In this document: positions 1 through 64,000 of the stretch, piece by piece
Layout of the letters: the number at the start of each line of letters is the position of its first letter
How positions within the stretch are numbered: position 1 is the first letter of the stretch
Virus record (IMG/VR): IMGVR_UViG_3300006033_000016
Location: 32,001-96,000 of that record
Strand: one strand, 5' to 3'
DNA length: 64,000 bases
From: a virus
Notes under the pieces: model-generated
What the model saw: the letters and a program-made list of their open reading frames with translations, nothing else
Databases searched by the model: none
What the model was told of the DNA's origin: nothing
Made by a program: the position numbers and the translations under genes

Positions 1-1084
1 ATTGACGTACTCCTCAGGACAGGCTTCAACGTCCTCCGTCTCCGCTACGAGTGGAGGCCACACATGCTGCCATCCATCTTCAGTACGAACTTCAACGTGG
101 CAATGAATGTCACATCCCATTGTGGTCTCCTGCTACCGTGGATGCTACCGTGGATGGCTTCTCAAGTGGAGCAGAGGCCCACCACAACGCCTCATTTACG
201 TTTTCATCCCACTCGCAGGCACGACAGTAAGCAGCATAGTCGGTGTGATGCGGACAACCACCCTCCGCGCCTGCCCACTCGCGCCACTTCTCGACCGCAA
301 GAAGCAACTTATCCAACTGCTCCTGAGAAAGTTTGTCAGTAACTGCCATTGATGTCTTCCCCTCTGCTAACTACACGAGGCTTCAAGCCCAACAAAGTAG
401 CCACATGATTTAGATCGTTTGGGTGAGCGTCTAAAAGTGCAGCGAGCTGTTCACCTGGGGTAAGAATCTTTCCAATGGAACTGTCTAAACTGGCAGCCAG
501 TTGCTTTGTCTCATAGGCAGAAAGCTTCAAGCAAACGGATGTTGTTCCGTCTCTTTCTACAACTCGACAGATATCCTCCTTCACAGTAGCCACAACTGAC
601 AACAGCCCGTTGGACTCCTTCAATAGTATGGACCCCTTGATTTCACCGTGTGAAAAGATCGGGAGTTCAAACGAAAATCCAGGAGATATGGTGTAGGCCA
701 AGTTAAATCTCTTTACAGTTATCAGACGTCGTTCACAATGAACCTAGTCTACGTCTCTGTCGTCTGATCAGAACATCTCACACAGGCAGTTAACCTCTGA
801 GACGTACTTAGCGATAGGGTCGAACGAAGGTTTCCCGTTGCGAGCAACGCACGCCTCAACACACTCCTCAACGGCGTCTTGTACCTCAGCTCGACGGGAT
901 CTCTCAAAAGAGGCCCCACACGACGGAATAAGCCTCCACAAGCCCATAGCGAAGAAGAGGAGCACTCCTCCGCCGAACACAGACGCTAAGATTTTAACGA
1001 CCCGCTTGGAAATGATGGATTGGCCCATTTTCTTGCCTTCAAGAGTAGTGGGGGCGTCCGCCGACTGCTTCTGCACTTCGTGCC

Positions 1085-1471
1085 TCACAACAACCAATTA
1101 CTTTCCTTGGCTGCAGCAAAGTCATCGGAGTGCAGAAACAAGGAGACAGTACTCACATGAACGTCTCCCAGCTCGCCCTCTGGACAGTACCGGGAGAAGC
1201 AACGACAAAACCTGAAGTGCTTCATGTGGTCTTCTTTATACAGCTCCGCCGATTCTCTCAACTCTTCCAGGTCTTCCTCAGAAGCATTCTCCCAGGTAGG
1301 AAGAGCAGGGTCCAGAACCTCTCCATAGATGTACACGCCATCTACGATCCGAAGAAAAAAATCTCCGGGCTTTAGGTTTTCTTGCCAGGGCTCAACCTTC
1401 AAATCTGCATGACCACGATCAGCATCCATCGCAGAGAAGAGATCGTCTAGATTAGAAAAGGATCGAATCAT
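1085..1471 (-). CDS. hypothetical phage protein
   Basis: 128-aa ORF with AGGAG RBS and a copy of the repeated promoter-like motif just upstream. Confidence 0.7.
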   Translation of the reverse strand: MIRSFSNLDDLFSAMDADRGHADLKVEPWQENLKPGDFFLRIVDGVYIYGEVLDPALPTWENASEEDLEELRESAELYKEDHMKHFRFCRCFSRYCPEGELGDVHVSTVSLFLHSDDFAAAKESNWLL

Positions 1472-1490
1472 CGTAGTTCTCCTGACCTAC

Positions 1491-1506
1491 AGTATGTACA
1501 GGGTTC
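1491..1506 (-). promoter_or_regulatory. repeated phage promoter-like motif, copy 1
   Basis: minus strand GAACCCTGTACATACT about 20 nt upstream of the start at 1471. Confidence 0.6.
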
Positions 1507-2758
1507 AGGCTAAGGGAAGTCGTAGTTTCCCTAAGTGGCCCGAGTTATGCTTAGCATAAGCGCACGACATGAAGTGAATTGGATGAGGAACGTTACACTG
1601 AAGTTCGTGTTTACATTCTCCGCATACAGAAGGAGCAGTTCTATAGTAAGGAGTTGAGGGAAGTTTTTCCCACAACTCTTGAAATCGAGTTGTGTAGATG
1701 GAGGGGTCTTCCTCTGTTGGAGGAGAGAAAGACGAATGGGAAACTCTTCCATGGTCATCCACGTAACACGAAAATAAGCCTTCCTGCTGGGAAGCAAATC
1801 TCACGTCCACCTCTGGAAACTCGTGGCTCAAGAAGTAAGGAAGGAGCCCCTCAGAGAAGGCTATACGGTATCTTGCTTTGGTCATATCGTTCAGTACGGC
1901 AGGAAATTCTTCCGCGTAAGTCTTCTTTGAAGGAGACCCCTGCACAGACGATCTACCTACCTCAGGGTAGTAAGCAAGAAGTACGATGTTTAAATCCCGA
2001 AGGCCTACTCGAATAAGGTCGCAAATGGACTTAGCTACATCGTCATCAAAAAGAACGTGCACGTTGAGCTGCACACGGGGAGCCAACGCTTTCCGCCACT
2101 TATCATGAATTTCCTTGAAATAATCAGGGCCTTTAAAGGCGTGGTAAGTAAGAGCCACCCCACCGCAATACTTATTGGTGGCGTCAATAACATCCTCTCG
2201 GAAGATAAATCCCGCAGTGGTGTAGTTTGGAACAGTTCCCTGTTCCCGTGTGTACTTGAGAAACCAGGGGAAATCAGGGTGTGCTGTTGGCTCGCCTCCA
2301 CCAAAAGCGATTTGGTACGGAGGATAATCCAACCCCTCGAAGATCTTGACTAGCAAATCCTTAGGTGCGTGCTCTCCCTTTTTTGTGGAGTCCATGTAGC
2401 AGTATTTACACCCATGTGAGCACCAGTCACTTACCTTGATATCAATTGTCTCAGGAACTGGAGAAAACGCTCGGTCAGAGCGAAGGTAAGAGACCCGATG
2501 AAACTCACGATCGTCGTACTTTAAAGTGGTTCCGTATTTGAGGTTCCACTCATCTCTTATTGCGTCCCACTCTTTACGGTCCTGTGTTTTGGAGTAGACA
2601 GACGCCAGGCCGTAACCCCTACTGTCGTGAGGGTCTACCTCCTCCACCTCTCTCACAATAAGTCCAGTTAGCGGGTTGAAGACAGAGCTGTAGAATGGCC
2701 ACCCTCGAAACGAGTTGACCATGTGACGAATGTTAGACTTCTCGTTATCTACTGACAT
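1505..2758 (-). CDS. radical SAM protein with C-terminal SPASM/twitch-like cysteines
   Basis: CSHGCKYC (CxxxCxxC), GGGEPT, C-terminal CGECKHELQC. Confidence 0.9.
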   Translation of the reverse strand: MSVDNEKSNIRHMVNSFRGWPFYSSVFNPLTGLIVREVEEVDPHDSRGYGLASVYSKTQDRKEWDAIRDEWNLKYGTTLKYDDREFHRVSYLRSDRAFSPVPETIDIKVSDWCSHGCKYCYMDSTKKGEHAPKDLLVKIFEGLDYPPYQIAFGGGEPTAHPDFPWFLKYTREQGTVPNYTTAGFIFREDVIDATNKYCGGVALTYHAFKGPDYFKEIHDKWRKALAPRVQLNVHVLFDDDVAKSICDLIRVGLRDLNIVLLAYYPEVGRSSVQGSPSKKTYAEEFPAVLNDMTKARYRIAFSEGLLPYFLSHEFPEVDVRFASQQEGLFSCYVDDHGRVSHSSFSPPTEEDPSIYTTRFQELWEKLPSTPYYRTAPSVCGECKHELQCNVPHPIHFMSCAYAKHNSGHLGKLRLPLA

Positions 2759-3006
2759 AGGGAGTAAATCCTAAATGACAAAGCCTGTACTCAAACCCGC
2801 ACGCAGACCCCATAGAAGAATGAAAACGGTAGACCTGTGCTTCTTTAAGGAAGAAGACGGATCTCCGTGCTCTATGAGCGTGTCGTGGAAACTAAAAGCA
2901 TCCAAGTCCGGAGACTCCTTCAAGGTGTGTGACGCTCACCTTGCGTGGGGAATCCGGCTTTCTGGCGCTCCGGCTCTTGTAGAAGAATTCGTAGCGCCAG
3001 AGGATG

Positions 3007-3816
3007 TCAAAAAGACCGAGCCAGATTGACGAAGGCTCCCACCTCTCGCGACTCTCGATTGAACTCCAGACCAAATCCTACGCCCGTAGCCGCCATGAAG
3101 GCACCGGATACTGCGTAGAAAATGCTGGAGGTACGCCTAAGTCGAGCAACCCTGGAAATATCCTCAGAGCTACAACCCTCAGAAGTTTGGCCGCAAGAAG
3201 ACGCAAGATCACGGAACATACCCCTGGAGCGCAATCCGGTGGCAAGGGCTGCCACAAAAGAGGCTACAGTAAGAGAAGCACCAGAAACGGTCAACTTATA
3301 TCCAAAGCTAGGGCGTGGTGCGGACACGACTAGAGCGGGAAGCTCTAGGTAGCTTTCGACGTATGGAGGAGAATCCTCCGCTTCGATTTCCTCAGAAAGA
3401 GGAGGAGGATCCTCTTGTGTTTCCGCCTCCTGCTGATTTCTCACTCGCGAGATCATCAGACGAAGGTCCTCTAGGGAAACTCGAACCTGAACCGCATCCT
3501 GTGCTTCAGGAAGTTCTCTCAGGTATCTGGTGTAGGCAGCGACAGCCCTCTCCATCAAAGGAAGAGCGTCCTCGTCAGAAGACAAATTGGATGCCTTCTC
3601 GTAGCACAGACCAATGTTGTAGAGAAGCTCCGGAGCGAATACAGCTCTGAAGCTGTGTTCAAAATTACGGGCACAGTCCTCCCAACGCTCTTCAGCGTAA
3701 GCAGACTGACCACGAATGAAGTACGCCCGAGCCTCTGCCACAACAGAGGGATCAATGGTTTGGGCCGCTCCGAAGGAGCTGTAGAAAACAGTCAAGAATA
3801 GAATTAGTTGTCGCAT
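3007..3816 (-). CDS. exported/membrane TPR protein
   Basis: signal peptide, TPR-like helices (EARAYFIRGQSAY, LLYNIGLCYEK, AYTRYL), acidic Pro linker, two C-terminal hydrophobic segments. Confidence 0.7.
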   Translation of the reverse strand: MRQLILFLTVFYSSFGAAQTIDPSVVAEARAYFIRGQSAYAEERWEDCARNFEHSFRAVFAPELLYNIGLCYEKASNLSSDEDALPLMERAVAAYTRYLRELPEAQDAVQVRVSLEDLRLMISRVRNQQEAETQEDPPPLSEEIEAEDSPPYVESYLELPALVVSAPRPSFGYKLTVSGASLTVASFVAALATGLRSRGMFRDLASSCGQTSEGCSSEDISRVARLRRTSSIFYAVSGAFMAATGVGFGLEFNRESREVGAFVNLARSF

Positions 3817-3835
3817 GGCGACCTCCTTCTATTCT

Positions 3836-3851
3836 AATATGACCAGGGTTC
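3836..3851 (-). promoter_or_regulatory. repeated phage promoter-like motif, copy 2
   Basis: minus strand GAACCCTGGTCATATT upstream of AGGAGG RBS and the start at 3816. Confidence 0.6.
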
Positions 3852-4434
3852 ACTCCCCTCTAGAGGCTCGTATTTTTGTACTACTCATGCCATACAAATG
3901 AGCAGGAAGCTCAAGGGGAGAAGGATAGCAGTTTTTAGGTCCTTTGGTAAAGGACTGACCTTCTCGTGGCCAAACACAGAATAAACAACCTAATTCCCCG
4001 ACTTCCTGCAGGCTACTCATGGCAACAAGTCTAGCGTACGTATCGTACCCTATGTGGAAAATGACCTTCTCTGCATGTGGTCGAAGATATTCGTATTTAT
4101 CAGAGAAAAGAGGACTATCAGTGACCAGGACCTTAGAGTACCCGTTGAATTGAGTCAGTCTTTTTAACAGCTCAGAGGAATCTAGATCCTCTTTCCCCAC
4201 TCTTCTCACAGAAATCTCGAAGAACTTATCTGAGGTAGTGGCAGCAACAGCATATCCCTCTCTACCGTAGTTCTGAACAACGAAGTTGTCCTCGTCAATG
4301 GATTCGTACATCCAACGGTGGGCATCATGCAGAGGGTTAAAAGACCCAGAAAGAACGTGCATCTCCCCAAGTCTATATCGTGGAGATATAGGCCCCAGTC
4401 TTCCTTCTTGGTACATTTTAGGAAAGTCTGACAA
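3850..4434 (-). CDS. cytidylyltransferase-fold (NadD/NMNAT-like) nucleotidyltransferase
   Basis: SGSFNPLHDAH (HxGH-type), IGYDT and SSTKIR motifs. Confidence 0.75.
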   Translation of the reverse strand: MSDFPKMYQEGRLGPISPRYRLGEMHVLSGSFNPLHDAHRWMYESIDEDNFVVQNYGREGYAVAATTSDKFFEISVRRVGKEDLDSSELLKRLTQFNGYSKVLVTDSPLFSDKYEYLRPHAEKVIFHIGYDTYARLVAMSSLQEVGELGCLFCVWPREGQSFTKGPKNCYPSPLELPAHLYGMSSTKIRASRGE

Positions 4435-4978
4435 GGTAACCTCCTTCCATGAGTTCGGATAAAAGTGGGTGGGAAAGAGAGCACGCTAAGGAAAGAGCTA
4501 CTTCTCCAATTACTCTATCTTGTACGTATCTCTTTGTAGTTATCATGGGCTGGACGTGCTCTTGCTCGGAAAGCTTGTCTAGGATTAAGTGGTAGACATC
4601 AAAGGAAGAAGGATGACCCACCACAATATAGGCGTGGTTGTCTCCCTTTCGATACCTTGAAGTAGTTATGGCAGCTGTAACAGTAACAGGAACCAGCGAT
4701 CCCAAGTCATGACAATTGCACAAGTGCAAAGCGGTGGCCATTTCTGCTGATACGGCTCCACTATTCTCCAAGACTGTATCTGCGTTGGGGTGCCACTTTT
4801 CTAGCAAGGAACGAACAGCATCGTAGGAATAGGGTATGTGCAAGCTGTCCACGACAGAAGACGCGCCAGGAACGCCTAAAAGACCAGAGGCCCATGCTCC
4901 AGCTCCTGTGAACAACAGACGAAGCTTAGGCCCCTGGTAGGAAGAAACAAAGGACTCTAGGTCTAACCACATGGTCAA
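4418..4978 (-). CDS. CinA/PncC-like domain protein
   Basis: FTGAG...VPGASSVV...YS...GAVSAEMA pattern; overlaps the NMNAT-like gene. Confidence 0.65.
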   Translation of the reverse strand: MTMWLDLESFVSSYQGPKLRLLFTGAGAWASGLLGVPGASSVVDSLHIPYSYDAVRSLLEKWHPNADTVLENSGAVSAEMATALHLCNCHDLGSLVPVTVTAAITTSRYRKGDNHAYIVVGHPSSFDVYHLILDKLSEQEHVQPMITTKRYVQDRVIGEVALSLACSLSHPLLSELMEGGYLVRLS

Positions 4979-5387
4979 TCCGCAGTAGGGAAAGAAAGAG
5001 TCATCCGTGTCTGTCCGTTATCGTCTACTATGACAACCACCCCCACCATCTCCACGTAGCTGAGAACCAGTTCGGGGTTTTCTCTGAAGAAGGACCTTTT
5101 TATCTGCGCCGGAGAATGAAAAGCAGAGGGAGGAAGAGGAGATGGAACTGACTTACTTTTCAGCGAGTCCATACTAAAAGGTTTTAGGGTAGACGAACTG
5201 CGGGTCCTTCTTCGCTGCACGATCCCGCTACTAAGTACATTTCCGTCAGGAGAAAACAATGCGTACAAGTCTACTTTTGTATGACCTTTGTTCCATGCGT
5301 AGCTGTCACCGACACAGATGCATACGGCATCTTCAAAGTTCTTTCGGCCAGCGTCCAAAACCAAGTCTCCCTCCAGAAAAGCCATAG

Positions 5388-5903
5388 TCAATCTTTTCCT
5401 TCGTTCTCTGACTTCAGCTCATCCAACATAACGCCCACTACACCAGAGATTCTGGCAATGCGAGCAGTGGCACGAGCCTTTCCTTCGCGAAGAAGTTGCT
5501 TTGCTCTCTTGATTCCAGAATTGTCTGTACAGTAGTGGTACAGCTCGTTTAGAATCTTATCCTGATCGCCAGAGATGAGAAGCTCCGTTATCTCGTCCAC
5601 AGAGATTGTCTCCTCATCCTTCTTGCGCTGAAGGTAATCCTTCACCACCTGCTGATCCCTTCGCTTCTTAGCTGCAGCGTCAAACTCAGCAGCAGACACT
5701 TCTTCCTCCTCACCCAGGGAAGGCGCAGGAGCTGGAGCGGACGATACGGGACGAACTGGTCTGGCTACAGGCGAGGCTGGACGAGCAGGAGGAGTGTCCT
5801 CCTCATCATCTTCGTCCTCGATTTCGTCGTCAATCTCGTCATCGTCCACTTCACCAAGGACACCATCGAGTTCATCTTCTAATTCGTGCGCTTTCTTCTT
5901 CAT
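5388..5903 (-). CDS. hypothetical protein with acidic low-complexity N-terminus
   Basis: D/E-rich and Pro-rich segments followed by a helical domain; start at MKKKAH inferred (ORF track begins 5951). Confidence 0.6.
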   Translation of the reverse strand: MKKKAHELEDELDGVLGEVDDDEIDDEIEDEDDEEDTPPARPASPVARPVRPVSSAPAPAPSLGEEEEVSAAEFDAAAKKRRDQQVVKDYLQRKKDEETISVDEITELLISGDQDKILNELYHYCTDNSGIKRAKQLLREGKARATARIARISGVVGVMLDELKSENEGKD

Positions 5904-5923
5904 ACTAAATACCTCTTGAGTGG

Positions 5924-6454
5924 TTACAGACAGGACCTGACGTGATCCCACAAAATATGCTCCTCTAATACCTTAGAGAATGGACACACAGGAACCGTAT
6001 CAAAGTCTTCAAGGATGCGGGCGAACTTTTTCTCTTTGGGCCCTCTTTGTATCATAGTGATACAGGGTAAGGAAACCGCCATAACCTGATGAAACACATC
6101 GGCAGGAATAAAGTATTGAGACCCTTCCTGTACAACAAACTCTGTGCGTACCTTGGCCTGCACTTCACATGTGAGCCTAGGAGGAGCCTCGCCTGACCCA
6201 CATGAATCGTAACGTTGAATCTTAGGACGACCGCCCTCAGAAGGGTCTATCTCCCATATCTTGTTGCGTAGAGAACCACGTAAAACAGTAGACACAAACC
6301 AATATCTATGGTCGTGAGGACTGTCTGTGAATTGAGGAAGATCCGGACAGTAGAAGTGATAACGAACAGAGTCATTCAACTTGACCTGTATAAACCCCAA
6401 GCCAAAGAAGTGAATCTTGCTGCAAGATTTCAAGTAGTCTATGGTGAGATTCAT
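5924..6454 (-). CDS. hypothetical protein, possible cupin fold
   Basis: PHDHRYWF and FHQV motifs; coupled to thyA. Confidence 0.5.
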   Translation of the reverse strand: MNLTIDYLKSCSKIHFFGLGFIQVKLNDSVRYHFYCPDLPQFTDSPHDHRYWFVSTVLRGSLRNKIWEIDPSEGGRPKIQRYDSCGSGEAPPRLTCEVQAKVRTEFVVQEGSQYFIPADVFHQVMAVSLPCITMIQRGPKEKKFARILEDFDTVPVCPFSKVLEEHILWDHVRSCL

Positions 6455-7371
6455 ACTGCAACGTCAGCAGACAGCTTAGCCAGCGGATTATACCCAACAA
6501 GACTGATGTGCTCCCACTTTACATCCCACACGTGAAGAGAGGCTACATCATCGGATAGAACTATCTGTGGAGATGCAGGAGGAGTTCGTGAAAGCTGTTC
6601 CTTAACTTGATCCACATGATTTTCGTAGATGTGGACATCGTGAAGCGTATGAACAAACGAACCAACTTGCAGACCGCAGGCCTTTGCAAACATGTGAGTT
6701 AGCAGAGAGTAACTTGCAATGTTAAAAGGCACTCCAAGAAATACGTCAGCACTACGTTGGAAAAGATGACAGTGAAGTTTGTCATCTTGGACGGTCCATT
6801 GGCTGAAGGTATGACAGGGAGGCAGGGCTACCAAGTCAGCTTCTGCGGGGTTCCATCCTGTCAAAATCAAACGTCGGCTGTTGCTCTTGGCGTAGAACTG
6901 ACCCGAGAGCCAGGCAATCTGGTCAAATCCATTTGACGCATAACCAACACACTTACGTTGATTGCGTTCGTCAAGCACAGTGATATTTGTGTCAGGGTCT
7001 CCATAAGTATTAAGAATGGGTGTGGCTCCGAAGTTCCTCCACTGATGGGAGTAAATTGGACCCATGTTCCACCACTCACGACCATGTTTCTTATTGTGGG
7101 CTTCTGTCGCCCACTCATCCCAAATGTCTACTCCAGCAGCTTGGAGATCTCGCACATCTACTGAGCCGCTGAGGAACCATCGAAGCTCCTCAAAGATCCA
7201 GCGCAGGGGTAGCTTCTTACTCGTCAATAAAGGAAAACCAGCAGTAAGGTCGAACCTCATCTGGTATCCGAGTAGGCCGATGGTGTCTACGCCTGTTCTA
7301 TTTTCTTTACGAACTCCATTCTCTAGTATGGAGGAAAGAAGGGATAAGTAGGGAAGGTCGTGCTGAGTCAT
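6451..7371 (-). CDS. thyA: thymidylate synthase
   Basis: NRTGVDT, EELRWFL, GPIYSHQWR, ALPPCH, QRSADVFLGVPFNIASY, HIYENH; start moved to MTQHD because the longer ORF overlaps the upstream gene. Confidence 0.97.
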   Translation of the reverse strand: MTQHDLPYLSLLSSILENGVRKENRTGVDTIGLLGYQMRFDLTAGFPLLTSKKLPLRWIFEELRWFLSGSVDVRDLQAAGVDIWDEWATEAHNKKHGREWWNMGPIYSHQWRNFGATPILNTYGDPDTNITVLDERNQRKCVGYASNGFDQIAWLSGQFYAKSNSRRLILTGWNPAEADLVALPPCHTFSQWTVQDDKLHCHLFQRSADVFLGVPFNIASYSLLTHMFAKACGLQVGSFVHTLHDVHIYENHVDQVKEQLSRTPPASPQIVLSDDVASLHVWDVKWEHISLVGYNPLAKLSADVAV

Positions 7372-7388
7372 TTTCGTTCCTTTACAGG

Positions 7389-7577
7389 TCAGCCCCAAGG
7401 ACCGGCCCCAGAATTTGGAGCCTTGGAGGAAGAAGAGGGAACAATTTCTCCTCGAACTTCCTCCATTGAGGAGGATCCGCATGCTTCACAAACTTCCCAC
7501 TCGGGATCTCCATAAGCAGGAAGGAAATCTTCTTGAATATGCCCACAGGATAGGCAACGAACATCTACGAGCTTCAT
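7389..7577 (-). CDS. FmdB-like zinc-ribbon protein
   Basis: CLSCGH...CEACGS in 62 aa. Confidence 0.65.
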   Translation of the reverse strand: MKLVDVRCLSCGHIQEDFLPAYGDPEWEVCEACGSSSMEEVRGEIVPSSSSKAPNSGAGPWG

Positions 7578-7682
7578 TTGTCAATCCTTTCTATTTAGGG
7601 AAATGTAGCCAGTTTTCTTCATGTAGAGAAGAGCCATGAGGAGCACAAAAAATAACAGTAATAGCATGGAATACACCCAACG

Positions 7683-7712
7683 GAAAAGACCCCTGATGTC
7701 AGGGGTCTTTTC
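7683..7712. terminator. intrinsic terminator (symmetric)
   Basis: GAAAAGACCCCTGA-TG-TCAGGGGTCTTTTC inverted repeat. Confidence 0.8.
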
Positions 7713-8792
7713 AAGAAAGAGATAAGTCAAGCCCAAGGAACATAGCTAAGTCGGCGAAAGAAGTCAAACAGTTTCTCGAACAAAGAGGTGGCCTCGTTCA
7801 TGGGGTCTTCTTCGTCAGGGTCGTTTGAAAGATGAAGAGATCGGGCTATGTCCTCCATCTGAGAATGAAGACTTAGTTCAGAGGAATCTTCCAGGATTCG
7901 AAGGTCAGGATAATACTTCTGCACCTTGTTAGCCATCTTTCTGGCTTTTCTCGCCAGGCGCTGACGTTCTCTGCGGTGTTCTTTGAGTTCATCGAAGACC
8001 TCCTTCGCTTCTTTATTGAGGTTGTCAATTTCCCTCATCCTACGGATGCGGGATGGCTTGATACGTAGCGTATCCATACCAGGTATATAACATGGATAAA
8101 GCCTATTTAGCAGGAAGAAAGTGCCAATACATGTCTAGCCTGGCCATTGAAACGAGCTGATGTAATGACATATTCTTCAGCTTGTAGTCCTGCATAGATT
8201 CTGGAAGGCAGGAAAGCAAAGAAGGAGCAACACGGTATAGACGTCCTCTGCCAAGAGGAAGTGTAACCCACGTGTACTCTACGTTAAGTCCGCAAGACAG
8301 GATATCCCTGTCCAACCTCCAGTACGTAGAAGTCTTTTTCGCAGAAACCAGAATGTAACGATACTGCTCTTCCTTAATGTCTCTGAAATGAGGCTGGTAG
8401 GGGAGACCCCTTGCTAAGGCCTCTTTATGGACTAGGTCTAATGCCTTGTCCAAAGACACAGAACAAGAACTATACACATTCTGTGTCAACTTAAGAGCAC
8501 ATGACACAGAACAGGGGCCATGCCCGTCAGTGTAGATTGAGCTGAACCCACAGGCAGGACACGAGGGAACTGATGTGGGTTGCCCTGTCATGCTGCAGGT
8601 CCATTATTACGTCTGGGGCGGACCTTCAAATAAGAAAAGTACGCCTTATCCACAATCCGTACTAGGATTGTGATAGGGTAAATAACAGCATGGAATGCTT
8701 GTCGCATAGCCTACCTATAGATAAGTATGAAATAGTTCCTTTGAAGAAGAAGGAGAAGGGTACATCGAGAGTGAACACGTGCGCAGAGGTCT

Positions 8793-9281
8793 TCAGCCTT
8801 TGAGGTCTCGAACCATCGCAGCCAGGCGACGCGCCGCACGGGCGACCACACCTATACGCGGGGGAACCACCGCCTCGACCGGTCGAGCGGATACCAAGAC
8901 GACCGGTTCATCCTCGTCCGCCTCAGCCAAGTAGGCCTCGAACTCGGCAAGTCGCTGTTCCTTGGGCTTAGAGAAGGAGTGCATCGAAGCCACCAGTCTC
9001 TCGTCCTCGGTCGAGTCGTCGATGCGGCGTGCAACGTGGCTAGTGCTGGATGGCTCCTTGGCCATAGCTTTGGAAAGGTCTGACATAACTCTAGACCAAT
9101 CTCCACTTAGGGCATTAATGGAGTCTCTAACGACATCGACTGACCCCATCTTGAGCCGATGCTCTACCTCGTGTTCCACTATGTCCCTGATTTTAGTTCC
9201 TATTGGAGAAGGATATCCTTCTCCCAAATAAGAAAGAATCTTAGATACGTATTCAGATTTCTTATCGGAGTCTGTGCGCAT
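8793..9281 (-). CDS. hypothetical protein
   Basis: ORF downstream of tRNA-Leu; start trimmed to MRTDSD to avoid overlapping the tRNA. Confidence 0.55.
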   Translation of the reverse strand: MRTDSDKKSEYVSKILSYLGEGYPSPIGTKIRDIVEHEVEHRLKMGSVDVVRDSINALSGDWSRVMSDLSKAMAKEPSSTSHVARRIDDSTEDERLVASMHSFSKPKEQRLAEFEAYLAEADEDEPVVLVSARPVEAVVPPRIGVVARAARRLAAMVRDLKG

Positions 9282-9296
9282 GTTGTTGCGATTCTT

Positions 9297-9383
9297 TGGT
9301 AGGGGCGGAGGGAGTCGAACCCTCACAGACCAATGGTCCTCGGGATTTTAAGTCCGTAGCGTCTTCCATTCCGCCACGCCCCC
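9297..9383 (-). tRNA. tRNA-Leu(TAA)
   Basis: GGGGGCG/CGCCCCT acceptor, loop CT-TAA-AA, long variable arm, GGTTCGACTCC, ACCA end. Confidence 0.9.
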
Positions 9384-9777
9384 TAAACTCAATCTTCCAC
9401 GGGTTCGTCGTCTAAGATAACAGGAGTTCCTCCTAAAGTCACAGCCCCTCCGCCTGGGTGAAGTGTGCCAAATCTTGTTTCGAATTCTTCAAAATCAGGA
9501 GAATCCGAGTCTTCATCCTGGTCTTTGTTTTTAATGCGAATCAAGGCACAACGAAGGGATAGTTCGGCGGCTCTTTCCGTGTAAAGATCTAGCATTTTAC
9601 GTTGTATTTTTTTCAGGTCCAGTATGGCATCAGAAAAGTTAGATTTTGGGTGACGAGAAATAAACTCTGACAGAAGAGCTGTCTCCCGAGTCAGGTCCAG
9701 ACTTGAGCTAACCAGGCTTTCATTGATGATGTCTACTCTAGCGTCAAGCATTTCAATCAAAGAATCAATGTCCATGA

Positions 9778-11124
9778 TCAAGACCCTTCCTTAACCATCC
9801 AAGGAACCTGAGTAGGCATGACATTCTTATGCGCCTCTAAGGTGTTATGATAGCACTCTGACACAGAAGAACGAGAAAAAGACACACAAGGAGGAGCTGA
9901 GATACGTGACCGTACGTCCTCCATCTTCAAACGAGGAAAGAAGATGCGGGCGGAGTCGACGAGAACGGACTCCCCGACTGTTCTTTCTGAAAGGGTGGCA
10001 GTGTCTGCTGTTGTATCATATAAATACGAGCAGGATCCGAGCTTGGTCCAAATCTTGGCTCCAGGAAGGCTAGTCTTGTTTCCAGCCATCTTTATGACAG
10101 GCTTTCCTTCCGCGGCCACTAGCTTATAGACGAAGCCCATCGAGAACCCTGGATCACTAATTCTGGAACCTATTCCGATACCGTCTATAGGTATGAATTG
10201 GCCCAGAGAAGAAATCTTCTCCTCGCAGAAATCTCCAGATACTACTATCTTGGTCCCGCTGAATCCCATACCGTCCAAGGTAGTTCTAATGAACGGAACC
10301 AGAGACTTAATTTCCCCCGAATCAAGACGGACTGCATTGAGCGGTATGTGTGTCTCGAATGATGCACGAATGGCATTAAGTATACCCTTCCTCACATCGT
10401 AAGTGTCAATGAGAAGGGAGTTGGTTTCGGGATAGGACCTAAGAAAATCCTTGAACGCAGATAGCTCCCCACCCAAACCATAGGACATGACATATGAATG
10501 GGCCATAGTGCCTCGAACAGGCGTGCCGTAGACTCGGCCTGCCTCTAAATTAGAGGTGGCGTCAAATCCGCCAACAATCGAGTCCACTGCCACATGAACT
10601 GCCTGAGCCTCATGAATTCGACGAGTACCAAACTCGAAAAGAGATATTCGAGAAGGAGTCACTCGTCGAATCTTGTGAGCAAGTGATGCTGTACGGACAG
10701 AAGAGTTCAAGATACTGAGTATCTGTGTCTCCAGGAGATGGACCCAGCATATGGGGCCACAGACTTGTACTACGGGGTGATCGTAATAAATGCGCTCTCC
10801 ATCAGGAGCACACACTATGCTGACACGTTTAAACGATTGTACAAAATCATTATGAAGCCAGGCGTGAAAGTCGTCAACGTGGCCGTGAGGAATGAAAGAT
10901 TCCAAAAGATCTTTAGTAATAAGGGAGACGGAATCTAGAAAGGAAGAGGTGTGTACCAGCTCTGCTATCCTATACGCTCCAGACATGATAATGTCATTTG
11001 TTGACAAATCCGTTGGAACCCTGCGGAAGTATGCCTCTGCTGTCGCCAACACCTTGTGTCGACCACTCCTCCAATGGGAGTAGACCATTGCCAGCTGATA
11101 GAAGTCGGTGTTTGTGATGTACAT
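9778..11124 (-). CDS. pncB: nicotinate/nicotinamide phosphoribosyltransferase (PncB type)
   Basis: TDFYQL, LLET, EFGTRR, TSN, GTMAHS, IDTYD, VRLDSG, GFVYKL. Confidence 0.9.
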   Translation of the reverse strand: MYITNTDFYQLAMVYSHWRSGRHKVLATAEAYFRRVPTDLSTNDIIMSGAYRIAELVHTSSFLDSVSLITKDLLESFIPHGHVDDFHAWLHNDFVQSFKRVSIVCAPDGERIYYDHPVVQVCGPICWVHLLETQILSILNSSVRTASLAHKIRRVTPSRISLFEFGTRRIHEAQAVHVAVDSIVGGFDATSNLEAGRVYGTPVRGTMAHSYVMSYGLGGELSAFKDFLRSYPETNSLLIDTYDVRKGILNAIRASFETHIPLNAVRLDSGEIKSLVPFIRTTLDGMGFSGTKIVVSGDFCEEKISSLGQFIPIDGIGIGSRISDPGFSMGFVYKLVAAEGKPVIKMAGNKTSLPGAKIWTKLGSCSYLYDTTADTATLSERTVGESVLVDSARIFFPRLKMEDVRSRISAPPCVSFSRSSVSECYHNTLEAHKNVMPTQVPWMVKEGS

Positions 11125-11876
11125 GAGTTCTCACTTCAGATCAATGGCAGGGGACCAACTAAAATTGACTGTCTCCCAGTCGGAACCAAGACGATAGTAC
11201 ACTTGACCAAAGTAGCCAAGTAGCCACTCCTCTTCCTGTTCTAGAGGAATGTAGGATGGAACCATGGGGTCGCCTCGCTGGTCTAATCCTCCTATACCAC
11301 AGAAAGGGATATTTTCGCAGAAGTCTAGGTCTGCTTCTATCCACCCACGAAGAAAAGCCCCAGAGCTATCCTCTTTAGGAACGTAAGTGTCTGCGTAAGA
11401 GGGAATTGAGAAAGAACGTTTCCTATAGCTGTGTTTCATATTTCTTCTTGAGCCTCGCTAGTTGTTCTCTTTCTTTCATTTCTTTCTTAGAAATCTGAAC
11501 CTTGCGAGCAGCCTTTTTCTTTGCTTGAGATTCTTCATAACGAAGAATTTCTAGGTCTGTTTTCTTTAGGAAACCAGAAGCCCTTAACGTTACGGCAATA
11601 TACTCAGGTTCGTATCCCTCAGTGTAACTTAGGAGGTTCCAAGTTAGATCTTCTATGTTTGAAGGAAGTGTATCCCTGATATCCTCGATATTTTTATTTA
11701 CCCAGGAGTGTACCTGATCAGCCGCATCTCCAAGAAGAAACCTTACAGCCTGGTCTTCTGCGAAGACGGGCGCCTTCGGGTCTAAAACAATATCTTCTCC
11801 CAGAAGGTCAGAAAGATACACGTAGAAGTTAGCCTCTTTCTCCCACCTTTTATAGTGAGAAGAGGGGTAACTGATG

Positions 11877-12326
11877 TCAGACTTTTTGCGCATTTAGAAC
11901 CGCCCGTGATATGGAATCTACCTGGTTGTTAAGGTAGTGACGCACGTTACTTGGAGCCTGGTGCGCTTTTACGTGCTTGAAACGCACCCTACAGTTTCTC
12001 TTATCCAAGATGTTGTGTAACCAACGTCGCCACACAAACCAGTCTTCTCTTCTCAAAGAAGAAGTGTCCGCACCATACTTCAAGTAGGTGATGGCTACCT
12101 GAGAGTCAGTATTTACGCATATTCCTTCAGTTTCTCGCCACTCTCTCAGCGCTCTTCTCACACCCAAAAGAATAGCGCACATTTCTGCAGTATTGTTACA
12201 AGTGACCTGCGGAGGACAAGCCGTAGAATCAACGATTCTACCTTGGTCAGATCTTAGCCAATAGGCTACTGCTCCCTCGGATTTGGATGGATTCCAAGAG
12301 GCGTCAGTGTAACATGTTACCCACAT
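11877..12326 (-). CDS. RNase H-fold nuclease (RNase HI-like)
   Basis: YTDASW, NNTAEMCA, TDSQ, HVKAH, NNQVD. Confidence 0.85.
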   Translation of the reverse strand: MWVTCYTDASWNPSKSEGAVAYWLRSDQGRIVDSTACPPQVTCNNTAEMCAILLGVRRALREWRETEGICVNTDSQVAITYLKYGADTSSLRREDWFVWRRWLHNILDKRNCRVRFKHVKAHQAPSNVRHYLNNQVDSISRAVLNAQKV

Positions 12327-12336
12327 AGAGTGTCTT

Positions 12337-12419
12337 TGGTAGGGTCGGAGGGAGTCGAACCCTCACGGTCGCCCGGTGGAGTTTGAAACCACTGCGTCTG
12401 CCAGTTCCGCCACGACCCC
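12337..12419 (-). tRNA. tRNA-Leu(CAA)
   Basis: cloverleaf, GTGGT-TTCAAAC-TCCAC anticodon arm, ACCA end. Confidence 0.9.
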
Positions 12420-12710
12420 ATAGGAGTTATACAGAAGAGGATATCCCGAGCCTGTCGAATTCAACTCTAAATTTAGCGCCTCCCTTGTAGGAAAGGGAGA
12501 TCACATTTCCTTCTGCATCTTTTACTTGTAGGGGATAACGGCGCAGGTGATCCCCTAGGAAAGCCATTACAGCATCCTCACACCCCTCTGTCACTACTCC
12601 CTCGAAAGAAAGTGTAGCTTTCACTACAGTAGGTCGTTGTACCTTGGAGATAGAGGAGGAGGGACTCTCCACAAAGCTAGCCGTAACGGATTTTGGTTTC
12701 TTGGGCATAC

Positions 12711-13031
12711 TCAATCCAATCCAATGAGAAGACTTTTCATTCGTTCGGGGTCCAGCTCTCTGATACGCTCAGTTGCCCGTGCAACAAAAGATGGACGAGT
12801 AGGAAGCACAGGAGCCGCACGCAGCGTGATGGACAAGAAGCCTATCACCAGAAGAACGTCCAACTTGGACATGTCTACAGCGTCTAATAGCTCCCCTACC
12901 TTGTCGAACTCTCCAGCACAAAGCAAGTCATCTATGTGCTCGAACATGAAGTCTAGAATATCATGACTAGACCTGTGTAAGTGCACTTCCTGCAACTCAT
13001 CCAACCATGTATGCACGTCTTCCATCAACAA
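12711..13031 (-). CDS. hypothetical helical protein (paralog of 18241..18666)
   Basis: IDDLLCAGEFDKV versus MDDLMYAGEWEEV. Confidence 0.6.
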   Translation of the reverse strand: MLMEDVHTWLDELQEVHLHRSSHDILDFMFEHIDDLLCAGEFDKVGELLDAVDMSKLDVLLVIGFLSITLRAAPVLPTRPSFVARATERIRELDPERMKSLLIGLD

Positions 13032-13309
13032 CGGTACGAAACAGGCTTGTGCGACACACCAGTAAGCTTGTTCGATGCGCCAGTGGGTTTATGCACTTCG
13101 TTCAAGTGAGCCTGGACCTTTCCTGCGTCTTCCTTCGACAGGTGGCTTGTGTAGGAGGGGTCTATAACGTGTTCGAAAACCAAGTTTAGATGGTTCTTTA
13201 CCGCTTCGACCTGCTTGGGAGACAAGGTCTCTACGTCAGACAGCTCAAAGAATCCTTGCAGCCAGTAACAAAAAGCTTCAGGGGTCATACTAATCCTTTC
13301 TAATGCAGC

Positions 13310-13395
13310 GGTACCGAGGACAGGGATCGAACCTGCACGCCATAAATGACACTTCCCCCTAAAAGAAGCGCGTCTGCCAATTTCGCCACCTCGGC
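13310..13395 (-). tRNA. tRNA-Leu(TAG)
   Basis: GCCGAGG acceptor, loop TT-TAG-GG, variable arm, T arm; CCA incomplete. Confidence 0.88.
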
Positions 13396-13402
13396 ATGAG
13401 AC

Positions 13403-14188
13403 TCACCCGAGCAAAGATACAAGCTCGGACAATCCCTTGTATTCTACCATATCGGAAGACATGTTCAATAGAGCTTCCCTCAAAATGTTCCTTCTTTCTT
13501 CTGACAATTCCTTTACAGGATAGACGTACACACGTATCAGGAATATACTACCATCGCTGTCTGGAAGAGGAAAGGTTGACTGTCTCTCTACACGTAGGTA
13601 GGAATCCTCCAGAGAAGAAAACCTTACGGTCCTGGTGTCTGGATGCTGACTGAGAGCATCCTCTGAAGTGACAGTCCACACAAACCTAACGTAGGGCCCA
13701 CGGGTCACCATGGCCTTAACAAGGGAAGAAGACGTTCCCATAGGAAATCCAGGAATGGGCTTGTGGATTTCAGAGAACGTTTTTCCAAGGAGATGTTCGG
13801 GCCGCCACCCACTAGGAAAATTGACACTGAGCGCAACGATCTTTCCGCTATACTCGTGACCAGCAGAAAGAACGACAATGTCTTCCTGCACAGTGGACGC
13901 GAGAGAAGCGAAGAATGAAGGTACCTCTCTAGGTATAGGAAGGTCTGGAAGGTCGAGCCTCCCAACCCTCTTCATGTACAAGCAAGCATCACGAAGGAGA
14001 CCAAGATGGTCCGGACTATACTGAAAGAAGTTTCTCTTTGCCTTTTGGTTTACGTAGAGTTCGTAGAACTCATCACGCTGAAACATCTCCAGGTCTGACT
14101 TTCCATTTCCGAAGTCTGTTCCGTGTCTGAACAAGCCCAGCTTGTTCTTCTCGTCTACGAACTCAAGAGGAAAATAGAAAGGTATCAA
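13403..14188 (-). CDS. DUF3445 / heme-dependent oxidative N-demethylase alpha-like protein
   Basis: VQEDIVVL, VNFPSGW, LGKTFSEIHKPIPG, RFVWTV, LRVERQS, FLIRVY. Confidence 0.8.
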   Translation of the reverse strand: MIPFYFPLEFVDEKNKLGLFRHGTDFGNGKSDLEMFQRDEFYELYVNQKAKRNFFQYSPDHLGLLRDACLYMKRVGRLDLPDLPIPREVPSFFASLASTVQEDIVVLSAGHEYSGKIVALSVNFPSGWRPEHLLGKTFSEIHKPIPGFPMGTSSSLVKAMVTRGPYVRFVWTVTSEDALSQHPDTRTVRFSSLEDSYLRVERQSTFPLPDSDGSIFLIRVYVYPVKELSEERRNILREALLNMSSDMVEYKGLSELVSLLG

Positions 14189-14690
14189 GGACTCACCGAG
14201 ACGAACTGTACAGGAGCCGAGGTGACACCTTCGATGTCAGAAATCAACACATTCATCTTTTGCCCAGAGGGGCTGAGAGCAGTCGCAGTATCCGAGTTTT
14301 CATCGACAGACAGCAGCTTAAACACCTCAAGATGAGCGCCACCTACCCACACCATAACATTATCTCCTTCCCTGATGGAGAAATCCTTGTTTGGCAGGGT
14401 AAATCCAGATTTAGAAAGAATGGAAACAGTAGCGCGGCCAAATTCTCTTTCTATGTGGTCAGCAAGTTCCCTGAGCCTCTGGGGTGTTAGGGGCAGGGTA
14501 GTAAGAGTCAGGGTCGTGCTATTTCCGCTATTGGAAACAAGGACAAGCTCCTGATTCCAAAACAACCCCTTTGGATCCTTTTTACCGTCCGGAGTTTCGT
14601 CGCCGTTGTGAAAGATCTTCAACGAAAACCACAGGTCATCAGAGTCATTAGCCAAGGTAAATCTAGATTCGCGAACGAGTTCAGGCTGTG

Positions 14691-15173
14691 TCATGTTCTT
14701 TTCCTGTTCTTCTTATAGGATTCCCATCGAGCAGTTTTTCTGTCGAAGGAAAAGCCTCCTTCAAGTCTTTTGATGGCACTAAGTAACATCTGTACTTCGC
14801 CTTGAAGATCGCACTCAGAGCGACATGGCGCCTCTTTCTCGATACGGACTACTCCCCCACAGATATAGGCAAGACCACACCAGTCAGGAACTTCATGTGG
14901 AAGTATCAGATCTTTGGGAGTTAGGTACCATCTGTATCTGCCTACTCCGCACCAGTTGTGTATAGCGGCTGCCTTGGTGCGTAATTCCTTCTGAAAATCC
15001 TTCCTTGATATCTTACACTCTACGGCATGAGAGATCCCATTGTGCCAACCAATGACATCAGGAACTTCGCTGTGGGAAGTGGTCATTTCGGCATAGACCG
15101 TAGAACACTTGTTTTGGCCTCTAAGCCACCTAACTGCACGATGAACCACTTCAGCGTGAGATAATGATTTCAT
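14691..15173 (-). CDS. PD-(D/E)xK nuclease, MmcB-like phage family
   Basis: EVPDVIG, VECKISRKDF, EVPDWCGL. Confidence 0.7.
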   Translation of the reverse strand: MKSLSHAEVVHRAVRWLRGQNKCSTVYAEMTTSHSEVPDVIGWHNGISHAVECKISRKDFQKELRTKAAAIHNWCGVGRYRWYLTPKDLILPHEVPDWCGLAYICGGVVRIEKEAPCRSECDLQGEVQMLLSAIKRLEGGFSFDRKTARWESYKKNRKRT

Positions 15174-16523
15174 CTTGGATATACAGGCTGGGACCGTGAC
15201 ACCAGTACGGAACGTTCAGTTGGAGTGAGAAGAGGCCAAACCAAATCTCTGGCATGAGACAGGGCCGCATGCTTTAGCTTGTTGTCGAGAGCAGCTACTG
15301 CCTCTGATTCCAAAATCAGGTACACAGCCACAAGAGGTACGACCTCCATGGACATATCGATCATAGGTCGTACTCTTCTTTCTTCTTCTCTTTGCTGAAC
15401 CGAGAATAGAAGAAGGAAAGCATCTCACTGGGCTCTTCTCCTGACTCTATTTTCATCCTGTAGATGTCCAGAACTATCGTTCTTATCATGAAGTGCACTC
15501 CTTTCAGGACGAAAAGAGTGAACACAAAGAACAGAAGGGGAAGAGTTTCAACGAAAGTGACGAGGATTGCTTCCCACAATCTCATGTGTTCTTCTCCCTT
15601 TTACCAACTGGGTTAGGGTCAGGTGTATATTCCTCGCCAAGGATGGCTAGAGTGTACCGCCATTCTATCTCGCGATTACAATCCAAGGAACAAGTCCTAA
15701 ATTTAGATCCTATGGCAGCACTAGGCAAGGTGTTCATCTCCTTACCGCAGCAGTTACAAAACCACTTCAATTTGGAAAACAACATCAAATAGGACCCTCG
15801 TCATCAAACAACGAAAGAAGGATACGCACGTCATTTGCATGTGAGGCAAGCCTTCCTAGGTAGAAGGAAGGAGAGTCTAGGCGGTCCGCCTCTGAGGGAT
15901 CGTTGGAGAGTCCCAGCAACGTTACCTTTGCGGAGGGAAATTCATCTACTCTTCGCGTCACACGAATCAACGCCCTGCGAGCTAGACGGATACCTTCCAG
16001 CACAGCCCATAGACGGCGTATCTCCTCTAGGTCGCACCCATACATGTCTTCTCGACGACCTAATTCGTCACGAAGAAGAGCACGTTGCGTATCTGCCGCT
16101 GACTTGAGGGCGTCAAGAGACGCGCCCACACGCTTGCGTAAACCTGATTGAGTCGGAATCACGACAACCTTATCTCTACGCCACGGATTTCACCAAAATT
16201 ATCCAAAACTAGACGTGTGGAAATATACTTAGACAGTTCTTTATTGAGAACGTGTACTACGTCAGCAGGATGAAATTTGACTAACAATGGATGGTTCATC
16301 ACAAGTTGAACTGTAGGTTTTGTCACCTTAAGTGAGTCACACATCCACCTAGAAAGCATCTCTGCCACAAGGGGAGGGACATGTTCAGCCACGTCCCTCC
16401 TTATCTCGAAGGAAAGACGATCTACAAGATAGTCTGCCTGCTCTATGTTTCCTCGTACAGATATCTCGTTGTGCGACGATAGTACGTTTTTCCAATCCAT
16501 ACTTCCTCCTGTGCTGCTTAAAC

Positions 16524-16554
16524 AGAAAGGGCCCGCAAATTGCGGGCCCTTTCT
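16524..16554 (-). terminator. intrinsic terminator after Ro60 gene
   Basis: AGAAAGGGCCCGCAA-A-TTGCGGGCCCTTTCT inverted repeat 4 nt after the stop codon. Confidence 0.85.
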
Positions 16555-16557
16555 AGC

Positions 16558-18183
16558 TCAGTCCACTTGCATGGACTCTATTCTCTCAACCCAAAAGCTG
16601 GAGTCTGACCCCTGGGCGAAAGCAGAGACTACCTCAAACACGCTGTCAGAAAAACCGCCAATGTTGAGAACGGAGTTCCGCTCATCGGCGACTTGAGTCG
16701 TGGCATACGGCTGAATGTCGATGCAAACCAGCTTGCAGTCAGGGTTCTTCGCCTTGATGCGCTGCCAGCCAGCCTCAGAGGCGGTGGAAGCCCTACCCCA
16801 AGAAGAGACGGGTCTATCTAGCCACGATTCGTTGTCCGATACAATGATGATAACATCAGCCTTCTTGCCTTGAAGATGCTCAAAGCAGAGCGATACAGTG
16901 GTACCACCGCCACCAAATGAGGCCAACTTCTTCGCATTTGTCATAACCGAATCTCTTGGGTTTAGAGAAGCGGCGTGCATACGCGTGTCAAAAGGAAGCA
17001 CGTTGGCAGTGGGTGACGTACGAAGAATTGATGCTGAAACAAGCGCAGCAACATCAATACAACGGACACCAGTAGTAGCGCCCTTACGATGGCCTGTCAC
17101 TGGGCTGCTCATGGAGCCAGATACGTCAGGAAATACCCATACGTTCCCAGAGAGCGGAGGAACATTCTTGGTAGCTATCTCCATAGCATCCTGAAGCGCC
17201 AGTTTCAGTGGCATGGGGATATCCGAAGACGCCTCAGTAGCCTTGTACGCCATCAGAAGTTGATACGGGAATACTCTGGAACTAGAGATTTCTTTCTCGT
17301 CCCTAAGCTTGTCCGCCAGCTTTGACACTACGTCCGCATTCTTTAGCACACCATGGCGCGCAAAAGTGTTTAGATTCATACGAACAAAGTGCCAGCCACC
17401 GTTCAATGCAATCTCGGTCCACTGCTTTGTGTCCAGGTCCAAAGAAGTAAGCAACTGGAAGGGAACCTTGGGTACAGATGCTTTCTTGGGATTGGCCTTG
17501 AAAGCCTCAAACTCCCGAATAGAGTCAGGAAGAGTGGAAGCGATTCTTGCACCTTCTTTACCCAGAAGGTAATTGAAGGTGGCATGCTTCGCTGCATCAG
17601 ACCCAGACTTAGGATGTGCCAACTTAATGACATCCACCAAAGAAGGATCGTTGCCTACGGAATCACGAAAGATTTGGTCAGCAGTTCTGCGGTCAAACCA
17701 ATTGTTGATCACGCTCTTGCCCATGGTGCCGAGGCTCTTCCGCCCCGTAACACCAGATCGAACTACCTGCACGAAGTTTCGGAGCATCTTTGCGTTGTCA
17801 ATGACAATCGGAAAAACGGTACGAAACAAGCGGGAGGCCTCCACATCATTGTTGCCGGCACGAGCAAAAAGAACAGCCACCAAAAGGGCAGGCATGTCTT
17901 TCATGAAGGCAGACCTCCTGGAGTAAATGGCGGTCTTGGCAAGGAAGACGTTGTCCACCTTGGATGCCAGCTCCAGAGTCTTCGTCAACTGGTCCGAAGC
18001 AGAAGCGTAGTACGTGTTGCTGAAGGTGCCTGTGCAGGCATATTGCGCAAGGGCGGCACGATTTGTGAGCGGGTAAGCCAGACCTCCCGCTTCATTTCGA
18101 GTAACCTTTCCCTTAGAATCTAGGGGAACGGCCCTCGGCCTCTTACCTGCCGTAGCACCACCAAAAATAGACTTATTAGCCAT
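16558..18183 (-). CDS. rsr: Ro60-related RNA-binding protein (TROVE + vWA)
   Basis: NEAGGLAY, MKDMPALL, DVIKLAHP, RMNLNTFARHG, VFPYQLL, MIDAS DVSGSMS, GGGT, SDNESW. Confidence 0.96.
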   Translation of the reverse strand: MANKSIFGGATAGKRPRAVPLDSKGKVTRNEAGGLAYPLTNRAALAQYACTGTFSNTYYASASDQLTKTLELASKVDNVFLAKTAIYSRRSAFMKDMPALLVAVLFARAGNNDVEASRLFRTVFPIVIDNAKMLRNFVQVVRSGVTGRKSLGTMGKSVINNWFDRRTADQIFRDSVGNDPSLVDVIKLAHPKSGSDAAKHATFNYLLGKEGARIASTLPDSIREFEAFKANPKKASVPKVPFQLLTSLDLDTKQWTEIALNGGWHFVRMNLNTFARHGVLKNADVVSKLADKLRDEKEISSSRVFPYQLLMAYKATEASSDIPMPLKLALQDAMEIATKNVPPLSGNVWVFPDVSGSMSSPVTGHRKGATTGVRCIDVAALVSASILRTSPTANVLPFDTRMHAASLNPRDSVMTNAKKLASFGGGGTTVSLCFEHLQGKKADVIIIVSDNESWLDRPVSSWGRASTASEAGWQRIKAKNPDCKLVCIDIQPYATTQVADERNSVLNIGGFSDSVFEVVSAFAQGSDSSFWVERIESMQVD

Positions 18184-18240
18184 GAGACACCTCCATAGGA
18201 GTAGGGTTAATACACTAACGCACCCGTACGATGCGCAAAC

Positions 18241-18666
18241 TTACTTGAGTCTGTTTTCCGTGTAAGCCACACGGTCTTCTGTTTGTCCCCATGTGTGTAG
18301 CAGGGAGTTCATTGCACGAGACAAGAAGTCCGTTCTGGCCTCTCCTAGCTTCTCCCGTGCAGCCTTGGAGAAAGCTAATACACCTGTAAGTACCGTTGGA
18401 GGATACCTGTCAGTGCATATGGAGGCCAGAACATACTTGACTTCTTCCCACTCGCCTGCGTACATGAGGTCATCCATCAGGTCTATGATGGAATCTACGG
18501 ATTTCATGTGGGAAGTTCTATCGTTAGACAGAATAGAAAAAGAAGATAAGAGCACGGAGTTAGTTCTATCCCTTAGAGTAGCCATGCCTAATCCTCTCAA
18601 AAAATGTAGCGACAGAAGATGTATGAGACGAGTTTTCTCCAATGAAATGTAGTCCCACACTAGCAT
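18241..18666 (-). CDS. hypothetical protein in Ro60/Y RNA unit
   Basis: ORF between tRNA and rsr; paralog of 12711..13031; true start probably downstream (MATLRD). Confidence 0.6.
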   Translation of the reverse strand: MLVWDYISLEKTRLIHLLSLHFLRGLGMATLRDRTNSVLLSSFSILSNDRTSHMKSVDSIIDLMDDLMYAGEWEEVKYVLASICTDRYPPTVLTGVLAFSKAAREKLGEARTDFLSRAMNSLLHTWGQTEDRVAYTENRLK

Positions 18667-18676
18667 TCGCTACGTT

Positions 18677-18750
18677 TGGTTGCGGTCGCCGGAGCTGCCC
18701 CAGGTCCTATAGGTTATGAGCCTATCGTGCGTCTACTACACTACCCCGCA
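18677..18750 (-). tRNA. tRNA with CAT anticodon (Met/Ile2), atypical T arm
   Basis: ATAGG-CTCATAA-CCTAT anticodon arm, ACCA end; T loop GGCAGCT and imperfect acceptor stem. Confidence 0.7.
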
Positions 18751-18754
18751 AAAA

Positions 18755-18877
18755 TGGACGACAGAAGGTGAAAGAGACATATACTAGCACCTTGCTCCCT
18801 CCCTAAGGAGGGCCTGGGAATCGAACCCAGATCGTTTGATTAACGGTCAAATGTAGTCCCAATCGGTCATTCGTCCG
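18755..18877 (-). ncRNA. Y RNA-like (YrlA-type) RNA 1
   Basis: terminal stem GGACGA/TCGTCC with GACGAATG motif; T arm CTGGG-TTCGATT-CCCAG followed by a closed acceptor-like hairpin. Confidence 0.85.
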
Positions 18878-18885
18878 AAACATAT

Positions 18886-19009
18886 GTGCTGACAGAATTG
18901 AAAAAGACGTAGTTACTGATGTCCTTCCATTAGACTAGATCTCCGGAGAGACCTCGGGAGTCGAACCCGAATCCCCAGTTTGGATTGTAGTCTTTCTCGC
19001 ATTCAGCAC
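18886..19009 (-). ncRNA. Y RNA-like (YrlA-type) RNA 2
   Basis: stem GTGCTGA/TCAGCAC; T arm TCGGG-TTCGACT-CCCGA, acceptor hairpin, then D arm TAGTCTAATGGAAGGAC (T before D). Confidence 0.88.
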
Positions 19010-19020
19010 GAAAAAAAAAT

Positions 19021-19154
19021 GTGGCAACAGAAATCGCAAGAGTGAATTTACGCGTGCTACTCTTACACTAAGCTGCGTCAAAAATCGCAGCCCCAGGAGT
19101 TGCACCTGGTCCTCGTCCTCCGAATGGATGTACACCCTTACAGGCATTTGCCAC
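19021..19154 (-). ncRNA. Y RNA-like (YrlA-type) RNA 3
   Basis: stem GTGGCAA/TTGCCAC; T-like arm CCAGG-TGCAACT-CCTGG, acceptor hairpin GCTGCG/CGCAGC, D-like arm. Confidence 0.82.
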
Positions 19155-19182
19155 GTAACCTATTTAGTTTTCAGAGTCGGTG

Positions 19183-19210
19183 ACTCTAGCAGTCTTCAAC
19201 CGAGTGTCAA
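19183..19210 (-). promoter_or_regulatory. sigma70-type promoter for the Y RNA-Ro60 unit
   Basis: TTGACA-16 nt-TAGAGT with extended -10 TG. Confidence 0.65.
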
Positions 19211-19237
19211 GAAAAAAGTGAAGACTCTGGTTCAACT

Positions 19238-19254
19238 AGTATGCACAGGGTTCG
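19238..19254 (-). promoter_or_regulatory. repeated phage promoter-like motif, copy 3
   Basis: minus strand CGAACCCTGTGCATACT upstream of the Y RNA cluster. Confidence 0.55.
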
Positions 19255-20186
19255 TCCTATCTAAGACTGCTGGAAGTTCTCTTTCCAGCACAACTGTCAC
19301 GACTTCCGGATCAACGGGAGATACTATCACGTTTACACAACGCCACCCGTCATCAGCATGACTAGTCAAACTCTTTTGAAGAAGTTCTGCACTTAACACG
19401 TGCTTGTAGTAGGTTCCTGTCTCGTCGTACTCTGCTGACGTAATGTCTACGATCTCTACAAGGTATTCAAACTTCTTCATTGGACGCCTTCTTAGTTAGA
19501 GACTTCCTTACGGAGACAGACTTTACTGGCACACTAACCACACCTGGGCGACCTGGAATACCACGCAAACCGACCCACCCATGCTCAGGTTCGCTGCTCA
19601 CTACGGCTTCGTGTTGACGTCCGTTGTCGTCCACAAAAACGCGATCTCCAGGCTTCATGTTTCAAGATTGTTTCTTTTGAATGTCTGGTTATGTTGTCTA
19701 AGTGAAGAGAATAAACAAGGTGTACACCAAGATCGCGTTGGCTCTACACAAAAGAGCCATGGGTAGGTTGTGGTACTACCATCCTTAGTAGATTACTTCT
19801 TTGTTCTACAAGAACGAATAAAATAAGAGAAGGACTCTGAAGAGGAATTTTTGTCTATGTTCTCTTCTTTAGGCGAGTCACTGACTGAACCCCTCAGCGC
19901 CTTTATCAATTCTGGTAAACTTGTGATAAGCGCGGGAAGACAAACGAGAGCCAGCTCTTTCAGAAATTCTTTGTGCTCACTCACAAATATCCGTTTCTCT
20001 TGGCCCATTCTCTAGCTCTTCTTCTCGCGGTATCTGCGGGCAGTCTAGAAAGACTCTGAAATAAACGAATAACGTTTGGATCCCATGCTTGCTTTCTGGC
20101 AACTTTTATGGAAGACCCTAAAGCAAAGGAGAGGATAGCATCGACACTGGAGGAGTTTAGAATAACTGGAGACCAATCGATTCTAA

Positions 20187-22379
20187 TCATGACATATCCT
20201 CTTCCATCCTAAAGCCTATTCCAACAGGAAATCTTGGGATTCCGTCATCTGTGAGATCGAAGTACTTTACCTTCAACAAGCACCCCACATAAGATTCGGC
20301 TTCTTGCAGAAGTCTTTTTCGCTCTTCCATCGAGCCCATGGATACCACCTGAAAGGTGTTATCTCCAGCTTTACAGATCCATACAGCACAGTCAGCAAAC
20401 TTGCCCTTGCCCGTAGTATACCCTACAACCTCATACTCCGAGTCATTAAAGGATTTGACCTTGAGTAATCTCTTGGACCTATAAGCAAACTGATATTTGC
20501 TATCATCGTACATCCTGACGATGGCTCCCTCGTACCCTTTCGAGACTACCTTATTGTGGATCCTAAGGATTTCGTCTTCGTTGTGAGCCTCATAAGTCTC
20601 GACCAAATGAACAACGTCCCCTAATCTATGGGAGGATGTGTTAAAGAAAGCGTATAGGTGGTGATACCTGTCAACCCAGCTGGCGCTTCGGTCATTAAGC
20701 AGCACACAGTCGTACACATGATATTGTATCTTGCTTGTGTTCGCTTGTAACTTCTTCACCCACGAAGTAATGGTCTGAAACCCGACTCCGTGCAAGTAAA
20801 GCTCCCCGTCTAAAACTAGATTCGGAGGGAGGACGTTCTTCAGAACAGAAATTATGTGAGGACAGTTGTACTCCTTCCCTCCTCGGGAAAGGAGCTTCAA
20901 GTCTTCTCCGTCCCAGTAAGCAAGAGCCCTACAATTATGGATAACATGTCCATTCGCCACATATGTGTGGTTGTCTTCAACCTCGATGTCATATTTAGCA
21001 GCAACAGGCATGAACTTAGCGTGCCTCACATGGAATCGCTGCCAGACAGGTCCTTTTGTTACAGGTCTTACATACCCTTCAGTCGGGAAGTAAAACTTGT
21101 ATTCAACACCCTTGCAGTGCTTTGTTCTTAACTTGTTCAAGATCCAAAGAGTGTCCTTGGTACTAAAGCAAAGAAACTTTCCAGGGACATTACCGGTGTC
21201 CTCTACTACCTTGTCTGTGTACACAGAAGGAGTACAATCCCACTCTGATCTAAAGTATTTCCTGTATTCCTCGATCTGATCCTCTGAAGAGGAGTGAGTG
21301 TGCAAGTATAAACGAGGCGTGGTTGGGTCTCCATTATTATTCTGTATGGAACCATCATCACCGATCCACAATGCCAAGGCTTCTGGGGAAAGAAGCTCAC
21401 GTAAGGTTTCGTGATACACTACCTTACGTTTTCCAACATTAGGTGAGTGACCTGTGTGATAAAACCTAGATATAGGGAATGTGGACGAAGTGAGAGCGGA
21501 AGAAATGAACGCCTTCCCTCTGGATCCAAATCCAGAAGTGTACGTTACAGACGAGCCAGTGAGCCCTAAAAGGCTCTTCTTGAATTCAAAGAATTCTTTG
21601 TTTGTATGAGCGAACTTTGACCTGTATGATGTCCCAGACCCACGTTTTTCCACGACCAGCATAGAATCACCCAGGAGGGTCCCAGCCAGCAAAGAGTTGA
21701 AGTACGAACTGTCGTCAAAAGAAAGTATTAGATCGCATTTAGGGTCTAGGTCTCGGGCTTCCTTCCATCCAGATGGAGTGAGAAACTTATGATCGCTAGT
21801 GCACTTAATGTGATTACCAAATTCAGGAACTACGTCTAACCAATGAGTGTGGTCCGCATACCCGTTATTGAACCAACCTACAACTCTCTTAAACTCAAAC
21901 ACCTCTTTGCTTTCATTGTAAGAGAGAACTTCTAGGGAAAGTCTCCCTTCTACAATTTCTTGGATTGTCTTTGGTCCATCTGAGGTAGTCAAGACTGTGC
22001 TACCATAGACGCAACCATCCAGTTTAGGCTGCACGTCACACGGATAGGTGTGACCGTCCTTCTTCTGACCTCTTCGCTTCTCGAATTCAGAAGCCAACAT
22101 GGGAAGAAATATCTCATCATTTTTGGCTTCATCAATAGTACGACGATACTTTCTCTCTACTCGATGAGTCCACATGGACTTAGCTTCAGCAACCGCTTGT
22201 TCTTCTGGTGTGGTGGCATTGGACTTGTCCACGTTCTTGGCGTCAGCTGTCTTTCGAGCAAGCTGCTTTTTACCGTCTATTTGACCATATTCTGTGCACA
22301 CGTCAGCTCCCTCTGTCCATACTCTCCAGGAGTATAGAGCACCAGAGGAACCCTTGTGGTATAAGGTGTCAAACTGCAT
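20187..22379 (-). CDS. ATP-dependent DNA ligase interrupted by an intein
   Basis: QPKLDG|CRA, SRGGK, LDGELY, YDC, EGAIVR, LLKVK, PRFPV; start MQFD inferred (ORF track 22403). Confidence 0.93.
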   Translation of the reverse strand: MQFDTLYHKGSSGALYSWRVWTEGADVCTEYGQIDGKKQLARKTADAKNVDKSNATTPEEQAVAEAKSMWTHRVERKYRRTIDEAKNDEIFLPMLASEFEKRRGQKKDGHTYPCDVQPKLDGCVYGSTVLTTSDGPKTIQEIVEGRLSLEVLSYNESKEVFEFKRVVGWFNNGYADHTHWLDVVPEFGNHIKCTSDHKFLTPSGWKEARDLDPKCDLILSFDDSSYFNSLLAGTLLGDSMLVVEKRGSGTSYRSKFAHTNKEFFEFKKSLLGLTGSSVTYTSGFGSRGKAFISSALTSSTFPISRFYHTGHSPNVGKRKVVYHETLRELLSPEALALWIGDDGSIQNNNGDPTTPRLYLHTHSSSEDQIEEYRKYFRSEWDCTPSVYTDKVVEDTGNVPGKFLCFSTKDTLWILNKLRTKHCKGVEYKFYFPTEGYVRPVTKGPVWQRFHVRHAKFMPVAAKYDIEVEDNHTYVANGHVIHNCRALAYWDGEDLKLLSRGGKEYNCPHIISVLKNVLPPNLVLDGELYLHGVGFQTITSWVKKLQANTSKIQYHVYDCVLLNDRSASWVDRYHHLYAFFNTSSHRLGDVVHLVETYEAHNEDEILRIHNKVVSKGYEGAIVRMYDDSKYQFAYRSKRLLKVKSFNDSEYEVVGYTTGKGKFADCAVWICKAGDNTFQVVSMGSMEERKRLLQEAESYVGCLLKVKYFDLTDDGIPRFPVGIGFRMEEDMS
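20934..22013 (-). mobile_element. intein with LAGLIDADG endonuclease (360 aa)
   Basis: starts CVYGST, block B CTSDHKFLT, GTLLGDS and LWIGDDGS, ends YDIEVEDNHTYVANGHVIHN followed by Cys. Confidence 0.93.
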
Positions 22380-23834
22380 CAAAGAGGGTCCTTTTCCACA
22401 CACTCAGGGCACAGGATAGATACCGCGTCATAGTATGGAATAGTATTTGTATACCTAAACTTTGAGTCAACGAAATATCCATATCTTTCTTTCCACATCC
22501 ATCCGGCAGGAAGAGTCAAGTTATGGTGTTTCGTGTCCTCAGGCTGAAGTGGTCTGACCTCTCCGACAAAAACTTTCATATCCGCTTGTGCGGCGCACCT
22601 GTGGCATTCCACAGTCATGTGGCAGTAGAACATCAGCGATGCGCAGATATGAGAGTCAAAGCTAGACTGCTTAGATGTATGCGAGAAACATCATCAGAGG
22701 TTAGCCTGGAGAGCTTGTCTTTTATTTCAGGGTTCGCGCAGGCCACCTCTACCGCTCGGCCCGGTTTGGGTCTTCTGCTGTCGCAAAGAGAATCTAAGGA
22801 GATACGCTCCAAAAGCGAGGGATAGTCTGTCATCTCATACCTAATTTCTTAGAAGGTTTGTAGAGAGGCATAATTTTGGAAAATGGATTATTATCTGCCT
22901 TAGGCGCAGTAACTAGAGTGAACCTGGAGTCAAACTCCAGTCTGGGAACATACTGCAATCCCCTGCACGGACCAGGTCCCTGCAGGCCTACCGGATCGGC
23001 GCCCTCTTGGGTAACTTCCCACCAGGTGGTTCCTGACTCATCTGCCCATAATTTAGCTTCTCGGGTCATAAATCAAGTCTCTTGCGCAGGCCGCTAATCT
23101 TTAGCGATAAGTAGATACTAACCAAAACCAAGGGCGGCGATACGAGAGCTTCTACAAGGGTCATACCACCCTAAATAGGATGGGTTAGGAACAGTTCAGT
23201 ATACCCTTCTGTGACTCTTTTCTAAACCTGTCTTCAAATCGAGACCTAAGGTCAAGATACCTTTTGTAGTCCAACTCTTCTCTTTCGAGCTTCTGAGATT
23301 CGATGAAGGATTCGTAGTCGGACGTCCAGGATTCCAGGGGAATACTTTCTTTTTTCACATCTCCATGAAGAACCGTCAGTTTCTTTAGCTTGGAAAGGGT
23401 ATCTGCTGCGGACAGCTCATATCTCTTACTATCAGCCAAAATAGAAATAACCCACTCTTTAGCTGCCGCCAGGGCAGCTTTCTTTGTAGGGTATATTTCA
23501 TATTCGTAAAACGGACTGTCAGAGTTGTAAGATACAACCCATATCTTTTTGATTCTCCGTGCCATTTCACACCCCAATAGACTTGAGAAGATTCAACCAA
23601 TCCTTTACAGGATAAAAGGTGTGGCCCTCCGAAGTCCAAAAGACCCATCCTCCTGCCTTCTGGGCAAGGGATAGAAGGTGAGTCATCTCTGGATAGGATA
23701 GGGATTCAATTCGAATTTGACCTAAGGAGGCTCTCCACAGAGATACCTCCCAACCCACTACAGGGTGAGATCCATGTTCCTTTACGCACAAGCGAATTAC
23801 TTCTTCAGAGAGGAGACGTTGGTTCTCTGATAGT

Positions 23835-23987
23835 TCACTCGGAGGAAGCATCGGGTCGAATCTTACAGGCACAGAAGTGAGAATCAAAGTAGTGATCCGG
23901 AGCGCAAAGTACAGGTCTACAGGTGGGCTCTGGAGGTATTGCCGGAGCGCAAGAAAACAAAAGGAGTAGAGATAGCAAGCGAATCAT
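23835..23987 (-). CDS. small Cys-rich lipoprotein-like peptide (50 aa, not in ORF track)
   Basis: manual translation MIRLLSLLLLFSCAPAIPPEPTCRPVLCAPDHYFDSHFCACKIRPDASSE. Confidence 0.5.
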   Translation of the reverse strand: MIRLLSLLLLFSCAPAIPPEPTCRPVLCAPDHYFDSHFCACKIRPDASSE

Positions 23988-23999
23988 GATAAAAACTTT

Positions 24000-24119
24000 T
24001 GGCCCCACACCCAGGAATTGAACCCGGATTCTGCTAGTACGTAACTACAACGGACCTAAGGTGGCGTTATGAGCCCGGTTTTCAGGACTCAAGTAGCAGA
24101 AGCTCTCCAGAGATGTGGG
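24000..24119 (-). ncRNA. tRNA-like RNA with expanded anticodon-arm domain
   Basis: CCCACAT/GTGTGGG acceptor + GCCA, T arm CCGGG-TTCAATT-CCTGG, 8-bp stem TTCTGCTA/TAGCAGAA enclosing hairpins. Confidence 0.65.
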
Positions 24120-24142
24120 ATACTCCTCATATAAGGATAGAA

Positions 24143-24451
24143 CTAACCTCTTTTGTGCCAAACAGGCTGACTAGTTGCGTGACTTCCCCCTTTGGTCGAC
24201 ACCCAACGTACGAAAGAAGCTACTTTTTCGTGAGCCAACAACTTATCCAAGGTGTTGTACTCTGACCCCAAATTCTTTTCTGGAATGAAGCGATGTATGG
24301 CGTCGTGGCAGTCACGGCACACCATAATTCCTGAGTCTAGCTGTTCTTTAGAGAAGGTCTTCTTAAACCATTTTCTCGTGTGTAGAGTTCGTGGAATAAG
24401 ATGATGAAAGGTGAGAGGCAACTCTCTAGAACAAAGAGTGCAGTTAGACAC
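24143..24451 (-). CDS. small HNH-like protein
   Basis: CTLCSR, TFHHLIP, VCRDCHDAIH. Confidence 0.75.
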   Translation of the reverse strand: MSNCTLCSRELPLTFHHLIPRTLHTRKWFKKTFSKEQLDSGIMVCRDCHDAIHRFIPEKNLGSEYNTLDKLLAHEKVASFVRWVSTKGGSHATSQPVWHKRG

Positions 24452-24606
24452 GTCAATCTTCCTTCAATAACAAAGACACGGTAAACGCAAAAACACCGGC
24501 GCCTACATTAATACCTACCAAAGGCTGACCTTCCGCATAAAATGCAGCCAATCCGAATCCTATCGCAGCTACTACGGCAAAAGTGAAGGACCAGAGTCTC
24601 ATCTTT

Positions 24607-24681
24607 TGGAGCCTTGGGTGGGGATTGAACCCACGACTTCCTCCTTACCAAGGAGGTACTCTGCCACTGAGTTACCAAGGC
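24607..24681 (-). tRNA. tRNA-Thr(GGT)
   Basis: cloverleaf, CCTCC-TTGGTAA-GGAGG, TCCA end. Confidence 0.93.
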
Positions 24682-25034
24682 AAATCACAGCCTACCAAGA
24701 TAAGGTGTTATTCCTTCACTAGTAGCTTTTTCTTCTAAGCTCTTTAGCGTGTCGGTCTCCTCGTCAGTTAGACGACGAACCCACACTGCCCCTGCTACGA
24801 TTACACTTCCGTGTGGCGTGACACACTCATACATAGAGTTTAGGTTCTCGTCAAAAGGAAATGTAGATACGACTCTGCACAGAAAAGTAGAACCGTTGCA
24901 TGATACTGCACAGGAGTCTCCTTTTTCCAAATTTCCTACAAAGTGTGTCATAACAAATGGCACCAGGTTTCGGTTACGCTCCGAACTCTTTTGATCTTCA
25001 GTCAAACGCTTTCACTAGATTAGCTTACCTGGCG

Positions 25035-25108
25035 TGGCAGGTCGGGCGGGATTTGAACCCGAACTAATGGATTTGGAATCCATTGTGCTACCGTTACACT
25101 ACCGACCT
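25035..25108 (-). tRNA. tRNA-Trp(CCA)
   Basis: cloverleaf, ATGGA-TTCCAAA-TCCAT, GCCA end. Confidence 0.92.
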
Positions 25109-25111
25109 AAA

Positions 25112-25235
25112 GTGCCAACAGGATTTATAAAGACGTTTGGACTATTGCTCTACCATTTGAGCTACCACATCGTTTCCGAGGTGGACTGGAATCGAACCAG
25201 CACGCGACAGTTGTAGTCTTTACAGCATTTGGCAC
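25112..25235 (-). ncRNA. Y RNA-like (YrlA-type) RNA 4
   Basis: stem GTGCCAA/TTGGCAC, AAGAC/GTCTT; T arm CTGG-TTCGATT-CCAG, acceptor hairpin, canonical D arm TAGCTCAAATGGTAGAGC. Confidence 0.88.
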
Positions 25236-25575
25236 AAAAATCATCTCTTATAAGGGAAGAACCTTCCCTCGATGTAGACCGGAACCCCCTCCCAGTTGCC
25301 TGGAAGTGCGTTCTTAGCCTCGGACACAAGAGTTATTTGACGATCTACTTCGTCATCAAAGGCATACACGATGATTCCGTTAGGGCCTGACCGCTTTGGG
25401 TCCAGCCCATACCCCACAGAGTAGTTCTCTGTAGAGAAGAAATCAGCGTGAGCTTCCTTGAATCTGTCCGTGGCCTTTTTGATATTCTGGCTCATCTATG
25501 TATTCCTGTATCTAAGTGTGATTGTGGAGATGAAGGTTCCACATCTTAGATTTACAGACATCAGACTCAAGAATC

Positions 25576-25661
25576 GGCGGAAAGAGTGGGATTCGAACCC
25601 ACGGTACTAAAAGTACGACCGCTTAGCAAGCGGTTGCCTTAGACCACTCGGCCATCTTTCC
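25576..25661 (-). tRNA. tRNA-Ser(GCT)
   Basis: ACCGC-TTGCTAA-GCGGT, long variable arm, G discriminator. Confidence 0.92.
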
Positions 25662-26220
25662 TCTGTCACCAAAAGGCAAGCAACTCTAGGCGCCCCAGTC
25701 TAAGAAAAGCGGAGTAGTTTCCCCTGTTGGAGTCAACAAGCTTGTGCTCTCCAGATCTTATGGAAGACCACGTGATATACGGGTTCAACAAGGCAGCGAG
25801 GTCTAACGATCCCATGCGGATCCGTAGTGTACCGTCACTATCTCTAGATAGATCCATTTTCCTTCTCCACATATCTAAGGAGGTCGTAAAGACCGTTTCT
25901 TACATCATTCTTGTGTAGATTACCATACTGCATAATTTCAATGTGTTCCGTTCTTTTTGATTTAGTAAGCAGAACCCAACACGGTTTACTATGGAAGTCT
26001 GTAGGCAGACTCAGTACGAATCGTCCATAAGACATAATGAACTCGCAAGAAAGAGAACCGTCGTAATCAATGGACACGTCACACTCTGGAAGGCGTTCAC
26101 CTAAAGCCCTATACACAGGGGCAGCCTCAGCTAAAACTCTATTCACGTGAAGAGAGAATGTTGCATCACAAAGGTAAGATTCCAATTGAGACAACTTAGA
26201 AATTGACATCTACACACTCC

Positions 26221-26295
26221 GGTAGGCGGAGAGGGGTTCGAACCCTCGACAAACAGATTAAGAGTCTGCTGCTCTACCAACTGAGCTACCCGCCC
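26221..26295 (-). tRNA. tRNA-Lys(CTT)
   Basis: GCAGA-CTCTTAA-TCTGT, canonical D and T arms. Confidence 0.93.
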
Positions 26296-26434
26296 AAATG
26301 ACTCCAGTTGGAAGTACGCTGGAGTCCCCGTACCCGTCTGATATTTGTGACAGCTCCCGCAGACGGTCAGGAGTTAGTCTGTCAGTCCTCCCTCACGAAA
26401 GAACCCTCTCAGCGGCACAAAGCAAACTGAGAGC

Positions 26435-27178
26435 CTATGCTTTTTTGGCTTTCTTGTAGCAAACCGAAGCCAGATCGACTCCTGCACTTATAGCCTTCTC
26501 TTCTCTATCCTTTGGGTCGGACAGAAGAGCGGAGGAGAGATCTTCTCTTGCCTTTTTAAGATGAACAGTAGCCAAGTCATGCGTGTGTAAACTTCGAAGA
26601 AGTCTAAGACCATGGTAAATAATGAGTCGACGCTTAGTTCTTCCCTGGGCTACTTCAGAAGTATTACGACTGGACTTCGATCTAGACTTGGACCTCCCCA
26701 AGGAATCCTCCTCAGGAGAAGAAAGCTCGTCTAGCAAAGCAGTATAGAAGGGAACAATATCTGGTATGTTATCAACCAGCTGACCCACCTTGAAGGAGTC
26801 CTTACCTCGTACAACAGTGGTTCCTTTATCTGGAAGAAGAGAGCTTATGTAGTGTGGCAAACTTCTATCCAAACTGAGCCGCATGTCAGAAGGATGTGTG
26901 TCTGCCACATGAGGAGAGTGGCTACAGGGTGAGGTCTCCCTGTTGTCCAGCTTACTTGCGGCCTCCAAAAAACACAAGGCAATATCTCTCAACTGATCTG
27001 AGGTTATTCCCTCAAGAGAATTGCCGCTAATTCGCATAGAGGTAGAAAACGCGCCCATAGCACCGTTTTCCACCTTTAGGATAGCACGATCGGACCGTTT
27101 TACGTCTCTATCTATGCGAATGGTTACTCCACTATTTCCTGTATGAATGTACCTAGAGTCTAGATTAAGATCGGACAT
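26435..27178 (-). CDS. hypothetical protein
   Basis: 247-aa ORF with GGAG RBS. Confidence 0.65.
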   Translation of the reverse strand: MSDLNLDSRYIHTGNSGVTIRIDRDVKRSDRAILKVENGAMGAFSTSMRISGNSLEGITSDQLRDIALCFLEAASKLDNRETSPCSHSPHVADTHPSDMRLSLDRSLPHYISSLLPDKGTTVVRGKDSFKVGQLVDNIPDIVPFYTALLDELSSPEEDSLGRSKSRSKSSRNTSEVAQGRTKRRLIIYHGLRLLRSLHTHDLATVHLKKAREDLSSALLSDPKDREEKAISAGVDLASVCYKKAKKA

Positions 27179-27240
27179 CTGATTTTCTCCAGTTGGTTAG
27201 GTGTTCGGCGTTAGCCGAATTGACCTTCGCACATGGTGCG

Positions 27241-27327
27241 GGCAGAGGAGGTGGGATTCGAACCCACGGTACCCGGAGGTACACACGATTTCCAGTCGTG
27301 CGCCTTAGACCACTCGGCCACTCCTCT
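27241..27327 (-). tRNA. tRNA-Ser(GGA)
   Basis: CACGA-CTGGAAA-TCGTG, long variable arm. Confidence 0.93.
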
Positions 27328-27332
27328 AAGTC

Positions 27333-27944
27333 TTAGGAGATTACAGATGCCAGTTTTTCTTGTGCTTTTGCAAGAACAGCCTTTGCCCGTTCTATCTCCC
27401 ACTCCCGAAGAAGTCGTGGATAAGACTCTACAGCGTCGTTATAGGCAGCAAGTTTTGCTTCATAGTCTGCCCTCAATTTATCATTTTCTTGTCTAACTTC
27501 TTCTGGACTACGTGAGTATTCCACCATAACGACAAGAGGGTCATATTCGCCACCATACTCGATATGGTATTCAGATCCAGCCAATGCTTTGACGAGCAGT
27601 GGAATAGTTGTATGGTCTAAACAGGACTCCGCATGAACCAGGTCGTTTTCGGAAAGAAAAGCCCACTCTGGGCTGTCTTTTTCAGTCTCTCTGTAGAAAG
27701 CGAGAGATTCTAGACTAAATTGGAATACGAAGGGATGAAAGGACTCTGCAAGGGCAACCACTCCAAAACTAGTCATCAAGAAGAACCCCTTACCAAGGTC
27801 TATGATCCCTTCTCCCACAGGAAGGGAATAGTTGGGATAAGACACGTTAAGCTTGTACAACTCAAACCATTCCCTTCTTGTCTGAGCTGCCTCCTTCGGC
27901 TTAGAGGGCTTCTTAGGCTTCGTAGGTTTCTTGAGGTTCTTCAT
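27333..27944 (-). CDS. hypothetical protein
   Basis: 203-aa ORF, KP-rich N-terminus, coiled-coil C-terminus. Confidence 0.65.
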   Translation of the reverse strand: MKNLKKPTKPKKPSKPKEAAQTRREWFELYKLNVSYPNYSLPVGEGIIDLGKGFFLMTSFGVVALAESFHPFVFQFSLESLAFYRETEKDSPEWAFLSENDLVHAESCLDHTTIPLLVKALAGSEYHIEYGGEYDPLVVMVEYSRSPEEVRQENDKLRADYEAKLAAYNDAVESYPRLLREWEIERAKAVLAKAQEKLASVIS

Positions 27945-27962
27945 AAGACGTCCTGACTAAAT

Positions 27963-27990
27963 TAGTGGAGCTGACGGGGATCGAACCCCA
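27963..27990 (-). pseudogene. 3' fragment of split tRNA-Ala
   Basis: GGGTTCGATCCCCGTCAGCTCCA: T loop plus acceptor 3' strand complementary to GGGGCTG at 28615. Confidence 0.8.
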
Positions 27991-28017
27991 TCTTTGTACC
28001 TAGACGAGTGTAGGAGC

Positions 28018-28551
28018 CTAGTGAATGCCCAACCGTCTTCGCCCCACACATGGGTTCGAATTTCCCCATGTTGGAGTTAAACTATGACAGTTTGGGCAAA
28101 GCAGCCTAAGATTTGATGGTACAGTATTTAGACAATTACCATCTATGTGGTCGACCTGAAGAGGTATGTTCCCCGTTACTTCGTTGACCTCAGCCCATCC
28201 GCATTTCTCGCACTTAGAATCTGCTCGGTCAAACAACCAACGTTTTACATGAGAGGAAAGCTGCTTCTGCGCATTGTTAATATGTCCTGAAACTTCTCCT
28301 GAAACCCATTTTTCGATGTATAGATTATACTGATAATCAAACTGGCATCTATTACTACAATAATGACTACGTTTGTTGGTTAGAGGAGTACTACATCGTA
28401 GGCAATTAGGGTGTGCAAGGTACGGATCAGTTTTTAACTTGTGCTTTACGAGCCAATAACGTATACGTCCTTTGCTGCAGCCTAAACGCTTAGCAATGTT
28501 CTGTATTGATAGTTTTTCGTTTACTAAAGATTCAAGAAGATCGTATTCCAC
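28018..28551 (-). CDS. HNH endonuclease with N-terminal HTH, inside split tRNA-Ala
   Basis: SIQNIAKRLGCS, CEKCG, LQVDHIDGN, NLRLLCPNCHS. Confidence 0.9.
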   Translation of the reverse strand: MEYDLLESLVNEKLSIQNIAKRLGCSKGRIRYWLVKHKLKTDPYLAHPNCLRCSTPLTNKRSHYCSNRCQFDYQYNLYIEKWVSGEVSGHINNAQKQLSSHVKRWLFDRADSKCEKCGWAEVNEVTGNIPLQVDHIDGNCLNTVPSNLRLLCPNCHSLTPTWGNSNPCVGRRRLGIH

Positions 28552-28590
28552 ACTTAAATCATAAGTGAGAGTAAGATCTCTTCTAACTTT

Positions 28591-28615
28591 ACTCTCCCAG
28601 CTGAGCTACAGCCCC
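28591..28615 (-). pseudogene. 5' fragment of split tRNA-Ala
   Basis: GGGGCTGTAGCTCAGCTGGGAGAG: canonical tRNA-Ala acceptor 5' strand and D arm. Confidence 0.85.
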
Positions 28616-29103
28616 ATACCTTTTTCTTTACAGTGTTTTGTATAGTACCACAAGGCTTCCTGTCCTGCTTCGGACAGAGAAGAACAAGGAATTTTTCTTT
28701 TCTCCTTAGCGTAAAGCCAAGTAAGATAGGTCATCTTCTCGGCCGATTCCGGATACCCAAAAACTATATCCTTGTCCCGAAGCCATAAACCGAATTCTAC
28801 GTTGGTAGTAAAGCCCGGCATTCCTTCTGACAGGGATCTTGGAACCCAGAACAGAAGTAAGTTGCAAGAGGATATGGCCAGATACTCCCATTCAGTTTGG
28901 TGATCGTAATTACCGTGAAACGTACCTGTCCTATCCTCTGGGTAGAACAGGCAAACGTTGTCCGTCTTCCCGAAAATACTCTCCAGTTCTCTCACAGCAG
29001 AAGGGCGCCAAGACTTAGCGTTAGAGTCGCGAGGAGTAGGACCTGCGAGAAATATGCTGAAGGACGTGTAGGTGAGTGGTTCTAGAGCGTAACAAATGTT
29101 CAT
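28606..29103 (-). CDS. nucleoside 2-deoxyribosyltransferase-like protein
   Basis: IFLAGPTPR, SWR, QTEWE, FWVPR, GFTTNVEFG. Confidence 0.82.
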   Translation of the reverse strand: MNICYALEPLTYTSFSIFLAGPTPRDSNAKSWRPSAVRELESIFGKTDNVCLFYPEDRTGTFHGNYDHQTEWEYLAISSCNLLLFWVPRSLSEGMPGFTTNVEFGLWLRDKDIVFGYPESAEKMTYLTWLYAKEKRKIPCSSLSEAGQEALWYYTKHCKEKGMGL

Positions 29104-29124
29104 GGTACTCTTTAGAGTTTACTG

Positions 29125-29200
<76 letters not shown>

Positions 29201-29695
29201 TCATGTTTGTCCTGTTAGTCTCTTTCGACCCAGTCCAAGTCCGTAATGTCACGAAGAACATTCAAGGTTTTGGCACTTTTTGCAGAAAGAGAAGAGGCTA
29301 TGATTTGAGCCAACGCGGAAGTACTAAGACGCTCTCCTACTACCCAGGACTTTCTTATTTCTGATAGCAGGTTGTAGATGTCCGGCCTGTGGGACTCTTC
29401 CGCCTTCTTCATCAGGCTTTCAAACTCAGAGAATACAAAAGGTATAGCCACGGATGATTTGGATTTCATAATGGACTGAAGAGATTCTAGGCACTGAGAG
29501 CATGTGATGGGCTCTTCTGCCGTTCCTCCTCCATTAGACCCAAACCAAAGGGAACTAGATCGGCAAAGTGCGAACAACCCTTCATCGATACGATAAACAA
29601 TATGAGATAGCTGAGGAACACAGTCGTCTCCATCGTACCCTACGCCCATCCCTCTGGATAAAACGAAGTACTCTTCTTCCGGAGAAAGAGGTCTT

Positions 29696-30079
29696 TCAGT
29701 TGTTTGGGTCATCAGAAAATGTCCATCCTGAGTTTGGAACAAAGTGACGGTCGTGAATTGCTTCACATACCTGTTTCGATAGGCCAAGCTCCTTGTAGGC
29801 TTGTTCCCAACGACCCATCTGAACTTGTACCATGTTGTACTGACCGCTTAGGTGCACTAAATTGCCTCCTTCGGACAGCCAATAAATTCCGTCAGATTGA
29901 GGCTCATTGGCCACACTTACGTCCTCTAGTGACCAACACCTAAGAGGTGTACCATCCATGGCGTATTGGACTACCACCCAATCTGACCCCATGGCCCCCG
30001 CACCACAGGCCGAGCAAGAACGCTCAACGCCAGCGCAGGACACTAACCCCAAAAGAATCAAACGCAAAATCCAACGCAT
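29696..30079 (-). CDS. putative lipoprotein
   Basis: MRWILRLILLGLVSC lipobox-like signal. Confidence 0.6.
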   Translation of the reverse strand: MRWILRLILLGLVSCAGVERSCSACGAGAMGSDWVVVQYAMDGTPLRCWSLEDVSVANEPQSDGIYWLSEGGNLVHLSGQYNMVQVQMGRWEQAYKELGLSKQVCEAIHDRHFVPNSGWTFSDDPNN

Positions 30080-30080
30080 A

Positions 30081-30491
30081 TCACATCACCTTGGGTTTGA
30101 GTATCTCGTCTAACTCATGCTCGAAGCTAGGCCCCAAAACACAGATGGAGTAGTCTAGCAACGAAGTAGGTATCGAACTGTGTTTGTGATGCTGGGCTTC
30201 GAAGTATATTCTCCAAAACTCTTTTTCGTCGTCTACGAAAACAAACTCTTGGCGTCTATAACCCACCAGCCATATGTGTAGAGGAGAGTTTGCCGAAAAC
30301 TCAGCTGACACAGAAAGGTAGTCAGGAGGACACGGACCATCTTCAGATGAGGAAACAACAAACTCTGTTTGCATGAACCCCAGAATGGAACTAATGCTTG
30401 CTCTCGTACACTTCTCAAGAGACTCTGTAAGAGTTTCTCCTGAGGATTTTCGGATCACGAAAATCTGTTTGACCCTGCTGTGGTGTATCAT
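30081..30491 (-). CDS. divergent Pth2-like peptidyl-tRNA hydrolase fold
   Basis: KQIFVIRK, HIWL and ICVLGP...LDEI layout; GK and DAG motifs not recognisable. Confidence 0.4.
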   Translation of the reverse strand: MIHHSRVKQIFVIRKSSGETLTESLEKCTRASISSILGFMQTEFVVSSSEDGPCPPDYLSVSAEFSANSPLHIWLVGYRRQEFVFVDDEKEFWRIYFEAQHHKHSSIPTSLLDYSICVLGPSFEHELDEILKPKVM

Positions 30492-30795
30492 ATCACACCC
30501 GATATTAGGAACGCATCTTTCGCATCTCGAAAGGAGAAGGAAACGGCTTTAGTTGAACGGGGCGGTGATCAACCGGAACCCGGAGCAGTTTGTGGTTTCT
30601 CCTCTGAGGAACCATATCAATAACTGGGCCTCTAGGAGCAGCTACAGCCCCACAGGAAGCACATGTGGGTGTAGGAGGAATTACGCTCCAATAAATAGTA
30701 GGGACACAAACTGTACCACCGCAAAGGGAACAAGTGCCTATTACCTGTTGATTGTAATACATATCTTTCTTCTTTCTTCTAGGACGATCCTAGAT

Positions 30796-30871
30796 TGGAG
30801 CGGGCGATGGGGCTTGAACCCACAACATCCAGCTTGGAAGGCTGGCACTCTACCAATTGAGTTACACCCGC
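30796..30871 (-). tRNA. tRNA-Gly(TCC)
   Basis: CCAGC-CTTCCAA-GCTGG, TCCA end. Confidence 0.93.
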
Positions 30872-30893
30872 TTACTGTCTTTACATAACACTA

Positions 30894-30967
30894 GGAGACG
30901 CGAGAGGGATTCGAACCCCCGTCCATTAGATTTGCAATCTATGTCCTAACCACTCAGACATCGCGTC
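30894..30967 (-). tRNA. tRNA-Cys(GCA)
   Basis: TAGA-TTGCAAA-TCTA, U discriminator. Confidence 0.88.
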
Positions 30968-30972
30968 AAAAT

Positions 30973-31175
30973 TAGCGCCCCTGGGAAGACTCGAACTTCC
31001 ACCACCTAAACCAAAACCTAGAATTAGGAAACGCGCTTCCCTAGCGACCCTGGTCCTCAGTGCCATTCGGTGCCTCTGCAACCTTAAGGTTTCCCTGCTT
31101 TATAGGCAGGTGCTTAGATGCCATTTACGGCCCGGCTCCGTTTTTCCGGTGTTCTTCCTTTTGAACTTCAGGGGC
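30973..31175 (-). ncRNA. tRNA-like RNA (Arg-like scaffold) with ~140-nt insert replacing the anticodon arm
   Basis: GCCCCTG/CAGGGGC acceptor, D arm GTTC-AAAAGGAA-GAAC, T arm GGAAG-TTCGAGT-CTTCC. Confidence 0.72.
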
Positions 31176-31176
31176 T

Positions 31177-31262
31177 TGGTAGGGATGGAGGGAGTCGAAC
31201 CCTCACGGCCTTTCGGCCACTGGATCCTTAGTCCAGTGCGTCTGCCATTCCGCCACATCCCT
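31177..31262 (-). tRNA. tRNA-Leu(AAG)
   Basis: CTGGA-CTAAGGA-TCCAG, long variable arm, ACCA end. Confidence 0.88.
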
Positions 31263-32085
31263 ATTTCATGAAATCACGCCAAGGACTACGTACCCGCTCT
31301 TAGCTTTCATCCCGTTGCATACACTAAGAATGTACGTTCCTTTTCGCTGACACAGGTATATGTTACGAGCATCAGGAGCATAATAGCTGGTAGGTAAAGG
31401 AACAGCCCACACTTCCGGTGGGTCCCACGGTCCTCTTACAAAGAGAGCTTCTCTATCCGTCAGCAGGGACTTTCTAACCTTGAGACAATATTCTTTTTGT
31501 TCTTCCGCAGACACTTCTGATTTGGTTCTAACGGAGAGACTTCTTACATGAGCCTCTAGCGTAGAAAGCCGACTCTCTAAGAGGGAGATCTTCTGCTCTA
31601 GCGGACGTCTCTCATCTTCTCTCTGACGTCGCGCCTCTTCCTCTGCTTGCTTGCGTCTCTCATTTTCCGCCTTCGCAATTCTGCGAGAAAGAGCGAGTTC
31701 TTCTGTTCTCCGATCACGATCCATCATCTCCGCTGCCCCCAGCGAGACCTGGCCCAGAGAAGAACACCCGCAAACTCTTTGATACGAGGATCGTTGTGTT
31801 GTAGGAGACAGCGCAACGTGTAGTCTATATCTTGTGTGGCTTCGTACAGCTTGTAGAACTCTGCCCGAACAGCAGACACAAATTCTTGGTCTATGTTCTG
31901 CGCAGTGGATAGAATGTTCCACCCAGACTCTTTTCCGTCAAGAATCAAAATAGAACAAGAAATGATAATACTTCTCTGCTGAACGCCCAGCAAGGGCTTA
32001 GCTTGTGCCTCATGTCTGCTGATAGAGGCAGCCATGCGTCTACGAAATGGGTGGTTTGAGGCTCTAGACATAAAACTGGCTTTCT

Positions 32086-32163
32086 TGGGGCGACCGGGGA
32101 GATTCGAACTCGCCGACCTTCAGGGCCACAACCTGACGCTCTAACCTACTGAGCTACGGTCGC
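32086..32163 (-). tRNA. tRNA-His(GTG)
   Basis: TCAGG-TTGTGGC-CCTGA, C discriminator, CCA end. Confidence 0.9.
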
Positions 32164-32170
32164 ATTTGGT

Positions 32171-32200
32171 TTGACAATAAGTGTACACTTATGTTACACT
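32171..32200 (+). promoter_or_regulatory. sigma70-type promoter of the plus-strand protease gene
   Basis: TTGACA-18 nt-TACACT with extended -10 TG. Confidence 0.65.
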
Positions 32201-32206
32201 AGAGTA

Positions 32207-32884
32207 GTGAGGTGGGTACTCCTAATATTACCTATCTTTTTTCTTGGGTGTATTGCCCAAAGGTGCGTAGGGTACACTTTACCCAACTATCTTGGGCCAC
32301 ACAGAAGCGAAATGAGCCTAGGAGTATGTCACACCCCAAATTGGTGGAATAGGGATAGTTTCCCCTTACAGATATTCATACAGGCAAACATGCCTGATAA
32401 TTACGTCGTCAGCATTGATAAGGCCGTAACACGTTGGAATAACGCTCTAGGAAGAGAGTTTTTGGTTATTAACCGAGAAGTATTCCCTGCTCCTCTCCCG
32501 ATAGAACGTGGAGTAATACACTTCAGCTACGCAGATTTAGAGGATGCCAGCGAAGATTACAGAAAACTAGGAGAGGCCAGACGAAACGTATCACGAAGTA
32601 CGGGAGAAGTACGGAGTGTACTAATCACACTAGATGTAGACATCTCTGAGAGATATATGGTGTCGACTGTAGTGCATGAATTAGGTCATGCCTTGGGCCT
32701 GCGCCATGACGAGTCATCTCCAAGAAGTATCATGTATCCAACAATGTGGGACAGGAATCAAATCATCTTTGAGGAAGATGTTGAGGCAGTTCGTGCGCAA
32801 CTACCAATAGAGGAACTGGAAGAGATAAGAGTAGAAGTGGACCTCACTTTGGCATGCTACGAGCAGGATTTCCTACTACAATAA
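32207..32884 (+). CDS. matrixin/metzincin zinc metalloprotease, exported or lipoprotein
   Basis: HELGHALGLRH, Met-turn SIMYP, hydrophobic N-terminus with LGC; GTG start inferred from promoter position. Confidence 0.88.
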   Translation: MRWVLLILPIFFLGCIAQRCVGYTLPNYLGPHRSEMSLGVCHTPNWWNRDSFPLQIFIQANMPDNYVVSIDKAVTRWNNALGREFLVINREVFPAPLPIERGVIHFSYADLEDASEDYRKLGEARRNVSRSTGEVRSVLITLDVDISERYMVSTVVHELGHALGLRHDESSPRSIMYPTMWDRNQIIFEEDVEAVRAQLPIEELEEIRVEVDLTLACYEQDFLLQ

Positions 32885-33001
32885 TAGGGGCTACGTTTGC
32901 TTGTACGATCCACTGCTTGGCTCCTTGATTCCCAAGAAGGGCACACCGAGCCAAGCAGACTACCTCAAAAGTAGTTAACCTTCTACTCATATTCACTCCA
33001 G

Positions 33002-33087
33002 GGTGGGGTATGATGGAATCGAACCACATAGCACAACGGCACTTGGTTTACAGCCAAGGGGTCGTCCCAGCGACCTACTCACACCCC
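33002..33087 (-). tRNA. tRNA-Tyr(GTA)
   Basis: CTTGG-CTGTAAA-CCAAG, variable arm, T arm. Confidence 0.82.
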
Positions 33088-33094
33088 TGAAGAG

Positions 33095-33242
33095 GCAAAA
33101 GCACAACAAGAAACACTCTTACACCCTAGTGTATCGGTCAGGGCACCCGACCTCTGGAAGGATCAGTCCCAGCGTGCATATGCGGTGTCAGCCGCTTGCC
33201 CTCATTCTTGCGTAGCACACTGACATGTGCCTGTGCTTTTGC
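33095..33242 (-). ncRNA. candidate structured RNA with kissing loops
   Basis: closing stem GCAAAAGCACA/TGTGCTTTTGC; two hairpins with complementary loops TGTCAG and CTGACA. Confidence 0.55.
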
Positions 33243-33319
33243 GGCGGGAATAGTGGGATTTGAACCCACGGTCTTCGCTGTGACAGAGCGACGTCCACTC
33301 CAGGCTGGACCGTATCCCC
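33243..33319 (-). tRNA. tRNA-Asp(GTC)
   Basis: TCGCT-CTGTCAC-AGCGA, G discriminator. Confidence 0.92.
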
Positions 33320-33322
33320 AAA

Positions 33323-33477
33323 TAGGTGACAGAGAATTGAACAATCTATCCTCCTTACCTTCACAAGGAAGGCAGTGGAGACGAGCACCTTGTTGCCTTG
33401 GTTGCCCTCACTAGCCCTCTCAGGGAGAGGACATCGCTACCTTAGGATCTTTATGTAGATCGTTCAGCATTCACCTA
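33323..33477 (-). ncRNA. Y RNA-like RNA 5 (non-tRNA apical domain)
   Basis: stem TAGGTGA/TCACCTA with the same GAATG...TACA and TCTGT motifs; three-hairpin apical domain without a T loop. Confidence 0.72.
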
Positions 33478-33481
33478 AAAA

Positions 33482-33967
33482 TCAGCTACATGGCTCCGGA
33501 GGTGTTTTCTTCTTAAGTCTGTACCTGGCCGCTGCCTCTTTATGATACAACTTACACAGGGTGCACCTACATTTATGTAGGTTGTATCCGCTACTAGTTC
33601 CATGATGGAACCCCTCTATACGAGGTGACCTAGTTTCTAGGGAGTGAACCTTACGCCGAAGGTCGTCCTCCGAAAGAAGAATAGGAGAAGGACACTCTAC
33701 ACCTGGTATATTGTGAATCTCACGGTGACAATTAGCACACAATAGAACAGTCTTGCTCACTTCTTCTGCGATCGAGGAAAAGCTTCTGAACAAACCCTTG
33801 TAGGACAGACCGAAGTCCTTGTCGCTTCCAGGGTGATGGAACTCCAAGGCAGCACTACATTTGTCATAGCCACAAATACGACACCGACCTCCAGCCAGCT
33901 TTACAATAGCTTTCTTTAGCCGTGAACGTCGTTCTCTAACGTAGATAGCATGTTCTCTTTTATTCAT
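33482..33967 (-). CDS. HNH endonuclease
   Basis: GGRCRICGY, ALEFHH, LLCANCHREIH, C-terminal HGT...CRCTLC. Confidence 0.88.
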   Translation of the reverse strand: MNKREHAIYVRERRSRLKKAIVKLAGGRCRICGYDKCSAALEFHHPGSDKDFGLSYKGLFRSFSSIAEEVSKTVLLCANCHREIHNIPGVECPSPILLSEDDLRRKVHSLETRSPRIEGFHHGTSSGYNLHKCRCTLCKLYHKEAAARYRLKKKTPPEPCS

Positions 33968-34014
33968 AGCACTATTTTACATTGAATAGTGCTTTAATCT
34001 AACACTAAGCTACG

Positions 34015-34089
34015 TGGCTCCGGGGGTAGGATTCGAACCTACGACCAATCGGTTAACAGCCGACCGCGCTACCGCTGCGCCACCCCGGA
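34015..34089 (-). tRNA. tRNA-Asn(GTT)
   Basis: GTCGG-CTGTTAA-CCGAT, GCCA end. Confidence 0.93.
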
Positions 34090-34093
34090 AAAT

Positions 34094-34194
34094 GCGACGA
34101 CAGAAAGGAAGAGTAGGGAACCATCCCGTTTTTCGCTGGAATCGAACCAGCGTTCGCTCTTTTGGTGCAATGTATACCCTTCAGCATTCGTCGC
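34094..34194 (-). ncRNA. Y RNA-like RNA 6 (minimal)
   Basis: stem GCGACGA/TCGTCGC with GACGAATG; T arm CGCTGG-TTCGATT-CCAGCG plus one small hairpin. Confidence 0.8.
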
Positions 34195-34393
34195 TAAAGT
34201 TGTCTTCATCATCCTATTCAGTTGTCAATCCCCTTCTATTCTGGGTAACAACTGACTGGGGAAGATCTTGTTACCTGCTGCTATCAATGCACCAATTGAG
34301 GAAGGAACTAAAATAGTTCCCTCCTCCAATATTAGCGTCTAGATGTATCAGCAAGCAACTCACCAGGTGGTTGTAGCATACACGAAAAACGAG

Positions 34394-34780
34394 TCAAGGA
34401 AAAAGTTCAGGAAAGTGACGCCTTACCAAAAGAACGACAGCGTCACAGTCCTCTGCTCCTAACTCTCCCATGTGAATCTCGCGGCCCATCTGAGTAGACA
34501 GCCATTGGTAGGCGGCTGTACGCGACAACAGCCTACTTTTCCAGATCCTATCGAAAGCGTTATGAGCCTCTATCCTCTTTTTCTTGGTGAAAGAGTCTGC
34601 AGGAACTCCAAGGGGACGGCCATCCTTATGCGCCCCTATCCCACCATTACACCCCGAAGCCCACTTTGAACAGCCATAAAAAGGGCGATCAAATCGGCGG
34701 CTGTACTTTAGAGTGAGAACACCGGAGCAATCAGGCTCGGGACATGGGAAAGTAGGAGGTTCAGTGTTACTTGGAGGCAT
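34394..34780 (-). CDS. zinc-finger protein (DUF3268-like phage family)
   Basis: CPEPDC, FYGCSKW, PLGVPAD, AHNAFDRIW, AYQWLS, IHMG. Confidence 0.75.
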   Translation of the reverse strand: MPPSNTEPPTFPCPEPDCSGVLTLKYSRRFDRPFYGCSKWASGCNGGIGAHKDGRPLGVPADSFTKKKRIEAHNAFDRIWKSRLLSRTAAYQWLSTQMGREIHMGELGAEDCDAVVLLVRRHFPELFP

Positions 34781-35411
34781 CGACTACTTTGCGATACTGG
34801 CGTAGCGCAGAGTAAGGAGCGGGATCATGACTGAGAGGCAACATTTTTACGCGCTCAACTGTGGCACCTGAATCGTAAAGTGGCCTACCCAAATCTGTCA
34901 GCATATTGTAAGGCCTGTACTCAGGCTCGTATTCCTCGTCTTGCTCCTCTTCAGGAGTGCCCGTATCCTCTCTAATCTGCCATGGGTTTGCATTGATCGA
35001 GGTCCCGTACCAGGCCAGCCACCTAACCTTGTTTTCTTTCACAAGCTCCTCGATTCGGCTTGCTGCTAAGGGTAGGTGACAAACAATATTAGGCTCGGAG
35101 TATACTTCTGCAAACTTCCTCAGCGATTGAGCATAGATTTGCATGTCTTCGCCACCTTCAATGTAGTTTCCCTCGTCAGCCATCGCGAAGACATTGAGTT
35201 CAAATGGAGCCAGCTTACCAGAAGAATAGACCCACCGCATCAACTTCTCCCAGTCATCAAAACTGAACCCTGTGGCATTTATCTCCTTGGCGTACTTCTT
35301 CGCCAGAGCATTCCAGATCATTGGTTGGTTGCCCCAGGAATTTTTTAGCTGGAGAAAAGCGCCCATTTCCGGGTCAGCGTCCGAAGCTCCCATCAAATAA
35401 CTGCTACTCAT
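34767..35411 (-). CDS. hypothetical protein
   Basis: 214-aa ORF tiled with neighbours. Confidence 0.65.
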   Translation of the reverse strand: MSSSYLMGASDADPEMGAFLQLKNSWGNQPMIWNALAKKYAKEINATGFSFDDWEKLMRWVYSSGKLAPFELNVFAMADEGNYIEGGEDMQIYAQSLRKFAEVYSEPNIVCHLPLAASRIEELVKENKVRWLAWYGTSINANPWQIREDTGTPEEEQDEEYEPEYRPYNMLTDLGRPLYDSGATVERVKMLPLSHDPAPYSALRQYRKVVDASK

Positions 35412-35451
35412 AAGATCCCTTCTGTTGATGCCACGCTATGTGTCATGAAAG

Positions 35452-36291
35452 TCAATCCGGATTTTCTTCTAACATCCAAGGTGGATTGACGTGTACGAAA
35501 GCAGAGGCGTTTTTGTGCCCTCCCCCGCCGAACTTTTCAGCCATCTTGGCAACGTCGAAAGACCCATTAGAGCGGAGTGAGTACTTAAACTTCCCATCAG
35601 GTCGACGATACCAAGCAACAGAGAAGAATTCAGGAGCGGCCAGCTGGTTCAACAGATCGCTCAAATTGATACCAGAAGCATTGACCACAGGAACATTGTC
35701 GAAGCCACAGAATCGAACAAAGGCAGTGTTACCCTTACATCCGTCAATCTGGATCTGATTAGCACGCTCAATGGCTCTACCTTCTAGGAGAATCGAGTCC
35801 ATATCGTGCTGAAGCCTGTGCGCCAAGTGAGACCACGCCTCAAAGTCATACAGGGGATAGCTACCAAGAGAGGCGCTCACAGTTCTAGAATGAGGAAGTT
35901 TCCACGCCCAAATGTCACGATCCTCTACGTACGAGACGATTAGGGGACGAGGAATGTCAGGATGGAAAAAGTCCCAAGCCATTCCAGCGCCAGATCGGTT
36001 CATGTCGAAAGTACAGTATTCATTATCCCCACACATATCCTGAGCAGATTTATGATGGTCCAGCACACGAAGCGTGCGAGAACGATGAGCCCATTCAACA
36101 ATCTTTGCGACAGGAGGGCAGAAATCCAAAAAATATACATCCTTTCCGTCCACAGGAAAGTCTAGTGCCTTTCCATGAATGGCAGGGAAATACTCCGCCT
36201 CATCACCGAACTTCTTCCATGCACTCCAGGCAGCCGTCCACCCGTCTGTGCACTCCCCGTGAAACACAATAATCGTTTTCTTAGTGGTCAT
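35452..36291 (-). CDS. DHH/DHHA1 phosphoesterase
   Basis: HGECTDG, LDF, LDHHKSA, RSGAG, DRD, SLRS, FGGGGHKNAS; start MTTKK inferred. Confidence 0.92.
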   Translation of the reverse strand: MTTKKTIIVFHGECTDGWTAAWSAWKKFGDEAEYFPAIHGKALDFPVDGKDVYFLDFCPPVAKIVEWAHRSRTLRVLDHHKSAQDMCGDNEYCTFDMNRSGAGMAWDFFHPDIPRPLIVSYVEDRDIWAWKLPHSRTVSASLGSYPLYDFEAWSHLAHRLQHDMDSILLEGRAIERANQIQIDGCKGNTAFVRFCGFDNVPVVNASGINLSDLLNQLAAPEFFSVAWYRRPDGKFKYSLRSNGSFDVAKMAEKFGGGGHKNASAFVHVNPPWMLEENPD

Positions 36292-36930
36292 AATATCCGA
36301 TCTGCGGGGACGCAACGTTCTCCACCCGCTCAACTGCGTGGTGCTTTGTTCCGCCACTCTGAGGGATCCTCTCCCTGACGCCATGCTTTGCGCTCCTTGC
36401 GAAAGAGGTAGGCATAGCCACGCCTTTCGTGCCCGGCGCGGTGTATAGGTGGTTGATAGAATGTTTGTGTGGTGGGGTCCCGGTGCGGAGCCGGGAGCCC
36501 GAAGACACGTACGCCCGGCTCAGGGATACCAGCAGCGTACGCCCACTCTGCCCACGTCAGCCCTTCGGGGTTAGTCATTCGAATCCTCCGGCAGCTTGAT
36601 GAGTTCTCCTGGTATCCTGCGGTTGCCTGAGAACTTGAAGACGTGGTGTGTCGTTCAGCAGTCATGCTATGATCTTTCAGGATGAAAGTGAGGAAACGGG
36701 AAGGAATAATCTAGATAACCCACAATACGTCTCGCCTGGAAGAGAGACATACACTATGCCATGTCTCCTCTCCAAAATCGTTACGCTTAACTTATTGTCA
36801 TCTGTCACAAAAGACTCATCCACAGTTAGACGAAGCTGTTTACCCTCGTATGCGAAAGAGACTTCTCTTTCACAAGAAAAGAGACCGGGTAAAACAGTGT
36901 CTAACTGGAGGTGGTCATAGCTCTCATTAA

Positions 36931-36969
36931 ATAAAAAGGCGAGGCCAGCATAGCCTTGCTGACCCCGCC
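36931..36969 (-). terminator. intrinsic terminator after the permuted tRNA-like RNAs
   Basis: GGCGGGGTCAGCA/TGCTGGCCTCGCC hairpin followed by TTTTTATTT on the minus strand. Confidence 0.75.
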
Positions 36970-37011
36970 CAGATGTAGTCCTACTTAGTAGGTACCCGTT
37001 TCATTTTTTCA

Positions 37012-37170
37012 CGCCAACGACATTTAATCTCGTTTTTTAGATCTAAGTGCCTATGTCATTCCATTAGACCACCCCTTCGCTCAGCAACCAAAAGAATTTG
37101 GTTGCTGAGCGAAGGGGGATGGAGTTGAACCATCATCTTAGGCAAGGGTAAACGAGAGGTTGAGATGGCG
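37012..37170 (-). ncRNA. circularly permuted tRNA-like RNA B
   Basis: T arm GATGG-TTCAACT-CCATC, 21-bp perfect acceptor-like hairpin, D arm TGGTCTAATGGAATGAC, basal stems TGCCTA/TAGGCA, TCTCGTTT/AAACGAGA, CGCCA/TGGCG. Confidence 0.75.
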
Positions 37171-37178
37171 ATCGATTC

Positions 37179-37360
37179 GGGTCTCCAAGATTAGAGAATA
37201 GACTAACGAAGGGATTGAGGGGTACTAGCCTCTTCCAGTTGGGCTACCTCCCCATAAAATGGCGGGGAGGGCAGGATTCGAACCTGCACCCGATCGTACC
37301 CATATTCAAGTTGAACTTGAACTTGTTCTCTTTCCCTAACTCAAGTCCCATGGACTTGAG
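37179..37360 (-). ncRNA. circularly permuted tRNA-like RNA A
   Basis: T arm GCAGG-TTCGAAT-CCTGC, CCTCCCC-GCCATTTTAT-GGGGAGG, D arm TAGCCCAACTGGAAGAGGC, stems GGGTAC/GTACCC and GAGAA/TTCTC. Confidence 0.78.
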
Positions 37361-37380
37361 CAGAGTTCTACATGTCTTCT

Positions 37381-37397
37381 AGTATGTACAGGGTTCG
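37381..37397 (-). promoter_or_regulatory. repeated phage promoter-like motif, copy 4
   Basis: minus strand CGAACCCTGTACATACT directly upstream of RNA A. Confidence 0.6.
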
Positions 37398-37413
37398 ATC
37401 TCCTGTACAACCG

Positions 37414-38148
37414 TCAAACACCAGAAAAAACGTAGCTGAAGATGGCTCCAGAAACTTCTTTCTTGGTCACAGTGACGGAGTTGGCCTCCTCACGAGCAAA
37501 TTTAACAGCCTGTTGAAGCTTGTGAATGCGGTCCAGGATGTCATCCTTCTTTTCCTGGGTCAGGGCCCCAGAAAATCGGGTCTGGCGCCAGTATCCGATG
37601 ACTACGTCCTCGGACACTTCCTTGACCTGAGCAGGATGCTCTTTGGTGGCTGGATGAAGAATGACGGGCTTGATGGTCTTCTTAGTCTTAGCAGTCTCCA
37701 CTACAGGAGACCGGAAAGCAGATTGACCGTCATCCCACTGCCAATTCTCTGACGGGTCTAGAATCGGCATCTTAGCAACAAAGGTGTGAAGATCAGTTAG
37801 CTGCTTCTCAAGAAAAAGCAAGTAAGTCACAGGAACAGCAGTAAGCAAGGACGTACCATCAACCTTTACGTCAGCCACAGCTGACATATTGGCACTATCC
37901 TTGGTGAAGGTTACGTCAAAAAGCTCGGAGAGAGCCGACTGGACCTCTTTCAGAACATTCTTTGCCTTAATCTGCACCTTCTGGCTCTCAGGGGGAAACT
38001 TCTCACCCTCCTCGTTGAGAGGTTGGTATGTTCTTTCCCTACCGTCGTACAGAGCCTGCGTCTGTGCTTTACGATGAAGGTCAGTGAGAGCACGGGTGGA
38101 GGATGCTTTGACACCCTTTTCGATGGCCAAAACTTGGTTGAGTTTCAT
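37414..38148 (-). CDS. conserved uncharacterised protein (recalled as DUF7873-like, unverified)
   Basis: KLNQVLAIEKG, RTYQP, LFDVT, VPVTYLLFLEKQLTDL, HPAQV, FSGAL, AVKFAREEAN resemble a family recalled from Actinobacteria and phages. Confidence 0.7.
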   Translation of the reverse strand: MKLNQVLAIEKGVKASSTRALTDLHRKAQTQALYDGRERTYQPLNEEGEKFPPESQKVQIKAKNVLKEVQSALSELFDVTFTKDSANMSAVADVKVDGTSLLTAVPVTYLLFLEKQLTDLHTFVAKMPILDPSENWQWDDGQSAFRSPVVETAKTKKTIKPVILHPATKEHPAQVKEVSEDVVIGYWRQTRFSGALTQEKKDDILDRIHKLQQAVKFAREEANSVTVTKKEVSGAIFSYVFSGV

Positions 38149-38195
38149 GTGAGTCTCTTTGTGTTTAGATTTAAAAAGTAGGCAGGTAACCTACT

Positions 38196-38272
38196 TGGCG
38201 CGTCCGGTAGGAATCGAACCTACAACCTCTGATTTCGTAGACCAGTTCTCTATCCGATTGAGATACAGACGC
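38196..38272 (-). tRNA. tRNA-Arg(ACG)
   Basis: CTGGT-CTACGAA-ATCAG, GCCA end. Confidence 0.92.
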
Positions 38273-38571
38273 AGTATAGGCAGGAAGGTAAGATCGTCAA
38301 GAGAGCATGTCAACGATGGAAGTAGCAAACCCACCCTCTTCGTCCTCTGCCTCGTCCTTTACAGGCTCATCTTCGTTTTCCGCTGTCTGGTCCTCAGCTC
38401 CGGGAAGATCACCTAGACCAGACATGAATTTAAGAAGATCCACAGGGCTCTTACCCATTCCACTGAGAGATTGAGTAATACCAGCCAACTTCTTTCGCTT
38501 TTGAGAGAAGCGGATTAGGGCTTTTGCGATTCTGACTTTGGACAAAGTCCGTCTACGTAAAGAAGGTGTAA

Positions 38572-39294
38572 TCACGTGTGTACTCCTGAAACAACCTTTA
38601 CGAGAAGACCTGGCTCACTTAGGTCATCTTCGTACTCCAATATAGCACCAAAATGACCTAATTTTTCTTTCAGGGAAGACACTATTTTGTTTACCGTATC
38701 TGTGTCCCTTTCTCGCCCATACACAGTAAACAAAACCTGATTTCCGTTTTCCTTTCTGAACACGTTCCAGGTGATGACTGGACGACCGATTCTATCGGAC
38801 TTACGAAAGGAAGAAGCGGAGGCAGACTTAACCTCGTCGAAAGAAGAGGCAACGGAAGATGCGACTGAAGAGGCATCTTTGGCAAGTTCCTGAAGGGAAA
38901 CCTTCTTCGAAAGCTTGAGGAGCTGAAGGCTTAGCGTGTACGCCTTCTTTTTATTGTCTTTCCCATACTGGCTTTTGCCAGGTTCGGATTTTACTGTACC
39001 GTTTTCCCTTTGCTTTCCAGTATTTTCTAGATGGTGTTTCCTGCATAAAAGGCGACACTTCTTTAACTCTTTTTTGAATTCCGCTTCGGGCACGGACCAT
39101 AACTTAGTGAGAGTAAAGGATTTACCATCAGGGTTCTTATGGTCGAATTCCAAATTAGAGGTAGAACCACATACAGAGCACTTTCCGCCTAATATATCAA
39201 TAGCTTCCTTTTTACGTTCATGATACCTTTTCTTCTGATATTTCTTTTGGTATCCATTTCTGGAAGGGTCGTGCTTTGATATTCTCGTCGTCAT
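38572..39294 (-). CDS. HNH domain fused to an unrelated C-terminal domain
   Basis: GGKCSVCG, LEFDHKNP, KCRLLCRKHH in the N-terminal half. Confidence 0.8.
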   Translation of the reverse strand: MTTRISKHDPSRNGYQKKYQKKRYHERKKEAIDILGGKCSVCGSTSNLEFDHKNPDGKSFTLTKLWSVPEAEFKKELKKCRLLCRKHHLENTGKQRENGTVKSEPGKSQYGKDNKKKAYTLSLQLLKLSKKVSLQELAKDASSVASSVASSFDEVKSASASSFRKSDRIGRPVITWNVFRKENGNQVLFTVYGRERDTDTVNKIVSSLKEKLGHFGAILEYEDDLSEPGLLVKVVSGVHT

Positions 39295-39316
39295 GCGAAG
39301 GCTAAATAGTAGGTAT

Positions 39317-39802
39317 TTACTTAGTTTTCTTGGCGGCAGATCTGACCTGAGTGTCTTTTACACCGCTAGGTTTAGACTTTCTGTTCCAATCTCTCCACCG
39401 TATCCAACTACTTATGATGTTAGGAAGCTTTACTTTCTCGAATTCTAAAGCTTTTTGGTAGTCAGGATGTGCTATCTCCATGCACTGAAATCTCAAACTA
39501 TGCGGATATGGCTTCCCATCCGGAGAAAATTGCTGAGGCCCGTGTTGAAGATGAAGCATTTCATGGTAGATGACAAAGTCTAAATACCACAAAGGTATTC
39601 GAATGTCGTCCATAAAAGAGTTGACCTTTATCAACCTTTCCTCGAATACACAGCAGGCTTGGGCAGTATACTTACTTTTTAGAGGAAGATGGCGCCAACC
39701 TATTCCTCCGCACACCATACCCCCAAAAAATTCGAGGTTTATCTTGTCAAACCTTTTTAGAAGACTGGTGTGTTTACACGCCGGTTCCTTTGGTTTACGC
39801 AC
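39317..39802 (-). CDS. SprT/YgjP-like zinc metalloprotease domain protein
   Basis: FDKINLEFF, FVIYHEMLH, HSLRF. Confidence 0.75.
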   Translation of the reverse strand: MRKPKEPACKHTSLLKRFDKINLEFFGGMVCGGIGWRHLPLKSKYTAQACCVFEERLIKVNSFMDDIRIPLWYLDFVIYHEMLHLQHGPQQFSPDGKPYPHSLRFQCMEIAHPDYQKALEFEKVKLPNIISSWIRWRDWNRKSKPSGVKDTQVRSAAKKTK

Positions 39803-39828
39803 AAGGCACCTCCTCTACTCTCCTAAAT

Positions 39829-39858
39829 AAGGTAGCAGAGGGGTGATTCACCTGTCAA
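39829..39858 (-). promoter_or_regulatory. sigma70-type promoter
   Basis: TTGACA-18 nt-TACCTT with extended -10 TG; AGGAGG RBS downstream. Confidence 0.55.
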
Positions 39859-39873
39859 ACAAAGGTCTATTCT

Positions 39874-39949
39874 TGGTAGGACCGGAGGGGCTCGAACCCT
39901 CGACCGTTGGATTAAAAGTCCACTGCTCTACCGACTGAGCTACGGTCCT
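39874..39949 (-). tRNA. tRNA-Lys(TTT)
   Basis: GTGGA-CTTTTAA-TCCAA, ACCA end. Confidence 0.93.
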
Positions 39950-40155
39950 GTGCCCCACAAGAGCCAATGCTGTATGCGGGAGGGAAAGATGTAGTTAGTT
40001 ATCTCCCACCATGGAACATACTGGCTATCCAGCACTAAAAGAAGTATGAAGCCAGACACTACGCCAAAAACGTATAGCAGGAGATAAGCCAGGATGGATT
40101 CCATATAGGACTTGCCATGCATGGCTAAGGTCTCAACGTTTAGGTTTGAGGTGTG

Positions 40156-40470
40156 TCATCCTGCTTGCGCCAGTAGTAGAAATCGGTAGCGGTAAGAGTT
40201 AGACTCCTGATGTGTCTTTCTCTTGTGGCAATTAGAGCACAAGACGCGACACTTGTCAAGCTCTAACTGAAGATGGTTCCAACTACATGTGGTAGATCTT
40301 ATCAATTTCGATATGTCTACTCTTTTATTGTGTAGGTGGTCAAACTCAAGGACAAGAGGGTCTCTCTCACCACACATTTCACACTCATGCTGGGAGAGAT
40401 AATTCCAAATTTTCTGCTGCTTACTATGAACGTGCTTTTTCTTGTCTTCTTTTGTTTTACCCACGTACAC
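40156..40470 (-). CDS. HNH endonuclease
   Basis: CEMCGERDPLVLEFDH, KCRVLCSNCHKRKT; similar to 49007..49444. Confidence 0.85.
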   Translation of the reverse strand: MYVGKTKEDKKKHVHSKQQKIWNYLSQHECEMCGERDPLVLEFDHLHNKRVDISKLIRSTTCSWNHLQLELDKCRVLCSNCHKRKTHQESNSYRYRFLLLAQAG

Positions 40471-40516
40471 CCCCTTCCTGTGTGATGAGGTGGGAACGTA
40501 GATAAAATAACAAGGT

Positions 40517-40558
40517 AGTTAGCAGTGTTAGACGACCTCTCGCCTAACACTGCTAACT
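40517..40558 (-). terminator. long hairpin, probable terminator
   Basis: AGTTAGCAGTGTTAG/CTAACACTGCTAACT 15-bp inverted repeat after the stop at 40565. Confidence 0.65.
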
Positions 40559-40564
40559 TTAGCA

Positions 40565-41479
40565 TCACACGGGAGAGGGGAACTCGTTGGCCTTGGAGTA
40601 GCGAAGGTGGTTCAGCTTCCGCTTTTGACGATAAGCATTCCACGCAGAGATACACCGAGCAGCGGTTTCTCTACGAATAGCGTGACCTCCGCCCGAGTGC
40701 TGGTTAGTCAACAGCCAGTTCGTAAGAAGCTCAATCTGAGGAATGGTAACTCCGTCAATGGCGTGTCGGTTTTGGGCGACTGCCTGGAAGAACGCAAGGG
40801 CCTCGTCCTTCGCTCCCGGTACACGCATGCATCGGATAGCAGCAGCAATCACGGGAGTAGACGCTAGTGTAAACCCGTTCTTAGGAGATGCCATGTCTAC
40901 GAGGTCGTCCAGAAAGGGGTGGTTGTCCACAACCTCGTTGCGCTTCATCTTAGACAAGTTGTCCTTCTGGTCGAAAGAGCGAAGCTCAAAAAGAATTCCG
41001 CCAATGATCCGCCCCGAAACTGCCTTACGGCCTGTCATCTTGCGCAGATCGCTGAGAGTGCGGCTCTTTCCGGTGTCCACTACATCAAGAGCCGCAGCAC
41101 TCTTCAAAAGAACAACAGTCATGTCCTTAAGAATGAAATGCGGCGGAGTGTTGGAGGAGACAAACGCAGTGAGGCGATGCTGACCGTCCACGAGAGTTCC
41201 CGTAGGAGACAGACGAATAGAATCACCAGTGTTAATCCATTTTCCAGCTTCGATATCAGTACGAAGCTCCAGTACACGTTCCCTGGAAACTCGTCGCTGG
41301 CATTCGTCCCTGTTTTCTAGCAGGAGAGAAGCAAGACCCTTGTCGATGTCCAGGGTATACTCCACTCGTCCGTCGAGGTCTCGGGTATCTTTGGCCACCT
41401 TGAGGATTGCTGCCACAGCAGGAGGCAAAGAGGCAGTCAGCGGAGTCACGGGATGAGCCAGGGTAGACAATTGAGACAT
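40565..41479 (-). CDS. ParB/Srx-like domain protein
   Basis: QRRVS, W.NTGDSI, LVDGQHRL, VDTGKSRT. Confidence 0.7.
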   Translation of the reverse strand: MSQLSTLAHPVTPLTASLPPAVAAILKVAKDTRDLDGRVEYTLDIDKGLASLLLENRDECQRRVSRERVLELRTDIEAGKWINTGDSIRLSPTGTLVDGQHRLTAFVSSNTPPHFILKDMTVVLLKSAAALDVVDTGKSRTLSDLRKMTGRKAVSGRIIGGILFELRSFDQKDNLSKMKRNEVVDNHPFLDDLVDMASPKNGFTLASTPVIAAAIRCMRVPGAKDEALAFFQAVAQNRHAIDGVTIPQIELLTNWLLTNQHSGGGHAIRRETAARCISAWNAYRQKRKLNHLRYSKANEFPSPV

Positions 41480-41490
41480 GTAGGCACCTT

Positions 41491-42615
41491 TCAGCGATTT
41501 TCTTGTTGAGGTCTTCTAGGCCAGACCATTCCGGCGTAGTTTACCTCAATCAACCAAGAATCCTGAGTAGAAAAAGATGAGTATTCTCGAAGGGAAGAAG
41601 GATGATATGTCCACTCCTCCTCATCAGCATAGAAGATTACGCTGTAGGATTCGGACTTGATCACTCTTTGGGGCACGGATTCATTAGGTGAAATCCTGCT
41701 GCCCCAATGAGGCTCGTCATTTGTACCACGCGTCACTTCTCGGTCTATTTCGTCCCACTCATAGTAGGAATAAGTACACCATTCATCGTATACAGGACAC
41801 TCATCGTAACAGGTGTTGTATTCTGTCCGTGTACAAGTGTCGTAACACGTAGAACAGTGTTCCTCACAGCGAGAGTAACCATTAGAGAGATCAGTGCAAC
41901 TAACGTGACAACTACAGTCGTGTGGTCGACAATCGTAAGATACCTGATGTGGATTGCAATCTCTAGGATGGCATCTCTCTGTGCCTCTCTGTCTGGTGTG
42001 ACAGGATGCGTTAAAAGACCCAGAAGGAGTCCCCCAGCCGGAGCCAGATTTAGTCATCCTCTGTTCCAGGATTTTCCTGTATTCCCAGGAGGTAGACCGT
42101 ACTTCCGCCCTTACCTCATGAGTGGATAACAAAACCCAAAGAATTACAAAAGAAGACAAAACAGCCAAACAAAGAAGAATTAGTCCAACATTCTTTCGTA
42201 GAGTGGAGAATAAACTCTTCTCCTCGATAAGCACCGCATATCTAGGACTCTCCCTTAGAGAGGGAGCAGGAGAGGGAGCAGTGGATGCTGCTCTTGGGGG
42301 AGGAATGATTGTGGCCTTTGACCTCTTTTTAGGGGCAGGCGGAGGTTCGGAAGGATCCCTACTTGCCCCACACACTCGGCAAGAAGTCAAAAGGGCGCGG
42401 TTGTCATTAAAGCAAAATCTACACGTCCAGTTAGGACCTGCAGATGCCTGCTTGAGCAACTCTGGGTCGGTGACAGGCGTGGAACCCCCAGGATTATACT
42501 TCTCTCCCTTTTCCTTAGGGGAACCACAAGTAGAACATCGCATGTCCCTGCCAAGGTTTTTAGACCCGCAGGAATAGCAAGTCCACTTATTTTCTACAAT
42601 CCAAGAACGTCCCAC
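41491..42615 (-). CDS. membrane protein with RanBP2-like zinc fingers and Cys-rich external domain
   Basis: WTCYSCGSKN and WTCRFCFNDN fingers, Pro linker, one TM helix, dense Cys tract. Confidence 0.75.
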   Translation of the reverse strand: MGRSWIVENKWTCYSCGSKNLGRDMRCSTCGSPKEKGEKYNPGGSTPVTDPELLKQASAGPNWTCRFCFNDNRALLTSCRVCGASRDPSEPPPAPKKRSKATIIPPPRAASTAPSPAPSLRESPRYAVLIEEKSLFSTLRKNVGLILLCLAVLSSFVILWVLLSTHEVRAEVRSTSWEYRKILEQRMTKSGSGWGTPSGSFNASCHTRQRGTERCHPRDCNPHQVSYDCRPHDCSCHVSCTDLSNGYSRCEEHCSTCYDTCTRTEYNTCYDECPVYDEWCTYSYYEWDEIDREVTRGTNDEPHWGSRISPNESVPQRVIKSESYSVIFYADEEEWTYHPSSLREYSSFSTQDSWLIEVNYAGMVWPRRPQQENR

Positions 42616-42645
42616 TTAAGCCTCCCTTTTGCGGGGTGGGTCTAT

Positions 42646-42662
42646 ACTATGAGCAGGGTTCG
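42646..42662 (-). promoter_or_regulatory. repeated phage promoter-like motif, copy 5
   Basis: minus strand CGAACCCTGCTCATAGT between a terminator and a GGAGG RBS. Confidence 0.6.
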
Positions 42663-42682
42663 TTTCGTTCTAGGATGGCTAC

Positions 42683-42707
42683 AAAAAAGCCCCCAATAAG
42701 GGGGCTT
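42683..42707 (-). terminator. intrinsic terminator
   Basis: AAGCCCCC/GGGGGCTT hairpin with T-tract on the minus strand. Confidence 0.8.
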
Positions 42708-42710
42708 CCA

Positions 42711-43433
42711 TCAGGGGGTAGAACCGGGGTCCTGATCTCCGTTAGTGGCGCTCTGAATCTTGAATACCTGATCGAAGTCTATACCTCGGGCTGCCTCTAC
42801 ATCAGATGCTTGGCCGTAGAAAGAGAGTGAGGCATCGGATTTCGCGTGAATCCTGGAGGAGCCTATACTTCCCGAAAGTACGGTGTACGTACCACGTATA
42901 CCCTCCGCAGAGGCGTCGTAGTTAAGAGTGTTAGCCCCTCTTATTCCTATGGAAGAACTTTCTGCAAAACTATCTACGTTAGCTCCGAGGTAGATAAAGT
43001 TCCACTTATAGATAGATTCCTGCTGCTCAACCATGGATTTTACCTGCTCCTTCGAAAAAGAGCAAGACGAGTTTTCTTCCCCATCCGTGATTACAATAAA
43101 AAGAACCTTACCTGGGCGATCTTCCTCGGGAAGATCCGAAAGATCTTTTCCTAGGTCGATTATAGACTGCCCCAAAGCGTCGTTTAGGGCAGTCCCTCCG
43201 CTGGGGGAGTAAGAAGCGCGATCGAGCAAGGTTGCCTCTTTTATTGGAACCATGGAAGAAAGAGTTTTCCTTCGGGTAGAAAAGGTATGGACAGAAACGG
43301 TGGCCTTTCCCTCCACCAAGCGCTGTTCCTCAATAAAAGAGTTGAATCCTCCTATGGTGTCCGCGGCCAGGTGCTGCATGGAGCCGCTCTCGTCGATAAG
43401 AATGGAGATGTGAGTGTAGTTCGGATTTGTCAT
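42711..43433 (-). CDS. vWA domain protein
   Basis: DESGSM, GGTALNDA, ITDGEENSS, YLGAN. Confidence 0.9.
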   Translation of the reverse strand: MTNPNYTHISILIDESGSMQHLAADTIGGFNSFIEEQRLVEGKATVSVHTFSTRRKTLSSMVPIKEATLLDRASYSPSGGTALNDALGQSIIDLGKDLSDLPEEDRPGKVLFIVITDGEENSSCSFSKEQVKSMVEQQESIYKWNFIYLGANVDSFAESSSIGIRGANTLNYDASAEGIRGTYTVLSGSIGSSRIHAKSDASLSFYGQASDVEAARGIDFDQVFKIQSATNGDQDPGSTP

Positions 43434-43533
43434 GATGATGCCTTTCTCTAGTCACGTTGACTAGAACAGTCTCTATTTACAGTACTGTATGTGGATTCCT
43501 ATCCACCAAAAAAGAATATAACCAAAATTTAGG

Positions 43534-44556
43534 TCATCCTTCGACCCATCCATTAAACGTAACAGCTTTTCTCATCCAGTGCTGATCTGTTTGAACATGG
43601 TTGTTCCGAACGAACTTGCCTACTAAACGACGAAACTCAGAGTATTTGAAATCTGATGCCACTCTAACAACGTAACCCTCGCATGGATCTCCGTCCAAAG
43701 AAGACACGTCGATTTCTTTGAGTACGTTTTCGTTCCAGATTCCTCGGTATAGAACAGGAACAGTGCGTAACCCAAGCATGTCAGCACATGACACAGTGTC
43801 ATCCCAAGAGAGACACACATTCCATTCATTCCATATGGAGAAAACTTGAAAGAAGTGAGATAGGTTTGTGTATGCTATGGAATGAACTGCAGTAAGGTTT
43901 TCTCCACAAACTCTCCATCTATCGGGTATATCATACCTGATCTGGGACCAAAGAGATTTGAGAAGATTCCTAGATTCATGAGGCGTGTAGGATAATGACC
44001 GTGAATGTATGTGGTCCCTATAAAGAGAGGAGTTCTCGCCATCCATTTTGGCCGTAACCACTACTTCCCTACCCTCAAACTGGCTGACTGACTCCAGCGT
44101 CTTATCATCGCTTGTAGCACCAGGCGACCATGGCAAGTGATAAGTCCTGGGGTATTTTATTATGTGAGTGAATTCGTGTAAGGAATCAGAAAGAATCTTC
44201 TGAACCTGCTCCTCAAAAAACAACTCACCCGGAGTTCTGAGCCCGGAGGATAAATACACATTGCCCCACTTATCAAATCGAGACGAGGAATCGAAATGAG
44301 GAGGCAGAATGACTTTTCTTATTCCGCACTTTTCTCTTAGAGTTTCGCAAGATACTTTTGTTTCTTCGCAAAGCAGATGACAAGAAGCACACACTGAAGC
44401 TCCGTTGTCTAGATAATACCCACCGTCAGGCCATAGCTTGCGCTCTATAATGTGATGGGCGTCAACAGCAGGACTAGAACAGAGAACGCACCTATGAGAG
44501 TCACGGGTAAAAACCTGTGACTTAAATTCTTCTCGTGTCAGTAGCTGGGATGACAT
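43534..44556 (-). CDS. HNH-like domain fused to ATP-dependent RNA ligase
   Basis: N-terminal CVLC...DAHHIIER...VCASCH; C-terminal KYPRTYHLPWS, KMDGEN, GEN, EGYVVR, KFVR. Confidence 0.85.
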   Translation of the reverse strand: MSSQLLTREEFKSQVFTRDSHRCVLCSSPAVDAHHIIERKLWPDGGYYLDNGASVCASCHLLCEETKVSCETLREKCGIRKVILPPHFDSSSRFDKWGNVYLSSGLRTPGELFFEEQVQKILSDSLHEFTHIIKYPRTYHLPWSPGATSDDKTLESVSQFEGREVVVTAKMDGENSSLYRDHIHSRSLSYTPHESRNLLKSLWSQIRYDIPDRWRVCGENLTAVHSIAYTNLSHFFQVFSIWNEWNVCLSWDDTVSCADMLGLRTVPVLYRGIWNENVLKEIDVSSLDGDPCEGYVVRVASDFKYSEFRRLVGKFVRNNHVQTDQHWMRKAVTFNGWVEG

Positions 44557-44565
44557 GACAAACTA

Positions 44566-45498
44566 TCACTTTCTAGATAGCCACTCCTCCACCAACGAGA
44601 TACAAAGGGCATCTAGCTTGTGTACAGGAGGGTTCTTTGGCAGGGGCGAAGACTCGTAGAGACGCGCCGCCTCAGCATCCAGGGATTCGGCTTCCTCTAT
44701 CAGTTTATCGTAGGTCCACTCTCCGCGACGAATGGCCAGAAGATCCTCGAAGTCAGGACGTCGAACAATGACCCCCTTACCCGACAGAATTTCGACACAC
44801 ATCCTAAGCAGCCTTATCAAATGAAGAGCGTGCTTAGTATCAAAGCCATGCTGAGCCTCCAGGGCAGCTCTATCTTTATTTCTGTTCTTCTGCCATTTTT
44901 CATACTGCTGCCAATGATGAAGAGCGCTGGCGTACTGCTTTTCCTTTTGGATAACCTGCATCACGTCACTTCCAAAGGAATAGCCTGAGGAGGACAACTC
45001 GTCAAAGGCACCCATAGTGGACCCACTAACGATCTTATTTCCCTCCTCTGGAAGACCAAAGTCAGAGCGCAGAGGCTTGCCTTTTGGAGGGGACAGAAGC
45101 CAAGACCTGTGGGTCTTGATTCTCTTAAGCTGCGAGTGTGCATACCCTGCAAACGTATAGCGAGCTTTTCTGGATAGGAATAGTTCTCGGTTTTCCAGAA
45201 GCCTTTCACCTAACTTATCGACCTTAATTTGATTAGAAGGGTCGGTGTATAGTATCTCTACCACATTTGGGTTGCAGTCGGAGGCCAGCCTAAAGAACTT
45301 TCTTATATCAAATACTACCTTGTCGTTAGGGTCGTGCTGCTCGTTTTGCTCGAAAACGAAAGAATAACCTAAAAAGTATTCCTTAGGTGGAATAGCTATT
45401 CCTCTGAAATCTGTGTCGGAGGTATCTAGGTTGGTTCCGTAGGCCCTACTTCCGTGAACCGTCAAATAGATGGTGTGGTCATCGATAGAAAAATTCAT
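44566..45498 (-). CDS. RlaP/YcgL-type Pol-beta superfamily nucleotidyltransferase
   Basis: HGSRAYG, SDTDFRG, NPNVVEIL, DTKHALHLIRLL, LLAIRRG. Confidence 0.88.
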   Translation of the reverse strand: MNFSIDDHTIYLTVHGSRAYGTNLDTSDTDFRGIAIPPKEYFLGYSFVFEQNEQHDPNDKVVFDIRKFFRLASDCNPNVVEILYTDPSNQIKVDKLGERLLENRELFLSRKARYTFAGYAHSQLKRIKTHRSWLLSPPKGKPLRSDFGLPEEGNKIVSGSTMGAFDELSSSGYSFGSDVMQVIQKEKQYASALHHWQQYEKWQKNRNKDRAALEAQHGFDTKHALHLIRLLRMCVEILSGKGVIVRRPDFEDLLAIRRGEWTYDKLIEEAESLDAEAARLYESSPLPKNPPVHKLDALCISLVEEWLSRK

Positions 45499-45922
45499 GT
45501 GATACCTGCCCGCAATCAGATGTCGTACATAGCGATTTGCTCAAGAAATTGACAGCATCATGGAGACCAGGTTTTCCATGACAGAACGTATTTGCTCTTT
45601 TGTTATTTTTGACAAAGCAAAGGCATCTACTTTTCGGTCTACTGTATGTCCAGGAGGAATTGCGTCCCAGAATGGGGCCATACGTACTCTACGAATGTGT
45701 ACCAGTGGAGGAAGGTCGTCTCCCGGTTTGTACCCCTTTGACAAAAGACTGGGTGAATTGTAGAGATCGTGCTCCATAACCATACGGGGGTACACAGCCA
45801 ATACAAGGTAAACATGTGGCGCACTATCCGATAGAAGAACGACCAAGTCATTCGCTGCTATCGAGACATCCCACTCTTTAGCTATGGAGGAGGCCAGAGG
45901 AGTCTTCTTTTTAGCCACGTTA

Positions 45923-46471
45923 CTACTTTCTGTACACGCACTGAACTTTGACTCCTACCATGTCACCCTTCTTAGAAATAGACGTAGAGCCTACGCAAAA
46001 AGAAGAAAGAGAACTCTTTGTGTGTTCTAGCACGGATGAAGCCAAATGTTCCCTAAGAAGAGGTGAGTCGGGGTCAAACAGAAGATCAACACAGGGACCT
46101 GCCAGAACAAATGTTGTGAGGTTGTGTCCGCTGCTAGTTACTTTGTTTTTGTAGGATTTGACTCCAAATCCTGTACACTTTTCCACTATATCCCTTACCA
46201 AGAACAACTCCTCGGTATCAGAACAGAGTTCCGCAGAGGGAGGAGTGCTTTGCTTGGACGTGACTACCACGGGATGAACAGAAAAAGAGTATCTCCTGAC
46301 CCTGTTGCGCTTCATTGACCTTTTTAGCTTATGAAGTATGCGAATAGTGTCAGAAGAAGGATGGTACCCAGCGACTAAAAGAGAAGCCTCCAAAGAAACC
46401 AGATTCTTTTCCGCGTCTGTCTCTAGAGTGTAGTGGTCGAACGACAGGTTTCCTACAGAGGTGTCTGTCAT
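45923..46471 (-). CDS. hypothetical protein
   Basis: shares a helical L..GY.P motif with 46468..47028. Confidence 0.55.
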   Translation of the reverse strand: MTDTSVGNLSFDHYTLETDAEKNLVSLEASLLVAGYHPSSDTIRILHKLKRSMKRNRVRRYSFSVHPVVVTSKQSTPPSAELCSDTEELFLVRDIVEKCTGFGVKSYKNKVTSSGHNLTTFVLAGPCVDLLFDPDSPLLREHLASSVLEHTKSSLSSFCVGSTSISKKGDMVGVKVQCVYRK

Positions 46472-47028
46472 GGCGATCCAACCTCAGACAAGTAAGTTTT
46501 TATAGCCTCCTTTACGTGAGAGGGAGTAATGGAGGGATGGTTGTGTACAACCACGAAAGAAGGACCAGCAGTCTTAGAGTGTACCACTCTGAATTTCCAA
46601 CCAGAGATGGAAGAAAACACACCCTGCAACACAGAAATGTCATGTGGGTGTGCGGCTCGAAAAGCCTTAATTATAGTAGTAGACTGCGATACGGAATCGT
46701 TTTCGTGTTCTGGCGCCTCCTCAGAAAGTGGAGGAGAAACGTCAGGGGATGTCATGTCAAATCCGTCTTCCAGTAGAGAAAGTCTAAGTCGGTCTACTGT
46801 CTTCATGACTTTGCTGTTTGGGTCAAATCCGTCTAGAAGTAAACGGCTACGTAACTCCTCATAGTGGCGTACGACATCATTAGACATAGACACTCCTGTT
46901 TTGGTGGCAGAAACTTTTACGGCCTTACGCAATCTAGCAAGTAAAACTGCTGCGTGGTGAGTTCTGTTGTACCCGCACTTTACTAGCAGTTCTCTGAGTT
47001 TTTGAATCGAGTTTTCAACTGAATTCAT
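46468..47028 (-). CDS. hypothetical protein with internal repeat
   Basis: two copies of an LR..L...G(Y/F)...RLR motif. Confidence 0.55.
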   Translation of the reverse strand: MNSVENSIQKLRELLVKCGYNRTHHAAVLLARLRKAVKVSATKTGVSMSNDVVRHYEELRSRLLLDGFDPNSKVMKTVDRLRLSLLEDGFDMTSPDVSPPLSEEAPEHENDSVSQSTTIIKAFRAAHPHDISVLQGVFSSISGWKFRVVHSKTAGPSFVVVHNHPSITPSHVKEAIKTYLSEVGSP

Positions 47029-47677
47029 GTGTGCCCCATTTCCTCTAAGGCTTCAGCTATTCTTTTAGCCTCCTCAACTAAACGAGTGTAAGCAGCCAAC
47101 TTTGTTCCTACGCTCATGTCCATGAGAACTTTATCAAGGGGACGAGCAGAAAGGCGGCTCAAAACTGACAGCAAGTCGTCAAAAAGCTTCTTATCTGAAC
47201 CAACGGAGGAGGCACGGCAGCAATCTGACATGTGTTCACCTGCAGGGTTTCTTCATAGATCTAAAGAGAGGCAGAAGCTCTTCCACGGACAAAGATGTAG
47301 TACGATATCCCGTGGACCCGGATTTCCTAACTTCGGAGGCATGTGCTGCCTCGTCTAAGAGACCACTGAGGAATGGCATGTATTCACTAGTGTAAAAACA
47401 CTGGGAGTCTAAGTCTAGGTCTGATAGCGTATCTGCAATTTCGTCGATGAGATTAACTACTGCATTCCTAACCTCCTTAGAGAGAAGGAGGGGCCTCCTA
47501 TCCACATAAGGGACAAAGTTATCTGCCCCACAAACTGCACACGCACACTTGACGTCAAAGATGGTGCGGCATTCGACACACATCCAACAGTGGTCAAGTC
47601 TCTGCGAAGAAAAACTAATCATAGGTTCTAGTAGATCAAACACGGATACTCCTGTGAAAGAAAGCGTACTCCCATCT

Positions 47678-47692
47678 AGTATGAGCAGGGTT
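47678..47692 (-). promoter_or_regulatory. repeated phage promoter-like motif, copy 6
   Basis: minus strand AACCCTGCTCATACT immediately after a long hairpin. Confidence 0.6.
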
Positions 47693-47739
47693 GCTGCAAT
47701 AGAAAGAGCCCCTTTTTGAGGGGCTCTTTCTATTGCAGC
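47693..47739. terminator. 21-bp perfect inverted repeat, probable terminator
   Basis: GCTGCAATAGAAAGAGCCCCT-TTTTG-AGGGGCTCTTTCTATTGCAGC. Confidence 0.8.
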
Positions 47740-47745
47740 GCTAGG

Positions 47746-48504
47746 TCAGTCGTCCTCTTCGTCGTCCCAGTCATCGAAGTCATCGTCGTCATCTTCGTCT
47801 ACTGGGGCCTTGGATTTGACGGGCGCCTTGGCAAGAGGCTTGGTAGGCGCTTTACGCGGCGGAGGAATGTCATCCTCTTCGTCGTCTTCGTCATCCTCAT
47901 CATCCTCAACGACCTTCTTAGGAGGGGCTTTGGACACCTTGACGGCTTTGCGGGGAGGTTCCTCCTCGTCCTCATCCTCGTCCTCATCCTCATCATCGGA
48001 AGGAGGCGGCGCAGTTTTCTTTGTGGGGGCTTTCGAAGCCTTTTTCGGCGGAGATTCCTCGTCCTCATCCTCGTCCTCATCCTCGTCCTGAGGAGAGGGA
48101 GCTGCTGACTTTTTAGTCAAAGGCTCAGTGGTTGTTGCCTTTGTAGCGACGGACGGAGTATCCTCTTCCTCGTCCGAAGGAACTTCTACAGGATTCTTTC
48201 GAGGGCGTCCTCTTCCCTTCTTAGAATCACTAGATTCCTTTTCTTCAGAGGAGGAGCTAGGAGTGCTGTTCTCTTGTGGAGAGGGTGAAGTTAGTGTATC
48301 AGAAGAGGGCACAGCTATGCCCTTGTAGGAGTCATGTGACTCCACTTCGTCGAGGCTGTTAAGCCCCATCAACATCAACATTCCTCTGATTTCATCAAGG
48401 TTTAGAATAGGCCCATTTTTTAGACTGACGTAGTAATTTCTCTTTACTATGGCTTCAATCAACAGAGATTGAAGTTTGGCGTAGTCGCTCTTTGACAAGG
48501 ACAT
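47746..48504 (-). CDS. acidic low-complexity protein with AT-hook
   Basis: KKGRGRPRK and repeated poly-D/E blocks alternating with PPKKA-type blocks. Confidence 0.7.
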   Translation of the reverse strand: MSLSKSDYAKLQSLLIEAIVKRNYYVSLKNGPILNLDEIRGMLMLMGLNSLDEVESHDSYKGIAVPSSDTLTSPSPQENSTPSSSSEEKESSDSKKGRGRPRKNPVEVPSDEEEDTPSVATKATTTEPLTKKSAAPSPQDEDEDEDEDEESPPKKASKAPTKKTAPPPSDDEDEDEDEDEEEPPRKAVKVSKAPPKKVVEDDEDDEDDEEDDIPPPRKAPTKPLAKAPVKSKAPVDEDDDDDFDDWDDEEDD

Positions 48505-48873
48505 GGACAGGCTCCTGTTAGGTGTAGGTGAGTCTTTTACAAGAAACTAGTTGGAAGAGGGTCTAAGAGACAGTAAGGAAAGAGTCAATTTTTCTGCGCC
48601 TTCTGTAGAAAAACAGACGGCCAGGTCGCACACCGATAGTAAGGACAAGTAAAGTACGCCAGACTTGCCAGAAGAGGGAAGTCCATCAAATTTTCTTCTA
48701 AGAGAAGAGAAAGAAGACGGATCACCATGTGACTCTAAAAGGGCGTCTAAACACATAGAGAAGGAAAGAAGGAAACCCTTTTCCACTCCGTTGGAATGGC
48801 GAGTTGTAAGATCGCTCACAGCGCTTACTATCTGTCTAAGTATATGGTAATCGTTTTCCATGAATACCATATA

Positions 48874-48902
48874 TGGTCGGGGCAGCCAGATTCGAACTGA
48901 CG
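48874..48902 (-). pseudogene. 3' fragment of split tRNA-Pro
   Basis: GTCAG-TTCGAAT-CTGGC-TGCCCCG-ACCA; acceptor strand complementary to CGGGGCA at 49477. Confidence 0.85.
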
Positions 48903-48922
48903 TTGTGTCTGTCCTAATCTTA

Positions 48923-48997
48923 TGGTCGAGGTGACAGGAGTCGAACCTGCTTGATCTAGTTCCCAAAACTAGCGACTGACCGTTAGCCTACACCTCG
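48923..48997 (-). tRNA. tRNA-Pro(TGG)
   Basis: CGAGGTG/CACCTCG, CTAGT-TTTGGGA-ACTAG, ACCA end. Confidence 0.9.
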
Positions 48998-49006
48998 ATG
49001 TGTAAT

Positions 49007-49444
49007 TTACAGAGCACTTATTCTAATGTATCCCCTTTCTCTGGCTGTTTTTCTTCTATGGCAGTTGGCACATAATATTTGACACTTTTTCACTTCTTCT
49101 TTTATCCTTCTAAGAGAACAGCCACTACCTACAAGGTTTGACACGTTTTCTATCTTAGTAGAAGGGTCTAGGTGGTCAAAGTCAAGTACTATGGGGTCGG
49201 ATTCGCCACAAGAAGCACACGGATTGGTTTTTAGTATGTTGAGTATATACTCGGTATTTCGCATCCTCAACTTAGCAAAGTTAGACTGCTTTCTTGCCAA
49301 CCTCAGTTCCTTGGTACCACTCCAATACCTACGGTCGTAGGATCTCTTGCACTCTCTACATTTAGAGAGATGCCTGTTTCTCTTTGTAAGATAAGGAAAT
49401 TCGTCTATTGGCTTTTCCACGTTACAAACTAAACAACGTTTCAC
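49007..49444 (-). CDS. HNH endonuclease
   Basis: CLVC...CREC, CASCGESDPIVLDFDH, KCQILCANCHRRKT. Confidence 0.9.
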   Translation of the reverse strand: MKRCLVCNVEKPIDEFPYLTKRNRHLSKCRECKRSYDRRYWSGTKELRLARKQSNFAKLRMRNTEYILNILKTNPCASCGESDPIVLDFDHLDPSTKIENVSNLVGSGCSLRRIKEEVKKCQILCANCHRRKTARERGYIRISAL

Positions 49445-49454
49445 AGAAATACCA

Positions 49455-49477
49455 TAACCAAGCTCAGCTATGCCCCG
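49455..49477 (-). pseudogene. 5' fragment of split tRNA-Pro
   Basis: CGGGGCATAGCTGAGCTTGGTTA: acceptor 5' strand and D loop. Confidence 0.8.
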
Positions 49478-49485
49478 ATATGTTT

Positions 49486-49561
49486 TGGTGACTCCAACGG
49501 GATTTGAACCCGTGTTAACGCCGTGAAAGGGCGCGGTCCTAGGCCTCTAGACGATGGAGCC
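49486..49561 (-). tRNA. tRNA-Glu(TTC)
   Basis: GCGCC-CTTTCAC-GGCGT, ACCA end. Confidence 0.93.
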
Positions 49562-49835
49562 AAGAAATACTACACGATACGAAAGTGTATGTCAAGTGAA
49601 GGATCAAAAATAGAGTCCACGACTTCAGGATAGCCGTTGTCTCGAACAAAGATATAACGACAAAGGTGAGGAAACGATTCTTCAGGAAAGAAGTCTATGA
49701 ATATTAGCACACCCCTGTGATCGTTGTCAGGATCAAATGTGCCCCTAAAGACCTGTCTATCTCGCGTGTCTTTGACAGAAGACATGGACAGCATAGAAGA
49801 ACTTACGTGTACCTTTCTACCGTCTAAGGTCTTCT

Positions 49836-50375
49836 TCATCGAGTAAGCTCTTCAAACCGGGTAAGAAAAAGTTCCTGGGCTTGCGCTGGAAGAAGTGGGT
49901 CATTAACATTTAGCCCTGGAGGAGGGCTGGCATTCAGGTAGGAAAACTTCAACTCTCCAACGGGGTACAGAAGATCTCTGGCTTCTGCCATAAGAACAGA
50001 GTTATCTGCCTCATGCACCTCTTCCGGAAGGTCCAACGGAAGGCCGAACTTACGAGCTATGGATTCCCATATGCGAGCCTCTAATTCCTCAAAGTCTGGC
50101 ATAAATCTTTTGATGGGTCTAATAAGATCTCCGACATATGCCTCAGTTGCGTCGTGAAGAAGAGCTGCTAAGGCGTTTTCGGGAGAGACGTATTTAGAGC
50201 AATGCACGCTGTGCTCTGCCACGGAGTAAAATAATCTACAGTGACCGTTGAATCGGCAAAGCTTGGATAGGGCGGTAGCTATATCGTGTATGTCTATAGA
50301 GGCCTGTAGGTTGTCCCTAAATGGGTAAAACCTGGCTCCGCTATACAGTGTGAACCAGCTATCTTCTCTGTTCAT
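49836..50375 (-). CDS. HD-domain 5'-deoxynucleotidase-like (YfbR/YfdR family)
   Basis: CRFNGH, YSVAEHS, LLHDATEAYVGD. Confidence 0.9.
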   Translation of the reverse strand: MNREDSWFTLYSGARFYPFRDNLQASIDIHDIATALSKLCRFNGHCRLFYSVAEHSVHCSKYVSPENALAALLHDATEAYVGDLIRPIKRFMPDFEELEARIWESIARKFGLPLDLPEEVHEADNSVLMAEARDLLYPVGELKFSYLNASPPPGLNVNDPLLPAQAQELFLTRFEELTR

Positions 50376-50378
50376 AGG

Positions 50379-51602
50379 TTACTCCAGGTCATCAGGCCAA
50401 GAAGACCACTCAAACACATAAGCCAACGGCTTGTAGCTCAGTAGAGCAGATAGGTGCTGTACCGGTACTCCAAATTTACGAGCAGAATCCTGAGGAGAAA
50501 CGCCTATGTAGTAAGAATGATAGCAGAAAGCTTTCCAAACCAAAGAATCGGAGAGAGCAAACGAAGATACAAGATCCAAGTCGTCGGGTGAAGCACCTGC
50601 GGCCAAAGCCTTTTTAGAGGCGGACCTAAAAGATTTGGACTCTACAAGGCGACAGATGAAAGCAGAAGCGACACGAGAAAAGGTGGTAGATCCAGTCTGC
50701 TCATCTATGCGAGAAAGAACAGACATAAGATCTACACTATCAGGAGGAAGAGAGGGAGTAGAAATGTTCATAGAGGTTCCCTGTATTGTGTTTCCCTTCA
50801 GCTTTCTAACTCTTCTCTTTGTTTTTATCACTAAGGGCTTGTCTTTAGGGTACTTTACCCATTTAGGTTTTTCCGTCCCTAAGACAGACACTATAAATTC
50901 CAAGTCATCTATACGAGCGCCAAACTGGTTGGCCGCGTCCTGTAGGGGAACCGAAGCTTCTACATGAGAGAAGAACGCACGCCATAACATCTCAGAAGAA
51001 TGGGTAGTTTCAATAAACTTCTCAAGTTCTGCGAGACGCTCAACAGGAACTCCCATAGCCAGGGCAGGTTTCTGAACTCTGGACACCCAAGACTTGCGGT
51101 GTATAATCCCCACCAAGTAAGAACACACGTTTTTCAGAAATTCGTCACCGAGTTCTTTATCGTAAGAGACAGTAGAAAGAACTTCCCTAAAGGAAATGTC
51201 ATCCCCTAAATCGTCTAGGGCAGAGTCGGAGGCAGGAAGCCGGAAAGAAGGCGGGGAGGATAAAAGGGCAGAGTTCAGTTCTTCTGGCGTTATGTTCTTC
51301 TTTTTGTGACCAGAAAACATGGGGTCGGATTCGGCATCCAACAACACTACACCCTCTATCTGGGATAGAGCTAGGGGGTCATCAGTGACGAGAAACGAGT
51401 GAACTCCATCTACAGAAGAAAGTCTCTTCAAGGCAGAGATTCCATCTACCAAAACCACAGGAAGTCGGTCATCAGCCTCCTGCAAGAAGGAGTGCAAATC
51501 TTCTGGGCTGTTGTGGTACAAATGCACTCTAAACATAGAGCGGTTTATCACCATCACAGCGATCGAAGGAGAAGTAAAAGCTAATCCAACTAAACTAGGC
51601 AT
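50379..51602 (-). CDS. hypothetical protein with duplicated HTH-like domain
   Basis: two copies of W(R/K)AF...QD(A/S)A..FG. Confidence 0.6.
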   Translation of the reverse strand: MPSLVGLAFTSPSIAVMVINRSMFRVHLYHNSPEDLHSFLQEADDRLPVVLVDGISALKRLSSVDGVHSFLVTDDPLALSQIEGVVLLDAESDPMFSGHKKKNITPEELNSALLSSPPSFRLPASDSALDDLGDDISFREVLSTVSYDKELGDEFLKNVCSYLVGIIHRKSWVSRVQKPALAMGVPVERLAELEKFIETTHSSEMLWRAFFSHVEASVPLQDAANQFGARIDDLEFIVSVLGTEKPKWVKYPKDKPLVIKTKRRVRKLKGNTIQGTSMNISTPSLPPDSVDLMSVLSRIDEQTGSTTFSRVASAFICRLVESKSFRSASKKALAAGASPDDLDLVSSFALSDSLVWKAFCYHSYYIGVSPQDSARKFGVPVQHLSALLSYKPLAYVFEWSSWPDDLE

Positions 51603-51605
51603 ATT

Positions 51606-53897
51606 TCACTCAGTAAGCAAACGACTAACGTGATTCTCCATCTTTACAGTCCACACCTGGTCATAGCGACGAAGAGATGACATGTCGTGGTCATGAGAAG
51701 TTACTAGCACAGTTCCCATATTGAAGTCCCTTAGGACTTCGAAGCATGCCTCTCTTCCCTTCTTATCGAGGTCACGAAACGGTTCGTCACAAATCAGTAG
51801 ATTTGTGGTATTTCTACCCATCTTGGCAAAAGCAAAGATGATCGCCAATCCTACTCGCTTGGCTTGGCCGCCACTTATCAATGTGAGAGGGATAGACCTG
51901 TCCCCTTTGCGAAACATCAGGTCAAATCCGTCAGCATCGTCAGTAACCTCTAACTGTATAGATCCTCCGGGGAACAACTGATTCAGGTACACGGGAAGAA
52001 CGGTGCTTAGTAGTTGGGTGCTGTCCCTTAGAGCAGCCTTCCGAAGGTCGTCCAACGTGATATTCAGATATCGAAGCACACGGGATCTATTTTTCTCAGC
52101 AGAAGAAGAGTTCAGACTTCGAGTGATTTCGCTTTTTTGCTTCTTAAGAGAAGAGACTCTAACAGACATCTCCTTGACTCGAATTAGCTCTGCGTTGGTA
52201 TCTGAAAGGCGCTCAGTCATATCAGCCACAGACGACATAGAGCGCTGAAGCGCGTGCGGATCAAAGAACGTGTCCCCGTGTTTAAGGGACCAGGCATATG
52301 CCTTCTCCAGAAGGAGCAAGGAGGAAGACAGTTCCTCTATACGTGTCTCATAGTGAGAAACCGAGCCAGAGACAGGAGGAATCTCAGACAATTGGTCTAG
52401 CACAGATCTATACTTGGATAAAGAGCTAAGAGAAGTACGCAAGGTGGAACGAAGTTTCCTGAGGTCCGCTATTTCTTTTTGAAGAGTCACCAAATCGTCA
52501 GAAGGGAGGAGGTCTTCCAACTCTATAAGAACTTCCGCACGTTTATTTGCAGCGGCCAATCTATCTTCATAATGAGACAACGCAGTGACTGCGTTATTAC
52601 GCAAAGACGAAAGCTCAGCCAGAGCATCCTGTCTTTCCTTAAGCATGGCAGATTTAGACTGTGCATCGATGGGCCGAAGACAGGCGTAGCACACGTCTTC
52701 AAGAGACTCTAGCTTAGACAGTTCTGACTTTAGGGAAGATGCGGTTCCCTTAAGTTCGGATAACTTTCCTGACCACTTTTCTACTCTAGACGAGAGTACA
52801 GCCACGGATAACTCGTCGGAAGGAATAGACTGAAGTTTTTCCAAAAGCTTGTGCTTTCGCTCCACTTCCGGCAAGATCGACTCTCTAGCCTCTAACTTTG
52901 ATTCCGTAGAATAAAGCTTGGACTCTATATCTCCCATATCTTCTAGTGACAGAGACAGGTCGTCCGTCAAAGAGGAAAGAGCGGACTCCAATTTGTTTCT
53001 CTTTAGAAGATTTTGTAAGTCCTGCCTATGAGAGTCAAGCGAAGATCTCACCGAATCAACCTTAGACTTGAGTGTGGAAGACTCAAGCTTTATTCCATGC
53101 GGTTTCAGCTTTTTCTTCCACTCAGATCTCTCCTCTGCAAATGAACGAGCTAACTCATGCCTTTCCAGCTCAACACGCAGAGATACCAACTGGTCTTGAA
53201 TGTCAGAATGTAGAAGAGAAAGTCTAGCGTATTCTGCCTCCAGATCCTCCTCCGATGACAAGGAATCGAGGTCAGAATTTACGGAATCTAACATAGATTG
53301 AAGCTGGGTCTCGTCAGGAAGAGGAATAGCATTGAGTCTCTTAGTCACCTCTTTCGACATAGCGTCGAGAGTGTCCAAGCCAAAAGACATGCTCAAATAC
53401 TCTTTTTTCTGAGCTGGGGTTCCGTCTATCATCATATGAGTGTACCTTTGACTCAGGTACACTCTACCAAGGTATTCATTCCAGCTGAGACCTATTAGAC
53501 GAGAAATCATCTTCCGAGCTTCTCTTGGGTCATCTGGAGTGACGTTCACCTTATCTCTATAAATTGTCATCCCAGTTCCCTTTTTAGGGTGGGATCGAAA
53601 GTTTTCTATAACGTGAGGAACAGAATCAATATCGAGATCCAATCTAGTTAGGAACCCCTTAGGTCTGTGCATGTTCATCAGACTGGTCTTGGTCACCCTC
53701 CTATCCGTTTTTGTCAGCTTGTCGAAGAGGCTAAGGGCTAACAACTCGAAGAGGGTAGTCTTTCCAGACCCATTAGAGTCTCCTTCATCTAAGTTGCTGC
53801 CTTGGATGAAGACCAGCCCTTGGTTGTCCAAGGGCATGTCCGCGTATTCAAAGCTAAGCGCATTTTTTATCCGAAACCTCTTGAAGTCCGTCTTCAT
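51606..53897 (-). CDS. Rad50/SbcC (gp46-like) recombination ATPase
   Basis: Walker A SNGSGKTT, coiled coils, zinc hook CYAC, ISGGQ signature, CDEPF, SH. Confidence 0.92.
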   Translation of the reverse strand: MKTDFKRFRIKNALSFEYADMPLDNQGLVFIQGSNLDEGDSNGSGKTTLFELLALSLFDKLTKTDRRVTKTSLMNMHRPKGFLTRLDLDIDSVPHVIENFRSHPKKGTGMTIYRDKVNVTPDDPREARKMISRLIGLSWNEYLGRVYLSQRYTHMMIDGTPAQKKEYLSMSFGLDTLDAMSKEVTKRLNAIPLPDETQLQSMLDSVNSDLDSLSSEEDLEAEYARLSLLHSDIQDQLVSLRVELERHELARSFAEERSEWKKKLKPHGIKLESSTLKSKVDSVRSSLDSHRQDLQNLLKRNKLESALSSLTDDLSLSLEDMGDIESKLYSTESKLEARESILPEVERKHKLLEKLQSIPSDELSVAVLSSRVEKWSGKLSELKGTASSLKSELSKLESLEDVCYACLRPIDAQSKSAMLKERQDALAELSSLRNNAVTALSHYEDRLAAANKRAEVLIELEDLLPSDDLVTLQKEIADLRKLRSTLRTSLSSLSKYRSVLDQLSEIPPVSGSVSHYETRIEELSSSLLLLEKAYAWSLKHGDTFFDPHALQRSMSSVADMTERLSDTNAELIRVKEMSVRVSSLKKQKSEITRSLNSSSAEKNRSRVLRYLNITLDDLRKAALRDSTQLLSTVLPVYLNQLFPGGSIQLEVTDDADGFDLMFRKGDRSIPLTLISGGQAKRVGLAIIFAFAKMGRNTTNLLICDEPFRDLDKKGREACFEVLRDFNMGTVLVTSHDHDMSSLRRYDQVWTVKMENHVSRLLTE

Positions 53898-54244
53898 GTG
53901 AGAGGTCTAGCCTTTCCGTATTTTAAGGAAGGAGTAATTCTCCTGTCTGAGCGACAAGAATAATGACTGCACACCGTAGGCCTTCTATCATAGATTGTGC
54001 ACCCAGTTTCCATAGAATGGTACACACAGTACCCGTGCTCTTTTCTCTTCAGAACTCGCCTACCCGGATTAATTGGGGATTCTTGAGTCTCATAGAGGGG
54101 AGCTTCTTCATCCGTCAAATCTACAATAAGCTGGCAACAGGGGGCACGACAATAACTACAATCTGTGACTGCGTCTGCCGGAGTCTTATATACCGTGGCA
54201 CGGTTGGAAGCTAACGTATCAAATATGGGAAGCCGGATAGGCAT
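53894..54244 (-). CDS. YkgJ-family CxxCxxCC cysteine-cluster protein
   Basis: CSYCRAPCC, GYCVY, CTIYDRRPTVC. Confidence 0.85.
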   Translation of the reverse strand: MPIRLPIFDTLASNRATVYKTPADAVTDCSYCRAPCCQLIVDLTDEEAPLYETQESPINPGRRVLKRKEHGYCVYHSMETGCTIYDRRPTVCSHYSCRSDRRITPSLKYGKARPLT

Positions 54245-55329
54245 TAGCTCTTTACAACCTGATAGGATTTTAGAATGGCGAGATCCAACATGTCCAACGG
54301 ATCCGAAAGATGTCTGGATTTCTGCTGTGCGTCTAGGTGTATCTCAAAAAGAGAGACCAGTTTCTCGGAGGAGACGTGCTTTGAACTAGAGTTCTTCACA
54401 AAGTCAGACAAGGAAGGGTTGTCCACCATTCTGGGCTCTATCTTGTAGATGGTCAACTCCTTCAAAAATTTGATAATCAACCCTAGAAAATGCTCAGGGT
54501 GTTCCACCTTGCGCAAGTACACCATAGGAGTAAGCGATCCGGAAAGCATTTTATCCACGTATTTTGGGACTAAGGCATCAGGAGAAGAACCCAGAATTCC
54601 CTCAGCAATTTCCGGAAGCTGTTCTTTGGCCTCGGCTGCTGTCATATCTGGCGAGGCGGCATACAGCTGTTCAAGGAGATTTAGCGAATCTCGTGCATGA
54701 CCTGATGACAGGTCTGCTATGTAGGAAAGAATCTCTTTTCCGTACGAAATTCCCTCTTGCTTACATACCTTGTTGAGTAGACGAGTAATATCCCTTGGAG
54801 CCAACTCAGCAAGTTTGACCCAAGTAGCCCTGCTACGAATGGTGGGCAAAAGCTTGTATGGATCTGTAGTACAAAGTATAAACACAGTGTGTTTGGGCGG
54901 CTCTTCCAACATCTTAAGAAAGGCTTGAGCAGCAGGTCCTGTCAGCTGATGAAGCTCGTCCAGAATAAACACTCTGGCTTTGTATCGGGGGCTAAAGTTA
55001 GCTTGCGCTAGTATAGTCCTGACATCATCTATTCCACGAGTTTCTGCTGCATTTATCTCTGTAATATCCGGATGCTTATCCAAGCTTAGAAGGCAGGAGT
55101 TGCACTCTCCACAGGGGTCAGCTTTTCCTGCCTTACAGTTTACTGCTTTTGCAAGTATACGTGCAATAGTAGTCTTTCCGACTCCATATGGACCTGACAA
55201 AAGAATAGTGTTTCCAGCTACCTTGGATGACTCCAGAAGACCCTGAAGCTGAGCAACGCCCTTTGGCTGTCCTACTACGTCAGAAAGAGTCCTAGGGCGA
55301 TATTTGTCTACGAAACGAGTGCTCATCAA
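54244..55329 (-). CDS. dnaX: DNA polymerase III gamma/tau-like clamp loader ATPase
   Basis: KYRP, GPYGVGKTT, CGECNSC, LDELH, LEEPP, TIRSR, GHARD. Confidence 0.92.
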   Translation of the reverse strand: MMSTRFVDKYRPRTLSDVVGQPKGVAQLQGLLESSKVAGNTILLSGPYGVGKTTIARILAKAVNCKAGKADPCGECNSCLLSLDKHPDITEINAAETRGIDDVRTILAQANFSPRYKARVFILDELHQLTGPAAQAFLKMLEEPPKHTVFILCTTDPYKLLPTIRSRATWVKLAELAPRDITRLLNKVCKQEGISYGKEILSYIADLSSGHARDSLNLLEQLYAASPDMTAAEAKEQLPEIAEGILGSSPDALVPKYVDKMLSGSLTPMVYLRKVEHPEHFLGLIIKFLKELTIYKIEPRMVDNPSLSDFVKNSSSKHVSSEKLVSLFEIHLDAQQKSRHLSDPLDMLDLAILKSYQVVKS

Positions 55330-56396
55330 GCTACCTGTGCCTTATAGGTGGTGTAACGAGAAAGAAGATGCTTGCGCACATCTGCCTGCGATAGGTTGAA
55401 GTAGTCGCAGGCTAGCTTTACAAGCTTCTTAGGTTTGGACAAGAGGTCATCAATACTTGTTTCGTGTTCCTTCAGCAGCCAAAGTTCGAATTCATCGTGA
55501 GAGGACCCAGAGAACACAAGATCAATGAGATCTTGAAGCGGAGAGGGAGCATCCTTTTTAAGGGTTTCTATCAATCCCCTGGCTTGAAGCATGTCCTCTG
55601 CAGTGTACCTAATTTTACCAAGGTCCTGAACAGGAAGACCTTCTGTAGAAACAGTAGTCAAAGAATAATCGGCAACAGACTGACTGCATCTTTGCGGTTT
55701 GTCAGTAAGACAAAATATACAAGTTCCGCACCCAGTAGTGATATTCTTTACGCAGGCCCTGGATTCAGACGTGAAATGCTGTATTAGATTTATTGCGTGA
55801 TTCTGAATAGAGGCCTTGGCATAATTCTCGATCAGAGGAATGTTTTTTGTGTGCTCATACGTTCTAACGACTTGAAGTCCCTGGGCCAGTAACTCTCCTC
55901 GTAAATCTGCCAAGTCAAACGACTTATCATTGTCGGCCAAAAATCTAAGTCTGAGGTAGGCTACCTTGCCACAGTATTTATCTAGACGAGAAGTAAGGTC
56001 TGTTAACTCTTTCTTGGTCAAGAAGTCGTAACAGTCTTCCGCAGAGAGAGAAGCAGACAATGAAGTCTTATCTTCGTCTGAAAGGGCCTTCCAGAAAAGA
56101 AGCATAGCATCCAAGTCAGCGTTGTATTTATTTGCTGAGTCTTCGAAAGAGGAGCCAGAGCTAAGAGAGTCACGAACTGCACGCCACACTTTCTTACACT
56201 CGAAAGAAGATTTCAAGAAGTTTCTGACTTCGGTGTAAAATACCGTATAGGAGTCCTTAGGAAGCAACTTTATTCTATTTCTGTACTCCTTATAGGACCC
56301 AAACAGAACAAAGTGTGAAACAGCCCTGAGAGCGATGGCCTTGTCTCTTTTTTCCATAGAGAAAAAGAACGGAAGCAAACTTTGACGAAGCATCAC
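55326..56396 (-). CDS. hypothetical protein, possible divergent sigma factor
   Basis: DLRGELLAQGLQVVRTYE...YAKASIQNHAINLI resembles sigma70 region 2; CxxCxxC insert; HTH-like N-terminal segment. Confidence 0.4.
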   Translation of the reverse strand: MMLRQSLLPFFFSMEKRDKAIALRAVSHFVLFGSYKEYRNRIKLLPKDSYTVFYTEVRNFLKSSFECKKVWRAVRDSLSSGSSFEDSANKYNADLDAMLLFWKALSDEDKTSLSASLSAEDCYDFLTKKELTDLTSRLDKYCGKVAYLRLRFLADNDKSFDLADLRGELLAQGLQVVRTYEHTKNIPLIENYAKASIQNHAINLIQHFTSESRACVKNITTGCGTCIFCLTDKPQRCSQSVADYSLTTVSTEGLPVQDLGKIRYTAEDMLQARGLIETLKKDAPSPLQDLIDLVFSGSSHDEFELWLLKEHETSIDDLLSKPKKLVKLACDYFNLSQADVRKHLLSRYTTYKAQVA

Positions 56397-56901
56397 CCCT
56401 CCTTGGCTATCTTGTGAAACTCTGGAGAATACATGTAAGAACCGTGGTTAGTAGTCTTTCGACGACAGAACGAAGTGGGCACAGGAGAATGAAACAAACA
56501 GTGCCCTATATCTGCCTGAAAGAAATCTTTCACAGACGGGGAAACAATGACGTCTGTTACCCTCCAAGAAGAAGACAATCCTGTAACATGCTGGGCAAAC
56601 AAAAAGTGAATCCCCATGGATTCGTACGAATCCCTCAACGACATAGAAGAGTACTTGGAAGAGTCTCCGGACCAAACTCCGAGTAAACGAACTGTTCGAT
56701 CAAAAAACTCAACAGCCCTTTTTTCTTTCTTGGACTTTTCTCCGAGAACAAGTACTACAGGAACAGAATAGGTAGGAGCAGGATCCTTACTTGGTAAGAG
56801 CAAAGATCCGGTGTGACTCTCTGTTAGAGGATGTAAGAATAATCCTTTTCTTACTTTCTTTGCAGAAGAATTCAAGGATTTGAGATCTAGCGTAGTCAGT
56901 A

Positions 56902-58113
56902 TCAAGATGCCACCAAAAAAGATCGCACCCAAGAAAAAAGCTCACTGCGTCCTGCTGTAAGCGGAATTTCTGGAAGTGAATCTTTCTCCAAGTAACACAA
57001 TCTGAGTAATGCGTCCAGCACAATAGAGCAGTAACCATCCTCATCCAAAACAGAAGAGGACAAAAGGTCAGTAGCGCCAATAAGAAACTCTCGGAGCACC
57101 TTAGGTTCGTGCACAGAAGGTATCTGAGCTTTTACAGTGCTTATCCAAGCAGGCCTGTCGTTGACATCAGCACGTAGAAGATCCAGCAGACCCAAGGTAG
57201 TCACAAGCTTGTCCTGCAGCCTGAAACCAGAGACGACTCGTGTAAGTTGAATAGACACTGTCTTAGGATCTATGTGTGACTTGCACATGCCAGTAATTTC
57301 TGGAATCAAGGAAGACAATATAGATACCCTAGAACTATCCTTCATAGGGTAGCCTAGTGACGCAAGAGCTTCACTAGCAGAAAGCAAGTCAACCATGTAC
57401 CTGGCCTGTCTTGGGGTGACATGAAGCTTAATTTCTGTACGTAGTATGCTAACAACTTTTGTGACCAGCTCTCTCAAAGGTGTGGACTCTTCTGGTGACC
57501 TCAGGCGTACCCGCGCGGAATCCAGCAGTTCCCTAAATTCCTGCAGAGAAGAATGGGGCGCTCTTTCCACCAAGGAAGAGGGAAGGGAGAGGACGCGAAG
57601 TAGCTCCGAATCAGACAGGAAGGAAGGAAGAGATATCACTGAGAATCTAGAAACCACCGCAGGATCTAGGTAAACGGTGTCATACCCAGACCCTGGTGGA
57701 TTAGCGGCGGCAAAAACTAATTGAAGGGGGGTCTGCCTGCCCATGACCTTTCTTGTCCGTACTATTTCCATTACTTTGGAAGACACAAATGGATTAGCTC
57801 GGTTTATCTCGTCGAAAAGAACGCTGTCCGCATTCCAGATAGATATAGGGGTTGGAACGTAACCTATCTCTATTCCCTCCTTCATTGAATAAGGATTTGG
57901 ATACCCCAACAAGTCTTCAGTCTGGATAAGACGAGTGTCGTAAGGCTGGAAACGAGCCGAAGACCCTAGGGCTGCGTAGGTAAGTATCTCCGCTCCCTCT
58001 GTTTTGTTGTGTCCGTGAGTGCCAACGAATAGTATAGGAAACCGAGCCACGAGACAAGATAGTACCACGGGCTCGATGTCTCCCCACCCAACGATACCTA
58101 TTGTTTCAAGCAT
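56902..58113 (-). CDS. MoxR-type AAA+ ATPase
   Basis: variant Walker A GTHGHNKT, EDLLG, FDEINRA, AAANP, LDPAVVSRF. Confidence 0.88.
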   Translation of the reverse strand: MLETIGIVGWGDIEPVVLSCLVARFPILFVGTHGHNKTEGAEILTYAALGSSARFQPYDTRLIQTEDLLGYPNPYSMKEGIEIGYVPTPISIWNADSVLFDEINRANPFVSSKVMEIVRTRKVMGRQTPLQLVFAAANPPGSGYDTVYLDPAVVSRFSVISLPSFLSDSELLRVLSLPSSLVERAPHSSLQEFRELLDSARVRLRSPEESTPLRELVTKVVSILRTEIKLHVTPRQARYMVDLLSASEALASLGYPMKDSSRVSILSSLIPEITGMCKSHIDPKTVSIQLTRVVSGFRLQDKLVTTLGLLDLLRADVNDRPAWISTVKAQIPSVHEPKVLREFLIGATDLLSSSVLDEDGYCSIVLDALLRLCYLEKDSLPEIPLTAGRSELFSWVRSFLVAS

Positions 58114-59566
58114 ATCGAGCCGGAAGTGTGAGAGTGAAGGTAGCCATAGAGTTGAACCCGCACTTTTTAGATGAATCCTGAGTCTGTAGCAGGTATAAAG
58201 AACGAAGTGATTGCTTTAACTCTTTCCTAAGATCTGGAGAAATGCTATCGGTGTTGTCTGTAACTACTATCACATCATGGTATCCGTTATCCAGAATATG
58301 ACGTGCCACTGAGTCATAGCACGTTCCGCCTGTAGTTCGTATGAAGGTGTCGGAGGGATCCACAGATACTACCTCTGTGGAGAACTGAAAGTGCTCATCA
58401 ACGTAATCTGAGAGGTACCTGTGTACAAAAAAGACTACAGGGAAGACATCTGACATAGACCCGGATACGTCAAAGTAAAGCTTAAGCTTCCTCTGTACCA
58501 TGGGCAGTTCTACTGTCCAACTCAGGGGGTCCACGTCGGCAGCTAGGTAGAATACGTCCCGTCGATGAAGAGCTTGCAGTGATCCAGTCTTGCCTATGAG
58601 CACAGGATCTTGGCCAAAAGTAGATATGATGTCACTGGCCAAGTTGGAGGACACCACATCCTCCAATTTCTGCAAAAAATCCAAAGACTGAAGCAAGTCG
58701 AGGCAGTCAGAAGGGACAGTATCAGGAGTAAAGGAGCGAAGAATTCTCTCAAGGGCAGGATCGATGTCTCCTGGATACCTGAGGGTCTGAGGAAATGAGT
58801 CTTTTCCCGAGTCCTTGGCGTACTTAGCGGCGAGAGGGGTACTGTTCTTATTTGAGGAGGAAGAGGTACCTGCTAGATCGTCCAGTATGTCTCTGAGTTT
58901 TCCATCCTGGGGAGGAGAACTCCTCTCCAAAGCCAGGCCGATTTGCATCCATGAGGTGTATGGTATGCAAAGAGACAGAGGAGATTCACTACGGTGCGTT
59001 CGAGTCAACAAAGAGAATAGAGACGCAGGAAGAGAAAACCTTAGCCAGTCGATGTTTTTAGAGTACCATAAGGGAAAGTTCTGAAGCTGAAGGTCTCTAT
59101 ACCTAGTAGTAGATTTTTGATACAACCTTTTGCACAGGTCTGACTCTATCATAGTAGCCACGGAATCGTTTATGTACTGGTCCTCCCACATGTTACCGAA
59201 GTCAAAAGAGGAAAAGGACTCAATCCAGGATCCGTGTACCAATTCTATAAGAACGTGGCCTCGCTCATGCAATAAGACAAAGAACAAATCTGTCAGGTCC
59301 TGCAGGCTAAGAAAGAAATCTACGCCCAGAACCATTGTACCCGTATCCACTTCCATGTGAGCGGTCTGAACCTGAGAATCAAACTCTAAGTTTCTAACAA
59401 AGCTCAGGGAATGATGCAAAGGAGAATTGGATTTGGATATGCTAGACCAATGGAAAAGGGAGTCGGTAGAATACAGCAGTGACAAAAGCGCCTGTGACGC
59501 TTCCTCCAATTCGCCTCTCTCTAGATGAGTACGGATTTCCTTCACAGAACACCTTGTGGATAGCAC
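58106..59566 (-). CDS. metallopeptidase-like + vWA partner of MoxR ATPase
   Basis: LLHERGH, FDVSGSM, TGGT, VVTD. Confidence 0.8.
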   Translation of the reverse strand: MLSTRCSVKEIRTHLERGELEEASQALLSLLYSTDSLFHWSSISKSNSPLHHSLSFVRNLEFDSQVQTAHMEVDTGTMVLGVDFFLSLQDLTDLFFVLLHERGHVLIELVHGSWIESFSSFDFGNMWEDQYINDSVATMIESDLCKRLYQKSTTRYRDLQLQNFPLWYSKNIDWLRFSLPASLFSLLTRTHRSESPLSLCIPYTSWMQIGLALERSSPPQDGKLRDILDDLAGTSSSSNKNSTPLAAKYAKDSGKDSFPQTLRYPGDIDPALERILRSFTPDTVPSDCLDLLQSLDFLQKLEDVVSSNLASDIISTFGQDPVLIGKTGSLQALHRRDVFYLAADVDPLSWTVELPMVQRKLKLYFDVSGSMSDVFPVVFFVHRYLSDYVDEHFQFSTEVVSVDPSDTFIRTTGGTCYDSVARHILDNGYHDVIVVTDNTDSISPDLRKELKQSLRSLYLLQTQDSSKKCGFNSMATFTLTLPARYA

Positions 59567-59581
59567 TATGTACAGGGTTCG
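59565..59581 (-). promoter_or_regulatory. repeated phage promoter-like motif, copy 7
   Basis: minus strand CGAACCCTGTACATAGT at a gene junction. Confidence 0.5.
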
Positions 59582-60435
59582 GGCAAAATCCTTTCAAACA
59601 TGGAAGATATTCCAATAACGTTTGATTCATACGAAGAGAGCAATATGTCCCTGTCTATGGGATCCATACCATCTATATCAGAAATCTCATGATAAGAAGC
59701 TTCTTCTACCCATCCAGGTTCCTGTACCCGCATCAGAGAGCGCAAAGAGCTGGAATTAGCTTTCTGTAGCTCCACTACCAAAAAAGAGGTGTCAGGAGAC
59801 GAAAGAGAAGTTACCTCGGCCAGCAGAATGGCCAAGTCCGCAGAAATTAATCTGGCTTCGTATCTAGACGCCTCAATAAAAGAAGACGTAGTAGAGTAAG
59901 ACCACCCAAATAAAAAAGATCCCTCAGAGGGGCTTACCACTAAAGTCGAGGGAGGAAAAGACATTCTCTTGTCTCTTCTGTAAGACCACAAGAGAGATCT
60001 TAACTTGGACTCTATGTAAGGGAAGAAGTCCTCTTTGTTAGTAAACTTGTGTATGTTTTTGAAGGGAGAGCTGTTTAGGGAGAAGCGCATCAACGAATCT
60101 TTACCATACGAAACAGCTTTCCTTCTGTCAACTTCCTAGTAAGCTTTTTGCTTACCTCGTTCGGCCACACAAAGTTATCCCCATACCCCTGGTTCCTGGC
60201 GTGGACGGTGTAGCTCAAAGACTGAAACCTCTTTAGGTCACGGTTCCACACGATAGACGACACGGCGTTTCCGTTGAGGTACGTCCTAAAGTGATTATTT
60301 CCCTTTTCGTCGTCACCAAGGTACACCGTAGCGTAGTGTCGCTGATCTATTGTGGCTTGCACTGCCACAATATTTAGAGTAAGTCGCCTAAAATCAGCCA
60401 TGGATCACCACAAATAATAACAAATGACAACTAAT

Positions 60436-60900
60436 CTACCGTCGAAGGTGAGATAACACTACGCGAGAAACGTACTCTGAAATGCTGAGTCTCTTTCCGT
60501 TAACCTTGTAATCATGTACCCTTGTCTTCAATTTATGGTACTCTGCCTTTGGAATCAGTACTTCTACCATTACGTGGTCTTTTCCCGACCCATATTCTTT
60601 AGCAGTCTGGGATGAAGACATTTCTTCTTGCACTACTTCCATAAGTCTGCTTCTTTGCGCAGGAGAAGAGTAGGAAGAGTGAACTAAGTCGGAGGCGGGT
60701 CCTACCTTTCCAGCCTGCATTAGCTGAGATACTCTGTGTACCAGCTGATGAGCGTTGGCGCATAGCCAGACCAGGTTATCGTTTTCGTCCCCACCACCTG
60801 CGTGACGCGGCCTTTTATGATGCACATGACAGGTAGCTCGCGGGTAGTACTTACCCTCTATGTAGCAGATTACTATCTGATTTGGGTCCGTCACCGTCAC
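60436..60900 (-). CDS. HNH-like domain protein with possible C-terminal RHH
   Basis: HVHHKRPRHAGG...NLVWLCANAHQLVH; C-terminal SISEYV. Confidence 0.7.
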   Translation of the reverse strand: MTVTDPNQIVICYIEGKYYPRATCHVHHKRPRHAGGGDENDNLVWLCANAHQLVHRVSQLMQAGKVGPASDLVHSSYSSPAQRSRLMEVVQEEMSSSQTAKEYGSGKDHVMVEVLIPKAEYHKLKTRVHDYKVNGKRLSISEYVSRVVLSHLRR

Positions 60901-61140
60901 TCAAGAATCTTCAAATGTCCTTTGTTGAACATTTCTTTTAAGTTAGGAGACTTTCTCAACTGCGCTATGGTAGCAAATTGCAGAAGATCAACAGTGGATC
61001 CTGGACGAATAACATGATATTGCATTTGATTTCGTTCGTTCTTCCAGTAGACCAAGACCTCAGCAGTAGATCTATTGAATACTGTACAGGACCCTCCTGC
61101 CAGAGATTTGAGTAATTTTGCAGACATCTAATACCTCTTT

Positions 61141-63573
61141 TTAGGCTAAGCCGTGCTGGTTAAGTAACCTGGCGGTGTCAGAATTATGATAGGCTACGGC
61201 CTCTCCCATATTCTTAAACTTGATTTGAACTGTAGCAACAGTTTCTCCTGATGTATTGACAGAAACGTGTCCCTCACCCACTCCCTCCACTTCGCCCGGC
61301 GCAGAGGGTCTTTGAGTGGTTCTCTGAGACGTCTGTTGAGATACAGTGGTGGAGGCTGCAGCCACTCCTGCTTCCCTACCCCTTTCCGAGTCGTTGGAGG
61401 AAAAGAAGCTCCCCACGTAATTGCTTAGGTCTTCCCATGCCTCTTCTATAAAACTAGGTTCGTCAGTGGAGGGCAGAACAACCTCAGGTATGGCCCTTTG
61501 GTTGTGACGATCCCTCCCTAAAATTTCCTCACGCAAGAACTGTTGCCTTTCCAAGTCTAATCTGCTATCCTCGACCCGTTTTAGCTCTCTGTTTGCGTTG
61601 TCTAGTTGTGTTTGTGCGTTAGTTCTTGCTTCTTCTGACGTCGACTCTCTAAGTACCTTTTGGGCTTCTATGACTCCCTTCATCATTTCTTGACGTTCTA
61701 CGTCTGATGACTGCCTCATAGAAGAAAGAACTTCTTGAGGAATTTCATTAGATACTACAGACCTAGTTAGGTCTGGAAGCATGGTGTCTAGGTCTAGACC
61801 AGTGAAGTCTCCAATCATCTTGACTATGTTGGATACGTTTAGGGCGATGGCTTTTATGTAGTCTTTGATATTGAAGAGCTGTTGAATGGGATCCTTAAAA
61901 GAGAGAACAGCAGTAAGAGCACTAGACTGAAGGTTTTCGGTATCCGCTGCCTTCTCCTGAGCCTCCTCCTGGAGTTTCTGTATCGCTTCTGCCACTTCTC
62001 CAGACCTACCTTCAACGAGCATTTTGGAGTAAAGAAGCTTCTGCGAGGTAGAAAGATCACTAAGTCCATCTATACCCTCAAGGAGCCTAGAAACTACAGA
62101 CAGATCTCCACCTAACCCTTGAAGGTTAAGGTCTGACATCCTGGCGTCTAGGTCTGATTGAATGGCTGCGGATGTGCCAGCAAACAAGTTTCGGAAGTCT
62201 AAGGCCCCCATGCCGTCTCCCAAAGATTCTATGCCCTGTTCCATGGCAAGAGCGTTCTCATCCGTAGGAGCAATGCCTATAGAGGAGTAAGCGCTCTCTC
62301 TAAGGGCTTTCCGCTGGGCTTCAGACGCCCTTCCATACGTTATCTCTTCTCCTAGTTCCTCAGACAACGTCTCTTCTGCTTCTCTAAGAGCCCTAGATAT
62401 CTGACTCTGAAGTCTTTGACCAGAAAGGAAGCCAGCAGCGTCTTGTCTTTCTCCAAATAAAGAGTTAGTGAAGGCTTTGGCTATCTTTTGAGATCCCTTG
62501 ACACTGATCCCATATTTTGCTGCCTGTTCCTGCGCATAGGCGTAAGCAGCGGCCACATTATCAACTGACACCACCTGGGAGTCCAAGTTACGTGTGGCAT
62601 CGGCGATAGCTCGTACAAGATCGTCTCGTGTAGTAAACGCAAAACCCTTTATTGCGGATTCTGAGTTATTAATACGATCTGTGAGTATGTCTGCGGTTGC
62701 GGAAACCTCCCTCAGATCTTCAGCCGTTTCGGTGAAAGAACGACCAGAAGTCAAGGATCTCTCAACCAAGGTGGACAGTGCCTCTTCCGCGTTAACTCCT
62801 TGGGCTTCCAAGTTTTTTATGGCGTCCGTTACTTCTATTACTGTGTCTACAGCCCCAGCCTTGATGAGATCCATACGAGACAGTGTAACAAACTGCTCCG
62901 CAAGCTTCTGCGTTCCGTCGGTAGCGTCTGCATACCTTAACTTCAGTTCTGCCACTCCAACATTTAGGTCGTCCATTGCCTGACGGTATTTCCATATGGT
63001 GGGAAATACGTCAGACATAGCGGATCCCATGTCCCCTAATGCGCCGCCTGCTCGATCAACGGTAGAAGACAGGTCAGAAAAATCTACATTTACGTCTCGT
63101 ACCGCTCTTCCTACCTTAGGAAGTTCCCCAAACTTACGGAGATTATCGATTCCGGCCGTAAAGGGCTGAAACAGAGACCCCAATACAGTAGATGTGTCAA
63201 CAGAGTCTTGTTGCACCTCTCTGAGCGCTATCTTTATACCTTCGTATTTCTGGAGGAGAGAAGAAGACCTTTTCATCTCTTCGTTGTGATAGCGTGCACG
63301 AACTGTATCTAGATTCTTTAGAGCATCCCCCTGAGCCGACAACAGGGTAGAGGTGTTCTTAAGTTCTCTCTCGTAAGCGGAATGATCCCTGGCACGTTGC
63401 TGCATAGCTGCGGAATGGGCAGCCGCTACGCCTGCGGCTGCCCTTTCCTCATTTGCCATTGTAGAAATGAGCTTTTTTCTGGCCTGGTCATAGGCTTTCA
63501 CTGCACGGGTTTGACTCGCGATCTCTCGCTCGCCTCCCGTAGAGCCCATTCTTCCAAAGGGATTAGTAGGCAT
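61141..63573 (-). CDS. probable tail tape-measure-like protein
   Basis: 810 aa, helical, Ala/Ser/Glu-rich, no Cys or catalytic motifs; compositional call only. Confidence 0.5.
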   Translation of the reverse strand: MPTNPFGRMGSTGGEREIASQTRAVKAYDQARKKLISTMANEERAAAGVAAAHSAAMQQRARDHSAYERELKNTSTLLSAQGDALKNLDTVRARYHNEEMKRSSSLLQKYEGIKIALREVQQDSVDTSTVLGSLFQPFTAGIDNLRKFGELPKVGRAVRDVNVDFSDLSSTVDRAGGALGDMGSAMSDVFPTIWKYRQAMDDLNVGVAELKLRYADATDGTQKLAEQFVTLSRMDLIKAGAVDTVIEVTDAIKNLEAQGVNAEEALSTLVERSLTSGRSFTETAEDLREVSATADILTDRINNSESAIKGFAFTTRDDLVRAIADATRNLDSQVVSVDNVAAAYAYAQEQAAKYGISVKGSQKIAKAFTNSLFGERQDAAGFLSGQRLQSQISRALREAEETLSEELGEEITYGRASEAQRKALRESAYSSIGIAPTDENALAMEQGIESLGDGMGALDFRNLFAGTSAAIQSDLDARMSDLNLQGLGGDLSVVSRLLEGIDGLSDLSTSQKLLYSKMLVEGRSGEVAEAIQKLQEEAQEKAADTENLQSSALTAVLSFKDPIQQLFNIKDYIKAIALNVSNIVKMIGDFTGLDLDTMLPDLTRSVVSNEIPQEVLSSMRQSSDVERQEMMKGVIEAQKVLRESTSEEARTNAQTQLDNANRELKRVEDSRLDLERQQFLREEILGRDRHNQRAIPEVVLPSTDEPSFIEEAWEDLSNYVGSFFSSNDSERGREAGVAAASTTVSQQTSQRTTQRPSAPGEVEGVGEGHVSVNTSGETVATVQIKFKNMGEAVAYHNSDTARLLNQHGLA

Positions 63574-63986
63574 TACCTACGCTTGCCTCCTCCACCAATA
63601 GGACGAGAAGGTCCTTCAGAAAATCCACCAGAAGGACGTCGAGACTGACCAAACGGGTCTGCTCCGGTATATTCTGGATCATTGCGGTCGATGGCTGTTG
63701 CGCCCATCTTCCTAAGGAACTCCTCCTTTGACGCCTGCGACAAGGAGGCTGCTCCAGCAGGAACGTGAGGCATACCATACAATCCACCTTGAGAAGGTAT
63801 GGCGTGTTCTTGAAGAGACTTCATCAGTTCAGGACGCACAAGTAAAGATAATGGATAACGAAGAACTGTAGGACGAGCCGCAACAGGAGAAGCCTCCATG
63901 TCAGCTAAGGTCTTGTTACCTTTGTTGTCTTCTTCGTGCTTAGCTAGCATGTCTAGGTCTTCTTGCGTCCAAACCAGCCCGAGCAT
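63573..63986 (-). CDS. hypothetical protein, possibly truncated by window edge; position fits a tail assembly chaperone
   Basis: abuts the tape-measure-like gene. Confidence 0.4.
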   Translation of the reverse strand: MLGLVWTQEDLDMLAKHEEDNKGNKTLADMEASPVAARPTVLRYPLSLLVRPELMKSLQEHAIPSQGGLYGMPHVPAGAASLSQASKEEFLRKMGATAIDRNDPEYTGADPFGQSRRPSGGFSEGPSRPIGGGGKRR

Positions 63987-64000
63987 TCGCTCCCACCGGT

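What the first reader, a model, noticed from the sequence alone, without database searches (positions are those of the whole stretch)
27963..28615. tRNA-Ala split around an HNH gene, anticodon arm gone
Seen: canonical 5' part with D arm at 28591-28615 and T loop plus acceptor 3' strand at 27963-27990 flank a 177-aa HTH-HNH ORF. The acceptor strands still pair and keep the G3-U70 alanine identity pair. No group I intron core or intact tRNA-Ala is visible in the window. Inference: either an insertion scar, or a tRNA-wrapped mRNA that tRNA-processing enzymes could release or stabilise.
Basis: partly seen in the sequence, partly recalled or inferred. Interest (0 to 1): 0.75.

Follow-up and report, generated by a model that had tools for sequence, protein, structure and literature searches.

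The report
Nuclease gene splitting a phage tRNA-Ala
A selfish DNA-cutting-enzyme gene sits where the anticodon arm of this giant phage's own alanine tRNA gene used to be, leaving two dead tRNA halves; it is one example of a recurring, little-described habit of such genes in phage tRNA clusters.

Summary
On the minus strand, 28615-28591 is positions 1-25 of a tRNA-Ala. 27990-27963 is its T arm, acceptor 3' strand and A73. An intact 177-aa HNH gene lies between them, and tRNA positions about 26-48 are absent. No splicing could restore a decoding tRNA. No group I core, tRNA or tmRNA is detected.

The halves are collinear with an intact tRNA-Ala(GGC) at the matching place in a related 392-kb phage. 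They are therefore remnants of the resident gene.

The nuclease family lives almost only beside or inside tRNA genes, in phages, T5-like coliphages and Patescibacteria MAGs. The same layout, with the anticodon arm replaced by a nuclease gene, recurs in this window (tRNA-Pro) and twice in locus L036. Those three cases carry a spare tRNA; this one does not.

In three other metagenome runs the insert and halves show no variation, while the flanks hold 28 variable sites. That fits recent homing.

Best reading: homing-endonuclease insertion scar (0.72). A selected tRNA-wrapped mRNA is not excluded (about 0.1).

This scan had already noted similar cassettes on other DNA. I found no paper describing them.

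The parts
28591..28615 (-). 5' remnant of the resident tRNA-Ala gene: positions 1-25 (acceptor 5' strand and D arm)
   Evidence: Read. It has 1 mismatch in 25 to the L001 tRNA-Ala and is collinear with L001 5832-5865.
28552..28590 (-). 39-nt leader of the insert. Together with the last bases of the D arm it forms an 8-bp hairpin (28596-28567) that competes with the D stem.
   Evidence: Read; fold (-18.9 kcal/mol; 14 of 200 shuffles fold as well).
28018..28551 (-). HNH homing-endonuclease gene of 177 aa with a GTG start. It has a weak N-terminal HTH, a four-cysteine cluster and a C-terminal HNH domain with zinc-binding cysteines.
   Evidence: In a 7-sequence alignment H135, N147, H156 and C114, C117, C152, C155 are invariant. 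564 homologues were found at E <= 0.001.
27991..28017 (-). 27-nt trailer of the insert, between the stop codon and the T arm
   Evidence: Read. It shows no likeness to a variable loop or an anticodon stem.
27963..27990 (-). 3' remnant of the resident tRNA-Ala gene: T arm (3 of 5 canonical stem pairs), acceptor 3' strand, A73, then CTA
   Evidence: Read. It has 3 mismatches in 26 to the L001 tRNA-Ala and is collinear with L001 5885-5932.
28606..29103 (-). Upstream neighbour: a nucleoside 2-deoxyribosyltransferase-like ORF. Its TAG stop lies inside the tRNA 5' remnant. It serves as a synteny anchor.
   Evidence: Pfam PF15891, E 1.8e-9. It is 54% identical to L001 4001-4498.
27240..27328 (-). Downstream synteny anchor: tRNA-Ser(gga)
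48874..49477 (-). Second case of the same layout in this window. In order: a tRNA-Pro 5' part, an HNH ORF (49444-49007), a complete tRNA-Pro(tgg) at 48997-48923, and the matching T arm and acceptor 3' part.
   Evidence: Read. ARAGORN. The ORF is. phrog_2255 HNH endonuclease, E 2.9e-37. The halves were paired by script.

Best explanation
A free-standing HNH homing-endonuclease gene has inserted into this giant phage's own tRNA-Ala gene. It replaced the anticodon arm and variable loop (positions about 26-48). What remains are two non-decoding remnants.

Shown:
- The gene is split, and no splicing could restore it.
- The remnants lie at the orthologous place of an intact tRNA-Ala in a relative.
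- The nuclease gene is intact and belongs to a family that lives beside or inside tRNA genes.
- The insert plus remnants is invariant in other samples whose flanks differ.

Inferred:
- The enzyme cuts intact tRNA-Ala genes of insert-free relatives during mixed infection, probably in or near the anticodon arm.
- The break is repaired from the insert-bearing genome, which copies the insert (homing).
- The insert-bearing allele is immune because the cut region is gone.
- Unlike the sister cases, this cassette carries no spare tRNA. The phage has simply lost its tRNA-Ala and relies on the host.
- Because the acceptor strands still pair, tRNA-end-processing enzymes may still trim the transcript at the old tRNA ends. 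I take that as a by-product, not a design.
For: Sequence:
- The halves and the 600-nt replacement are read directly.
- The halves match a real tRNA-Ala, with no match in 20 shuffles.
- The 25-26 letters that intact tRNA-Ala genes of other organisms carry between the two halves are absent here (tables 5 and 5c).

Orthology (tblastx chain, window minus strand against L001):
- The order is tRNA-Leu(aag), a 200-nt tRNA-like RNA, tRNA-Gly(tcc), an ORF, tRNA-Ile(gat), the deoxyribosyltransferase-like ORF, tRNA-Ala, tRNA-Ser(gga), and a 247-aa ORF.
- L001 holds an intact tRNA-Ala(ggc) at that place.

Nuclease family:
- 39 of 40 viral loci examined have a tRNA within 500 nt.
- In 16 of 17 Patescibacteria MAG loci a tRNA starts within 100 nt downstream.
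- In a T5-like coliphage the homologue abuts tRNA-Thr.
- In 94 of 120 pattern matches the gene runs into an intact tRNA.

The same layout elsewhere:
- tRNA-Pro in this window.
- tRNA-Gly and tRNA-Phe in L036. The tRNA-Phe case uses an unrelated Phage_endo_I-like nuclease.
- L165 has a full-length homologue (36% identity, E 2.6e-40) with a complete tRNA-Ala(tgc) before it and a tRNA-Ala 3' remnant 9 nt after its stop.

Population:
- In runs X2, X3 and X4 there is no difference in 27922-28713, against 28 variable sites in 1172 flank bases (Fisher p 7.6e-6).

Precedent:
- T4 SegB cuts inside tRNA genes and reads the T-arm motif (PMC2330249, abstract and passages read).
Against: - No insert-free allele of this phage itself was seen. 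The 'joints' have sides of only 24-25 nt and come from other organisms.
- Only one relative (L001, 54% identity in the neighbouring protein) supports the orthology. tRNA-Ala is so conserved that likeness alone says little.
- The contigs of the two closest nuclease homologues (P0001 at 88%, P0002 at 68%) could not be fetched. Whether the halves decay or are kept among relatives is therefore unknown.
- Cleavage specificity and homing are untested.
- The lack of variation could also come from a sweep, or from low depth (2-6x contigs).
- The acceptor is still perfect, which is what a selected RNA shell would also show.
Confidence: 0.72

Rival explanations
1. tRNA-wrapped mRNA. The two halves are kept by selection as a tRNA-like clamp (acceptor stem plus T arm). 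RNase P and the 3'-end enzymes would then cut the nuclease mRNA out of the tRNA-cluster transcript and protect its ends.
For: The acceptor pairs 7 of 7 and A73 is kept. The predicted fold of the 656-nt RNA pairs the two ends (z -2.68 on 20 shuffles).

The insert fits tightly, with a 39-nt leader and a 27-nt trailer.

The same phage does use tRNA bodies with the anticodon arm swapped for other modules. There are Y-RNA-like hits. There is also a 200-nt tRNA-like RNA whose acceptor and T stems covary with L001.

The SegB paper proposes that transcript processing controls expression of the T5 nucleases in tRNA clusters (PMC2330249, passage read).
Against: The canonical T stem has 2 of 5 pairs broken. 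The fold prefers a shifted 7-bp hairpin with a 6-nt loop.

The D stem loses to a local 8-bp hairpin. No helix closes the 600-nt insert.

The halves are the resident gene's own. Most family members have no such clamp: 94 of 120 simply abut a tRNA. No covariation data exist for this locus.
Confidence: 0.1
2. The tRNA-shaped shell is part of the mobile element itself, as in the 'tRNA-shaped intron' notes of this scan. It arrived here together with the nuclease gene and was never the resident tRNA-Ala.
For: Earlier scan notes describe nuclease genes inside tRNA-shaped shells lacking an anticodon arm (unchecked AI notes). The invariant block covers the halves as well as the gene.
Against: The halves lie exactly where the relative L001 has its tRNA-Ala, in a chain of nine collinear anchors. 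Likeness continues for about 15 nt past the tRNA 3' end.

No outer tRNA surrounds the shell. The upstream side is the end of a protein gene and the downstream side is the start of another.

The invariant block also runs 41 and 98 nt beyond the halves, as co-conversion would.
Confidence: 0.08
3. An intron (group I or other) that is spliced out to give a working tRNA-Ala.
For: In L130 a homologue (47% identity over 124 aa) sits as a clean insert of about 650 nt in the anticodon loop of a tRNA-Ile(GAU). Both anticodon-stem strands are kept there (my reading). Intron-like members of the family therefore exist.
Against: Here neither anticodon-stem strand, nor the anticodon, nor the variable loop is present on either side. 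Joining the halves gives no decoding tRNA.

Only 66 nt lie outside the ORF. There is no group I hit.
Confidence: 0.02
4. A tmRNA-like molecule: an alanine-accepting tRNA-like domain around an internal reading frame.
For: It has G3-U70 alanine identity, no anticodon arm and an internal ORF. There is a trivial Rfam tmRNA hit of 9.7 bits on the T arm.
Against: ARAGORN finds no tmRNA. The Rfam score is far below the 47-bit cut-off.

The ORF is a normal 177-aa HNH gene with its own start. It has hundreds of homologues that stand without any shell.
Confidence: 0.01

Closest known systems
[quoted passage not shown]
   Same: It is a nuclease gene inside a phage tRNA cluster. It is co-oriented with the tRNAs and sporadic among relatives. 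SegB is shown to cut within tRNA genes and to drive its own inheritance. A sequence homologue of the window's protein lies in the tRNA cluster of a T5-like coliphage, abutting tRNA-Thr.
   Different: Those genes lie between tRNA genes. Here the gene lies inside one, in place of its anticodon arm, and destroys it. Cleavage and homing are untested here.
Nuclease-plus-spare-tRNA cassettes inside phage tRNA genes. These were noted by this scan (e1-5979162, e1-5918916, e1-5647581). I read them here at window 48874-49477 and at L036 2810-3386 and 3592-4330. I found no paper describing them.
   Same: The breakpoints are the same: the 5' remnant runs to about positions 21-28 and the 3' remnant starts at about positions 44-49. 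The anticodon arm is gone, the nuclease gene sits inside, and the acceptor halves still pair.
   Different: Those cassettes bring a complete tRNA of the same amino acid. This one brings none, so the tRNA function is lost, not replaced.
Group I introns with homing-endonuclease genes in tRNA anticodon loops of bacteria and plastids (recalled knowledge)
   Same: A tRNA gene is interrupted by an endonuclease gene.
   Different: There is no ribozyme core. The insertion is not clean: about 23 nt of the tRNA are deleted. Exon joining cannot restore the tRNA.
tRNA introns of Lak megaphages, including an intron that may itself encode a tRNA (Devoto et al. 2019, PMC6784885; passages read)
   Same: Giant-phage tRNA genes have unexplained inserts, and the inserts are identical across cohorts.
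   Different: As read, those inserts are described as introns in otherwise complete tRNAs, and no nuclease gene is mentioned. The paper's supplementary tables could not be opened.

Membership tests
HNH (His-Me finger) homing endonuclease, tRNA-cluster type | HNH catalytic motif and zinc-binding cysteines are intact | tested here: met
   PF13392 scored 24.9 bits (cut-off 24.8) and PF01844 scored 22.1 bits (cut-off 21.4). phrog_1271 gave E 9.5e-17. H135, N147, H156 and four cysteines are invariant in 7 sequences.
HNH (His-Me finger) homing endonuclease, tRNA-cluster type | The gene lies in or beside tRNA genes, and is present in some relatives and absent in others at the same place | tested here: met
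   The window has 20 ARAGORN tRNAs plus one more found only by Rfam, all on the same strand. L001 has an intact tRNA-Ala and no nuclease gene at the orthologous place.
HNH (His-Me finger) homing endonuclease, tRNA-cluster type | Site-specific cleavage of the insert-free allele, and biased inheritance | not testable with these tools
   There is only an indirect population signal: no variable site in the 653-nt element against 28 in 1172 flank bases.
Functional tRNA-Ala | A complete cloverleaf with anticodon arm | tested here: not met
   There is no ARAGORN or Rfam tRNA call at this place. Positions about 26-48 are absent.
Group I intron | A conserved catalytic core, and exons that join to a working gene | tested here: not met
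   There is no Intron_gpI hit at E up to 10 in 1.4 kb or up to 5 in the window. Only 66 nt are non-coding. The joined halves lack the anticodon arm.
Nuclease-plus-spare-tRNA cassette ('cut and rescue') | A complete tRNA of the same amino acid inside the insert | tested here: not met
   There is no tRNA between 28590 and 27991 and no tRNA-Ala anywhere in the 133-kb record. The feature is met at the tRNA-Pro locus of the same window.
tmRNA | A tRNA-like domain plus a short tag reading frame and pseudoknots, detectable by ARAGORN or Rfam | tested here: not met
   ARAGORN finds none. Rfam scores 9.7 bits against a 47-bit cut-off.

The most novel reading that the evidence does not exclude
The paired tRNA-Ala ends are not just debris. 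They would be a working tRNA-like clamp that the cell's tRNA-end enzymes recognise. The nuclease mRNA would then be cut out of the tRNA-cluster transcript at exact ends and sheltered from exonucleases: a natural counterpart of the laboratory 'tRNA scaffold' for expressing RNAs. It would be one member of this phage's wider habit of hanging other modules on tRNA bodies (Y-RNA-like RNAs and the 200-nt RNA at 30976-31175).
Probability: 0.1. Interest if true: 0.75.

Novelty: new variant of a known kind. Interest (0 to 1): 0.45.

Why it matters
Homing endonucleases in phage tRNA clusters have been known since T4 SegB and the T5 enzymes, but as genes lying between tRNA genes.

Here and in sister loci, the nuclease gene sits inside the tRNA gene, exactly in place of the anticodon arm. 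This happens with at least two unrelated nuclease folds. It points to a common rule: these enzymes probably cut tRNA genes in the anticodon region, the only part that tells tRNA genes apart. The surviving allele is the one that has lost that part.

The cases with a spare tRNA act like natural cut-and-rescue gene drives. This rescue-less case shows that a drive can also simply delete a dispensable phage tRNA. That helps explain why phage tRNA sets are so patchy, and why tRNA finders report missing isotypes and odd fragments in giant phages.

The invariant insert among diverged flanks is a rare population-level trace of homing in uncultured phages.

Tried and rejected
Closest relatives. Neither protein's contig is in viral contigs. 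The phage collection holds no DNA relative of the locus, only tRNA hits. The downstream 203-aa protein has no relative in viral contigs.

Empty allele. The joints (27989 to 28592, with 25-26 letters between) looked at first like insert-free alleles. Their sides are only 24-25 nt and their depths differ from the phage's contigs. They are tRNA-Ala genes of other organisms.

RNA evidence. The runs marked RNA held 0.07-0.21 of the words. X13, which I laid, is probably DNA and covers only parts of the gene. It says nothing about transcripts or their ends.

Introns. There is no group I hit in the window or in L001, L028, L036, L042 and L058.

RNA repair. There is no RtcB in the record. The search for the T4 Rnl1 family rang nowhere, controls included, so it says nothing.

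Census by pattern:
- My first script had an indexing error and wrongly reported no orphan T arms. One search corrects it to 26 of 120.
- Six of those 26 rows have poor T stems.
- Six more leave room for a complete tRNA that ARAGORN may have missed.
- Fourteen rows (12 distinct sequences) have the T arm within 30 nt of the stop.
- A strict search for the matching 5' half found it in 3 of the 26 rows (L130, L222, and a doubtful L209).

Read-through of the TAG between the upstream ORF and the nuclease ORF: they share a frame with 18 open codons between them. That is expected by chance about one time in seven (my arithmetic) and there is no suppressor tRNA. I dropped it.

The 7-mer that matches a tRNA-Ala acceptor 3' strand at the nuclease stop codon could be a trace of a lost spare tRNA. 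It is a single short match and I did not pursue it.

Literature. Four searches found no paper on nuclease genes replacing tRNA anticodon arms. Supplements were closed, so the tRNA-intron tables of PMC6784885 could not be checked.

Full report
What is there.

The window is bases 32001-96000 of a 133-kb viral record that CheckV rates about 34% complete, so it is a fragment of a giant phage. All its tRNA genes lie on the minus strand of the window: 20 by ARAGORN, plus one more by Rfam at 24961-25033. I read that extra one as a tRNA-Phe(GAA).

On the minus strand, 28615-28591 reads as positions 1-25 of a tRNA-Ala: a 7-nt acceptor strand, positions 8-9, and a D stem and loop. 27990-27963 reads as T arm, acceptor 3' strand and A73, followed by CTA. 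The acceptor strands pair 7 of 7 and include the G3-U70 pair.

Between the halves lie 600 nt: a 39-nt leader, a 177-aa ORF (28551-28018, GTG start) and a 27-nt trailer. Neither strand of an anticodon stem, nor an anticodon, nor a variable loop can be found next to either half. I checked the registers by eye.

The halves are not chance matches. Against the intact tRNA-Ala(GGC) of locus L001 they have 1 mismatch in 25 and 3 in 26. No site in 20 shuffled windows came within 5 mismatches.

In one search, contigs of other organisms' tRNA-Ala genes were laid across both halves with 25-26 extra letters between them. That is exactly the missing piece.

The T stem is damaged. In canonical register only 3 of 5 pairs remain, and both changes relative to L001 in that stem break a pair.

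What the ORF is.

Pfam gives HNH_3 and HNH just above their cut-offs and a weak HTH. PHROGs gives HNH endonuclease families down to E 9.5e-17. The only solved relatives by sequence are McrA-type HNH domains, at E 0.0089 and 0.11.

A word-indexed search found 564 homologues at E <= 0.001. In an alignment of seven, the catalytic histidine, the asparagine, the second histidine and four zinc cysteines are invariant. The record holds one copy. The gene looks intact and active.

It is not an intron, a tRNA or a tmRNA.

No group I model hits at E up to 10 in the 1.4-kb region or up to 5 in the whole window. Only 66 nt lie outside the ORF. Joining the halves would give an RNA without an anticodon arm. 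ARAGORN finds no tmRNA. The Rfam tmRNA match is a 9.7-bit hit on the T arm.

The halves belong to the resident gene.

The upstream neighbour, a nucleoside deoxyribosyltransferase-like protein, has a 54%-identical homologue in a 392-kb viral contig, L001.

A tblastx comparison shows nine collinear anchors between the window's minus strand and L001. In order they are: tRNA-Leu(aag), a 200-nt tRNA-like RNA, tRNA-Gly(tcc), an ORF, tRNA-Ile(gat), the transferase-like ORF, tRNA-Ala, tRNA-Ser(gga) and a 247-aa ORF.

The window's two halves match L001 5832-5865 and 5885-5932, where L001 has an intact tRNA-Ala(ggc). Likeness continues about 15 nt beyond the tRNA's 3' end. L001 has other genes between the anchors, so the region is not identical, and it is only one relative.

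The nuclease family is tied to tRNA genes.

- Of 40 viral loci holding homologues (L006 and L028-L066, out of 81 such loci then held), 39 have a tRNA within 500 nt. The exception is L042 at 843 nt.
- Of 19 loci from genome assemblies, I examined 17, leaving out the two with 24-26% identity. Sixteen are Patescibacteria MAGs by record title; the other two are a Blastocatellaceae MAG (L111) and an unclassified 'bacterium' MAG (L127). In 16 of the 17 a tRNA starts within 100 nt downstream, mostly tRNA-Thr(cgt) or tRNA-Leu(taa); in the last one a tRNA ends 49 nt upstream.
- Among cultured phages, 49 records match by tblastn at up to 45% identity. They include T5-like phages and giant phages. In the T5-like coliphage HdH2 the annotated HNH gene abuts tRNA-Thr inside the tRNA cluster. 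In GAP32 the gene follows a tRNA-Thr.

A pattern joining the nuclease's conserved five-residue motif to a T-loop motif 66-96 nt downstream hit the window once, with none in 100 shuffles.

In 94 of the 120 matches, the T arm belongs to an intact tRNA that begins at a median of 9 nt before the end of the nuclease ORF. In 26 it does not.

Of those 26 rows:
- 6 have poor T stems;
- 6 leave room for a tRNA that ARAGORN may have missed;
- 14 (12 distinct sequences) have a well-paired T arm and acceptor strand within 30 nt of the stop codon, so they are tRNA 3' remnants.

The same layout elsewhere.

I read four clear sister cases.

(1) Window 49477-48874. In order: a tRNA-Pro 5' part, an HNH ORF of another subfamily (phrog_2255, E 2.9e-37), a complete tRNA-Pro(tgg), then a T arm with 5 of 5 pairs and an acceptor strand that pairs 7 of 7 with the 5' part.

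(2) L036 2810-3386. In order: a 5' part, a complete tRNA-Gly(gcc), an HNH ORF, and a 3' part.

(3) L036 3592-4330. In order: a 5' part, a Phage_endo_I-like nuclease ORF (PF05367, E 2.8e-9), a complete tRNA-Phe(gaa), and a 3' part. I take the outer genes of (2) and (3) to be of the same amino acid as the inner ones. That rests on their acceptor and discriminator letters, which is recalled tRNA knowledge and not a test.

(4) L165. A complete tRNA-Ala(tgc) comes first, then a full-length homologue of the window's protein (36% identity over 182 aa, E 2.6e-40). Nine nt after its stop comes a tRNA-Ala variable loop, T arm and acceptor 3' strand. No 5' half was found there.

In cases 1-3 the 5' remnant ends at about positions 21-28 and the 3' remnant starts at about positions 44-49, as in the tRNA-Ala case. 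All four sister cases carry a spare tRNA. The tRNA-Ala case does not.

A different layout also exists. In L130 a homologue (47% identity over 124 aa) lies in an insert of about 650 nt in the anticodon loop of a tRNA-Ile(GAU), and both anticodon-stem strands are kept (my reading).

Other loci show only scraps. In L034, the last 11 nt of tRNA-Gly recur after the nuclease gene.

Population data.

The stretch 27300-29250 is held in part by 20 public runs of 13 studies. I laid four of them. The contigs of X2, X3 and X4 come from three studies, none of them the likely source sample. They cover the nuclease gene and bridge both junctions: records 10, 11, 19, 20, 21 and 26.

Across these three runs there are 28 variable sites in the 1172 flank bases and none in the 653-nt element. 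The invariant block is 27922-28713. Fisher's exact p is 7.6e-6, or 5.2e-5 if the single X13 difference at 28357 is counted.

Depths are low, at 2-6x. However, many flank differences recur in two or three runs. This is what recent spread of the insert into diverged genomes, with short co-converted flanks, would give. A sweep would look the same.

RNA-level consequences.

Folded alone, the 656-nt RNA pairs its two ends with 6 acceptor pairs. It replaces the canonical T arm by a shifted 7-bp hairpin with a 6-nt loop, and it does not form the D stem (z -2.68 on 20 shuffles). Locally, the 3' strand of the D stem is taken by an 8-bp hairpin with the leader. No helix closes the insert.

This contrasts with a true tRNA-bodied RNA in the same window, at 30976-31175. 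Its acceptor and T stems differ from its L001 counterpart by paired changes, while its inner domain is conserved.

Reading.

The simplest account of all this is a homing-endonuclease gene that entered the resident tRNA-Ala gene at or near its cut site. The break lost the anticodon arm, which made the allele immune. The phage lost a dispensable tRNA.

That unrelated nucleases give the same breakpoints suggests they cut in the anticodon region, the part that distinguishes tRNA genes. They may be anchored on the T arm as SegB is (PMC2330249, abstract and passages). This is inference.

A selected role of the paired ends in trimming or shielding the mRNA is possible, but the damaged T stem, the lost D stem and the orthology argue against design. 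I put it at about 0.1.

Known and new.

Nuclease genes between phage tRNA genes are known: T4 SegB, and the T5 enzymes named in that paper. Unexplained tRNA introns in giant phages are in print (PMC6784885, passages). My four literature searches found no description of nuclease genes replacing the anticodon arm; supplements were closed.

This scan has noted such cassettes on other DNA many times: 113 notes hold the search words (AI notes, mostly unchecked). It also noted the tRNA-Pro case and the tRNA-bodied RNAs in this very genome. I checked those two directly.

Noticed in passing
window 48874-49477 (minus strand): A second split tRNA: tRNA-Pro halves around an HNH ORF (49444-49007) plus a complete, divergent tRNA-Pro(tgg). 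The outer acceptor pairs 7 of 7 and the T stem 5 of 5.
   Followed up: yes
window 30976-31175 (minus strand); L001 828-1047: A 200-nt RNA with tRNA acceptor, D and T arms and a 125-150-nt structured domain in place of the anticodon arm. The inner domain is conserved between the two phages. The acceptor and T stems differ by paired changes, so it looks like a functional RNA of unknown role. It has no Rfam family.
   Followed up: partly
window 25109-25235, 18883-19009, 37202-37312 (minus strand): Y-RNA-like (YrlA, RF02553) matches of 51, 44 and 29 bits, all below the 69-bit cut-off. Their T-loop and D-arm motifs are in permuted order. Earlier notes of this scan report a Ro60 gene nearby; I did not check that.
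   Followed up: partly
window 43534-44556 (minus strand): A 340-aa ORF with an Rnl2-type RNA ligase domain (PF09414, E 1.3e-28) and a weak N-terminal HNH match (E 7.4e-4, below the cut-off). No RtcB is in the record.
   Followed up: partly
window 24961-25033 (minus strand): A tRNA found by Rfam (42.5 bits) but missed by ARAGORN. I read the anticodon as GAA (Phe). The T loop is unusual.
   Followed up: partly
L130, reverse strand, about 7042-7765: A tRNA-Ile(GAU) with a clean insert of about 650 nt in its anticodon loop that carries a homologue of the nuclease. Both anticodon-stem strands are kept. It is an intron-like layout whose ribozyme core, if any, was not looked for in this locus.
   Followed up: partly
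L111-L127 (17 genome-assembly loci, mostly Patescibacteria MAGs): Homologues of the nuclease (36-51% identity) lie directly upstream of tRNA-Thr(cgt) or tRNA-Leu(taa) in 16 of 17 loci. In L115, L116 and L118, 5'-half and T-arm matches 224-251 nt apart lie just upstream and may be a tRNA with an insert of roughly 150-180 nt (script hits only, not read).
   Followed up: partly
L130-L248 (viral contigs): In 33 of the 94 cases where the nuclease gene runs into an intact tRNA, the ORF overlaps the first 9 nt of that tRNA exactly. tRNA-Leu(tag) and tRNA-Leu(taa) are the commonest partners (37 of 94).
   Followed up: no
window 28551-28608 (minus strand): The upstream transferase-like ORF and the nuclease ORF share one frame. 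They are separated by a single TAG (inside the tRNA 5' remnant) and 18 open codons. I judged this to be chance.
   Followed up: partly
L058 7465-7670; also L061 and L062: A tRNA-like gene with normal acceptor, D arm, an anticodon-like stem-loop (GAG) and T arm, but about 110 nt where the variable arm should be.
   Followed up: no

What the first reader, a model, noticed from the sequence alone, without database searches (positions are those of the whole stretch)
30973..31175. 203-nt giant tRNA-like RNA with a multi-hairpin insert
Seen: intact acceptor, D and T arms of Arg-like type, but about 140 nt with hairpins (GCCG-TAAA-TGGC, CCTGC-CTATAAA-GCAGG, AACCTTAAGGTT) replaces the anticodon arm. 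It sits tightly between tRNA-Leu(AAG) and tRNA-Cys, and ends GCTA, like the ACTA end of the split Ala. The insert is short for a group I intron. With 24000..24119 it suggests a class of tRNA-scaffolded cargo RNAs.
Basis: partly seen in the sequence, partly recalled or inferred. Interest (0 to 1): 0.72.

Follow-up and report, generated by a model that had tools for sequence, protein, structure and literature searches.

The report
tRNA-shaped RNA carrying a conserved domain
This 203-base gene in a giant phage's tRNA cluster makes an RNA with the body of a tRNA but no anticodon and a large, highly conserved extra domain; it belongs to a widespread family in phages and bacteria that I found in no catalogue or paper, and its function is still unknown.

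Summary
The feature is real. On the minus strand (31175 to 30973) lies one RNA gene, 1 nt after tRNA-Leu(AAG) and 5 nt before tRNA-Cys. Its acceptor, D and T arms are intact. It matches no Rfam family, intron or tmRNA model.

I found 61 distinct relatives of 155-270 nt: 20 from phage or viral records, including unannotated gaps in cultured Streptomyces phages, and 41 from bacterial genomes of five phyla. Covariation supports every variable helix (94.9% of cells paired; 0 of 500 shuffles as good).

- A 4-bp hairpin with an A-rich 10-nt loop sits where the anticodon arm belongs.
- The large domain sits at the variable-arm position.
- That domain is a stalk ending in a four-way junction with two almost invariant hairpins.
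- The 27-codon ORF is not conserved.

Function is inferred only. The RNA is probably cut out and handled like a tRNA, and the conserved domain probably docks a partner in the tRNA damage and repair network. It lies directly after rtcB in 6 bacterial tRNA arrays and beside Ro60 in a few phages. However, 39 of 49 carrier bacteria have no detectable Ro60.

Earlier notes of this scan describe what is probably the same family on other DNA and read it as a Ro60 partner. My counts weaken that reading.

The parts
30973..31175 (-). Whole RNA gene, 203 nt (RNA nt 1 = 31175). The mature RNA probably ends at discriminator G200 (30976) plus an added CCA.
   Evidence: Family models R1 213 bits and R2 166 bits.
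31169..31175 (-). Acceptor stem, 5' strand GCCCCUG (nt 1-7)
   Evidence: Pairs with nt 193-199. In the family 100% of cells are paired and 7 of 7 pairs show double changes.
30977..30983 (-). Acceptor stem, 3' strand CAGGGGC (nt 193-199)
31151..31166 (-). D arm: GUUC, loop AAAAGGAA, GAAC (nt 10-25)
   Evidence: 94.8% paired, 4 of 4 pairs covary. G18 is G in 59 of 61 and G19 in 54 of 61.
31132..31149 (-). H1: hairpin at the anticodon-arm position, CCGG / loop AAAAACGGAG / CCGG (nt 27-44). It has no 7-nt anticodon loop.
   Evidence: 97.8% paired, 4 of 4 pairs covary. AAA(A)CG is present in this stretch in 54 of 61 members. Raw sequences.
31120..31131 (-). H2: small hairpin GCC-GUAAAU-GGC (nt 45-56), absent from the 155-158-nt members
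   Evidence: 2 modelled pairs, 95.8% paired.
31004..31119 (-). Large domain at the variable-arm position (nt 57-172): stalk plus four-way junction
31114..31119 (-). Base helix of the domain, 5' strand AUCUAA (nt 57-62), pairing with UUAGGU (nt 167-172, 31004-31009)
   Evidence: Family base helices 85.8% and 85.7% paired, 8 of 8 pairs covary. Pairing in the window checked.
31094..31110 (-). H3: variable hairpin CCUGC-CUAUAAA-GCAGG (nt 66-82)
   Evidence: 87.6% paired, 6 of 6 pairs covary. Absent from the minimal members. Its stem resembles the anticodon stem of tRNA-Thr(UGU) genes of other phages.
31087..31091 (-). P-c, 5' strand AACCU (nt 85-89), pairing with AGGUU (nt 157-161, 31015-31019). 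This helix closes the four-way junction.
   Evidence: 95.8% paired, 5 of 5 pairs covary with 4-5 pair types each.
31069..31083 (-). P-a: nearly invariant hairpin GGUUGC-AGAG-GCACC (nt 93-107)
   Evidence: GGUUGCNGANGCACC is present in 59 of 61 members, but most members were found with this motif. No covariation is possible.
31045..31065 (-). P11: variable stem-loop UGGCACUG-AGGAC-CAGGGUCG (nt 111-131)
   Evidence: 95.1% paired, 7 of 7 pairs covary.
31027..31041 (-). P-b: nearly invariant hairpin GGGAA-GCGCG-UUUCC (nt 135-149)
   Evidence: GGGAAGCGCG is present in 59 of 61 members, with the same ascertainment caveat. 92.8% paired, no double changes.
30984..31000 (-). T arm GGAAG-UUCGAGU-CUUCC (nt 176-192). 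U175 before it is the nt-48 partner of A15.
   Evidence: 100% paired, 4 of 5 pairs covary. U54, C56 and A58 are the same in 61 of 61. The 15-48 pair is A-U or G-C in 55 of 61; 0 of 10000 shuffles reach that.
30973..30976 (-). Discriminator G200 and CUA (nt 201-203)
   Evidence: Discriminator in the family: G 19, A 28, U 13, C 1. Tail CCA in 14 of 61, CUA in 4 of 61.
31177..31262 (-). Upstream neighbour tRNA-Leu(AAG) with encoded CCA; 1-nt spacer to the RNA
30894..30967 (-). Downstream neighbour tRNA-Cys(GCA); 5-nt spacer

Best explanation
This is a gene for a non-decoding, tRNA-shaped structured RNA. It belongs to a widespread family that is absent from Rfam 15 and that I did not find in print.

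Shown:
- It has a true tRNA frame: a 7-bp acceptor stem, D arm, T arm and a covarying 15-48 pair.
- A 4-bp hairpin with an A-rich 9-14-nt loop stands where the anticodon arm belongs.
- A domain of about 117 nt sits at the variable-arm position. It is a covarying stalk that ends in a four-way junction with two almost invariant hairpins, GGUUGC-NGAN-GCACC and GGGAA-GCGCG-UUUCC.

Inferred:
- The RNA is transcribed with the neighbouring tRNAs.
- RNase P and 3' trimming release it, and it is CCA-tailed and stabilised like a tRNA. This makes it a natural 'tRNA scaffold'.
- The invariant junction domain is the working part. It probably docks a conserved protein or RNA partner of the tRNA damage and repair network (RtcB, Ro60 and associated factors). 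It does not decode and it is not an intron.

My confidence that it is a real, conserved, non-decoding tRNA-shaped ncRNA is about 0.9. My confidence that it works as a docking or adaptor RNA in the repair network is about 0.4. The figure below covers the whole statement.
For: Family and structure:
- Homologues were found first in relatives of this phage, then by motif scans (22 of 22 viral stretches confirmed by the model).
- 49 of the 80 listed bacterial loci are members: 46 by model R1 and 3 by eye.
- Alignment A6 holds 61 distinct members of 155-270 nt. In it 94.9% of cells are paired and 47 of 58 pairs show double changes. The covariation score is 0.513 against 0.141 for shuffles (0 of 500 as high) and at most 0.096 for slid partners.
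- tRNA tertiary signature: the 15-48 pair fits in 55 of 61, and the T-loop and G18 G19 are conserved.

Non-coding:
- The spacing between the two motifs falls in all three frames (24, 13 and 11 of 48).

tRNA-like handling:
- The spacers to the flanking tRNAs are 1 nt and 5 nt.
- CCA is encoded in 14 of 61 members.

Genomic context:
- rtcB ends 87-320 nt upstream on the same strand in 6 of 49 bacterial loci, and lies within 1.4 kb in 2 more.
- One Planctomycetota locus reads Ro60, YrlA-like RNA, this RNA, an ORF, then RtcB.
- In phage records G036, G038 and G040, and next to a weak TROVE-like frame in G028, the RNA lies at the 5' end of the Ro60 frame. This is estimated from profile coordinates.
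- This phage itself encodes Ro60, YrlA-like RNAs and an RNA ligase.
- 19 of the 49 bacterial loci hold 7-27 tRNA genes within 8 kb or less. Long tRNA arrays are reported to travel with HNH and rtcB genes (PMC8421152, passages read).
Against: - No experiment and no direct evidence exists for any partner.
- Ro60 (TROVE) is detectable in only 9-10 of 49 carrier bacterial genomes and in 10 of 22 motif-ascertained viral records.
- In the 4 bacteria with both where the RNA was placed (G076, G084, G086, G091), the RNA and Ro60 are unlinked.
- RtcB is common anyway: 46 of 49 carriers against 10 of 14 control genomes. It is in only 4 of 26 viral records.
- The six rtcB-adjacent loci are related arrays (RtcB 61-88% identical), so they represent few independent events.
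- Solitary bacterial copies have unrelated neighbours.
- The family is patchy. It was found in 7 of 61 genomes of one family with the model, and in 2 of 121 genomes of the order with the exact motif.
- The 'invariance' of the two hairpins is partly built in, because most members were found with those motifs.
- The discriminator base varies (G 19, A 28, U 13, C 1), so no single aminoacylation identity is conserved.
Confidence: 0.55

Rival explanations
1. It is a Y RNA in the strict sense. The large domain is the handle bound by Ro60 (Rsr), and the tRNA body is the effector module, as in YrlA but with normal strand order.
For: - This phage encodes Ro60 (phrog_850) and YrlA-like RNAs.
- In 3-4 phage records the RNA sits right at the 5' end of the Ro60 frame.
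- In one Planctomycetota genome it lies between Ro60 and RtcB.
- 10 of 22 motif-ascertained viral records hold a TROVE match above the cut-off.
- Bacteria studied so far have at least two Y RNAs per Ro60 (PMC4201824, passages read).
- Earlier notes of this scan reached this reading for look-alike RNAs.
Against: - 39 of 49 carrier bacterial genomes have no TROVE match.
- 4 of 11 viral records that are at least 90% complete have none.
- In the 4 bacteria with both where the RNA was placed, the two are unlinked.
- In this window the RNA lies 13 kb from Ro60.
- The YrlA handle (AAUGCU ... CUAC / ... CUUGU around a terminal stem) is absent, and the Rfam YrlA model does not match the RNA.
- Of the 20 Ro60-selected phage records, only 3 carry the RNA.
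Confidence: 0.17
2. It is a decoy or sentinel for tRNA-targeting nucleases. The tRNA-shaped RNA would soak up, or be cut instead of, real tRNAs during phage-host conflict, and RtcB would reseal it.
For: - It lives in phage tRNA arrays and bacterial long tRNA arrays next to rtcB and HNH genes.
- Its distribution is patchy and accessory-like.
- The authors of PMC8421152 raise the idea that array tRNAs act as sponges for toxin RNases (passage read).
Against: - The loop at the anticodon-arm position resembles no anticodon loop.
- A decoy does not explain a 117-nt domain with invariant hairpins.
- Solitary chromosomal copies sit among housekeeping genes.
Confidence: 0.12
3. It is a chargeable tRNA-like carrier. 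A synthetase that ignores the anticodon (as SerRS and LeuRS do with long-variable-arm tRNAs; recalled knowledge) would aminoacylate it, and it would be used on or off the ribosome, in analogy to tmRNA.
For: - The acceptor stem, elbow and 15-48 pair are intact.
- CCA is encoded in 14 of 61 members.
- The cargo leaves the body at the variable-arm position.
Against: - The discriminator varies (G 19, A 28, U 13, C 1), and the acceptor-stem pairs vary freely, so no identity set is conserved.
- The window RNA has C3-G70, so it lacks the G3-U70 pair.
- No reading frame is conserved.
- ARAGORN calls no tmRNA.
Confidence: 0.08
4. It is an intron-containing tRNA, or a tRNA gene broken by an insertion. 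The extra RNA would be removed to give a working tRNA, or the gene would be dead.
For: ARAGORN with introns allowed forces a call: tRNA-Pro(AGG) with a 124-nt intron here, and tRNA-Arg(ACG) with a 128-nt intron in the relative G001.
Against: - The two forced calls disagree on anticodon and intron position.
- No intron family matches at E <= 10.
- The insert sits at the variable-arm position and is more conserved than the tRNA stems.
- Removing it would leave a 4-bp arm with a 10-nt loop.
- 61 distinct members across phages and five bacterial phyla keep the structure through compensatory changes, which rules out a dead gene.
Confidence: 0.03

Closest known systems
YrlA-type bacterial and phage Y RNAs with Ro60/Rsr (Rfam RF02553; Chen et al. 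2014, PMC4201824)
   Same: - It is a non-decoding RNA with a tRNA-like D arm, T arm, acceptor-type stem and a covarying 15-48 pair.
- It is found in phages and bacteria that carry Ro60 and RtcB genes.
- M. smegmatis YrlA is cut by RNase P and CCA-tailed (passages read).
   Different: - YrlA is circularly permuted: its ends form the Ro-binding stem. Here the ends form the acceptor stem.
- The YrlA handle motifs are absent.
- The extra domain is a 117-nt four-way junction with different invariant sequences.
- Most bacterial carriers lack Ro60.
tmRNA (ssrA)
   Same: It has a tRNA-like acceptor and T arm joined to a large structured body that leaves the tRNA part roughly where a long variable arm would (recalled: Bessho et al. 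2007). It also occurs in large phages; phage Comrade carries an annotated tmRNA 3 kb from its copy of this RNA.
   Different: - It has a real D stem.
- It has no G3-U70 pair.
- It has no conserved tag reading frame.
- It is 155-270 nt long.
- ARAGORN's tmRNA search does not detect it.
Class II tRNAs (Leu, Ser, Tyr, Sec) with long variable arms
   Same: The extra helix emerges between the anticodon arm and the T arm of an otherwise normal tRNA frame.
   Different: - The arm here is 90-200 nt with a four-way junction, not 10-20 nt.
- The D stem has 4 bp.
- There is no 7-nt anticodon loop.
Engineered 'tRNA scaffold' for recombinant RNA (listing of PMC3753655 seen; method recalled) and the small stable RNAs of the phage T4 tRNA cluster (recalled, not checked)
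   Same: A structured RNA is embedded in, or processed with, tRNAs, so that the tRNA machinery releases and stabilises it.
   Different: - The engineered scaffold puts the cargo in the anticodon stem. Here it sits at the variable-arm position, and an anticodon-position hairpin is kept.
- Homology to the T4 RNAs was not tested.

Membership tests
tRNA (Rfam RF00005) | 7-bp acceptor stem, D arm, and T arm with a UUCRANY loop | tested here: met
tRNA (Rfam RF00005) | Anticodon arm with a 5-bp stem and a 7-nt loop carrying U33 and an anticodon | tested here: not met
   The arm has a 4-bp stem and the 10-nt loop AAAAACGGAG. The loop is 9-14 nt across the family.
tRNA (Rfam RF00005) | Score at or above the family's gathering threshold (29 bits) | tested here: not met
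   No tRNA match on 30973-31175 at gathering level or at E <= 10. ARAGORN calls it only when introns are allowed.
YrlA / Y RNA (RF02553) | Terminal stem formed by the 5' and 3' ends, with the AAUGCU/CUAC and CUUGU handle | tested here: not met
   The consensus was seen. These motifs and this topology are absent here. There is no YrlA match on the RNA.
YrlA / Y RNA (RF02553) | Encoded within a few kb of Ro60 | tested here: inconclusive
   The RNA is 13 kb from Ro60 in this window. It is adjacent in 3-4 phage records and in 1 bacterium. 39 of 49 carrier bacteria show no TROVE match.
YrlA / Y RNA (RF02553) | Bound by Ro60 | not testable with these tools
   This needs immunoprecipitation.
tmRNA | G3-U70 alanine identity pair and a tag reading frame ending in a stop codon | tested here: not met
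   The window RNA has C3-G70. The frame is not conserved. ARAGORN finds no tmRNA.
Group I or group II intron in a tRNA gene | Match to an intron model; insertion in the anticodon loop | tested here: not met
   No intron family matches at E <= 10. The domain lies after a closed hairpin, at the variable-arm position.
The family defined here (models R1 and R2) | tRNA frame, A-rich hairpin after nt 26, and a junction with the GGUUGCNGANGCACC and GGGAAGCGCG hairpins | tested here: met
   R2 scores 166.4 bits with a full-length match.

The most novel reading that the evidence does not exclude
A new, widespread class of tRNA-bodied RNAs shared by large phages and bacteria. A conserved four-way-junction module rides at the variable-arm position of a real tRNA frame, as nature's own 'tRNA scaffold'. 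The RNA would act as a cofactor of RNA repair: an adaptor or sensor that brings RtcB, and Ro60 where present, to damaged tRNAs, or that reports tRNA damage. It would do this independently of the known YrlA-type Y RNAs.
Probability: 0.3. Interest if true: 0.85.

Novelty: new variant of a known kind. Interest (0 to 1): 0.63.

Why it matters
Non-decoding tRNA mimics such as tmRNA and YrlA have each opened a field of RNA quality control. This would be a further, structurally distinct family.

- It is about 200 nt long and has strong covariation.
- It occurs in cultured Streptomyces phages, huge uncultured phages and bacteria of five phyla.
- It is missing from Rfam 15 and from genome annotations.
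- Its recurrent position directly after rtcB or before Ro60 gives a concrete handle on two open questions: what bacterial RtcB and Ro60 act on, and why phages and bacterial 'L-arrays' carry tRNA-like genes that cannot decode.
- It also shows that a tRNA body can carry a large folded cargo at the variable-arm position. That is useful for RNA engineering.
- Carriers can be cultured, so the function can be tested directly.

Tried and rejected
Searches that led nowhere:
- An exact 25-nt pattern from the T arm and acceptor found nothing in viral contigs.
- The neighbour proteins (218 aa and 136 aa) gave no related loci. The DHHA1 protein gave one locus without tRNAs.
- BLAST of the region against cultured phages first returned only the flanking tRNAs. 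With the RNA alone and E <= 10 it found the core in Streptomyces phages.

Models and readings I dropped:
- Rfam gave nothing on the RNA.
I rejected them for the local hairpin H1 and helices P-c and base.
- The hairpin drawn by RNAalifold just before P-a was replaced by P-c.
The motif spacing is not frame-preserving.

Associations that did not hold:
- Band-7/SPFH genes recur in 12 of 49 bacterial loci and near the copy in Comrade-like phages. They are absent from this phage record and from the other viral loci.
- Of the 80 listed bacterial loci, 31 have no model match. I read 18 of them by eye, and all 18 look like chance matches in other DNA, mostly high-GC coding DNA. I left all 31 out of every count.
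- No CCA-adding enzyme domain is present in this 34%-complete record.

Expression:
- No RNA holder is listed for the stretch.
- Contigs of three wastewater runs labelled RNA-Seq cDNA (the tool marks two of them 'probably DNA') cover parts of the RNA with 0-4 differences. One short contig of a relative has depth 633. Whether these are RNA cannot be told, so I draw no conclusion on expression.

Literature:
- I found no description of this family. The two motif strings occur in no paper text.
- Passages of PMC4201824, PMC8421152 and PMC7824862 were read. Everything else was seen only as search listings.
- Supplementary files were not opened. The YrlA supplementary tables of PMC4201824 might list phage loci that bear on this.

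Caveats on the counts:
- Alignment A6 contains 2 ordinary tRNA rows (L203:3684-3760 and L107:1059-1133). They count in the tRNA stems. I excluded them.
- 11 weaker members did not reach the A6 threshold: L104, L131, L191, L231, L265, L211, L214, L252, L251, L225 and L254.
- A 163-nt weak match in G012 (12.8 bits) was not followed up.
Full report
WHAT IS THERE.
The window is part of a 132,998-base IMG/VR virus record estimated to be 34% complete. Its closest relative is a 392-kb contig. So this is a huge phage. It carries 20-21 tRNA genes on the minus strand.

The finding lies on the minus strand from 31175 to 30973.
- tRNA-Leu(AAG) ends with an encoded CCA at 31177.
- One spacer base follows, then the RNA starts with GCCCCUG.
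- The RNA ends CAGGGGC-G-CUA, and tRNA-Cys starts five bases later.

Nothing in Rfam 15 matches the RNA, either at gathering level or at E <= 10. ARAGORN calls neither a tRNA nor a tmRNA. When introns are allowed it forces 'tRNA-Pro(AGG) with a 124-nt intron'. The fold of the single sequence is no better than shuffles (z = -0.91). Everything therefore depends on relatives.

RELATIVES.
Searches with neighbouring proteins failed. I then used the phage's Ro60 protein (phrog_850) to collect 20 related viral records.
- BLAST found the RNA in two of them, G001 and G007.
- In these three sequences the acceptor, D and T stems all differ while staying paired.
- A covariance model built from them (R1) found a third, 270-nt copy in G009.

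Two sequence blocks stood out, so I scanned whole collections with them.
- The first motif alone gave 8 true copies among 80 listed loci.
- The two-motif pattern gave 22 viral stretches, and the model confirmed all 22.
- The same pattern gave 100 stretches in bacterial genomes. Of the 80 listed, 46 have full-length model matches and 3 more have the tRNA frame by eye. I read 18 of the other 31, and all 18 are chance hits, mostly in high-GC coding DNA.

By record title the bacterial carriers are mostly Myxococcota. They also include Steroidobacteraceae, Burkholderiales, Variovorax, two Deinococcus, one Planctomycetota and one Clostridia MAG.

Cultured Streptomyces phages carry the RNA in unannotated gaps. 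In Comrade it fills the 163-nt gap between two genes. In Alone3 it lies between tRNA-Asp and tRNA-Glu.

STRUCTURE.
Those helices were 85%, 56% and 75% paired. Directly after nt 26 every member has a local hairpin whose stem changes freely: CCGG/CCGG, UCGG/CCGA, CCGU/ACGG, GCCC/GGGC, CAGU/ACUG. Its loop keeps AAAA(A)CG.

I rebuilt the model with this hairpin and with helices seen in a five-sequence alignment. I then realigned the family, giving alignment A6: 63 long rows, 61 of them distinct, plus 2 tRNA rows.

On A6 the counts are:
- 94.9% of cells are standard pairs, against 70.3% in shuffles. The best slid control reaches 49.8%.
- 47 of 58 pairs show double changes.
- The covariation score is 0.513, against 0.141 for shuffles (0 of 500 as high).

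Per helix, the share of paired cells is:
- acceptor 100%
- D 94.8%
- H1 97.8%
- H2 95.8%
- base helices 85.8% and 85.7%
- H3 87.6%
- P-c 95.8%
- P11 95.1%
- T 100%

A6 was aligned to this structure, which favours it.

The tRNA tertiary pair 15-48 is A-U or G-C in 55 of 61 members, and 0 of 10,000 shuffles reach that. The T loop and G18 G19 are conserved.

The RNA is therefore a true L-shaped tRNA body.
- Its anticodon arm is replaced by a 4-bp hairpin with a 9-14-nt A-rich loop.
- Its variable arm has grown into a stalk that ends in a four-way junction made of P-c, P-a, P11 and P-b.
- P-a (GGUUGC-NGAN-GCACC) and P-b (GGGAA-GCGCG-UUUCC) are the same in 59 of 61 members. This is partly because I searched with them.
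- Seven distinct minimal members of 155-158 nt (nine rows under 175 nt were listed) lack H2 and H3. They have only a short stalk in place of the long base helix, but keep H1, P-c, P-a, P11 and P-b.

WHAT IT IS NOT.
- It is not coding. The spacing between the two motifs falls in all three frames (24, 13 and 11 of 48). The 27-codon ORF is lost even in the closest relative, which is 187 of 203 positions identical.
- It is not an intron-containing tRNA. No intron model matches, the domain is not in an anticodon loop, and removing it would leave no anticodon.
- It is not a tmRNA. It has C3-G70, a real D stem and no conserved frame.
- It is not YrlA. The YrlA consensus has its ends in a Ro-binding stem with AAUGCU/CUAC/CUUGU motifs. 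This RNA lacks those, although this phage's own YrlA-like RNAs have them.
- It is not related to the 24000-24119 RNA.

CONTEXT AND LIKELY ROLE.
The tight spacing within the tRNA array, and the encoded CCA in 14 of 61 members, argue that the RNA is released and handled like a tRNA. This is an inference.

Evidence on Ro60:
- Ro60 is present in 10 of 22 motif-ascertained viral records. Among the 11 records that are at least 90% complete, it is present in 6, or 7 counting one weak match.
- In G036, G038, G040 and (weakly) G028, the RNA lies right at the start of the Ro60 frame.
- Only 9-10 of 49 carrier bacterial genomes have any TROVE match.
- In the four bacteria with both where the RNA was placed, the two are unlinked.

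Evidence on RtcB:
- In 6 of 49 bacterial loci rtcB ends 87-320 nt upstream on the same strand. Two more lie within 1.4 kb.
- One of those two is a Planctomycetota locus that reads Ro60, YrlA-like RNA, this RNA, ORF, RtcB. That mirrors the Salmonella rsr-yrlBA-rtcBA order described in PMC4201824 and PMC7790460 (passages and an abstract seen).
- The six rtcB-adjacent loci are related tRNA arrays, so they are not independent events.
- RtcB is common in any case: 46 of 49 carriers against 10 of 14 controls.

Other context:
- 19 of the 49 bacterial loci hold 7-27 tRNA genes within 8 kb or less. These fit the 'L-arrays' that travel with HNH and rtcB genes (PMC8421152).
- The remaining copies are mostly solitary, with at most 3 tRNA genes nearby, and sit among unrelated genes.
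- The family is patchy. The model finds it in 7 of 61 genomes of one family.

My reading is that this is an accessory, horizontally mobile, tRNA-bodied RNA. Its invariant junction docks a conserved partner in the tRNA damage and repair network. Ro60 is at most one of several partners. Function remains unproven.

COMPARISON WITH EARLIER NOTES.
Earlier notes of this scan describe 212-246-nt tRNA-shaped RNAs with a large conserved arm in other phages and soil bacteria. They call them probable Ro60 partners. These are probably the same family, but I could not compare the sequences. My counts in bacteria weaken the Ro60-only reading. The adjacency I see in some phages agrees with it.

VERDICT.
The 'tRNA-scaffolded cargo RNA' idea is broadly right. 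This is a new variant of the tRNA-mimic kind, with no match in the catalogue and papers I could search.

Noticed in passing
window 24961-25033 (-): Rfam calls a tRNA here (42.5 bits), but ARAGORN does not list it. It abuts tRNA-Trp.
   Followed up: no
window 25109-25235, 18883-19009, 37202-37312 (-): There are YrlA-like matches below Rfam's gathering score (51.2, 44.3 and 28.9 bits against a threshold of 69). So the phage has its own divergent Y RNAs near Ro60 (16558-18183).
   Followed up: partly
window 20187-22403 (-): An ATP-dependent DNA ligase gene is interrupted by an intein that carries a LAGLIDADG endonuclease.
   Followed up: no
window 43534-44556 (-): An RNA ligase (phrog_24030, E 1.9e-124) has an N-terminal HNH-like stretch. 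This is the HNH-Rnl2 type of fusion mentioned for jumbo phages in PMC7824862.
   Followed up: no
window 32171-32884 (+): A matrixin-like zinc metallopeptidase (Peptidase_M10, E 5e-8) sits on the plus strand inside the minus-strand tRNA region.
   Followed up: no
window 31177-31262 and 38196-38272 (-): The phage encodes A34 tRNAs, Leu(AAG) and Arg(ACG). The neighbouring tRNA-Cys has CCU in place of an encoded CCA, while the Leu and Gly tRNAs encode CCA.
   Followed up: no
L260:4190-4256 (-): There is a weak twister-sister ribozyme match (24.5 bits against 34, E 0.079) between Ro60 and the YrlA-like RNA of the Planctomycetota locus.
   Followed up: no
G086:C1:854593-854719 (-): A 127-nt match to the family model (35.3 bits) lies about 5 kb from that genome's TROVE gene. 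It may be another tRNA-like RNA of the Ro60 locus.
   Followed up: no
window 31094-31110 (-), L028, L029: The H3 hairpin and its 5' flank match the anticodon-arm region of tRNA-Thr(UGU) genes of other phages at 86% over 22 nt. This hints that part of the cargo derives from a tRNA.
   Followed up: partly
L296 (Streptomyces phage Comrade) 963-1240 and 6495-8049: Comrade's copy of the RNA lies in a region that also holds an annotated tmRNA, a band-7-like protein, an RNA ligase and a polynucleotide kinase.
   Followed up: partly

What the first reader, a model, noticed from the sequence alone, without database searches (positions are those of the whole stretch)
48874..49477. Nested tRNA-Pro: HNH plus a replacement tRNA-Pro inside an older tRNA-Pro gene
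Seen, in minus-strand order: 5' part of a tRNA-Pro (CGGGGCA...), HNH ORF, a complete and divergent tRNA-Pro(TGG), then the matching 3' part (...TGCCCCG-ACCA). Established: free-standing homing endonucleases occur in T4 and T5 tRNA regions. Inference: a cassette that destroys its target tRNA gene while supplying a cleavage-resistant tRNA for the same amino acid, without splicing. The Ala and Asn cases suggest a recurring mechanism.
Basis: partly seen in the sequence, partly recalled or inferred. Interest (0 to 1): 0.8.

Follow-up and report, generated by a model that had tools for sequence, protein, structure and literature searches.

The report
Homing nuclease cassette splitting tRNA-Pro
A selfish DNA-cutting-enzyme gene that travels with its own proline tRNA gene sits between the two leftover ends of an older proline tRNA gene in a giant phage, which fits a known kind of mobile element and shows how such elements reshuffle phage tRNA sets.

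Summary
On the minus strand a tRNA-Pro-like 5' piece (from 49477), a 145-aa HNH endonuclease ORF (49444-49007), a complete tRNA-Pro(TGG) (48997-48923) and a matching T-arm/acceptor/ACCA piece (48901-48874) lie in that order in a jumbo-phage tRNA array. The two pieces pair 7 of 7 and do not form a tRNA on their own. Homologous HNH genes sit directly 5' of a same-strand tRNA in 70 of 159 loci. Three more split tRNAs occur there, one of them nested (Thr in Thr). In cultured Streptomyces phages an HNH-less allele exists. The HNH-linked tRNA-Pro there has a recoded anticodon stem (JimJam) or is replaced whole (PumpkinSpice). For this locus itself no empty allele was found: four near-identical metagenome populations all carry the cassette. 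The break is not clean. The middle of the old gene is lost or unrecognisable, and a 20-nt direct repeat marks the borders. The closest known system is T4 SegB, a homing endonuclease that cuts tRNA genes. I rate it a new variant of a known kind. The scan has noted this layout before on other DNA (88 notes in at least 73 genomes).

The parts
49567..49595 (-). promoter-like site (TTGACA, 17 nt, TAGTAT) upstream of tRNA-Glu. No terminator-like site follows down to 48300, so the whole block may be one transcript.
   Evidence: consensus scan only
49486..49561 (-). tRNA-Glu(ttc), the intact upstream neighbour. The syntenic tRNA-Glu precedes the Pro block in relative L002.
   Evidence: (55.8 bits)
49457..49477 (-). 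outer tRNA-Pro 5' piece, the certain part: acceptor 5' strand CGGGGCA, T8 A9, D-stem 5' strand and D loop. It may run on to 49445 if the break is in the anticodon loop.
   Evidence: (20 of 21 identical to L085 tRNA-Pro)
49437..49456 (-). direct-repeat copy A (16 of 20 identical to copy B). It starts at outer-tRNA position 22 and covers the HNH start codon.
49007..49444 (-). HNH endonuclease ORF, 145 aa, GTG start. It has an N-terminal Cys4 finger and a C-terminal CxxC...DH...CxxCH core.
48923..48997 (-). inner, complete tRNA-Pro(tgg) with encoded CCA, 9 nt after the HNH stop codon
48902..48922 (-). 21-nt spacer between the inner tRNA and the outer T arm. In one reading its last 16 nt are the old anticodon loop, 3' stem strand and variable loop.
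48874..48901 (-). outer tRNA-Pro 3' piece: T arm, acceptor 3' strand TGCCCCG, A73, CCA
48852..48871 (-). direct-repeat copy B. It starts 3 nt after the outer CCA and covers the start codon of the downstream ORF.
48547..48861 (-). downstream ORF (104 aa, no family hit). It is the homologue of the ORF that follows the tRNA-Pro block in L002 and marks the end of the old tRNA block.

Best explanation
A free-standing HNH homing endonuclease gene with its linked tRNA-Pro(TGG) has been copied into a resident tRNA-Pro gene of this jumbo phage. That resident gene is the first one after tRNA-Glu. Its 5' end (at least 21 nt) and 3' end (at least 28 nt) remain as dead relics on either side.

Inferred mechanism:
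1. Enzymes of this family cut tRNA genes around the anticodon stem and variable loop.
2. The break is repaired from a donor that carries the nuclease gene next to a tRNA of the same kind, whose sequence at the cut site is different and therefore resistant.
3. At a homologous site this overwrites the resident tRNA cleanly, as in Streptomyces phages.
4. At a site without flank homology the cassette is joined in illegitimately, so the broken target's ends stay behind. That is the nested layout seen here.
5. The phage keeps proline decoding through the imported tRNA-Pro(TGG).

Shown: the anatomy, the family-wide linkage of the HNH to tRNAs, other split tRNAs, and presence/absence alleles with recoded tRNAs in cultured relatives of the enzyme. 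Inferred: the cleavage specificity, the resistance of the inner tRNA, and the order of events at this locus.
For: - Anatomy.
- HNH identity and intact core: phrog_2255 at E 2.9e-37. Cys and DH/N/H columns are invariant in 15 sequences. The AlphaFold model has pLDDT 94.2. The ORF is open, with only substitutions (2 synonymous, 3 not), in four metagenome populations.
- Resident status of the outer gene: relative L002 (392 kb) has the same 89/95-aa ORF, then tRNA-Glu, then Pro(cgg), Pro(ggg), Pro(tgg), then the same downstream ORF, with no HNH. By my own count, the outer pieces are most like its first Pro (18 of 21 and 18 of 25 positions).
- Family behaviour: a same-strand tRNA lies within 100 nt downstream in 32 of 80 viral loci and 38 of 79 metagenome loci. 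In 15 of these 70 the ORF ends exactly 10 nt into the tRNA, at T8-A9-G10 where I looked.
- Same-isotype enrichment across the HNH: 17 of 37 against 51 of 235, Fisher p 0.0035.
- The downstream isotype clusters on the HNH tree: 37 changes against 47.5 +/- 1.6 in shuffles, with 0 of 1000 shuffles as low. The nearest rows to the window's HNH are L176 and L096, both Pro-HNH-Pro.
- Split tRNAs around homologues: L091 (nested Thr/Thr), L107 (Phe) and L188 (Pro, directly after tRNA-Glu). Controls gave 0.1 and 0.05 per 80 loci.
- Presence/absence alleles and recoding: JimJam against SaltySpitoon has 7 substitutions and 1 indel, confined to the D loop, anticodon stem (compensatory) and variable loop of the linked tRNA-Pro, and none in the rest of the aligned stretch outside the insert. 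PumpkinSpice carries another HNH plus a wholly different tRNA-Pro at the same site.
- Precedent: T4 SegB cuts tRNA genes and carries flanking tRNA genes along (PMC2330249, passages read).
Against: - No HNH-less allele of this locus was found. An exact and a degenerate pattern scan of viral contigs gave 0 and 3 unrelated tRNA-Pro genes. Contigs of four runs (98-100% identical) bridge every junction and show no joint. Contigs drop rare variants, so this is not proof of absence.
- The insert is not clean. The stretch that would be the old D-stem 3' strand and anticodon-stem 5' strand is at the same time copy A of a 20-nt direct repeat. Copy B follows the outer CCA, and the exact 9-mer occurs only 3 times in 64 kb. 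A single simple insertion does not predict this.
- The inner tRNA resembles the tRNA-Pro(tgg) of relative L004, which has no HNH nearby. It could therefore be a resident gene and not an import.
- In JimJam's relatives the indel is the HNH plus part of the tRNA, not HNH plus a whole extra tRNA.
- Three of the five split tRNAs seen carry no replacement tRNA.
- The loci in the counts are not phylogenetically independent. Several are near-duplicates, for example L131/L133/L149/L154.
Confidence: 0.62

Rival explanations
1. The locus is a rearranged tandem array and not one insertion. The ancestor had the common layout tRNA-Pro(outer), HNH, tRNA-Pro(inner). Nuclease-induced breaks in tRNA genes, followed by duplication and deletion between short repeats, then left a 5' stump of one copy upstream and a 3' stump of a duplicated copy downstream. 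This would resemble the SegB-driven segmental amplification of segB plus tRNA-Tyr.
For: - A 20-nt direct repeat (16 of 20) lies exactly at outer position 22 and 3 nt after the outer CCA.
- The nearest HNH relatives and JimJam have an intact tRNA-Pro, then the HNH, then a tRNA-Pro.
- In the window's Asn case an HNH is bracketed by a duplicated tRNA 3' end plus trailer (37 nt, 78% identical).
- SegB promotes amplification through breaks in tRNA genes (PMC13096335, passages read).
Against: - It needs at least two events: a duplication and a 58-nt deletion.
- Repeats of similar strength occur by chance in such AT-rich stretches, for example 3 families in L188. The repeat is therefore notable only for its position.
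- No border repeats occur in the other split cases.
Confidence: 0.27
2. The element is intron-like and the outer tRNA still works. The insert is removed at the RNA level, or the two halves pair through the acceptor stem and are sealed by the phage's RNA repair enzymes. The phage would then have two working proline tRNAs.
For: - The acceptor strands pair 7 of 7, the T arm is perfect and the CCA is encoded.
- One canonical register gives an anticodon stem with 4 of 5 pairs and GG at positions 35-36. P is 0.029 by simulation, or 0.0014 when a D stem of four pairs, three of them G-T, is also required.
- Earlier notes of this scan, which I did not check, place an RNA ligase module in the same window.
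- 'Enigmatic introns', one of which may encode a tRNA, are reported in Lak megaphage tRNAs (PMC6784885, passages read).
Against: - No group I intron or other ribozyme family appears at E up to 10.
- Apart from the ORF and the inner tRNA the insert holds about 15-35 nt, depending on where the breaks are placed, so there is no room for a ribozyme.
- I saw no helix between the insert's ends (by eye).
- The supposed D stem has three G-T pairs, and position 37 would be A where tRNA-Pro genes usually have G (recalled).
- The same letters are better explained as a copy of the trailer.
Confidence: 0.04
3. The resemblance is chance: the flanks only look like tRNA ends.
For: Each piece is short (21 and 28 nt).
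Against: - The pieces pair 7 of 7.
- The 5' piece matches a real tRNA-Pro at 20 of 21 positions.
- The T loop is canonical and ACCA is present, as in the phage's other tRNAs.
- The site is syntenic with a Pro block.
- Shuffled controls gave 0.05-0.1 hits per 80 loci.
Confidence: 0.02

Closest known systems
Phage T4/T6 SegB, a free-standing GIY-YIG homing endonuclease in the tRNA gene cluster (PMC2330249 and PMC13096335; abstracts and passages read)
   Same: It is a free-standing nuclease gene inside a phage tRNA array. It cuts within tRNA genes and is inherited together with flanking tRNA genes while the recipient's tRNA markers are lost. It is widely co-located with tRNAs, and its breaks lead to duplications.
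   Different: SegB is GIY-YIG and this protein is HNH (phrog_2255). SegB recognises the T-arm motif. Here the recoded tract in JimJam and the break points of the split tRNAs point to the anticodon stem and variable loop, which is an inference. In the passages I read I saw no description of a tRNA gene left in two pieces around the cassette.
HNH endonuclease genes in tRNA arrays of cultured actinophages: Mycobacterium phage PegLeg gp102, Streptomyces phages JimJam gp109 and PumpkinSpice gp108 (GenBank annotation). Their role in tRNA repertoire diversity is mentioned in PMC6409571 (passage read).
   Same: They are the same protein family, 38-43% identical by tblastn. The ORF abuts or overlaps the 5' end of a tRNA. 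JimJam has tRNA-Pro, HNH, tRNA-Pro, and HNH-less alleles exist.
   Different: In those phages the resident tRNA is overwritten or recoded cleanly. No relic halves were seen in the three loci I opened.
Intron-less homing of T4 seg and mob genes, including gene splitting by a free-standing endonuclease (the mobE paper PMC2790892 was seen in a search listing only; the Aeh1 split nrdA example is recalled and not checked)
   Same: A free-standing endonuclease gene lands in or beside its target gene, and immunity comes from sequence differences in the donor allele.
   Different: The target here is a tRNA gene. Function is kept by a second complete gene carried in the cassette, not by assembly of the split products.
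'Enigmatic introns' of Lak megaphage tRNAs, one of which may itself encode a tRNA (Devoto et al. 2019, PMC6784885; passages read)
   Same: A tRNA-like gene lies inside a phage tRNA gene, and there is presence/absence variation between related phages.
   Different: In the passages I read no nuclease gene is mentioned in those inserts and they are treated as introns. Here an HNH ORF fills most of the insert and the outer gene looks dead. Supplementary Table 6 of that paper could not be opened.

Membership tests
HNH (beta-beta-alpha-Me) endonucleases | Profile match to an HNH family | tested here: met
   phrog_2255 'HNH endonuclease' at E 2.9e-37, and 15 further nuclease PHROGs. Pfam PF01844 reaches only E 0.091, 13.4 bits against a cut-off of 21.4, so the Pfam threshold is not met.
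HNH (beta-beta-alpha-Me) endonucleases | Conserved catalytic D-H...N...H residues and two CxxC zinc pairs | tested here: met
   Invariant in 15 sequences: C76, C79, D90, H91, C125, N127, C128, H129. The model has pLDDT 94.2. Foldseek found no PDB match at E <= 0.001; the weak rows are HNH nucleases.
Free-standing homing endonuclease (intron-less homing) | Presence/absence of the gene between otherwise near-identical genomes | tested here: inconclusive
   Not found for this locus. Found for the homologue in JimJam against SaltySpitoon, with 98.9% identical flanks.
Free-standing homing endonuclease (intron-less homing) | Donor allele of the neighbouring target gene carries differences at the presumed cut site | tested here: inconclusive
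   Met in JimJam (compensatory recoding of the anticodon stem) and PumpkinSpice (whole tRNA different). Not testable here because no HNH-less allele is available.
Free-standing homing endonuclease (intron-less homing) | Site-specific cleavage of the gene-less allele and biased inheritance in mixed infection | not testable with these tools
   Needs enzyme assays and phage crosses.
Group I intron in a tRNA anticodon loop | Ribozyme core (P3-P8) detectable by a covariance model | tested here: not met
   Rfam scan of 48000-50200 at E up to 10 lists only the two tRNAs and chance-level rows. Almost the whole insert is ORF plus tRNA.
Functional tRNA gene (the outer one) | Contiguous cloverleaf recognised by tRNA models | tested here: not met
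   Not called by Rfam or ARAGORN, with or without introns. Computed joins give ARAGORN calls with many different anticodons, so the middle is not determinable.
SegB / GIY-YIG Seg family | GIY-YIG catalytic domain | tested here: not met
   All family hits are HNH or endonuclease VII type. It works like SegB but is not a member.

The most novel reading that the evidence does not exclude
The outer tRNA-Pro is not dead. The cassette would act as a ribozyme-free 'intron' whose inner tRNA supplies RNase P and 3'-end processing cuts. The two outer halves, held together by their perfect acceptor stem, would be trimmed and sealed by the phage's own RNA repair enzymes, giving a second working proline tRNA. 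That would be a bacterial-virus counterpart of archaeal split tRNAs.
Probability: 0.04. Interest if true: 0.9.

Novelty: new variant of a known kind. Interest (0 to 1): 0.55.

Why it matters
Phage tRNA arrays are now seen as counter-defence tools against host anticodon nucleases. How they gain, lose and diversify tRNAs is poorly understood.

This locus and its relatives show that a widespread HNH family is physically welded to tRNA genes, with its stop codon often inside the tRNA. The family stays with one tRNA isotype over evolutionary time. It leaves three kinds of footprint:
- clean overwriting,
- recoded anticodon stems,
- split or nested tRNA relics.

This gives a concrete, testable model of tRNA turnover driven by selfish nucleases. 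It also gives a cultured test system, Streptomyces phages JimJam, PumpkinSpice and SaltySpitoon. For annotation it warns that tRNA stumps beside HNH genes are scars and not novel RNAs.

Tried and rejected
- Empty allele of this locus. I tried an exact pattern for an uninterrupted outer gene in viral contigs (0 hits). A degenerate pattern gave 3 hits, none close. The neighbouring 89-aa ORF as anchor gave only the L002 contig in viral contigs and nothing in metagenome contigs. An inner-tRNA pattern gave only the L004 contig. Megablast against INPHARED phages gave no match.
- Reads. Contigs of runs X2, X3, X4 and X18 showed no joint.
- Context of the closest HNH homologues. The closest are P0002 and P0003 (about 50% identity) and the 90% cluster members P0121-P0124. 
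- Anticodon of the outer gene. ARAGORN accepted many computed joins with different anticodons, so it cannot be assigned.
There is no homologue of this HNH in NC_004629 at E <= 0.001. I did not look for other HNH families there.
- PDB by sequence and by fold: no significant relative.
- Group I intron: rejected.
- BHB-type splicing: rejected by eye only.
- Literature searches. Their listings (25 of 159, 8 of 21, 20 of 51 and 15 of 55 papers shown) hold no title or abstract describing an HNH plus tRNA cassette nested in a tRNA gene. Papers outside the library and supplements (closed) may hold one.
Full report
WHAT IS THERE. The window is part of a 132,998-base IMG/VR virus record that CheckV rates 34% complete. 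It is therefore a fragment of a jumbo phage. The record carries 20 ARAGORN tRNAs, all on the minus strand.

Read on the minus strand, the finding holds the following, in order:
- tRNA-Glu(ttc), 49561-49486.
- Eight bases later, CGGGGCA-TA-GCTGAGCTTGGT, the start of a tRNA.
- A 145-aa ORF from GTG 49444 to 49007.
- Nine bases later, a complete tRNA-Pro(tgg), 48997-48923.
- A 21-nt spacer.
- A perfect T arm, the strand TGCCCCG, A and CCA, ending at 48874.
- Next comes the ORF that also follows the proline tRNA block in a relative.

The outer pieces are not called as a tRNA by Rfam at E up to 10 or by ARAGORN with introns allowed. No ribozyme family is detected.

THE ORF. It matches phrog_2255 'HNH endonuclease' at E 2.9e-37. 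Pfam HNH is reached only at E 0.091. In an alignment with 14 relatives the two CxxC pairs and the DH...N...H residues are invariant. The N-termini (MKxCxxC) confirm the GTG start, which abuts the 5' piece. The fold model is confident (pLDDT 94.2) but has no close solved relative.

Contigs of four other metagenomes (sludge, wastewater and one unlabelled) are 98-100% identical and bridge every junction. They show no indel and no joint, and in the ORF they show five substitutions, two synonymous and three not. The arrangement is therefore real, stable and widespread. These data give no empty allele.

WHOSE GENE WAS BROKEN. The HD-domain gene upstream finds three jumbo-phage relatives at 52-56% identity.

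- In L002 (392 kb) the order is: homologue of the 89-aa ORF, tRNA-Glu(ttc), tRNA-Pro(cgg), tRNA-Pro(ggg), tRNA-Pro(tgg), homologue of the downstream ORF. No HNH is present.
- The outer pieces are most like the first of these Pro genes. This is my count.
- The first 21 nt are 20 of 21 identical to the tRNA-Pro of L085, and the one difference is compensated in the 3' strand.

The outer gene is therefore the resident first tRNA-Pro of the block. The inner tRNA resembles the tRNA-Pro(tgg) of relative L004, which has no HNH beside it. The imported tRNA, if imported, therefore comes from the same broad phage group.

WHERE IT IS BROKEN. Two readings remain.

(a) The break is in the anticodon loop. 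With a 10-nt D loop and a 4-nt variable loop, the letters next to the two pieces give a D stem of four pairs, an anticodon stem of 4 of 5 pairs, and GG at positions 35-36, which fits Pro. Simulation gives P 0.0014 for all three features and 0.029 without the D stem. The D stem has three G-T pairs, so it counts for little.

(b) The middle is lost. The 20 nt that follow outer position 21 are 16 of 20 identical to the 20 nt that start 3 nt after the outer CCA. The shared 9-mer occurs only three times in the window. The canonical ends contrast with an aberrant middle.

I favour (b) but cannot settle it. ARAGORN accepts many computed joins with different anticodons. In either case the outer gene is broken. 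The repeat is not explained by a plain insertion. It is the main support for the rival in which an older tRNA-Pro, HNH, tRNA-Pro layout was rearranged by duplication and deletion.

THE FAMILY.

- Linkage to tRNAs. Of the 80 best viral-contig loci with a homologue, 53 have a tRNA within 1.5 kb. 32 have a same-strand tRNA within 100 nt downstream and 31 have one within 200 nt upstream. Of 79 metagenome loci with enough flank, 38 have the downstream tRNA.
- Overlap. In 15 of these 70 loci the ORF ends exactly 10 nt into the tRNA. Where I read the sequence, the stop codon is the tRNA's T8-A9-G10. PegLeg's annotation shows the same 10-nt overlap.
- Same isotype. tRNAs on the two sides of the HNH are of the same isotype in 17 of 37 pairs, against 51 of 235 other neighbouring pairs (Fisher p 0.0035). 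The loci are not independent.
- Tree. On a FastTree of 146 of 161 rows (15 short or interrupted matches dropped), the downstream isotype needs 37 changes, against 47.5 +/- 1.6 in 1000 shuffles, none of which reached 37 or fewer. Kin share labels, so this shows persistence and not co-evolution. The rows nearest the window's enzyme, L176 and L096, are both flanked by tRNA-Pro on each side, without branch support.
- Relatives. L002's genome holds six homologues, and several in the relatives' genomes lie directly 5' of tRNAs.

OTHER SPLIT tRNAs. A detector scored a T arm not belonging to a called tRNA, a 7 of 7 acceptor complement upstream of the HNH, and T at position 8. It found the window's case, plus 2 of 80 viral loci and 1 of 80 metagenome loci. 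Shuffled controls gave 0.1 and 0.05.

- L091 is a true second nested case. Its order is: a tRNA-Thr(tgt) 5' part through the whole anticodon arm, the HNH, a complete and different tRNA-Thr(tgt), a small ORF, then the T arm and acceptor.
- L107 (Phe) and L188 (Pro, again right after tRNA-Glu) are split by the HNH alone.
- In the window itself a tRNA-Ala is split by a 177-aa HTH-HNH ORF. That ORF was not among the tblastn hits of the Pro-linked HNH in the phage record, and no inner tRNA lies between its pieces.
- The 'Asn' case is an intact tRNA-Asn followed by an HNH-like ORF and a second copy of the tRNA's 3' end plus trailer.

The phenomenon therefore recurs, but a replacement tRNA is present in only 2 of the 5 split genes. 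The 3' break points lie near the variable loop or T stem in L091, L107 and L188. The 5' break points vary.

CULTURED PHAGES. tblastn finds the family in 181 phage records: Streptomyces 33, Mycobacterium 29, Escherichia 27, Pseudomonas 26 and others.

- JimJam has tRNA-Pro(tgg), 47 nt, the HNH, then a tRNA-Pro(tgg) overlapping it by 10 nt.
- SaltySpitoon lacks the HNH and has the two tRNA-Pro genes 22 nt apart. By the table, some 15 further records at 97-99% identity do likewise. I opened only SaltySpitoon.
- In the alignment the first tRNA and the 3' third of the second are identical. The second tRNA differs by 7 substitutions and one inserted base, confined to the D loop, both strands of the anticodon stem (still paired in both alleles) and the variable loop.
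- PumpkinSpice carries another related HNH at the same place, with a wholly different tRNA-Pro(tgg). Homology resumes exactly at the tRNA's 3' end.

This is the signature expected of a homing endonuclease whose target is the neighbouring tRNA gene and whose own allele is immune. That expectation is established for T4 seg and mob genes. For SegB the target is the tRNA T-arm motif, and homing replaces the recipient's tRNA region (PMC2330249, passages). SegB also amplifies itself together with tRNA-Tyr (PMC13096335, passages).

MECHANISM. I infer five steps:
1. The HNH cuts tRNA-Pro genes near the anticodon stem or variable loop.
2. It is linked to a tRNA-Pro that escapes the cut.
3. Repair from a homologous donor overwrites the resident gene.
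4. In this phage the cassette entered the first tRNA-Pro of the block without flank homology, or the locus was later rearranged, which left the stumps.
5. tRNA-Pro(tgg) keeps proline decoding.

A promoter-like site upstream of tRNA-Glu, with no terminator after it, suggests co-transcription with the tRNAs (weak evidence).

COMPARISON AND NOVELTY. The element works like SegB but is HNH, so it is not a member of that family. It belongs to the HNH genes long annotated in actinophage tRNA arrays. Their role in tRNA diversity has been suggested in print (PMC6409571, passage). A tRNA inside a tRNA was reported as an 'enigmatic intron' in Lak megaphages (PMC6784885, passages).

I found no paper describing an HNH plus tRNA cassette nested in a broken tRNA gene, or the recoded anticodon stem (searches; supplements closed). 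Notes of this scan report the layout in many other genomes. They are unchecked leads. The one I tested, phiKZ, gave no homologue of this family. My verdict is a new variant of a known kind, of moderate interest.

Noticed in passing
window 27963-28615 (-): A tRNA-Ala 5' part (acceptor and D arm, 28615-28591) and a T arm plus acceptor 3' strand with the G3-T70 pair (27990-27963) flank a 177-aa HTH-HNH ORF (28551-28018). That ORF was not among the tblastn hits of the Pro-linked HNH in the phage record. No inner tRNA lies between the pieces and no CCA follows.
   Followed up: partly
window 33467-33503 and 33991-34027: A 37-nt direct repeat (78% identical), made of the tRNA-Asn 3' end plus trailer, lies on both sides of an HNH-like ORF. 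That ORF is a weak paralogue of the Pro-linked HNH (E 0.002).
   Followed up: partly
window 25109-25235, 18883-19009, 37202-37312 (-): Rfam YrlA (Y RNA-like) matches below the gathering score (51.2, 44.3 and 28.9 bits against 69), each with a T-arm motif.
   Followed up: no
window 24961-25033 (-): A tRNA found by Rfam (42.5 bits) but not by ARAGORN.
   Followed up: no
window 31177-31262 (-): tRNA-Leu with the anticodon aag (A at position 34). To my recollection this is unusual for bacterial-type tRNA sets.
   Followed up: no
window 48841-48852 / 48862-48873: A 12-nt inverted repeat (92% complementary) encloses the start codon of the ORF downstream of the outer tRNA piece. It overlaps copy B of the border repeat.
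   Followed up: no
L188 1941-2442; L107 325-835; L091 1420-2220: Three further phage tRNA genes (Pro, Phe, Thr) are split by homologous HNH genes. L188 and L107 have no replacement tRNA. L091 has one, plus a small ORF.
   Followed up: partly
L260 (Streptomyces phage PumpkinSpice) about 845-960: An unannotated tRNA-like stretch with a T arm lies between tRNA-Pro gene 107 and HNH gene 108. ARAGORN does not call it.
   Followed up: no
L174 532-929 (genome G001, relative of the window's phage): ARAGORN calls a tmRNA gene in the tRNA region of the 392-kb relative.
   Followed up: no
L261 (Streptomyces phage KentuckyRacer) 1169-1612: Another annotated HNH gene lies at a different place in the same region. 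It sits after both tRNA-Pro genes and overlaps the nucleotidyltransferase gene start.
   Followed up: no
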